29,001 nt of DNA from an uncultured virus (IMG/VR IMGVR_UViG_3300005326_000001) (taxonomy: Duplodnaviria > Heunggongvirae > Uroviricota > Caudoviricetes), in IMG/VR virus record IMGVR_UViG_3300005326_000001. One strand, given 5' to 3'. The notes beneath the pieces are model-generated. The model was given only the letters and a program-made list of their open reading frames with translations, made no database searches and had not been told where the DNA came from. This document shows, one piece after another, positions 1 through 29,001 of this stretch. Position numbers and translations under genes: made by a program. Position 1 is the first letter of the stretch. Each line of letters opens with the position of its first letter.

Positions 1-1
1 A

Positions 2-271
2 TTAGTAGTGTATATGCTTTTGTATTTCTTCGGCACTTTCAACTTGCCAAGAATAAAGATTGGCCAATTTAGCCATTTTACCAGATACTATCTTGGCAAA
101 CCTCATATTTTCTTCACAAGCCATACGATGCAATACTTCAACCTGTTCGGGCTTAATGGCAATACTGCCACCCCCCAACAGGGAAATCTCTTTGTTTGCC
201 CATGCGGTCATTTCCCTGTTATGTGCATCTATGAGAGCCTGAATATCTGGGTGAAGCAATGGTGTGAGCAT
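2..271 (-). CDS. hypothetical protein
   Basis: 89 aa ORF, coupled to the upstream ATPase by a TAATG overlap. Confidence 0.6.
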   Translation of the reverse strand: MLTPLLHPDIQALIDAHNREMTAWANKEISLLGGGSIAIKPEQVEVLHRMACEENMRFAKIVSGKMAKLANLYSWQVESAEEIQKHIHY

Positions 272-1545
272 TATTCCTTTATCTCCCCCTCATATATGAA
301 GATCGTTCCATCCTGCTTGGTGTCAGCTACTTTCTCGACCCATATCTGCACCCTGTTCTCCTTCGCCCAGACCTTAACCTTGTCCATGCTTTCGGAATCG
401 AACTTGCCCCCGTCTATTCGGAGAATACGGAACTTGGGATTCTGGGATATGATAATCTGCATCCATGCGATCAGCTTCTCCGAAGAGGACAGATCAGAGA
501 AGGGGATACCCTTAAGGAACAAGGTATCGTCCTCGACCGTGAGACCATCAAGAGAAGCACCCGAAGATTTAAGAATACCCAGTTTATCTTCGGCACACTT
601 CTTTATTGTATCGGTATAAGCCTGTGATTCCTTTTCCTTCTCTGCCAGTTCTTTTCTCTGTCTTTCGGCATCGGCATAGGCACGGGCACTGGCGTTGGTT
701 TGTTCGGCACTATTGATACGTTCGGTCACAGAATTGACTTCTGATATGAGCGCCTGTTTTGTTTCTGGGGCAATAAGTGCCTTGCCCTTAGTTAGGCGTT
801 CATTATCATGCTCAATCTGGTGTTCGCATTCTGCAATCTTCCCCTGTAGGGTTTTGAGTTCGTCCCTCAATCTACCAAGAGAATCTGTCTGTTGTGCTAT
901 CGACAGTATAAGATTAGCCACTTCCTGTTCATACTTCTCGAAAGTCCTAACCTTGCCTTCAGCCTCAGACCGAACATCCAATAACTCACTCACAGAAACT
1001 TCCTCTACCTTTTCTGCGGGTGCACCCGTAAGTTTACCCTTAAGGGAAGTTATCTCCCTGTTTATAACAGTCCTGTCCTCATATGCCTTCTTGGACTTGG
1101 CATCAAGACTGGCTATCTCCTCTGATTTCCCTGTGAACCTTATAAGGTCGGCTATCCTCTCCTTGTCGGACTTGTCGATAAAGGCATCCGAATCCATAGT
1201 GGTACGGGAATAGAAGGAATCAAGAAGAGACTGGGGTGACTTAAACACAGCGCCCTCTTTATTCTTGACCTCCAAGTATTCCCCCTTCTCTGTGAATTTC
1301 TTGGTAACTATGAGGTCTCCAAGATCAAGAAGTATCTGTCCCTGTATCTGTCCCTCTTTTATGGGTTTCTCTGGGCGTTCGTCTTTACCGCCCATAGCCA
1401 CGAAGATAGACCCGATAAGATTTGACTTGCCATGATGATTCTTGCCCGCAATGGTTATCACGTCCTCCGTGGGAACGATAGTGATGTGGCGGATATTACC
1501 GATGTTCTGGACTTCTAACTTAGCTACACGCAATTCTTCTGGCAT
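271..1545 (-). CDS. SMC/RecN/SbcC-like ABC ATPase with central coiled coil (phage recombination/repair ATPase)
   Basis: N-terminal 'LEVQNIGNI', Walker A GKNHHGKS, long coiled coil, signature-like LSSSEK, Walker B-like ILRID. Confidence 0.85.
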   Translation of the reverse strand: MPEELRVAKLEVQNIGNIRHITIVPTEDVITIAGKNHHGKSNLIGSIFVAMGGKDERPEKPIKEGQIQGQILLDLGDLIVTKKFTEKGEYLEVKNKEGAVFKSPQSLLDSFYSRTTMDSDAFIDKSDKERIADLIRFTGKSEEIASLDAKSKKAYEDRTVINREITSLKGKLTGAPAEKVEEVSVSELLDVRSEAEGKVRTFEKYEQEVANLILSIAQQTDSLGRLRDELKTLQGKIAECEHQIEHDNERLTKGKALIAPETKQALISEVNSVTERINSAEQTNASARAYADAERQRKELAEKEKESQAYTDTIKKCAEDKLGILKSSGASLDGLTVEDDTLFLKGIPFSDLSSSEKLIAWMQIIISQNPKFRILRIDGGKFDSESMDKVKVWAKENRVQIWVEKVADTKQDGTIFIYEGEIKE

Positions 1546-1550
1546 TGACC

Positions 1551-1811
1551 CTACTCTCCTTTTGATTGTGATAGAAATTCTCTGCCCGTATCGGTTATCT
1601 TACAAATAATATTATTGTATTGACCAGTTGTTTCAACAAATCCGTGTTTCTTTAATGCCCTCACTGTTGATGCACGTACAGTTTGGTGGTCTGTATGGAA
1701 GAAATAATAATCAGTTGGGTTAAAACTTCCCATATATCCCATATAGAGCAACCATGAATCTGGTTCCGCTAATTTTTTTAGTACCTCAAGTTGTGTCTTG
1801 GATAGTTTCAT
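1551..1811 (-). CDS. small winged-helix-like protein
   Basis: LS..Q.EVL..L at the N-terminus and TVRAL...GFV...KITDTGREFL at the C-terminus, a typical wHTH pattern. Confidence 0.55.
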   Translation of the reverse strand: MKLSKTQLEVLKKLAEPDSWLLYMGYMGSFNPTDYYFFHTDHQTVRASTVRALKKHGFVETTGQYNNIICKITDTGREFLSQSKGE

Positions 1812-2134
1812 TCTCCCGCTACCCTCTTCTCTGATAATCCAGAAGGGTATTCTAATGCGTCTGGATTGTTCATTGCACTGTGAATTTTAAGCCACAACAA
1901 GTCTGGCGATATAGCCCCGAATCTGTCAAACTCCTTGCCGTCCCGAAGTATGATTGTAGTTGGGGCTTCACGTATGCAGAACGCCTGCGCCCAATAGTTC
2001 CCCTCTTTTTCAAGTGCGTCCAGCTTCTTGTATGTGATCAGAAAATTACCCTGACATAACGTCTCCAATACGGGGACAAACACCTTGCACTTCGGGCAAT
2101 CAGCAGTGGTAAAAACAAGGATGAAAACTTTCAT
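1808..2134 (-). CDS. thioredoxin-family protein
   Basis: VFTTADCPKCK (CxxC) and the cis-Pro motif APTTIILRDGKE. Confidence 0.85.
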   Translation of the reverse strand: MKVFILVFTTADCPKCKVFVPVLETLCQGNFLITYKKLDALEKEGNYWAQAFCIREAPTTIILRDGKEFDRFGAISPDLLWLKIHSAMNNPDALEYPSGLSEKRVAGE

Positions 2135-2334
2135 GTTGTCGCTCCTTTTATTTTTCGAATGTCTCGTTCAACTGCATGTATAGTATCCACAATCATTAGT
2201 TCTAACCATTCGCAATGTTCCTCCATGCGTTCTATGCAGTCTTTCTTTGTCCTTAGATTTGTGGCATCTGCAATATCAAAACCAAGCGGGTCTTTATAGT
2301 TCTTTACAAATTCTATGGATTCTTTGACGTTCAT
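2131..2334 (-). CDS. hypothetical protein
   Basis: 67 aa, ATGA overlap with the next gene. Confidence 0.6.
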   Translation of the reverse strand: MNVKESIEFVKNYKDPLGFDIADATNLRTKKDCIERMEEHCEWLELMIVDTIHAVERDIRKIKGATT

Positions 2335-2346
2335 TAGACCGCCTTT

Positions 2347-2640
2347 TTACAGATAAAGTGATGCCCGTTTAACCAAATGACCCGTATCGCACTGCATACA
2401 AGATACGCCACGGGCTGACATATCCACATTGTGGGAACATATAACAGGTGCAGTAGAACGAACTTGTGTAATGTGGGTCTTATCTATCTCCTTTGCTATA
2501 TCGAAGAATGCTGAATGGTCATTGGGACTGTTGGAAAAAAATATTTTGGGCACACCTGAAACAATCTGTATGTTATCCATTAGCTCACCCATCTTTTGCA
2601 TAAGATCATCTTCATCTGGATTATAGTCGTCAGGTTCCAT
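2347..2640 (-). CDS. hypothetical protein
   Basis: 97 aa, AGGAG RBS, lies within the operon. Confidence 0.55.
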   Translation of the reverse strand: MEPDDYNPDEDDLMQKMGELMDNIQIVSGVPKIFFSNSPNDHSAFFDIAKEIDKTHITQVRSTAPVICSHNVDMSARGVSCMQCDTGHLVKRASLYL

Positions 2641-2786
2641 TACTTCTCCTTCCTTCTTTTTTTGTCCCAGTAGGGTGATTTACACTTCGGACACGTTCGT
2701 GGAGGCTTTTCCTGTCGGGCAATCCATTCATGTCCACAGCGTAAACAGAGGCGGGTAATAAGAACGGGTACAGCGGTGTTATTCAT
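2640..2786 (-). CDS. 48-aa Zn-ribbon protein (not in the ORF track)
   Basis: Hand translation MNNTAVPVLITRLCLRCGHEWIARQEKPPRTCPKCKSPYWDKKRRKEK; AGGAG RBS; TAATG coupling. Confidence 0.8.
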   Translation of the reverse strand: MNNTAVPVLITRLCLRCGHEWIARQEKPPRTCPKCKSPYWDKKRRKEK

Positions 2787-2802
2787 ATTTTATTTCTCCT
2801 TT

Positions 2803-2961
2803 TTACCATACGCAATCTTCGGTTATTTCTTTGCATAGGTCAATCAACTTCTGCCTATACCTCTCTTCTGTTTCCGACAATGCCTGGTCGTCTATATTTT
2901 TATAGCAATCTTTCAGGTCGTGATAAGTATTCTCGAATCTACAATAACTCATGTTAGACAT
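2803..2961 (-). CDS. 52-aa phage hypothetical protein (MSNMSYCRFENT type; not in the ORF track)
   Basis: Hand translation MSNMSYCRFENTYHDLKDCYKNIDDQALSETEERYRQKLIDLCKEITEDCVW; AGGAGG RBS. Confidence 0.8.
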   Translation of the reverse strand: MSNMSYCRFENTYHDLKDCYKNIDDQALSETEERYRQKLIDLCKEITEDCVW

Positions 2962-2995
2962 ATTTATTCCTCCTTTTAATTATTTACTCACGTGA

Positions 2996-3265
2996 TCAGT
3001 AACATCCCAGTGCCGATTTGCACCCTGTTTTCTTCCATGCATTATCAGCCAGTTTAATCGGGTCTTCACTCCACACTATATCATTCTCATAACACCACTT
3101 TATAAGTGCGGAACGAAGGGTAGTGCCGTCCTTAGCCCTGAGCATTGGACGTGCCTCAATATCCTTGCTGAACTGGAGAATGCTTATCGCAGCCTCCGCA
3201 TAATACACACCGCCATGCTCGTGATTGGACGGGTGAGAATCGAAATCAATGGAACCAAGTTGCAT
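2996..3265 (-). CDS. hypothetical protein
   Basis: 89 aa, AAGGGGGG RBS. Confidence 0.6.
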   Translation of the reverse strand: MQLGSIDFDSHPSNHEHGGVYYAEAAISILQFSKDIEARPMLRAKDGTTLRSALIKWCYENDIVWSEDPIKLADNAWKKTGCKSALGCY

Positions 3266-3278
3266 ACTAAACCCCCCT

Positions 3279-3512
3279 TTATTTTTCGATTATAAGTTTA
3301 GCGTCAAGCCTCTTGGCTATCTCACCCGCAATATCCCATGGAAGATAGAAATAATAAGGCTTACAGCGCAATAAACCACTGGTCGGGTTACATACATCCA
3401 TGCCACGATAAGAGAATCTGCATACATACCTCTCCTTTTTGCTGGACCCTACCCTTTTGCATAAAGAATAAAAATATGCTTCGGTTAGAGGTTTTTCTAA
3501 ATAGTAACCCAT
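3279..3512 (-). CDS. hypothetical protein
   Basis: Start moved to ATG 3512 (MGYYLEK), which follows an AGGAGG RBS. Confidence 0.6.
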   Translation of the reverse strand: MGYYLEKPLTEAYFYSLCKRVGSSKKERYVCRFSYRGMDVCNPTSGLLRCKPYYFYLPWDIAGEIAKRLDAKLIIEK

Positions 3513-3534
3513 ATAACCTCCTTTTAGTTGGTTA

Positions 3535-4191
3535 TTATTCGGCATCTTCTTCCTTGTCTTCGCCACCCCAAAGGTCTTTAGCGAAATCCCTGTCACCCTC
3601 AACAAAACTCACCCTCTCGCCCCCGCTATATACTGCCGTTCCACAGTTGCTACCCCAATCTTCATCTGCGTATGCATTCTGAATATTCACCTCTGGGAAC
3701 ATTCTTGAGAGTTCAATTAATATCGCATTAGGCACACTCCAAGCTGTGGAAAAGTCAATGTGTATACAGTTGTCATCGCCATACCATTCTGGGGAAATGT
3801 TGTATGCGTCCCATTTTGTTCCCCAAGTTTTGACCCTCCACTCATACCAATCGAAAAACTCATAGCTATAGAAGTTTTGGACAAGGGTTTCAACCTTTTT
3901 CTTATCTGCCTTGTCCTGAAATTTTTCAACCTCTTCCATTTTCTCCTTAAGAACATCAGCTAAAGAGGAATAGGAATAGGGATTAACTGCTTTATAGAAC
4001 CTGCCCAGAACAATCGCTTCGGCAATCTCTTGTTCCCATCCTCCAGACCCGTCATTATTAAGGCTTTCCGGCATTGGGATAATTTGATTAAAACTAAACA
4101 GGGAATCTTCTGTCTTTACAGTCTCCTTGAGTCTTGCAAGAACATCTGGTGAACCAGTAAATGTGAGTTTGTTTAATACATGATTCGGCAT
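3535..4191 (-). CDS. DUF1281/YubB ferredoxin-like domain protein
   Basis: Motifs MPNHV.N, FSFNQIIPMP, DWYEWR...WGTKWDA, FSTAWSVP, YADED.G.NCG. Confidence 0.8.
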   Translation of the reverse strand: MPNHVLNKLTFTGSPDVLARLKETVKTEDSLFSFNQIIPMPESLNNDGSGGWEQEIAEAIVLGRFYKAVNPYSYSSLADVLKEKMEEVEKFQDKADKKKVETLVQNFYSYEFFDWYEWRVKTWGTKWDAYNISPEWYGDDNCIHIDFSTAWSVPNAILIELSRMFPEVNIQNAYADEDWGSNCGTAVYSGGERVSFVEGDRDFAKDLWGGEDKEEDAE

Positions 4192-4484
4192 TACAATAAC
4201 CCCCTTTTATTTGCATTGTTTACACCCGACAGAAACCTCAATTTTTCCTTTAGTGCTTCGATGGCAGCATTGGTTCTTTTTATCTCTTTCTCTGCCCATT
4301 CCGCAGAGGGTCTTTCAACTTTTTCCCAGTAAACAGTCCACCCAGATTCTGAACCACCCTCAGTATCATCCGCCCAAGCTCTTGCTGTCAATTCAGCATC
4401 TTCTTTGGGGTACACTGGGACATAACCCTCACGAGAGCCACCACGGAAGTATTTCTTAACTTTATACCAATGCACTTTAGCCAT
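4191..4484 (-). CDS. hypothetical protein
   Basis: 97 aa, AGGGGG RBS, TAATG coupling. Confidence 0.65.
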   Translation of the reverse strand: MAKVHWYKVKKYFRGGSREGYVPVYPKEDAELTARAWADDTEGGSESGWTVYWEKVERPSAEWAEKEIKRTNAAIEALKEKLRFLSGVNNANKRGLL

Positions 4485-4492
4485 ATAACCCC

Positions 4493-4660
4493 CTATCTTA
4501 GATTATGGCAATCACCATCTATTGCTTCCAATACATGTTCAAGAGCATGGCATCTTTCCGCATGGCACAAAATAGCATTGTGCCTTGTGGCATTAAGCCA
4601 TCTCTCTCGTTCTCTGTCCCTTGCGATAGTAACCACTACTTTCAATTCTTCCATTGTCAT
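4493..4660 (-). CDS. 55-aa hypothetical protein (not in the ORF track)
   Basis: MTMEELKVVVTIARDRERERWLN...; GGAGG RBS; ATGA overlap; fills the gap in the operon. Confidence 0.6.
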   Translation of the reverse strand: MTMEELKVVVTIARDRERERWLNATRHNAILCHAERCHALEHVLEAIDGDCHNLR

Positions 4661-4860
4661 ATAGCCTCCACTGTTCTGACAATCTTGCTGACTCCATACA
4701 GCGAAGACCTTAGGTTTTTTAGAATCTTGGACAGTGCGTTCGCAGTAACAGCACAGTAGATAAACTTCCGTAACCCATCCTTGTCCTCAATCTCAAGGAT
4801 ATACCCATGAACATTGCCAACTCTTTTCTTCTCTTCTTGAATCGTTGTACTTCCAAACAT
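4657..4860 (-). CDS. hypothetical protein
   Basis: 67 aa, AGGGGG RBS. Confidence 0.55.
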   Translation of the reverse strand: MFGSTTIQEEKKRVGNVHGYILEIEDKDGLRKFIYCAVTANALSKILKNLRSSLYGVSKIVRTVEAI

Positions 4861-4871
4861 CGTTAGCCCCC

Positions 4872-5066
4872 TTATTTCAGCTTGTTTACGCCAAGTAAGG
4901 TTTCGAGTTCTTCTGCTGTTTCGGAACAGTTTATATCATTGTTTGAACAGGACATTGTAATCAGGCAACCAACCCTTGCGGGATAGATGACCTGGATATT
5001 GGAAACATTAACCAGCACTTTCTCTGCCGATGTATTGAGTTTGGTAACTTGGATAAAATTAGACAT
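4872..5066 (-). CDS. small beta-rich protein, FlbD/SwrD-like pattern
   Basis: FIQVTKLN....VLVNVSNIQ.I......LITM......CSETAEEL resembles the FlbD-family spacing. Confidence 0.45.
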   Translation of the reverse strand: MSNFIQVTKLNTSAEKVLVNVSNIQVIYPARVGCLITMSCSNNDINCSETAEELETLLGVNKLK

Positions 5067-5094
5067 AGCGCAACTCCTTTTGTTTGTCGGTTTA

Positions 5095-5259
5095 TTAAAG
5101 GTTGCTTGCTATCAAATGAATAGTAAAGATAATGCCAAACACACACAGCACAGACGCTACCAACCATACGTCAAGCGATAAAATAAATACGAATAATACC
5201 CCAAACAGAATCGTACCCAACATTATTCCAGTAGCCTTAAGGTAGCGAAGCATCAGCAT
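5095..5259 (-). CDS. 54-aa two-TM membrane protein (not in the ORF track)
   Basis: MLMLRYLKATGIMLGTILFGVLFVFILSLDVWLVASVLCVFGIIFTIHLIASNL; AGGAGG RBS; first gene after the promoter. Confidence 0.7.
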   Translation of the reverse strand: MLMLRYLKATGIMLGTILFGVLFVFILSLDVWLVASVLCVFGIIFTIHLIASNL

Positions 5260-5295
5260 TAACCCTCCTTTGTTTAGTTAAAGTGTATGGTTATA

Positions 5296-5324
5296 AATAT
5301 ATTCTCTTAGGAATATAAAGTCAA
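5296..5324 (-). promoter_or_regulatory. sigma70-type promoter
   Basis: TTGACT-17 bp-TATATT, with AT-rich upstream sequence AATAATAC. Confidence 0.75.
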
Positions 5325-5461
5325 GTATTATTTTCGTATAACCTATAAATATTTCGTGAGTTATACATAGGGGATCGCACGGGGGGACAAGTCACTAAGG
5401 GGGCAACCCAGACATAATGTACACAAATAAAAATAAGTGGTAACAATTTGTACTGAAAAAT

Positions 5462-5486
5462 AAAAAGCCGGGCGAATAACCCGGCT
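5462..5486 (-). terminator. Rho-independent terminator
   Basis: AGCCGGG/CCCGGCT stem followed by a T-run on the minus strand. Confidence 0.7.
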
Positions 5487-5516
5487 CTGGCAACAAAAGC
5501 GTAAACATAGATAGCT

Positions 5517-5675
5517 TTAATTTTCTTTTGCTTTGCACTCGCACTGATATTGTTTGCATGTTCCACAAATGGGACAGGGGGAACAGTAAAATTCCTTATC
5601 TCCCGGCTTAGACAAATCCAAATTATACCTTTCTGCTTTCTCCCTGCATAAGTCATAACAGCCATCAAATGCCAT
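5517..5675 (-). CDS. Cys-rich small protein (metal-binding)
   Basis: MAFDGCYDLC...CSPCPICGTCKQYQCEC; TAATG coupling to the RHH gene. Confidence 0.6.
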   Translation of the reverse strand: MAFDGCYDLCREKAERYNLDLSKPGDKEFYCSPCPICGTCKQYQCECKAKEN

Positions 5676-5878
5676 TATTTCCCTCCCGTGGTTTTGACGT
5701 GTTCCCTGTGCAACCATCTCACGTAAGCACTCACATTGATTCTCGTAGTTTCCCTGAATCCGGCTTTCCCGGCGGCGGCCTCGAACTCCGCTTTTTCCTC
5801 AGCGGATAGTCGAACCTGGACGTATGGGATAGGAGGATCGATCTTTTTTGCCTTGACGTATAGTATTGGTTTACTCAT
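5675..5878 (-). CDS. ribbon-helix-helix DNA-binding protein (CopG/MobC-like)
   Basis: VQVRLSAEEKAEFEAAA...NVSAYVRWL. Confidence 0.7.
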   Translation of the reverse strand: MSKPILYVKAKKIDPPIPYVQVRLSAEEKAEFEAAAGKAGFRETTRINVSAYVRWLHREHVKTTGGK

Positions 5879-5904
5879 TTGATTCCTCTGGTTTGGTGTG
5901 TATG

Positions 5905-6153
5905 TTAACGCTCATAGCCTAATTTATGAGCTATTTGATTTACCTGCTCCGTTATTTTTTGGGCACGGCGCAGCAAACGATTTAATTTATTCATGTTTCG
6001 TGTCGTTGCCGATAATCTGTGTTCTAAGGGTCCCTCGTTCATCTGGGACGCAAGCGCATAATAATTGAGCCACGCCCTTGTTTCGCTCTTCACCATAGCA
6101 AATAATTCTGGGCTATGCTTCTCTGTAACATTGTTCCATTTACGTGCATTCAT
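5905..6153 (-). CDS. hypothetical protein
   Basis: 82 aa, AGGAGG RBS. Confidence 0.6.
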   Translation of the reverse strand: MNARKWNNVTEKHSPELFAMVKSETRAWLNYYALASQMNEGPLEHRLSATTRNMNKLNRLLRRAQKITEQVNQIAHKLGYER

Positions 6154-6168
6154 TTGTCTTTCCTCCTG

Positions 6169-6444
6169 TTAAATTTCTATTGTTTCGCCAATTTCAATCA
6201 TCATTTTTACAAATTCATCCTCTGTCATGTAATTCGAATCCGCCGGATTAGCCGACCAGTCATTACCAAAATCAGACACATCTACATTCTGCAAAACGGG
6301 AATACCATATTTGCCAGACAAACCAGTTTTGAATACCCCGACCGTACCATCCCCCTGAATGCAAATATCAACCTTGCGCCCATCGGCAATAGTCCTGTAT
6401 GCCTGCCTGTAAACCTGTTCTGTTTGTACGCTGTTCAGTTTCAT
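6169..6444 (-). CDS. hypothetical protein
   Basis: 91 aa, AGGAGG RBS. Confidence 0.65.
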   Translation of the reverse strand: MKLNSVQTEQVYRQAYRTIADGRKVDICIQGDGTVGVFKTGLSGKYGIPVLQNVDVSDFGNDWSANPADSNYMTEDEFVKMMIEIGETIEI

Positions 6445-6471
6445 TTTAATCCTCCTGTTAATTTGTTTTGA

Positions 6472-6744
6472 TTACATCTCCACCAGCTGATCCCCATTCA
6501 CCGCATAAAAGTTACCATCTGAATCGATAATCTCATAACTGTATTCACCGACATTGTGCGCCTGTCTGATTGTAGCCTCCTCTGTCCTGTGTGTTGTGTA
6601 CCCACGTCCACCATAATACGCCGCCAAAACAACCGCAAATCGTTCCCCCTCGCGAAACATGATGTCCCTGTCGTATAGGTCGCTGGCTATATCATGGATT
6701 GATCCGGTGCCAGACATTTTTTGTTTGATTGTGTAAACTTTCAT
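6472..6744 (-). CDS. hypothetical protein
   Basis: 90 aa, GAGG RBS. Confidence 0.65.
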   Translation of the reverse strand: MKVYTIKQKMSGTGSIHDIASDLYDRDIMFREGERFAVVLAAYYGGRGYTTHRTEEATIRQAHNVGEYSYEIIDSDGNFYAVNGDQLVEM

Positions 6745-6751
6745 TTCCTCA

Positions 6752-6795
6752 CTCCTGTTAATTGTTATTTGATTTTGCTAATGTAATCTACTTTT
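6752..6795. repeat. 44-bp exact direct repeat, copy 1
   Basis: ctcctgttaattgttatttgattttgctaatgtaatctactttt, identical to 11497-11540. Confidence 0.95.
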
Positions 6796-7208
6796 GTTCC
6801 ATTACTGAATTTCTTTTTCCTTTTGATCGTTCCGTCAGGCAGATAGAATAAAAACCAGTCGCCCTTTTCCTCGACAACTATATTCTCAAGCTTGAATTCT
6901 TTCGCAACTGGGTAATTTCTCGATCCAGACCATTCTAAAAACTTGACATTGCAGATCCATTTTTCAACGTGAATTTCTTTTTTATAGGCTTTTAATTCCT
7001 CGATTTTCTCATGAGCCTCGGGTAAATAATAATAGTCAGTAGCATTGTACCATGAGCTTGTATGGTGCCATTCGCCGGGAGTCAATAAGGCTTTTATGGC
7101 AACGGCAGAAACACCCAATTTTTTTGCCAATACAGAGGCGGGAAAATAGCCTTGACATTCTGCCTCTCTTGCGTTGTTTGACTTTGAAAAACCGTCGTAA
7201 CCTGCCAT
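6765..7208 (-). CDS. phage/MGE hypothetical protein (SNNA...EWHHTS motif)
   Basis: 147 aa, GGAGG RBS, first gene after a strong promoter. Confidence 0.7.
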   Translation of the reverse strand: MAGYDGFSKSNNAREAECQGYFPASVLAKKLGVSAVAIKALLTPGEWHHTSSWYNATDYYYLPEAHEKIEELKAYKKEIHVEKWICNVKFLEWSGSRNYPVAKEFKLENIVVEEKGDWFLFYLPDGTIKRKKKFSNGTKVDYISKIK

Positions 7209-7255
7209 TTTAAAATCCTCCGTTTGTTTGTTGTTTCCTCAACCTCATTAATATA

Positions 7256-7284
7256 AATATATGCGTTTGCATTGTGTATGTCAA
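7256..7284 (-). promoter_or_regulatory. sigma70-type promoter
   Basis: TTGACA-17 bp-TATATT; flanks AATAATAC and TATA are shared with the 5296-5324 promoter. Confidence 0.8.
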
Positions 7285-7383
7285 GTATTATTTTTATAGT
7301 GGGACAAATCACTCAACATATATAAGATTCTTATGCCATATACCCGCCCAACCCAACCCCCCCAAAAAAACAAAACTCACGTC

Positions 7384-7560
7384 CTTCTCTCTATGCAATC
7401 TCTCTATAACGAAGACTCACGAAAACCAAAACCACTATCTCTATCTCTATTCTCTATCCCTGTCTCTATAAACTATATATATAAGACTAATAACTCTCTA
7501 TAAGGTATCTCTATTCTATTAAGGACTTCTTATTAAGGTATATATAACTCAGTAAGGTAT
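7384..7560. repeat. strand-skewed CTCTAT/TAAGGTAT repeat tract
   Basis: Multiple ctctat units; TAAGGTAT at 7501, 7534 and 7553 (variant TAAGGACT at 7520). Confidence 0.7.
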
Positions 7561-7577
7561 AGGTTCTTTGCTTTGTA

Positions 7578-7605
7578 TTGACAAAATTCCAATATGTCTT
7601 ATAAT
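7578..7605 (+). promoter_or_regulatory. sigma70-type promoter for the terS unit
   Basis: TTGACA-16 bp-TATAAT. Confidence 0.7.
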
Positions 7606-7638
7606 AAGGGGGTAACTCTAACGTGGAGGGTACAACAC

Positions 7639-7806
7639 ATGGCTACACCGATTAAACCTACACCAGTGCTATCGTTCAGACAATGGGTATCATTCTGTAA
7701 AAACCTCCAGAAGAACGAAAAACACAAAGAAGAACTAATTGTCCGTCCCATATCCCATGAAACAATAGAACTAATCAGACAAATAGAGAGAGAACACCTT
7801 GCTTAA
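7639..7806 (+). CDS. 55-aa protein, MATPIKPTPVL N-terminus (resembles small GNAT-associated antitoxin-like proteins)
   Basis: GGAGG RBS before ATG 7639; family resemblance is from memory only. Confidence 0.5.
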   Translation: MATPIKPTPVLSFRQWVSFCKNLQKNEKHKEELIVRPISHETIELIRQIEREHLA

Positions 7807-8665
7807 GAATCCTGATAAAACACCTAAGGTGGCGAAACTAGCGGAATATAGCCCAAATATAGGGATAGACCCCCACTTGGGGGCTAAAATAGCCAAATTG
7901 GAGACTAAAACGACCACAAATAAGGCAAATAAACATACTATGCCCCGTACTATGCCTCGAAAAGATTCCAACAATAAACAAGCAGGGAATACAACGGACA
8001 ATACAAACCCCACAGATAAACAACCAACCAAAACAGAACAACTCGACTACGAAAAATTCGCCCAATCAGTAGCCAATGGGGAATCCTTTGCGTCAGCATA
8101 CTTTAAGGCAGGAGGGCAAAGCGAAAAAAAATCACTCGCACAACAGTACGGGAGAGATATAGCCAAGAGACCCTACGTCAAGGAAATGATTGTCTCTTTT
8201 TCTTCCAATATTTCTGACCCCAAAGACTTCTCTAACAACGCCTTAGAATCCATGTATATTAACCGTTCCCGTGCCTCTTTAGCCGATGTTCTCCGCTGGG
8301 ACAAGCATGGGAAGATCACCGAAATCGTCCCTTCTGATGAAATTGACAGGGACGTCGCAGCCCGTATTTCCTCAATAAAAACTGATTTCGACCCCGAAAC
8401 CAAGACCACCTATATCAGGGAAGTCAAGCTGTATGACCCCCAGCCCTATGCTAACAGGTTGACAGACATCCGTAATATGGTGAAAAACCAAGCACCGCAA
8501 CAAGTTAACCAATTTAATATTAAGAATCTTCTCATAGATGCATCCGTGAAGAACCAAGAAAACCTGAAACGCAAACTCTCCAAGATAACCAACCCATTGT
8601 CTGAACCTGAACGCACCCCAGAGGTCGAAGTCATGCCCACAAAAAAGTCCAAGAAGCAATCATAA
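7799..8665 (+). CDS. terS: terminase small subunit
   Basis: HTH 'FAQSVANGESFASAYFKAG', then 'SLADVLRW....IVPSDEIDRDVAARISSIK...EVKLYD', typical of TerS; true start uncertain. Confidence 0.75.
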   Translation: MLKNPDKTPKVAKLAEYSPNIGIDPHLGAKIAKLETKTTTNKANKHTMPRTMPRKDSNNKQAGNTTDNTNPTDKQPTKTEQLDYEKFAQSVANGESFASAYFKAGGQSEKKSLAQQYGRDIAKRPYVKEMIVSFSSNISDPKDFSNNALESMYINRSRASLADVLRWDKHGKITEIVPSDEIDRDVAARISSIKTDFDPETKTTYIREVKLYDPQPYANRLTDIRNMVKNQAPQQVNQFNIKNLLIDASVKNQENLKRKLSKITNPLSEPERTPEVEVMPTKKSKKQS

Positions 8666-8705
8666 CATAACTTTCGTTTGGTTTCTGTAGTGTTATAGCA
8701 ACTCT

Positions 8706-9112
8706 ACTATATCCAGCCCCTTTTCGGGTCTCAACCCCGCAATTTTTGATACTTCCTTTGGGATTCCAAAGTTCTCTTTGCTGTATATGGGTATAAACGT
8801 GTGTCTTGACAGGGGTGTATGTGGGTGTATTTAGCACTAATATCCATGACAAAACAAACGAACGTTAGGTTTATAGGGTATCTGATCCCCCTTGTGTTTG
8901 GTATCTGGATTCGGGTATCTGGACACCGACAGAAACCCAGATTTTTTTCACCCTCTCCAAGGTGAGTTAAGTGTATATGTTATATAGGTTTACGCATTTT
9001 AGTCGCGAGACATAGTGAAATCACTATATCAGACCCCTTGATTTTGGGGCAAAAACAGGGTAAAATAAGTCTCACCCCCGTATTTTTGGATACTTTCTGT
9101 GATATATATCAC
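8706..9112. repeat. non-coding region with an imperfect direct repeat and palindromes
   Basis: actatatc..cccctt..gtctcaNccccgNattttt(g)gatacttNct at 8706-8757 and 9023-9098; tandem ggtatctgga; palindrome gtgatatatatcac at 9099-9112. Confidence 0.6.
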
Positions 9113-9214
9113 AAAATTAGGGTGTTTAACTGATCGGTCAAATCGCTGTAAGTCGTTGGTAATCGGTTGAACATTTTATATAGGGGAAATGCTATATGAA
9201 GTGTCAGGGGAAAT

Positions 9215-9243
9215 AAAAAAGGGGTGAAGGATTAGTTCACCCC
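9215..9243 (-). terminator. Rho-independent terminator
   Basis: GGGGTGAA/TTCACCCC stem plus T6 on the minus strand. Confidence 0.8.
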
Positions 9244-9271
9244 CCAGAAGAGACCGCTTTTCTGTGAATTA

Positions 9272-9760
9272 TTACATATCCAGTTGTTGGTTTTTCCTGT
9301 CGGGCGTTTCCTCGAACATGGTATTTAGTGAAGCATCCTCTTCGGGGATTGCCCCGTCTGTGTCGTACTCTTCCCAGAGTTCGGATATAATCTCGATTAT
9401 ATAGTCCTCCAGTCGGGAAGTGTCAAAGGATACAGAGATCAAGTTCCCCTGATCTCCATATTCATCTTCCAGTCCCTCCCTTGTCGCCTCGATTAACCAG
9501 TCTTTATCTATCTCTGGGTTTATCCCCCTTTGCCCTGAGTTTACCACCTCAATTTCGCAATAATCGGGGAGACAACCAGCCAATAGGAATTTAAGCCCGT
9601 CTAACCTGCCTTCAGGATCGTAGGTTTCCATATCCGCGAATAATGGAAGAATACCGTCGTGTAACTCGACCCTTAATATAGGAAGGGATTTAAGGGTATC
9701 TAAACGTTCCTGTAACTGTTCGGTAATCACGACTCGACCTCCTGTCTTGTTTGTGTCCAT
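9272..9760 (-). CDS. acidic hypothetical protein
   Basis: Very D/E-rich; start may be GTG 9730 (GGAGG RBS, GTGA overlap). Confidence 0.65.
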   Translation of the reverse strand: MDTNKTGGRVVITEQLQERLDTLKSLPILRVELHDGILPLFADMETYDPEGRLDGLKFLLAGCLPDYCEIEVVNSGQRGINPEIDKDWLIEATREGLEDEYGDQGNLISVSFDTSRLEDYIIEIISELWEEYDTDGAIPEEDASLNTMFEETPDRKNQQLDM

Positions 9761-9945
9761 GCCCCACCTTTAATTAGGTTTCTCAATGTGACTCTCGAAA
9801 ACCCATGATACGTTTGCCCGTTTTCATCCCTGAAATACAAACTATTCCCCTCTATTTTGTAAATTGTGTTTTTAGGTCTTCCGTCTTTGGAGTCAATCAC
9901 ATCACCCACCCTAAACTCATTATGCCATTTCTCTGTGTGTTTCAT
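9727..9945 (-). CDS. small SH3/KOW-like hypothetical protein
   Basis: FRVGDVI motif; AAGGGGGG RBS. Confidence 0.55.
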   Translation of the reverse strand: MKHTEKWHNEFRVGDVIDSKDGRPKNTIYKIEGNSLYFRDENGQTYHGFSRVTLRNLIKGGAWTQTRQEVES

Positions 9946-10038
9946 TTTACAACCCCCTTTTTATCGTGTTAGCGTGTGCCCTGCGATTGAACCGCAAGGC
10001 GAAAAATATACCGATTAACCAGATTATACAGATCGTAG

Positions 10039-10290
10039 TCATTTTATCCCCTCCAATAACCAGTTGACGCTATCAAGGAAAACAACGTGCTCATAGAATG
10101 CTTTCCCAAAATCCAATATGTCTTGTTTGGGAACAGCAAATGACCTGATCTTGTTTGCCACATCCTGCCCCTTCCATGCAGTAAAAATAACATTCCCCGT
10201 TCCCTTTTGATGTTCATGGAGTATATCAAAGCCATCAATATTAGGACAAGGGTGTAATATTCTCTCAACCTCTTTCAATGTTGTTCTCAT
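10039..10290 (-). CDS. hypothetical protein
   Basis: 83 aa, AGGGGG RBS, ATGA overlap. Confidence 0.6.
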   Translation of the reverse strand: MRTTLKEVERILHPCPNIDGFDILHEHQKGTGNVIFTAWKGQDVANKIRSFAVPKQDILDFGKAFYEHVVFLDSVNWLLEGIK

Positions 10291-10553
10291 TTCTCGACCC
10301 CCTTTAGTTTGAATTTATACCCCTTTTTTAAACCTCTTTTCGGTTTCTCTTTTTGGTTCCAAGTCGTTTTCCCACAGTCTGGACAACGTTTTGGTTCCTC
10401 ATCACCTCTCATGTCCCAGACGTGCCCACATCTGTAACAGTGCCTGATCATTATATGGTTTCTGATCCCCCGAACCGCCTCCGGCGATAATGTGATTGTT
10501 TCGGTGGGGAGCCAGAGAATAAGCCCCCCTGCCTGCGTATCGGTTATATTCAT
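10287..10553 (-). CDS. Zn-ribbon protein
   Basis: CYRCGHVW....PKRCPDCG..W, same motif as 2640-2786. Confidence 0.7.
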   Translation of the reverse strand: MNITDTQAGGLILWLPTETITLSPEAVRGIRNHIMIRHCYRCGHVWDMRGDEEPKRCPDCGKTTWNQKEKPKRGLKKGYKFKLKGVEK

Positions 10554-10774
10554 AGTAGCTCCTGTTCTGGATTCATAAGCGAAACAATACAGGGATCGGC
10601 TATATCCTCAAGAGAAGCATCCATCCATGTTTTATTGATCCACGCATATAACCTTATACCGCCCTGTCTTGTATATGAGATGGCAAATTTACCCTTCGGG
10701 TAAGAAATATATCCCGGCTGTTTTTTGATAACCTTCTGTTGTTCTTTTGTAAGTTTCTTCATTTGTATTTTCAT
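10550..10774 (-). CDS. hypothetical protein
   Basis: 74 aa, AAGGGGGTTT RBS. Confidence 0.6.
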   Translation of the reverse strand: MKIQMKKLTKEQQKVIKKQPGYISYPKGKFAISYTRQGGIRLYAWINKTWMDASLEDIADPCIVSLMNPEQELL

Positions 10775-10805
10775 TTCAAACCCCCTTTAGTTTAGTTTTG
10801 TCGTG

Positions 10806-10874
10806 CTATCTTGCTAACCACGCAATCAGCACTATGATTATGATTATGGTAGTGTAAATAAACGTACCCTTCAT
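10806..10874 (-). CDS. 22-aa hydrophobic peptide (not in the ORF track)
   Basis: MKGTFIYTTIIIIIVLIAWLAR, with its own AAGGGGTTTT RBS. Confidence 0.5.
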   Translation of the reverse strand: MKGTFIYTTIIIIIVLIAWLAR

Positions 10875-10897
10875 AAAACCCCCTTTGGTTTATTTGG

Positions 10898-11185
10898 TTA
10901 GCTTGGCAATAATTCACATGCAACAAATTTCTGTACATCTTCGGGTAAATCCAGAAATTCAATGCGTTTACCAAAATGCTTATGTGATCCCTTGAAAAAA
11001 TCAGCTTTCATTTCATTGCAATGTTGCCCGAATCCTCCGGGAGAAAATGGATGTTCGCTTGCCCCTATGTAATAGGTGTATTTCTCCCCGTTCACCTCCA
11101 TTAATCCAGATATAGCAATTGTGTACCTGTCAAAATTCTTTTCCCCAGAATCGAAACAATCAATAATAATTTGGCCTTTTTTCAT
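10898..11185 (-). CDS. phage hypothetical protein (DRYT...PF.P.GFGQH...GKRI.F.DLP.DVQ type)
   Basis: 95 aa, AAGGGGGTT RBS. Confidence 0.7.
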   Translation of the reverse strand: MKKGQIIIDCFDSGEKNFDRYTIAISGLMEVNGEKYTYYIGASEHPFSPGGFGQHCNEMKADFFKGSHKHFGKRIEFLDLPEDVQKFVACELLPS

Positions 11186-11207
11186 TTCTAACCCCCTTGT
11201 AATTGGT

Positions 11208-11486
11208 TTATAAATCCCTTTTTCTTGTTACATCTACAACACTACTTGAAATTTTATAATCTTTGAATACCTGCCATGATGGAGTTGTTGACCCGTTTGA
11301 ATGGTGTTCACGGGGTATATACCCGTTTTTCTCCAACCAGTCGCAAGCCGTATATTCCCATTGATTGCCATAACCATATTGGTAAGGAATAGATGTTAAT
11401 AGTTCCCCATCCTTCCAAATCCTAACAGCATGATATGTATTGCCGTTTATTTTGTCGAACCAACGCCTTCCTTCTACATGAAACAT
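11208..11486 (-). CDS. phage hypothetical protein (WFDK.NGNTY...YGYG type)
   Basis: 92 aa, GGAGGGGG RBS. Confidence 0.7.
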   Translation of the reverse strand: MFHVEGRRWFDKINGNTYHAVRIWKDGELLTSIPYQYGYGNQWEYTACDWLEKNGYIPREHHSNGSTTPSWQVFKDYKISSSVVDVTRKRDL

Positions 11487-11496
11487 AATAAACCCC

Positions 11497-11540
11497 CTCC
11501 TGTTAATTGTTATTTGATTTTGCTAATGTAATCTACTTTT
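11497..11540. repeat. 44-bp exact direct repeat, copy 2
   Basis: Identical to 6752-6795. Confidence 0.95.
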
Positions 11541-11603
11541 TAATTGTTTGTTTTATCCCTCTTCGGTATATATACAGGGGGAATTAACCCCCTGTATCGG
11601 GAT

Positions 11604-12080
11604 TTATAGCCAAGCAGGTTTTACTTTGGTTTCCGGTAAAAACTCCAGCCATGTTATCACAACATGAGGAACAGGCTCATAAAGCCAAGCCGACCCGTAT
11701 TTATACCCGCATACAGGGCAAGGTTTCAATAGAACGCCTTCGGCTCGCTGGTGTTCGCATCCTGCCCGTAAATCATTCAAGTGCCAAGCATTCCATATTG
11801 ACAGGAGTTTTAAAAAACTTTCCTTGTCCCATCCCTGATTATATTTAATATCTTCATCTTGGTATGACCTGAACCCCTTATCGCCGAAAAATTCGTCCCT
11901 GATCTGCCCGCAAGCCCCCCTCGCATTCCCGTTTGACATTGGAGCAATAACCCCCGAAAGCGACAGGTTTTTTTTGTCCCCCTTCTGCGAATACTCGATC
12001 TTGATAAAAACAGGCAATAAAGCCCCGTTCTCCTTTACCGAACACGGATTAATAACCTTATTAAAAATTGTCTCACTCAT
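11604..12080 (-). CDS. phage hypothetical protein (WHLND..AGC...CPVCGYKYGSAW type)
   Basis: Start moved to ATG 12080, after an AAGGGGGTTT RBS. Confidence 0.7.
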   Translation of the reverse strand: MSETIFNKVINPCSVKENGALLPVFIKIEYSQKGDKKNLSLSGVIAPMSNGNARGACGQIRDEFFGDKGFRSYQDEDIKYNQGWDKESFLKLLSIWNAWHLNDLRAGCEHQRAEGVLLKPCPVCGYKYGSAWLYEPVPHVVITWLEFLPETKVKPAWL

Positions 12081-12196
12081 TATAAACCCCCTTTTAAATT
12101 TGTGAACATTATTAACCCCGTTTACCCTTTTACGTTTGTTCGCATAAAATACATTATGTAAACCTGATGAGATATTAGTGCTAAAGATAGTGAACA

Positions 12197-12433
12197 TCAA
12201 TAATATTTAGCTATATCTAAAATTTCCTCGCGTGTCAATTTATTATCACCTATCGGGCTATATGGGACAGAGCGAGGCATCCCGAAAGGCCTGATCCATG
12301 TCTTTTTGTCCTGAAAACTAATCTCGAATGATGGTTCTCTATCCAGGTAAACGATATAATAAGCGTTCGGATCAGCCTCTTTTTTTACCCTGTTAATACA
12401 GGATTTTTTAGTTCTGATTGTAACCTGATTCAT
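12197..12433 (-). CDS. hypothetical protein
   Basis: Start moved to ATG 12433 (MNQVTIR), after AAGGGGGTTTT. Confidence 0.6.
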   Translation of the reverse strand: MNQVTIRTKKSCINRVKKEADPNAYYIVYLDREPSFEISFQDKKTWIRPFGMPRSVPYSPIGDNKLTREEILDIAKYY

Positions 12434-12527
12434 AAAACCCCCTTTGTTATTTGTTAATGTCCGGGATCGCTGCGGAAATATCCCCGCCCCATTAACGGGG
12501 GGAACCCATCCCCCCGCCCGTCTGAGT

Positions 12528-12824
12528 TTAGAACATAGAGGAACAAACGATTTTTGCACATTCCAGCGGATCAAGTCCAAACTTTTCCTTGTTCACCTTG
12601 TCGCATACGCTCTGCGCGCCCTCGTAGGTTTTCCCGAAATACCAAGGGTTTGCGCCCTCGCCTTGCCCTTTCATGGGGAAATGACCTTTTACGCCCTCGA
12701 AAACCATTGAGGGGATATAACCGTTTTCGTCAACACAATTGATTGTAATTGTGTAACAATGCCTTTTCTCGAAAAGCTCATCCATGTTCATGTTGCCCTT
12801 TGTTGTGATTTCCATTTTCCCCAT
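12528..12824 (-). CDS. hypothetical protein
   Basis: First gene after the 12.9-kb promoter; start uncertain. Confidence 0.65.
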   Translation of the reverse strand: MGKMEITTKGNMNMDELFEKRHCYTITINCVDENGYIPSMVFEGVKGHFPMKGQGEGANPWYFGKTYEGAQSVCDKVNKEKFGLDPLECAKIVCSSMF

Positions 12825-12874
12825 CCTTGTTTAGTGTTGTTGTTGTGCTTCGCATATTGTCTGTATCTATATTA

Positions 12875-12903
12875 TATATAACCTTTTACCTTCCCTATGT
12901 CAA
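12875..12903 (-). promoter_or_regulatory. sigma70-type promoter
   Basis: TTGACA-17 bp-TATATA. Confidence 0.75.
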
Positions 12904-13285
12904 GTGTTTTCTTCATTATACTGCATAATTCCGCAAAATAGTTATAAATTGACTTTGCGCAATGCGATATAAGGCACGATCTCCAGGCGATCCGATATAT
13001 AACACGCCTGAAAACAGGACAGGACAAGGGGAGGAATAAGGATATAGAGATATAGCAAATAAACTATACCCCCAAGTGGACACAGGGGAGGTAAGCGAGT
13101 TCTCTTCTTTCCTACCCTCTTTTCAAGTCTGTCTTATTTTCTCTCAAAATCTCTTGACCCCCCTTCTCTCTCGGTTTAGCTTCTCCCCCGCTCTTGGTTA
13201 TGGGTCTATCTTTTTCCCCTATGTGGCAATTCCATATTCGCAAATTTTTTCTGGGATATTTTTTGTCAAAATATTTGGACTACTA

Positions 13286-13314
13286 TTGTGCTCTGCTGTT
13301 ATTTCGATTATACT
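13286..13314 (+). promoter_or_regulatory. sigma70-type promoter
   Basis: TTGTGC-17 bp-TATACT, upstream of an AGGAGG RBS. Confidence 0.55.
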
Positions 13315-13374
13315 ATGCGTACCAACACACTATGTAACACAGAATGCAAAGCACACACATAAAGGAGGCACATT

Positions 13375-13614
13375 ATGAAGCTCACGACTGAACCCTCACC
13401 TATTCGTTGTTGGCTTACTGCTCCATGGTATATTGGATGTATTGAACTAGTTGTCTCTGTGGTTATCATTGGGGGTATTATATTTCGGGTGCTATGGACT
13501 CTGGAGCCATTGGATGAGGGCGATATGTTGCTTATGTCCCGCTCTCTTGTGGTTGGCATAATAAGCTATGGATTGATAAGAATAGACAGATTTCTTGAAG
13601 AGAGGGGAATATGA
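13375..13614 (+). CDS. small two-TM membrane protein
   Basis: Two hydrophobic segments; AGGAGG RBS. Confidence 0.65.
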   Translation: MKLTTEPSPIRCWLTAPWYIGCIELVVSVVIIGGIIFRVLWTLEPLDEGDMLLMSRSLVVGIISYGLIRIDRFLEERGI

Positions 13615-13916
13615 GCAAAAGACCCACGAAGCCTGAGATGGTTAGATTGCTCAGTAATACGCTTGAGCGGTGTCTCCAGAATAACCCAGGGGCTAGGCTT
13701 GTAGATGTACACCCTAATCGTATTCTGTATAAGGTTGAGTATATGCGTGGCACTGGTATGTATTCGATACGGCTTAGGAGAGAGAAAGAAAGGGTGTATA
13801 CACTTAATCAGACAATAACTGAAACCATGATTATGGGTGTAAGGAACAAGCAGATTCTTTATCGTATTGTTGATGATATAGTACAGAAGTTCCTTCTTGA
13901 CAGTGGAGGGTGTTAA
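13611..13916 (+). CDS. hypothetical protein
   Basis: 101 aa, ATGA overlap. Confidence 0.6.
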   Translation: MSKRPTKPEMVRLLSNTLERCLQNNPGARLVDVHPNRILYKVEYMRGTGMYSIRLRREKERVYTLNQTITETMIMGVRNKQILYRIVDDIVQKFLLDSGGC

Positions 13917-14546
13917 ATGAACACTGATTTCAGGTTTATCTTCAATGAGAAGGTGGCTACACAGGCTGCCTGTAAGTTTATTGAGTGCTATGATGGCGAG
14001 ATGTATACTGACGACCTTATCTTGCTTATGTATTTAGCGGAGAGACAGTGCATGAAGCGGTGGCATAAGCTATGTGGAGACAGCTATTCTGCTTCATCTT
14101 ATGGTATACGTGGTGATGGGATTATGAAGTGTCTGGGTTTTAGGGAGAGACCCACGGAACATGTAGAGTTTGCGGAGTTTAATTTTGGGGAATACTGGGA
14201 TGAACATATCTGGGTAGACCCAAGGGGTTCATTCAAGGTGTCAATGATAAAGGTTCCCGTTAGTACTTGTGAGTATGGGTGCCTATGCCCACGACATGTG
14301 AATGCGATAAGAGCATTATCTCGGATGTTCAAGGGGAGGATTTATCCCAATCTAGACTCAACTTGGATATATGACTGCATATATGATTTACCAGAATATA
14401 AGCCTGAGCACCACAGTCTGACAGAAACGCCCCTTAGTGTTATGGATATATTACGTGGATTAGGAAAGAGTGATGATGATATTGAGGAATACATAGAGGA
14501 TATGGAAGGACACTACTCACTGTTGAGACTATTTAGTAAGATATAG
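13917..14546 (+). CDS. Panacea/SocA-like (DUF4065) antitoxin-domain protein
   Basis: FNEKVATQAA..F....G.M....LILLMYLAER......L.GDSY.A..YG, and C-terminal LPEY.....PLSVMDILRGLGKS. Confidence 0.7.
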   Translation: MNTDFRFIFNEKVATQAACKFIECYDGEMYTDDLILLMYLAERQCMKRWHKLCGDSYSASSYGIRGDGIMKCLGFRERPTEHVEFAEFNFGEYWDEHIWVDPRGSFKVSMIKVPVSTCEYGCLCPRHVNAIRALSRMFKGRIYPNLDSTWIYDCIYDLPEYKPEHHSLTETPLSVMDILRGLGKSDDDIEEYIEDMEGHYSLLRLFSKI

Positions 14547-14821
14547 TTTACTGAGAGGTTTTCGTGAGTTTTTGCTTACGCTATAAGAATCTTGTATATG
14601 TTTAGTGATTTTTAATAAAAATTCGTGTTAGTTGTTGTTTTTCTTGACATTACGGCTATTTCGACTTTCCATTCTAATATATTAGTAGTTATACCTTCTT
14701 GTCGCGGATGTCATGTTCCACCGCTATCTGCAACTTGTTATATAACCCCCGAAAATAATTTAGCTATTGGTCAAAATATTCCTTGCCAGTACCTTGTCGG
14801 AATATTACTGCATAATATTCC

Positions 14822-14850
14822 TTGCATTACACTTACATATCGGCTATAAT
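14822..14850 (+). promoter_or_regulatory. sigma70-type promoter
   Basis: TTGCAT-17 bp-TATAAT. Confidence 0.7.
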
Positions 14851-14930
14851 GGTTGCGTTATGCTAACATAGTTGCGACAAACTAACAGCGACAGTTAAAG
14901 ATAGCGCACTTTAACAGAAAGGGGAATATA

Positions 14931-15116
14931 GTGAAACTCACGAAACCACAGATTGAGATGTTGCGAGATTGCGCAAATGACAAGCCAATAACGCTAACAT
15001 TGGACTTGACAGCAGGAAACCTAAGCATAGGCTATTTGGTATTAGAAGGCTATTTAAAAGCAGAAATCAGCCTCACCGATCTCGGTCGCAAGGCACTGGA
15101 GGAGGAGACAGTATAA
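14931..15116 (+). CDS. small winged-helix-like protein
   Basis: LTKPQIEML...LV.EGYL....LTDLGRKAL. Confidence 0.55.
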   Translation: MKLTKPQIEMLRDCANDKPITLTLDLTAGNLSIGYLVLEGYLKAEISLTDLGRKALEEETV

Positions 15117-15409
15117 TGGATATTGTGCATATCCCGGTGCTATCGCCCGATGGTGGGCGCGTTGAATATCTTCGGGTTTATTATGGTACAGATGAGTGTG
15201 CCAATAGGATTGTTTCCGCACTTTGCAGGAAACGCCCAAACATAATTGCCAAATATCATGTGTGCCTAATAGAAGACAAAATACACTTTGATATTCGCCT
15301 ATGGGACATAAGGTTTTGCCCCACCATAAGTGGAGACTTGGCTCGGTCTGGCAACATAGATGGAATTGTTAAATTTTTATTGGACATGTTTCCAGAGGAA
15401 GGAGAATAG
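15116..15409 (+). CDS. hypothetical protein
   Basis: GGAGGAG RBS, TAATG coupling. Confidence 0.6.
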   Translation: MDIVHIPVLSPDGGRVEYLRVYYGTDECANRIVSALCRKRPNIIAKYHVCLIEDKIHFDIRLWDIRFCPTISGDLARSGNIDGIVKFLLDMFPEEGE

Positions 15410-15410
15410 C

Positions 15411-15602
15411 ATGAAAAAACTATTTAATTACCTATTGTTTAAGTGGAAATTCAGGAAACACCGCCAGATGGATAGTCAGTTGGAGAGTTTTTTAAGACAA
15501 CTTATGGACAATGGAAGTGTGGATATTGTTTATATGGGACTACCAATTAAAGTATTTGTGACCCCCACTGTTAGAGAAAAGGGGATTAGCAATGTCAAAT
15601 AA
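15411..15602 (+). CDS. hypothetical protein
   Basis: Start moved to ATG 15411, after AGGAG. Confidence 0.55.
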   Translation: MKKLFNYLLFKWKFRKHRQMDSQLESFLRQLMDNGSVDIVYMGLPIKVFVTPTVREKGISNVK

Positions 15603-15897
15603 TCCAGAACCTTATCTTACCCGCCCGCAGGTTAGTTTGCTCCGTAGGTTAGTTCAGGTGGACACGTATCTCATTCCCAGTCATATATGTAACGGTGTAA
15701 ACCGCAATGGTGAAATCGACAGCCATGAGGCTGGATGGGCTACAGAGGACGGAACAAGACTGGTTAAGCCGTGTACTGTAAACAGGCTATTAGAGCTGGG
15801 GTTTTTACGACCAGATAAAGATAGTATTCACCCGCGGCTATTTATCACCCCAGGGGGGATAGAGGAAATCAAAAAATACAGGAGGGACAAACAGTGA
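15592..15897 (+). CDS. small winged-helix-like protein
   Basis: LTRPQVSLLRRL...TVNRLLELGFL...FITPGG. Confidence 0.55.
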   Translation: MSNNPEPYLTRPQVSLLRRLVQVDTYLIPSHICNGVNRNGEIDSHEAGWATEDGTRLVKPCTVNRLLELGFLRPDKDSIHPRLFITPGGIEEIKKYRRDKQ

Positions 15898-15938
15898 GTA
15901 CAAAAGGAAACGGGTTTTCCTGAAAGGTGGTTAGATTT

Positions 15939-16124
15939 ATGGATAGTTGTTGCGTGTGCAAAAAAACAATCAATTTTGATTTGACCAGCTCAAACTATAT
16001 GGCAGATGCCATACTGGTGATCTATGACTGGGGTAAAATAAAATATGAATACAAGATGTGCCGACAGTGTTACTCGTGTCTCGGAAACACAAAAATCAGA
16101 AAGGACAGAAGGAGGGAAAGATGA
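15939..16124 (+). CDS. Zn-finger-like small protein
   Basis: CCVC...CRQC; start uncertain. Confidence 0.5.
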   Translation: MDSCCVCKKTINFDLTSSNYMADAILVIYDWGKIKYEYKMCRQCYSCLGNTKIRKDRRRER

Positions 16125-16357
16125 AACACGAATGCATTAATTGCGAAAAAGAAACAGAACACGTTCCAACAGATGATGAACTTGTAAGGGATGGGTTTAT
16201 CAGGGTAGTGACGCCCTATATGATTTATTATAAAGCTGAGTATAAATGCTCGGAATGCGGGAGAAAAATATCAATAGAAGTTGATAGAAAAGAAACAGCA
16301 AAAGGCTACACTCCAGAGGAATACGCAGAAAGAAAAAGATTGGGGCATGCAGAATGA
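16121..16357 (+). CDS. Zn-ribbon protein
   Basis: CINC.KETEH...CSECG; AGGAGG RBS before ATG 16121. Confidence 0.65.
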   Translation: MKHECINCEKETEHVPTDDELVRDGFIRVVTPYMIYYKAEYKCSECGRKISIEVDRKETAKGYTPEEYAERKRLGHAE

Positions 16358-16428
16358 AATCAATCATCTTGCCCGACATTTCAGTTCGGGCAATACTCGA
16401 AGGACGTGGCGCAGGGGAGGACTTTTAA
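16354..16428 (+). pseudogene. stranded 5' fragment of an ASCH-like gene
   Basis: MKSIILPDISVRAILEGRGAGEDF* aligns with MRSIAFPDVMMQGILNSS at 17241; ATGA-coupled to the upstream gene. Confidence 0.7.
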
Positions 16429-16429
16429 T

Positions 16430-17239
16430 ATGCCAGAGAAGCCCTTAATAAATTGGACTGGCAAAAACCAAAGTTATTTGCTTGGCGTGATACATGGGAA
16501 TGGGCATGTTAATTATCGGGCAATACAAATCTCGGTTGGGTATCAAGACAAAGAGTATATGGAATATCTGTGTTCAATCATAAAACAAATTGGGTACACT
16601 CCGAGAGTGTACAATCAAAAAACTGCATATAGAATAGATATACACAACACTAAATTAGCTCAGGAAATCATTAAGTTTAAGCATGATGGCTTGTGGGCAA
16701 TACCAGAAAATGTTGATTATGAAAGCTATGCTTCAGGTGTATATGATACAGATGGTTGGGTAGCAGTTCCCAAGCGTGGCGGAGCAAAGTTTGTAGCTAT
16801 AGCATTAAAAAAATCTGGGAACTTAGAAATAATTAAAAATATATTCAACAAATGGGGCATGAAAAACATAAAGATTAACACCTGGGAAATAACATTTAAT
16901 GGCAAACCCTATCTTGTAGAAGGTATAAAATTATCAAGCGCATTCAATATAAAAATATTTTTTACCAATACCTTACTTAAAAACTCAAGAAAAAAAACAC
17001 GGTTGGACTCGATAATTTTACTGATTGCGGAATGGGAGGCAAGAGTCCCACTTTGGGAGAAAGTCGCCAATTTCATAAAAGATAAACCGAGGGATGCAAC
17101 TGAGATCAAGGGCTACTTCCATATTAATAAAAAACAATATGATAGTTTAATGGGAAACATTAAAAAACATTATAAAGTAGAGATAATCACCTCAATGTTG
17201 GCATTAAACAAATACAAAATTTGCAGAAAGGGGAGTTAA
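16430..17239 (+). CDS. free-standing two-motif LAGLIDADG homing endonuclease with C-terminal HTH-like tail
   Basis: Motif 1 YLLGVIHGNGHV, motif 2 YASGVYDTDGWV; GGAGG RBS before ATG 16430; more AT-rich than its neighbours. Confidence 0.8.
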   Translation: MPEKPLINWTGKNQSYLLGVIHGNGHVNYRAIQISVGYQDKEYMEYLCSIIKQIGYTPRVYNQKTAYRIDIHNTKLAQEIIKFKHDGLWAIPENVDYESYASGVYDTDGWVAVPKRGGAKFVAIALKKSGNLEIIKNIFNKWGMKNIKINTWEITFNGKPYLVEGIKLSSAFNIKIFFTNTLLKNSRKKTRLDSIILLIAEWEARVPLWEKVANFIKDKPRDATEIKGYFHINKKQYDSLMGNIKKHYKVEIITSMLALNKYKICRKGS

Positions 17240-17240
17240 T

Positions 17241-17846
17241 ATGAGGTCAATCGCATTCCCAGATGTAATGATGCAAGGCATATTAAATAGTTCAAAAACA
17301 CAACATCGGATTTTAATGAAAGTACAACCCAAAAACAGAGAACATAAACTTGGCTATTTGTCAAAACCCAAATCTGTTGCGGGAAAGTTTTGTTGGATAA
17401 AAGATAATGACCCGTTTATATCACCACCATATTTTAAATCCCCTTATCAGGTCGGGGATATTCTGGCAGTCAAGGAAACGTGGTCGCCCAAAGACCAAAT
17501 ATGGGCTGATGATAAGCCAAGAGATATGTTCCCTCATTTGCGTTCACCCGAGGATCTGATTTATAAAGCCGATTGTGCTGATAGGGGAAACATACTGTGG
17601 CATTCTTCTACAACAATGCCTCTATGGGCTTGCCGTTTTTTTCTCGAAGTCACAAAGGTCAGGGCAGAGTTTGTGCAGGATATAAGTCTTGAAGATGTAA
17701 AAGCAGAGGGAATATGGGATTTGTCGCAACACCCACAAAGGCAGTATCGGTATTTGTGGAACTCTCTCAATGCCAAGCGTGGCTACTCATGGGACTCAAA
17801 CCCTGCCGTTTGGATTTACGAGTTCAAGAGAGTGGAGGGAAAATGA
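17241..17846 (+). CDS. ASCH/PUA-like domain phage protein
   Basis: KTQHR, PYQVGDILAVKETW, W.S...MP.WACRFFLEVT.VR.E..QDIS.ED..AEG, W..NP.VWIYEF. Confidence 0.8.
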   Translation: MRSIAFPDVMMQGILNSSKTQHRILMKVQPKNREHKLGYLSKPKSVAGKFCWIKDNDPFISPPYFKSPYQVGDILAVKETWSPKDQIWADDKPRDMFPHLRSPEDLIYKADCADRGNILWHSSTTMPLWACRFFLEVTKVRAEFVQDISLEDVKAEGIWDLSQHPQRQYRYLWNSLNAKRGYSWDSNPAVWIYEFKRVEGK

Positions 17847-18016
17847 TAACCGAATTATCCGAAAGTAGTTTTGAGATAGAATGTGATTTTTGTGGGATAA
17901 CCAAAAACATAACGGGCTTTGATGAAAGGGGGGCAATAGATGAAGCACAAGCGCAGGGATGGTTTATAGATGGTGAAGAGGCATTATGTCAAGAATGTTT
18001 TGATGAGGTAGGCTAA
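17843..18016 (+). CDS. Zn-ribbon protein
   Basis: CDFC...A...GW......LCQEC; GGAGG RBS before ATG 17843. Confidence 0.7.
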   Translation: MITELSESSFEIECDFCGITKNITGFDERGAIDEAQAQGWFIDGEEALCQECFDEVG

Positions 18017-18199
18017 ATGACCCCTACCGAAAACATTCAGCTTGTCTCAATCGGCAATTACAACATCTCAAACCGTGAGGCAAAAGAAGCTAATCCCGGG
18101 AATCCGAAACCAGAACCGCCAAAATTGAATCATCCATGGCACAAAAAGTTTAATCTCGCAAGGGAACACAGGCAGGCATTGAGAAAGGGGAAAGAATAG
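18017..18199 (+). CDS. hypothetical protein
   Basis: 60 aa, fits the operon, NHPW motif. Confidence 0.5.
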   Translation: MTPTENIQLVSIGNYNISNREAKEANPGNPKPEPPKLNHPWHKKFNLAREHRQALRKGKE

Positions 18200-18841
18200 A
18201 TGGGTAAAAGATTTAGACCATATCGATTAGCTAAATACCAGTATCCGCCAAAAGTGGGATTTCCTAAGTCGTTTAAGTTTCAGACACAAGAGGAACTTGA
18301 CAGATACTTTGGCGAGGATTCTATTGTTTGTCTTTTATGCGGAAATTCTTTCAGGAAACTTGGGAATCACCTAATAAAAGCACATAGCATGACAGGCGAT
18401 GAATATAAGGCAGGGTTTGGTATTCCTTGGAAAACAGGATTGGCATGTACAGAGTTTAAGGATAACCTCAGCGAACAAATGGCAGAAAGAAAACGCTCAG
18501 GCGAACTGCCTGCGACTTCCGAAAGTGTGATGAGGAAAATGCATGAATGCGCCAAACACCAAAGACCGAAACAGCCAGTCACAATGAATAAATGTATTGA
18601 CAGGATTAGTACAGTTAACAAGGCGATTAAGACAGGGGAACTCGTGATTTCAGAAGAGGCGAGAAAGAAAATGGGAGAACCTGGGCGAAAGAAGGCAGGT
18701 ATACCATTAACCGATGAACATAGGGCAAAAATAAGCAGGGCAAAAATCGGTATTACGCGTGGAGCTATTAGTGAAGAGACAAGAAGGAAATTAAGTAAAG
18801 CAAGGAAAAAATATTGGGCAACCAGAAAGGCAGAAAGATGA
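18200..18841 (+). CDS. Ros/MucR-type Zn-finger protein with C-terminal NUMOD3-like motifs
   Basis: IVCLLCG..FRKL..HL..AH.MT.DEYK..FGIP; LTDEHRAKISRAKIG; ISEETRRKLSKA. Confidence 0.75.
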   Translation: MGKRFRPYRLAKYQYPPKVGFPKSFKFQTQEELDRYFGEDSIVCLLCGNSFRKLGNHLIKAHSMTGDEYKAGFGIPWKTGLACTEFKDNLSEQMAERKRSGELPATSESVMRKMHECAKHQRPKQPVTMNKCIDRISTVNKAIKTGELVISEEARKKMGEPGRKKAGIPLTDEHRAKISRAKIGITRGAISEETRRKLSKARKKYWATRKAER

Positions 18842-19392
18842 AAATCCTTATCGCAATTCTGATTTTAGTATCAACAATGGTTTGGGCGGATGATAAGTCT
18901 TTTGAGGTCAAGGAAACCGCAAAACGTATCTTCTCATTTTCCGAAATGAAAATGATATCCGAGGCGGATAGTGTTGTTGTAGACAGGAAACCCGAAAGCG
19001 TTACAATAATCATCTATTCTCATCACTACAAATCCCATGCAGGAGAAGGCGTAACCTGGGATGAAGCTACTGGCATGGGCATGGGTGATTTGCTATATAG
19101 ACCGCCTACGCTCGAACAGGACACAACAAAGATATTTATAGCCATAAAACCAAAAGAAATTAAGCGGAGTTGGATGGATGAGTACAAACAGTTAACGCCC
19201 CGGGAAAGCTCTGTATACTGCGATAGTACAGTTACTTTCCAAAAGCATACAATGGAGCGCATGAAACTCTGGCCGGGCGACAAAGAACTAATCGAAAAAG
19301 GCGAACCGATACCATTCCGCAAAAAACATAATGGTACTTGGTTTGAATGGCGGAATGGTAAGTTTTTCGAGATAGGAGAGCCGGGAGAATGA
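18838..19392 (+). CDS. putative secreted protein
   Basis: Signal peptide MKILIAILILVSTMVWA from ATG 18838. Confidence 0.6.
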   Translation: MKILIAILILVSTMVWADDKSFEVKETAKRIFSFSEMKMISEADSVVVDRKPESVTIIIYSHHYKSHAGEGVTWDEATGMGMGDLLYRPPTLEQDTTKIFIAIKPKEIKRSWMDEYKQLTPRESSVYCDSTVTFQKHTMERMKLWPGDKELIEKGEPIPFRKKHNGTWFEWRNGKFFEIGEPGE

Positions 19393-19601
19393 GATATATA
19401 GTTAGCCTTGAAACCGGGATTGTGGCTTTCGGTCTTGCCATATGGACAAACGTGAGATACAAGGAGTCATACGAGATTATGAGGGAGTGGGTGGAGAACT
19501 GTTGTCTTTCTGGACAAAACAAGATCACTTTTACCTGTGGGGACAGCCGTATCACCTACCTGATTAAATCCGAGAGAATAGAGGAGAAAATTGAAAAATG
19601 A
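19389..19601 (+). CDS. hypothetical protein
   Basis: ATGA overlaps on both sides. Confidence 0.55.
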   Translation: MRYIVSLETGIVAFGLAIWTNVRYKESYEIMREWVENCCLSGQNKITFTCGDSRITYLIKSERIEEKIEK

Positions 19602-20329
19602 AGATAATCTATGAACCCCGTGGTGCTGCCCGCGAGTATGCAGAATTGGCGTTAAATCACTATCTGGGGTGTACGCACCAGTGTTCCTACTGTTACGTCC
19701 CGAATACTTTACATATCTCCAAGGAGGACTATTTTGGCGAACCTGCTATGCGTGAAGGAATAATTGCCAAAGTTGCTTCCGATGCCAAATATCTTGCCGA
19801 CAATGGCTGTGATTCCGAGATACTTCTTTCTTTTATTGGTGATCCATACCAGCCCTGCGAAACAGAACTGGGCTTAACCAGACAGATTATTGAGATTCTT
19901 ATGCGGTATAACCTTAGATTTACCGTACTCACGAAGGGTGGCACAAGGGCGTGTCGTGACTTCGACCTGTTTGAGAAATATGAGAAGTGTAGTTTCGGTA
20001 CAAGCCTTGTATTCTCCCACAATGACAGTGCCACCAAATACGAACCTAACGCTGCCTCGGTTTCCGACAGGCAGGATGCCGTAATGGAGGCGAGCAAAAG
20101 GGGCATTAAGACGTGGGTATCCATGGAACCAGTTATAATACCCGAAGAAGCATTAGATGTTTTGGTATTCTTGGGAAAAGACGTAGATTTCTGGAAAATA
20201 GGTAAAATTAACCACAACAAGGAACTGGAGAGCAGGGTGGATTGGGCAGGGTTCAGGGAAGAAGCGAAGAGAATACTGGATAATATGGATGCTAAATACT
20301 ATATCAAAAGGAGTTTAAGTGAATTATGA
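19598..20329 (+). CDS. radical SAM protein (SPL-like phage family)
   Basis: GCTHQCSYCY (CxxxCxxC), DPYQP.E, ILTK-like VLTKG, TWVSMEPVI. Confidence 0.85.
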   Translation: MKIIYEPRGAAREYAELALNHYLGCTHQCSYCYVPNTLHISKEDYFGEPAMREGIIAKVASDAKYLADNGCDSEILLSFIGDPYQPCETELGLTRQIIEILMRYNLRFTVLTKGGTRACRDFDLFEKYEKCSFGTSLVFSHNDSATKYEPNAASVSDRQDAVMEASKRGIKTWVSMEPVIIPEEALDVLVFLGKDVDFWKIGKINHNKELESRVDWAGFREEAKRILDNMDAKYYIKRSLSEL

Positions 20330-20781
20330 TTAAATCTATTTATCTTCGCAAGTTCACAATACCCGTACCCATGCCAACAGGGGACGAAGAAGACCTTTAC
20401 CTGCCAGATATTGACTTCTGCGGGTACTTTCCCGTGAGCGGCATCCCAAACATCCATATCAAGAGTAACGATTTTCTTTCATTTTCCATCCCCGATGTGC
20501 CAACGAACACGTATATACGTGACACCGTAAACGACCATATTACACAGTGCTACGAAACTGCAGAGAAGCACATAAAAGATATTCTGGATACTGGATATAA
20601 TGGTATGATTTATCTTTTTATAACTCCCCATTTTAATGAAAAAACTTTCACTCAAACTACCATTGTTTCCGTATGCACCGAAAGCCCCAATCGGTTAGAG
20701 CCTAAGCTGGCAGACATGGGGATATATCACGAATGTCACACGGACAAATTGCGGGAAGCACCAAAACGGGAGGGGAAATGA
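20326..20781 (+). CDS. hypothetical protein (paralog A)
   Basis: MIKSIYLRKFTIP...; ATGA overlap. Confidence 0.6.
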   Translation: MIKSIYLRKFTIPVPMPTGDEEDLYLPDIDFCGYFPVSGIPNIHIKSNDFLSFSIPDVPTNTYIRDTVNDHITQCYETAEKHIKDILDTGYNGMIYLFITPHFNEKTFTQTTIVSVCTESPNRLEPKLADMGIYHECHTDKLREAPKREGK

Positions 20782-20981
20782 TTAGGTCTATTTATCTTCA
20801 CCGCTTTACCATGCCCACCCGTCCAGATATAGAAGAAACAATTACATGGAACGACCTGTCGTTCGTGGGTTACAAGCCATTAGATACTATTCCCCAATGT
20901 AGGATAGTTATTCCCGAAGGCATGTCCATAGAATATTACCCGGAGGGGTTACAGGAAGAAATAGATAGGGGAATTGGCTGA
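20778..20981 (+). CDS. hypothetical protein (paralog B, possibly frameshifted)
   Basis: MIRSIYLHRFTMP...; GGAGG RBS before ATG 20778. Confidence 0.55.
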   Translation: MIRSIYLHRFTMPTRPDIEETITWNDLSFVGYKPLDTIPQCRIVIPEGMSIEYYPEGLQEEIDRGIG

Positions 20982-21080
20982 ATTTATAAAATGGGAACAT
21001 AGATTACCTTGGTTCTTTAACAAGCGGTTTAGGCATGGTTAATAAAATAGCCCCTATTTTGCGGTTCCCATATTGCGTTT

Positions 21081-21540
21081 TAAGCCATTATCTCCCCTGA
21101 ACCACCCGGAATACTCTTTCGTTATTATCGTGGCACAGGCGTTGGGGATAAGCGGTAGAACGATGTAAAATTACACACACGTGAGTAGATATAGAAAACC
21201 CCAGACAGTGATGCACCTAAATGGTACATTTATCTGGGGTTTAATTTTTGTCAGTCCCTAATGGCTTATCTCTAATTTAGACAAGGTCGAATCCTCAGGC
21301 AAGTGAGTTATAGGGCAGTCGGATAATGTGGGCAATGGGCTAACGTGGCATCGCCTCCATTGTCCCTTGTCTCTTAACTTGGTTCGCCACAACACTGACA
21401 ATAAAAGTCCATGGGTTTATCCGTCAGCAGAATCCTTGCCGATAGATTTAATGCCATGGACACTATAACCGCCTGTTTGCCGGATTCTCTGCAAGAGCAG
21501 GCGGGGACTTTATACCCCTTCAGGGGATCAGCCTTGGGGG
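21081..21540. ncRNA. candidate large structured non-coding RNA
   Basis: ORF-free region with more than 10 complementary segment pairs of 6-10 bp, both nested and crossing (see findings); strand not resolved. Confidence 0.5.
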
Positions 21541-21577
21541 AATAAGTGAATGAAATATATCATATTTGACATATCTG

Positions 21578-21799
21578 TCAATAGCTGTCTATGAGTTGTT
21601 TGGCAAAATGTACAGTGGCATATTTATTGTCGCTATCTTCGACAATACTTTTGTCATAACCACATCCCTTGACCCACTTATGTTCATCTGCATCCCAAGA
21701 GGCATAACACTCAATAGCCACTGGTTTATTGTCCTCAATAGTCCACTTGGATGCTGCCGTATTGGTGGTTCGCCCGTAGGCACATTTAATCATCGGCAC
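21578..21799 (-). CDS. hypothetical protein
   Basis: 73 aa, AGGGGG upstream. Confidence 0.5.
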   Translation of the reverse strand: MPMIKCAYGRTTNTAASKWTIEDNKPVAIECYASWDADEHKWVKGCGYDKSIVEDSDNKYATVHFAKQLIDSY

Positions 21800-21988
21800 T
21801 TCATAACCCCCTGTGTAATTTATTATCAGTCATATGTTTACATAACCCCATGTCCCACGCCAAACTAACCCAAGCTAAATAGCATGGATTTCTAAGCTAA
21901 TTTGTCACGTATTCTGCCTATTATTCGTGACAAGATTTTCCTAAATTCCTCCATTTTCTTGTTTAGGAAAGTGGGCATAAACAGGAAA

Positions 21989-22017
21989 TTGCCAACTGCT
22001 GTGTTTCGGTATATATT
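21989..22017 (+). promoter_or_regulatory. sigma70-type promoter
   Basis: TTGCCA-17 bp-TATATT. Confidence 0.65.
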
Positions 22018-22048
22018 ATCGCATACACAATAATGTGCTAACGCAAAT

Positions 22049-22064
22049 TGTTTCACGTGAAACA
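22049..22064. promoter_or_regulatory. parS: parS site (ParB/Spo0J-binding palindrome)
   Basis: TGTTTCACGTGAAACA, a perfect consensus match; the palindrome extends to 20 bp (22047-22066). Confidence 0.85.
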
Positions 22065-22072
22065 ATGGAGGG

Positions 22073-22318
22073 TTGGTGATATACAACAAAAAGACAGGCA
22101 AAATACTCGTAGATGAAGAGATACTTCAGTTTGCGGCTTTCCTTGAACATGAAATAGAAACCCATAAGCGTGCCGTAGAACGCCTACTCCGCCTTATGGA
22201 AAAGGGGGAATGTCCCTACGGTGACGAAACCCCAGAGGACGAAGAAAGATGCGGTAATAACTGCGATAACTGCATAGAGTGCTTACGTGAGTTTGCATAC
22301 AGGGAGGAAAAGAAATGA
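22073..22318 (+). CDS. Cys-containing hypothetical protein
   Basis: GGAGG RBS; CPY...C...C..C..C. Confidence 0.6.
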   Translation: MVIYNKKTGKILVDEEILQFAAFLEHEIETHKRAVERLLRLMEKGECPYGDETPEDEERCGNNCDNCIECLREFAYREEKK

Positions 22319-22659
22319 GCGTCAAGGGTGTTTATAAATATACCTTTCACTATACACAAAGAACCATTAAGACACGTGCTGTTGTGATATATGATAAATC
22401 ATTTGATTGTTACTATGGGCAATGTATTGATTATTGGATATGTTCGCAAGCCGACAGTGTGGAAAATGCGGAACTAAAACTATACGAAGCCATGAGGTTA
22501 AATTTTGACGACCCAGAATGGAAAGTCGGGGAAAAGCACCCAAATAAACGGATATTACCCCCACTGGATTTGGTTTTGTTATATATCTGGGGGCAAATAA
22601 AGATTCGCATTATGGGGTCTAAAGATATTCGCACGCTCCATACGAGGAGAACGCAATGA
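22315..22659 (+). CDS. HicB-like (partial RNase H fold) protein
   Basis: VIYD....YYGQCIDYWICSQADSVENA...LYEAM matches the HicB N-domain pattern. Confidence 0.55.
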   Translation: MSVKGVYKYTFHYTQRTIKTRAVVIYDKSFDCYYGQCIDYWICSQADSVENAELKLYEAMRLNFDDPEWKVGEKHPNKRILPPLDLVLLYIWGQIKIRIMGSKDIRTLHTRRTQ

Positions 22660-22892
22660 CCACAACCATTACGATTTCATTTATCGTTGAGGACGGTGCC
22701 AAACCCAAGATAAGACTACAGGAAACAGGTGACAAAATACCACCCGATATGCTTATGAAACTCATGGATATTGCTGTGTCTAAATGGAAGGAAACCAAGA
22801 TACCCCCAAAACCACAGAATCCAATAAAAAATCCATTTAAGGGTGTTTCTGGACTTGAATTTTTTGATGAGGTCATTAGAAGTTTTCGTTGA
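22656..22892 (+). CDS. hypothetical protein
   Basis: GAGGAG RBS, ATGA overlap. Confidence 0.55.
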   Translation: MTTTITISFIVEDGAKPKIRLQETGDKIPPDMLMKLMDIAVSKWKETKIPPKPQNPIKNPFKGVSGLEFFDEVIRSFR

Positions 22893-22917
22893 CACCTTCT
22901 TTATTCCTTGCTATATT
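22889..22917 (+). promoter_or_regulatory. sigma70-type promoter with extended -10
   Basis: TTGACA-17 bp-TATATT, with TG one base before the -10. Confidence 0.7.
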
Positions 22918-22977
22918 GTATTCACAACTTGATAGAGTTTTCAACCTCTTTCTTGTCACGTTCTCTCACCACCCCCT

Positions 22978-23015
22978 CACCCCTACTGTAATGCTATAGC
23001 AGTGGGGGTGTTTTT
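22978..23015 (+). terminator. terminator-like hairpin in the ninB leader
   Basis: CACCCCTACTG/CAGTGGGGGTG 11-bp stem (one G-U) followed by T5. Confidence 0.65.
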
Positions 23016-23031
23016 ATGGGGAGATTCATCT

Positions 23032-23433
23032 ATGTCGCTTAACCCGAAGTTCTATGGTAACGTCACCGAGGGTAAACTCACCTTCGAGGACAAAGATTCG
23101 TTTTACAGGTATATCAATAATCTGGACGGACGTGTCGAGATAGTGGTCAAGAAGTTCTTTGACTCACGTTCCCAGAGGCAGAACCGCTACTACTGGGCGG
23201 TTGTAATTGACACTATCGCCAAGAGTACTGGACATACACCCACAGAGGTACATGATTACATGAGACAGCGATTCCTGACAGAATATGATGATAATTCGCC
23301 TATCCCGAAAGTCAAGAGTACGACCGATCTGAATACCGCAGGGTTTGTGGAGTACGTGACAAATATTGTCAGGTGGGCAAGTTCCGATATGGGGATATAT
23401 ATACCGGAACCGCATGAGACAGACTGGAAATGA
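23032..23433 (+). CDS. NinB/Orf-like recombination protein
   Basis: RSQRQNRYYWAV...IA...G....EVH...KSTTDLNT..F.EY...I..WA...GI.IP. Confidence 0.8.
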   Translation: MSLNPKFYGNVTEGKLTFEDKDSFYRYINNLDGRVEIVVKKFFDSRSQRQNRYYWAVVIDTIAKSTGHTPTEVHDYMRQRFLTEYDDNSPIPKVKSTTDLNTAGFVEYVTNIVRWASSDMGIYIPEPHETDWK

Positions 23434-23475
23434 TGTACCTATATTGGGGACAAATAGGTCAGTTTTGGGTACGAT

Positions 23476-23510
23476 AAAAAAAGAGACCCATGGATTTCTC
23501 CACGAATCTC
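23476..23510 (-). terminator. Rho-independent terminator
   Basis: On the minus strand, GAGATTCGTGGA-GAAA-TCCATGGGTCTC (12 bp including G-U pairs) plus T7. Confidence 0.8.
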
Positions 23511-23564
23511 CTTCCTCTCACAGTGCCACTGGTTTAATTTCATCCAGTCCGCCATGAAAGGTGC

Positions 23565-23846
23565 TTACGTTACAAATGGAAACTCGTTTTTAGAATACCA
23601 CATGATATACCAGCCCTCACTTGGTTTTACATAGTACCCTACCGACCTGTAACCGCCCTCCCAAGATTGAGTATGCATATCAATGGTTGCGACTACCCTG
23701 TGACCACCAGACGCACTTACGTGTAGCAGGGTAGGATTGGAAATATACAATGAAGCACCATTGGCAAAATAATATTCCCTATAGCCTTCGTGTGATATGT
23801 CCTTGTAATCCTCTAGATTCGTACCTTTCAGTGTGTTTTCGCCCAT
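23565..23846 (-). CDS. phage hypothetical protein (YREY.F...P..L.VS.SGGHR type)
   Basis: GAGGAG RBS. Confidence 0.65.
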   Translation of the reverse strand: MGENTLKGTNLEDYKDISHEGYREYYFANGASLYISNPTLLHVSASGGHRVVATIDMHTQSWEGGYRSVGYYVKPSEGWYIMWYSKNEFPFVT

Positions 23847-23999
23847 CTATTTCTCCTCCTCTTTTTCTCTGGCTTCGTAGCCATCGTTATATGCGTTGTC
23901 AATACGTTTTTCGCATGGTTCTACACACATACAATCTTGGTAAACAGATATTTCCAAGTCGGAATTACATGTGTCGCACTTAACATAAACAGTTCCCAT
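23847..23999 (-). CDS. small Zn-binding protein
   Basis: Start moved to ATG 23999, after AAGGAG; CDTC...VEPC. Confidence 0.6.
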   Translation of the reverse strand: MGTVYVKCDTCNSDLEISVYQDCMCVEPCEKRIDNAYNDGYEAREKEEEK

Positions 24000-24141
24000 T
24001 TTTATTCTCCTTATTGAAAAGGTACCCAGCGACACGATGTAGCTGGGGAATCGTTTGGATAGGCAATGTGTTGTGGCGCAATAAGATAGTATGCAACTGG
24101 GATGCAACTGGTACCCAGTTATTAAATAAAAAGGTATCCAA

Positions 24142-24618
24142 CTATATTTCCCAGATATTTAAGTCTTCCGCAAGTATCCTAAATGCAGATTGAAGATATT
24201 CTCCCCTGCGCATCTCAATATATTTGACCATTTCCAATGCCCCAGAAATTCCATTGGCATTGGCGCTCATTTCAATACCATCGTAGTCTAGATAATGTTC
24301 TAGATTATTTATAGCCGTTATCCATCTTGACTCAATATGTGGTGGCACATAATACAACCCAGAATGTTGTCCATACAACTCCGTCATCCAGTTTATTATA
24401 AGCGGTATAAATGTATCTTCTGTAAAATAAACATCGTTTTTAGAATAACCCCCCAAACCCCTCTGTGTAAACTCTATTGCCCGTCCTATGCCTGTATATT
24501 TTCTGAATGGGTACCAAACATTACAGACCATAAAATAATATAGTTTGTTGTGATGTTTTGGCATTTTGCATTCCCTTATAGCCCCATGCATGTCTTTCAT
24601 TGCTACTCTCCTCGTCAA
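24142..24618 (-). CDS. hypothetical protein
   Basis: Probable start ATG 24600, after GAGGAG. Confidence 0.6.
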   Translation of the reverse strand: MTRRVAMKDMHGAIRECKMPKHHNKLYYFMVCNVWYPFRKYTGIGRAIEFTQRGLGGYSKNDVYFTEDTFIPLIINWMTELYGQHSGLYYVPPHIESRWITAINNLEHYLDYDGIEMSANANGISGALEMVKYIEMRRGEYLQSAFRILAEDLNIWEI

Positions 24619-24636
24619 AAAACATCCAGTAAAATA

Positions 24637-24766
24637 TGACGGACGGCTCGGCTCTACTAATTCAATGGTTTCTCCGATAGGGCAAACATTACCGAGGACA
24701 CAACCCTCGATTTACAATGTTTTCCATTATGCCCCTGCTCTGTGTCAGCACCGCCCAATTCTGTCA
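24637..24766 (-). ncRNA. candidate rod-shaped structured RNA
   Basis: Nested helices across the intergenic gap, with a large internal bubble; G-U pairs favour the minus strand. Confidence 0.4.
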
Positions 24767-24778
24767 GGATTGGTGTTT

Positions 24779-24997
24779 TTATCTTCGCAAGATTATTCTG
24801 TCGGAACCACAACACAATACAGCTTCAAATAATTTTACGTCTTGATCGTTATGCACCATTTCTTGAAAGCCTTTTACTGTAATCTGCATTGCATTTATTG
24901 GTTTTCCTAAATCTTCCATTGTATCCTTGAAAACGTCAAGAATGATTTCGCCATCCATTGTCTCGACTCTCAGATTCATTTTATTCTCCTTCGTCAA
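24779..24997 (-). CDS. hypothetical protein
   Basis: Probable start ATG 24979, after AAGGAG. Confidence 0.55.
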   Translation of the reverse strand: MTKENKMNLRVETMDGEIILDVFKDTMEDLGKPINAMQITVKGFQEMVHNDQDVKLFEAVLCCGSDRIILRR

Positions 24998-25391
24998 GAA
25001 AGTTTACGTTTGGTTTTTCTTTTCTCACCATTTTCTTTATTCTCCCGATCACCGCATCGATAGCCCCCTGTCTTGTGGGGGCAGTCTCAAATATCTTTGG
25101 TTCCCCGCAGTGCCCAATGAAATAATAATCATTATCTACAACTTTAATTTCATGCCCACACCACTGGTGCTTAATGAGATACTTGTCGTTATCCACTGCA
25201 CTTGCTATAGGGACAGGGTTTACATGACCATCTGAATCAATCCGATACCCAAGGTGAATGGTAAAGTGACCATTGACTATGGTTGCATCAACAAATGGGT
25301 TGTATTGAGTTGTTGATGTTGGTCTTGGGTGTATTATTTCAGCATCATAGCCAGAAACCCTTAGTAGCCCTACAAATTCATCTGCTTTCAT
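24981..25391 (-). CDS. hypothetical protein
   Basis: 136 aa, in the operon with the RNA ligase. Confidence 0.6.
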   Translation of the reverse strand: MKADEFVGLLRVSGYDAEIIHPRPTSTTQYNPFVDATIVNGHFTIHLGYRIDSDGHVNPVPIASAVDNDKYLIKHQWCGHEIKVVDNDYYFIGHCGEPKIFETAPTRQGAIDAVIGRIKKMVRKEKPNVNFLDEGE

Positions 25392-25393
25392 GT

Positions 25394-26515
25394 TTACAGC
25401 CCGTATTTTAAGAGAAACTCATTATTGATAACCTTAAAACTGCACCTGTCAAATCCTGTCTTATTGTTCTCTCTAAACACAAGCCCCTCAATAGGTGTTG
25501 CCCCATTAAGGGTGCTCTGTATATTAGAAGCGGAAATAAGTTCATTTACAGTAAAATCAAGTTTTAAATCAGAATTTATTATCGGAACAGTTCTTAATCC
25601 ATATTTATTTACAAACTCAATCATTTCTTGTATGGTGAAAAATTTTTGATGGGTTATATCCCAGACATTAAACAGGAAAAAGTAATTATCTGTAAGATTG
25701 TATATATTTGCCTTATGATGATCTCTCGACGCAAACCAAACGCTGTTTTCTACCCCATATCCCACATTCTCGCCCTGTAATGCCAAGTCAACCCCATATT
25801 CTTTTTGTGCGTCAATTAGAATATCTTTCATGTTGTACTTTTTGGCAACCCTCCAGTACGAAGAACTGTCTGGTACGGTGACAATAAAGTTACGTGAGCA
25901 TATCCCGAAGTCTTTTTTGTTTATGAAATATGTGGCACTCTGACCGTCAAGTTTCTCGGTAACATAAAAGGATTCGCCCCTGTGGTAATCAAGTACGGAT
26001 GGACAAGATTGTATGCGTATTTCGTCTGTCTTATGTATGCCTCTGGGGAACTTCTCTTTACCCCCACGCTTACAGAAATACTTGCGATACCATGCGAACC
26101 GATAAAGTAACTTTCCGATAAGCGTCTTCTGTTGTTGTCTTTTGCAGACAAGGTTCTCGGCTATGGCTTCTGGGTCGTATTTGGTTACACCAATAATGTT
26201 TGTTACATCGTCACCTTCCCTGTATTTCTTTTGGGGAAGGACTGACAGGGGGAATACTAACCCTTGTGAAATCTGCTTTCTTAGTTTGATCGTCTTGACC
26301 CTGAATTTACGCTCACACATAAACTCAAACTCTGGCTTATCTGGTAGGACAGAATCCACCTCAATATAAACCACGCTATCGCCAATCTGGTGGTTTTCTG
26401 CCTTACGAACCACAACCTCCCATCCAAGAACTCTGGCAACCTCGATCTGGTCTGCATCTGGGATAGGACGAATATCGGTTATTTTCTGAATAGAAGCCAG
26501 ATTTCTCATTCCCAT
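25394..26515 (-). CDS. ATP-dependent RNA ligase, Rnl2/DRB0094 family
   Basis: N-terminal domain LASIQKI....PIPDAD.IEVA.VLGWEVVV; KTDE.RIQ; motif I TEKLDG; CSRN; QGE; EGLVFR; SFKVINNEFLLK. Confidence 0.9.
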   Translation of the reverse strand: MGMRNLASIQKITDIRPIPDADQIEVARVLGWEVVVRKAENHQIGDSVVYIEVDSVLPDKPEFEFMCERKFRVKTIKLRKQISQGLVFPLSVLPQKKYREGDDVTNIIGVTKYDPEAIAENLVCKRQQQKTLIGKLLYRFAWYRKYFCKRGGKEKFPRGIHKTDEIRIQSCPSVLDYHRGESFYVTEKLDGQSATYFINKKDFGICSRNFIVTVPDSSSYWRVAKKYNMKDILIDAQKEYGVDLALQGENVGYGVENSVWFASRDHHKANIYNLTDNYFFLFNVWDITHQKFFTIQEMIEFVNKYGLRTVPIINSDLKLDFTVNELISASNIQSTLNGATPIEGLVFRENNKTGFDRCSFKVINNEFLLKYGL

Positions 26516-26883
26516 TCCTCCCTGTTCTCCTGTTCTTCCAGTGCTATCTTCCCCTTGCCAGAAAGCACATATTCTTCTTTCCCGTCATCCGTGAGTATAC
26601 GACCTCCAGCATCGAGCACAACCATTAAATCAACCTCGTCTTGTGTTAATATTTCCATTATCTGACCGACCTCCTGTTGTGGTTCTAGTTTTGCAACTAT
26701 TTTTTCCCCGCAAAAATATATCCAGTCTTCGCCTTTCTCGCAAACGCTTGTAAAAAATCTATAGCATTCTTCGTTCAGTTCCTTATAGTGGTTGACCAAG
26801 GGCTTGGTTGTCATTAGGTCTACATCTGCCCGCCTCAATCTGGCGTATTCTTTGTCTGATAATATCTTCAATTTGACCTCCAT
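26506..26883 (-). CDS. hypothetical protein with C-terminal wHTH-like segment
   Basis: LTQDEVDLM..L...YVLSGKGKIAL; start moved downstream of the predicted promoter. Confidence 0.55.
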   Translation of the reverse strand: MEVKLKILSDKEYARLRRADVDLMTTKPLVNHYKELNEECYRFFTSVCEKGEDWIYFCGEKIVAKLEPQQEVGQIMEILTQDEVDLMVVLDAGGRILTDDGKEEYVLSGKGKIALEEQENREEWE

Positions 26884-26900
26884 TTTTACTGGTTGACGAT

Positions 26901-26929
26901 AACATATCCCAAAACACATAGGTTGTCAA
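26901..26929 (-). promoter_or_regulatory. sigma70-type promoter (leftward of a divergent pair)
   Basis: TTGACA-17 bp-TATGTT. Confidence 0.65.
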
Positions 26930-26948
26930 ATATTTTTATCACCACCTA

Positions 26949-26976
26949 TTGACAAATCCAGAATACTACACATATT
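26949..26976 (+). promoter_or_regulatory. sigma70-type promoter (rightward of a divergent pair)
   Basis: TTGACA-16 bp-CATATT. Confidence 0.5.
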
Positions 26977-26982
26977 AGCCTT

Positions 26983-27084
26983 AGCCCCACTGCCTTACGA
27001 GGCGGAGCCTTACGATAACATAGTTGCCGAAGCCATAGAGCAGGCAAAAACAAATCACTCGATTGCTCTTAAAACTGTGGGGCT
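26983..27084 (+). ncRNA. candidate structured 5' leader RNA
   Basis: Closing stem AGCCCCAC/GTGGGGCT, internal hairpins and a possible pseudoknot. Confidence 0.45.
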
Positions 27085-27105
27085 TAAAATAAAAAGGACA
27101 ACCCG

Positions 27106-28095
27106 ATGAAACTACGCCTTCTTCCTTCGTGGCTCACCCAGAAACACGACCCCACGCCACCGCCCCCCATTATGGTGGGTTCTATGCAGGACCTACCAGC
27201 AGAAAAAACGACTAGCGGGCAGTTTGACAGCGAACGCATACCTCCCGATATATTCTCACGCCTGCATACAGCAGAATCTGGGGAGCGCATAGATATAGTG
27301 GCTGCCGACAATGCCATGTATTTTTATGATTCTGACGACAATGAGATTGTAAAGGTGGGCAGTGCGATATGGACTACTACCCCCGGTATACATATCTCCA
27401 ATGGTGTTCTTTACCTAACCGGGACATCTGGTGAAGAGAATATAATTCTTCATAATTCCATTCACCTATTTGAAGATTACAATGATGTTCTCATAGAAAA
27501 AACTGGTTTAGTCCTCACCTCCGATACCACAGATACACATAATGTGATACACATAAAGAAGTTTAATGGTGGTGGTTATGATGATGTTTTTAAGATTGAT
27601 GCTGACGGGAACACCACAATAAACGGGACACTCACTGCCACGGCTTCGGCAGCCACAACCGCAGACAAGGTGGCAAATGCACTAACTGCTGGAACGGGGC
27701 TAACCTCTGCGGGTACGTTTGATGGTGCGAACGCAAGAACATTCGCTGTAGACCTCGGAACGGGTGCTACACAGGCAGCTTACGGGGATCACGACCACGC
27801 CTCTATATCGGGCACATCGGCAGGACTTTCTTCACTCACAGACCTAATGTATGACAATGAAACAAGTGCCAATGTAAACAATCTGCTGATAGTCAGACAG
27901 GTGGGAATGGGTGACTTCCAGGCGGAATGGACGACACTCGACGCCACCGACATCCCAGACCTCTCAAGCGTATATGCGGTGACAGCACATGTTCACGCAG
28001 CAACCGACATAACTAGTGGTGGTTATTCTGGGACAATAGACAATACATTTAGCAGTATGACGATAGCAAACGGCATAATTACAGCAGTTTCCTAA
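27106..28095 (+). CDS. tail fibre/virion structural-like protein
   Basis: G/T/A/S-rich; ALTAGTGLT, FDG.NARTFAVD.G, AAYGDHDH, H.H.ATDITSG motifs typical of fibres. Confidence 0.6.
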   Translation: MKLRLLPSWLTQKHDPTPPPPIMVGSMQDLPAEKTTSGQFDSERIPPDIFSRLHTAESGERIDIVAADNAMYFYDSDDNEIVKVGSAIWTTTPGIHISNGVLYLTGTSGEENIILHNSIHLFEDYNDVLIEKTGLVLTSDTTDTHNVIHIKKFNGGGYDDVFKIDADGNTTINGTLTATASAATTADKVANALTAGTGLTSAGTFDGANARTFAVDLGTGATQAAYGDHDHASISGTSAGLSSLTDLMYDNETSANVNNLLIVRQVGMGDFQAEWTTLDATDIPDLSSVYAVTAHVHAATDITSGGYSGTIDNTFSSMTIANGIITAVS

Positions 28096-28112
28096 AACCC
28101 AAAGGAGTTTTT

Positions 28113-28388
28113 ATGTTAGTGTATCTCGAAAAAGAACTTGAGAAATTAATCGTTAGGTACAACAAAGCCTGTGCGGATATTCTGTACCGCAAGTCAGAAT
28201 TGGCAAAAGCACAGAACGCACTGGCACAAATAGAGGAACATCTAAATACCGTGAGTTCAAATATTGTGCTCCTGAAAAGCCTGATAGAAAAATATAAACT
28301 GATGGAAAAACAAGAACCGGAAGAATCAAAAGAACTGGAACACATAAAAACCCTGAATATGTCAGAAGCAGTGGCGGAAGAAGTGTAG
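28113..28388 (+). CDS. coiled-coil hypothetical protein (possible fibre chaperone)
   Basis: Heptad pattern; AGGAG RBS; follows the fibre-like gene. Confidence 0.55.
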   Translation: MLVYLEKELEKLIVRYNKACADILYRKSELAKAQNALAQIEEHLNTVSSNIVLLKSLIEKYKLMEKQEPEESKELEHIKTLNMSEAVAEEV

Positions 28389-28844
28389 ATGCCTTCTATT
28401 CTCACTCTCGATCTTGCTACTCACGTGGGCTACGCATCTCTCTTGGATGGTGAAGTGACCTCCGGCATGAAGGATTTCTCCAAGTCTAAAAAACCCCATT
28501 ACGGACACCTGTTCGCAGATTTCAACACATGGTTACGCACCCTCCCCAAATATGACATATACGTGGTTGAGCGTTCCTTTATGCGTTACCGTAAATCCAC
28601 AGAGATAGGTTTCGGGATGTACTCACGTGTACAGGAATACGCCTACATGCTAGGTAAAGAGTTCCACGAAGCCTCCCCGAAGACAATCAAAAAGTTTATT
28701 TCAGGCAATGGTGACTGTGATAAAGAACCTATAATCCAGTGGTTCCAGAAAACATTTCACAGAGACCCAATAACGGATGACGAATCAGATGCTATGGCAC
28801 TTCTGTACTTTTTCTGTAACACAAGGGGCATGGAACTCCAATGA
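28389..28844 (+). CDS. RuvC-like Holliday junction resolvase
   Basis: ILTLDLAT..GYA, VVE, P.TIKKF.SGNG..DK, DDESDAMAL. Confidence 0.85.
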   Translation: MPSILTLDLATHVGYASLLDGEVTSGMKDFSKSKKPHYGHLFADFNTWLRTLPKYDIYVVERSFMRYRKSTEIGFGMYSRVQEYAYMLGKEFHEASPKTIKKFISGNGDCDKEPIIQWFQKTFHRDPITDDESDAMALLYFFCNTRGMELQ

Positions 28845-28967
28845 GATTACCCCCTTGGCAACCTAACCCTATAAATACATGAACAAATTTTTTCATAGAT
28901 ACGTAAAAAAGATTTTACTACTGCTTACATTCGAATTATGTTATCGGCAGCTAAACAAACCAAGAAT

Positions 28968-28983
28968 TGTTTCACGTGAAACA
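28968..28983. promoter_or_regulatory. parS: parS site
   Basis: TGTTTCACGTGAAACA, a perfect match, followed by a GTGAAACA half-site. Confidence 0.85.
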
Positions 28984-29001
28984 TTCTGTGAAACATATTC
29001 A

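Follow-up and report, generated by a model that had tools for sequence, protein, structure and literature searches.

What does a phage keep in a 596-nt gap between converging genes, and why is that gap filled with hairpins? The gap lies at positions 20982-21577 of the window, by which we mean the whole 29,001-nt stretch of uncultured-virus DNA that was analyzed here. A sequence-only reading had interpreted its interval 21081-21540 as a single, pseudoknot-rich non-coding RNA of ~460 nt, comparable in kind to the ROOL and GOLLD RNAs or representing a new class. We find that a compact row of hairpins accounts for the structure in this interval, and we tentatively propose that a shorter RNA of ~360 nt is made from the opposite, minus strand.

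RESULTS

The gap between the converging genes is non-coding

The window is phage-like, encoding an RNA ligase, NinB, a RuvC-like resolvase, an SbcC-like protein, a tail protein, and many PHROG-only proteins. The last ORF of a plus-strand operon ends at 20981, immediately before the gap, and a single minus-strand gene converges on it from the other side (Table 1). The 73-aa product of this gene is one of a family of small proteins with four Cys (258 representatives at E ≤1e-3); the protein of the window lacks the second Cys of the CxxC motif, and its AlphaFold model is poor (mean pLDDT of 44.5). Unless it is stopped earlier, the transcript of the 73-aa gene would also enter the hairpins. Other converging-gene gaps of the window include one at 8666-9271 (~600 nt) that is also hairpin-rich (z of -1.7 and -2.5) and one at 23434-23564 that measures only 131 nt.

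No ORF of at least 60 aa having a start codon overlaps 21081-21540, as had been stated from the sequence, and the longest stop-to-stop frame there is 61 aa. Likewise, 20982-21577 holds no ORF of more than 14 codons that combines a Shine-Dalgarno sequence with a start codon; the genuine small genes of this phage have clear Shine-Dalgarno sequences, and none such is present in the gap. Recoding was considered and rejected, as reading TAG as Q, TAA as Q, or the gap under table 4 revealed no convincing frame. A decayed gene was similarly rejected, given that 7 small ORFs compared with Pfam and 13 stop-to-stop frames compared with PHROGs gave nothing meaningful (best E of 0.0067, spanning 24 residues). 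These results show that the gap is non-coding, having no credible ORF under four genetic codes.

Table 1 Features in and beside the gap (positions are those of the window)
Feature	Position	Strand	Description
73-aa gene, small Cys-rich protein	21578..21799	-	Lone minus-strand gene, upstream of the hairpins on the same strand
Sigma-70-type promoter (putative)	21554..21581	-	TTGACA, 16 nt, TGaTATATT; 11/12 plus extended -10 TG; consensus match only
Candidate ncRNA, ~360 nt	21187..21547	-	From predicted start, 7 nt past the -10 box, to U-run after the terminator; both ends predicted
P1, weak 5' hairpin	21510..21546	-	CCCC/GGGG (21540-37/21518-15) and small inner stem; centroid fold; low weight
P2 hairpin	21469..21504	-	Perfect 7-bp stem CCGCCTG/CAGGCGG
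Loop-loop partner arm, P2 apical loop	21482..21487	-	GAAUCC on the minus strand
P3 hairpin	21407..21461	-	Perfect 8-bp stem GTCCATGG/CCATGGAC with inner stems
Loop-loop arm, P3 apical loop	21430..21435	-	Complementary to 21482-21487 in the P2 loop
P4 domain	21248..21401	-	Perfect 8-bp closing stem TTGTCAGT/ACTGACAA around ~140 nt
Bidirectional intrinsic terminator	21186..21242	both	Stem AAACCCCAGA/TCTGGGGTTT; A-run before and U-run after
3' tail of plus-strand operon	20982..21195	+	Precedes the terminator; left part of the interval read earlier as one RNA; outside the structured core

Complementary segments and folding energy exceed those of shuffled sequence

The claim that this stretch is unusually rich in complementary segments was borne out by comparing perfect inverted repeats in 21081-21540 with those in 300 dinucleotide shuffles. 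More specifically, repeats of at least 7 nt numbered 15, against 5.17 ± 2.13 in the shuffles, making them ~3 times commoner, and not one of the 300 shuffles had as many. Similarly, there were 6 repeats of at least 8 nt (1.35 in shuffles; equaled by 2/300) and 2 of at least 10 nt (0.07 in shuffles; equaled by 1/300). Only one of 125 other 460-nt windows across the 29 kb equals 21081-21540 for repeats of at least 7 nt; in steps of 115 nt, a few other windows have 14-16 of them, so this interval is among the top few rather than unique. Direct repeats are not enriched in the region.

Folding energies agree with the repeat counts. Compared with shuffled controls, as had been suggested for this locus, a 501-nt stretch folds better than the shuffles on either strand (z of -3.56 on the plus and -3.99 on the minus strand), and z-scores across the structured region are about -3 to -4.7. 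On the minus strand, 21548-21185 reaches -124.4 kcal/mol (z of -4.73), a value equaled by none of 100 shuffles. On the plus strand, the 240-nt window 21241-21480 ranks third among 240 (z of -3.73 versus -0.33 ± 1.31 across the whole window). The left quarter of the interval contributes little, as its hairpin at 21074-21164 is not significant (z of -1.73 and -0.58), and the structure signal is concentrated at 21196-21510.

Base composition also sets the core apart. G+C is 0.475 in the core (21243-21547), placing it in the top 4.7% among 574 windows, versus 0.416 in the window and 0.35-0.41 in six other gaps; the tail 20982-21195 has a G+C of 0.40. Raised G+C in a long intergenic region is a classic pointer to structured RNA.

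The structured core is a row of separate hairpins

All 13 complementary pairs listed by the sequence-only reading are present where it had placed them, and 12 of them are perfect reverse complements; the remaining pair, GGGCAATGG/CCATTGTCC, contains one G·T and can pair on the plus strand only. The loop GTGGC was located as well, at 21345-49. We scored these 13 helices together with one more found here. Four of the 14 on the plus strand, or five on the minus strand, have probabilities above 0.5 in nested folding; the rest of the proposal is not supported, with nine at ≤0.06.

Nested folding gives the same backbone on either strand, namely, the hairpin at 21196-21242, P4, P3, P2, and a weak P1 (Table 1), with linkers of 5-7 nt between the hairpin domains. 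The P3 stem has a pair probability of 1.00 on both strands (z of -4.24 on plus and -4.43 on minus), and on the minus strand it carries a 7-nt apical loop, AGGAUUC (21436-21430). The P2 stem has a pair probability of 0.95 on both strands; its folding energy is -20.4 (z of -3.41) on the plus and -16.6 (z of -2.41) on the minus strand, where an inner stem UUGC/GCAA closes a 10-nt loop containing GAAUCC (21487-21482). The closing stem of P4 is formed with a probability of 0.66-0.81 on plus and 0.91-0.95 on minus, and the interior that it encloses is strand-dependent. On the minus strand this interior consists of AGACAAG/CUUGUCU and a hairpin at 21321-21365, and on the plus strand of a single long G·U-rich hairpin, 21298-21388. 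Likewise, the pair AGACAAGG/CCTTGTCT has a probability of 0.02 on plus and 0.87-0.91 on minus. Energies for the P4 interior (21296-21392) are -37.9 (z of -3.60) on plus and -26.5 (z of -2.41) on minus.

The description of the region as pseudoknot-rich finds no support, because among the crossing pairs only GAATCC/GGATTC has two largely free arms (unpaired probabilities of 0.82 and 0.76 on the minus strand and of 0.83 and 0.57 on the plus strand). Each remaining crossing pair has one or both arms largely taken up by other pairing, as judged from nested folding, which cannot score pseudoknots directly. GAATCC/GGATTC would join the P2 and P3 loops in a kissing contact, as suggested by the modeled openness of both arms. 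A second, identical GGAUUC (minus sense) at 21289-21294 is also mostly free. Nor do the folds support multiway junctions; in them the stems stand as separate hairpins with short linkers. On these models, the region forms hairpins in a row, with no more than a single kissing contact between them. What is left of the large folded RNA proposed at first is thus the hairpin row at 21248-21504 and the terminator at 21196-21242, and the 460-nt pseudoknotted fold is not retained.

A putative promoter and a terminator flank the hairpins on the minus strand

Three features not mentioned before were recognized here: a putative minus-strand promoter, a terminator that favors the minus strand, and the raised G+C of the core. 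The promoter is oriented toward the hairpins; its -35 box overlaps the TGA that terminates the 73-aa ORF and forms one half of a perfect 6-4-6 palindrome, TTGACATATCTGTCAA (21566-21581), which is unique in the window. Promoter-like sites of at least 11/12 number five in the window, versus 1.04 ± 1.08 in shuffles (1 of 100 shuffles has five). Three of the four others lie in non-coding gaps directly upstream of genes, at 7578 (plus), 7284 (minus), and 22889 (plus), and a 10/12 site at 5324-5296 (minus) heads a block of four small genes led by Shine-Dalgarno sequences. From these positions upstream of genes, the phage seems to use host-type promoters.

The terminator stem has a probability of 0.96-0.97 on both strands. 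On the minus strand it is extended to 12 bp, encloses an inner 7-bp stem, and is followed by UUUUCUAUAU, reaching -27.2 kcal/mol (z of -6.38); on the plus strand the hairpin is followed by UUUAAUUUUU (to 21252) and reaches -22.2 (z of -4.32). A simple terminator scan missed it because its loop is longer than 8 nt. P2, P3, and P4 have no U-runs and therefore are not terminators. The predicted RNA from 21547 to 21187 (361 nt) folds at -124.3 kcal/mol. The minus strand thus carries the features of an ncRNA gene: a promoter of its own (consensus only), an intrinsic terminator, and no translated ORF.

The placement of the terminator also divides the interval that had been read as a single ~460-nt RNA, because 21081-21195 precedes the terminator and belongs to the 3' end of the plus-strand operon.

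Evidence for the strand is conflicting

The sequence-only reading had called the G-U evidence for strand mixed, and we agree: the plus strand is favored overall, and the inner stem of P3 has its G·U pairs on the minus strand. The 306 nt of 21243-21548 fold at -107.3 on plus (14 G·U among 99 pairs; z of -3.74) and at -96.7 on minus (5 G·U among 89 pairs; z of -3.09), i.e., 10.6 kcal/mol better on the plus strand. In addition to this G·U asymmetry, the plus strand gives clearly stronger folds for P2 and for the interior of P4. The minus strand is supported by the promoter, the stronger terminator, the G·U pairs in the inner stem of P3, the AGACAAGG/CCTTGTCT pair, and the openness of both kissing arms, with probabilities of 0.87-1.00 for P3, P2, the P4 closing stem, AGACAAGG/CCTTGTCT, and the terminator. 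No plus-strand promoter upstream of the block passes the scan (at least 9/12 with the key -10 adenine), and the plus-strand terminator is located before the hairpin block, not after it. Weighing transcription signals above opportunistic G·U pairs, we tentatively favor the minus strand as the one transcribed.

Relatives of the region were not found in the collections searched

The search for homologs by BLASTN and nhmmer that had been proposed for this locus found none. By blastn, the region has no match in 50,697 phage records or in 72,556 plasmids. Exact probes gave zero matches in viral contigs (a 37-mer and a 19-mer), in metagenome contigs with one 20-mer, and in genome contigs with a 19-mer; a second probe matched 3 loci in metagenome contigs over only 21-27 nt, and a 20-mer matched 1 locus in genome contigs over only 21 nt, spans short enough to be attributed to chance. 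A paralogue inside the window was also rejected (best blastn E of 2.6), and nhmmer over 17 fetched loci returned 0 hits. A covariance model recovered only its own sequence from the window and 13 loci, and nothing from 5 whole viral records; this model consists of a single sequence entered twice, and an empty answer from such a model is uninformative.

Gene neighborhoods were equally bare. At all five viral loci of 73-aa gene homologues, no non-coding gap of at least 300 nt follows the gene and other genes follow it directly, and a 3-sequence alignment of 73-aa relatives retrieved zero loci. RNA-ligase relatives examined for synteny are at most 36% identical; the best GenBank phage match of the RNA ligase is a 735-kb uncultured phage, at 40% identity. 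A protein search with the neighboring 151-aa protein returned zero homologues. The neighboring radical-SAM enzyme has a nearest protein 58% identical, and the viral contigs searched held no relative of it. That these flanking proteins are orphan or distant explains why the hairpin block is without relatives. The only public sequencing run containing the stretch is one groundwater-metagenome DNA run, possibly its source, with one identical contig and zero variants. The phage lineage is hardly sampled.

Among known RNAs, cmscan of the whole window against all 4227 models of Rfam 15 gave 0 hits at the gathering score, and relaxing the threshold to E ≤10 for 20900-22100 brought up only 4 weak hits, all of them unrelated. 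Rfam includes ROOL and GOLLD models, and kinship with these RNAs therefore finds no support, nor is a tRNA nearby: ARAGORN detected no tRNA or tmRNA in the 29 kb. The sequence-only reading had not recognized a tmRNA, RNase P, or an intron, and these scans agree; zero Rfam matches likewise led us to reject group I and II introns specifically, 6S, riboswitches, and other curated families. A tRNA-like or attP fragment was rejected too, as GGTCGAATCC looks like a T-loop with one U missing and the window has no tRNA; so were a retron, DGR, omega-RNA, and type III antitoxin, with no reverse transcriptase or nuclease recognized in the window and no direct repeats. Complementarity of the candidate RNA to targets within the window was not found (best E of 2.6 or worse).

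DISCUSSION

A separate minus-strand RNA is tentatively preferred

Our preferred reading, which we hold tentatively and which stops short of being probable, is that the gap contains a separate, orphan ncRNA of ~360 nt that runs from promoter to terminator on the minus strand and acts through exposed loops. According to this proposal, a host-type RNA polymerase would start at ~21547 from the promoter at 21581-21554, on the stop codon of the 73-aa gene, transcribe the four hairpin domains (P1, which is weak, then P2, P3, and P4), and stop at the terminator 21242-21196, which would also end the converging plus-strand operon. Such a transcript would form a stable string of hairpins in which GAAUCC of the P2 loop may kiss either the P3 loop or the second GGAUUC in P4, within one molecule or between molecules. 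Rather than being a protein template, such an RNA might have a regulatory, decoy, or scaffolding role in which its loops are available to a partner. Its transcription, ends, strand, kissing contact, and function are all advanced here as predictions from signals and folds.

Several observations count against this minus-strand ncRNA. The G·U asymmetry points to the other strand, zero homologues were found, and the region ranks third of 240 for z, not first. About one promoter-like site of equal quality is expected per window by chance. The gap at 8666-9271 is likewise hairpin-rich, which may be this phage's usual style of operon end, and none of the five viral loci with a 73-aa homologue has a long downstream gap.

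Operon end, spacer, plus-strand RNA, or DNA element

Unlikely, in our estimate, yet the closest of the alternatives, is a passive operon end, in which the hairpins are only terminators, read-through barriers, and 3'-end protection for the two converging units, no separate RNA has a role, and the promoter-like site is due to chance or is a minor internal promoter. The location between converging genes and the strong bidirectional terminator are what one would expect of it, as are hairpins that are independent of one another, have perfect Watson-Crick closing stems, and fold on either strand, the similar gap at 8666-9271, the one promoter site or so to be expected by chance, and the want of homologues in our searches. 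However, one terminator is enough for this task, and the converging gap at 23434-23564 manages with 131 nt; a further ~300 nt of structure, richer in G+C than any other gap, is excessive. Furthermore, the promoter equals those standing in front of genes, and P2, P3, and P4, having no U-runs, would not terminate transcription.

We regard as distinctly unlikely that the block has no selected function and is a spacer in which short inverted repeats have accumulated by template-switch or quasi-palindrome mutation. Many of the repeats are indeed perfect, mutually exclusive, and strand-symmetric, neither homologues nor paralogues were found, and in a lineage so poorly sampled conservation is nowhere visible. 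Phage genomes, however, are under pressure to shed useless DNA, which counts against a functionless spacer. In addition, the G+C is raised relative to other gaps, the repeats form four compact adjacent hairpins rather than scattered pairs, and a promoter and a terminator stand on the flanks.

A structured RNA from the plus strand, covering approximately 21243-21548 and transcribed either past the terminator or from a weak promoter, is improbable. The energy of -107.3 (z of -3.74) with 14 G·U pairs speaks for it, as do the hairpin 21298-21388 (-37.9 and z of -3.60 on plus versus -26.5 on minus) and the G·T in GGGCAATGG/CCATTGTCC that pairs on plus only. Against these stand the opportunism with which minimum-free-energy folding gathers G·U pairs and the transcription signals: no plus promoter upstream reaches 9/12 with the key -10 adenine, and the plus terminator stands before the region, with no U-run after 21548. 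A weak candidate promoter picked by eye (TTGTCA, 17 nt, TCTAAT at 21248-21276) would start inside P4 and lose the closing stem.

Very improbable is a role at the DNA level, e.g., in recombination or at the start of replication or packaging, through hairpins, cruciforms, or a protein bound to the palindromes. Closing stems that are perfect on both strands, a single-stranded DNA fold with a z of -3.12, and the perfect 6-4-6 palindrome at 21566-21581 would suit such an element, but the region shows neither an enrichment of direct repeats or iterons nor AT-richness, the cumulative GC skew turns elsewhere (near 13000), and no adjacent terminase, integrase, or replication gene was recognized.

Finally, one ~460-nt pseudoknot-rich, ROOL/GOLLD-like RNA over 21081-21540 is scarcely credible, for although complementary segments, crossing ones included, are in excess and the DNA is of phage origin, there is no Rfam match and no tRNA nearby, the terminator 21196-21242 lies inside the interval, the left part is not significantly structured, 9 of 14 helices are at ≤0.06, and every crossing pair except one is in competition with nested stems that are stronger.

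Returning to the minus-strand RNA, there is a bolder version of it, which we consider a long shot: the RNA could be the founding member of a mid-size (~360 nt) class of phage RNAs, expressed early from a host-type promoter, in which GAAUCC and the two GGAUUC loops form a switch or head-to-tail multimers, a small analogue of the ROOL/GOLLD cages or of the pRNA ring. Should the candidate prove real, a phage lineage with orphan neighboring proteins would gain a structured RNA bounded by a promoter and a terminator, and RNA assembly driven by loop-loop contacts, or a decoy function, could be studied in phages on a compact example. Its present value is that of a cheap, well-defined candidate, not of an established new RNA class.

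Comparison with known RNA systems

One published report describes ROOL and GOLLD as phage or prophage RNAs that are often near tRNA islands, with many GOLLD members exceeding 800 nt, and describes their cages as multimers joined by kissing loops and A-minor contacts (10.1101/2024.12.08.627333). The candidate RNA resembles them in being phage-borne and non-coding and in having many hairpins and possible kissing loops. It differs in that its core of ~300-360 nt is about half their size or less, in having neither an Rfam match nor a tRNA in the window, and in the kind of evidence available, in that the ROOL/GOLLD pseudoknots rest on covariation, whereas the candidate is a single sequence.

The pRNA of phi29, a phage-encoded structured RNA, has mutually complementary hairpin loops that permit ring formation. 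The candidate likewise has hairpin loops that are complementary to each other; in contrast to pRNA, it is ~2 times as large, has no Rfam match, and is not located beside recognizable packaging genes. Multi-hairpin protein-sponge RNAs such as CsrB and RsmZ display many GGA triplets in loops. In its possible mode of action, the candidate RNA is comparable to such sponges or to loop-driven assemblies like pRNA. A length of ~350 nt and a hairpin row ending in an intrinsic terminator are shared with the sponges, as are two exposed AGGAU-containing loops (21436-21430 and 21295-21289 on the minus strand); however, the candidate has only 7 GGA in 361 nt, which is near a rough chance estimate of ~5-6, with two of them in loops, and it has no Rfam match.

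The hairpin at 21196-21242, with its A-run before and U-run after, resembles the bidirectional terminators found between convergent genes. Such a terminator explains ~60 of the 596 nt, but not the 300-nt G+C-rich hairpin block.

In enterobacteria, 3'-UTR-type sRNA genes such as those of DapZ and MicL are transcribed from a promoter of their own, located where the upstream ORF ends, and share its terminator. At ~360 nt and with four hairpin domains, the candidate RNA is longer and more structured than is typical of this group. The two agree in a promoter overlapping the end of the upstream CDS, in sharing strand and terminator with that CDS, and in carrying no ORF. By analogy, the layout of the candidate RNA appears closest to that of these sRNA genes, in which the promoter is internal and the terminator shared.

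Genes and a palindrome flanking the 20982-21577 gap

The 596-nt non-coding gap at 20982-21577 is bounded on its right by a 73-aa open reading frame (ORF) on the minus strand (21578-21799), at whose end lies a perfect palindrome, TTGACATATCTGTCAA (21566-21581). This is the sole perfect copy in the window, and it overlaps both the stop codon of that ORF and the -35 box of a predicted promoter on the minus strand, the sigma-70-type site at 21581-21554 that heads the candidate ~360-nt non-coding RNA. The palindrome could be an operator. The 73-aa product is a member of an unnamed family, that of small four-Cys proteins (~60 to 110 aa; 258 representatives at an E value of 1e-3 or better), with TNT and W.KGC as conserved motifs; in this copy, the CxxC pair is incomplete, as the second Cys is absent. 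Neither PHROG nor Pfam supplied a name for it, and its AlphaFold model is poor (pLDDT, 44.5).

Immediately upstream of the gap, two overlapping plus-strand ORFs of 151 aa and 82 aa occupy 20326-20981. Since their N-terminal 45 residues are related (42% identity; E value, 3e-08), the two are paralogues. No homologue of the 151-aa protein was found among 5.8 billion clustered proteins, the sole exception being a weak, sub-threshold HicB-like Pfam match.

Other structured regions

Folding energies were compared with those of shuffled sequence (z). The strongest z-score of the whole window, -6.75, was that of 4441-4680, which falls inside small minus-strand genes (see table); a promoter-like site at 5324-5296 heads these genes. 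Strong structure also spans 21860-22200, where the plus-strand operon that begins at 22073 has its leader and its start: z was -3.52 for the entire 341 nt and -4.96 for the 240-nt window 21961-22200, which ranked second of 240. For the 240 nt following the plus-strand promoter at 22889-22917, z was -3.70.

Predicted promoters and structured small genes (promoter score, bases of 12 agreeing with the sigma-70 -35/-10 consensus; consensus match only)
Feature	Coordinates	Strand	Score	Location
Promoter, near-consensus	7578-7605	+	12/12	Gap 7209-7798
Promoter, near-consensus	7284-7256	-	11/12	Gap 7209-7798
Promoter	21989-22017		10/12	Within 21860-22200
Promoter, extended -10	22889-22917	+	11/12	Directly upstream of NinB-like gene 23002-23433
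Small gene, Shine-Dalgarno-led	4493-4660	-		Region 4441-4860
Small gene, Shine-Dalgarno-led	4657-4860	-		Region 4441-4860

Other non-coding gaps

Another non-coding gap, of ~600 nt (8666-9271), lies between converging genes and carries short perfect hairpins throughout, one of which is a strong minus-strand terminator directly after gene 9272-9760; its z-scores were -1.7 (plus strand) and -2.5 (minus strand). The genes flanking the 590-nt gap at 7209-7798 diverge, and its G+C content is low (0.35). Short direct repeats of at least 7 nt are abundant there (~41 per 460 nt, versus a mean of 10), together with a single weak 19-nt tandem repeat (7434-7476). Overall, this gap looks like a control region.
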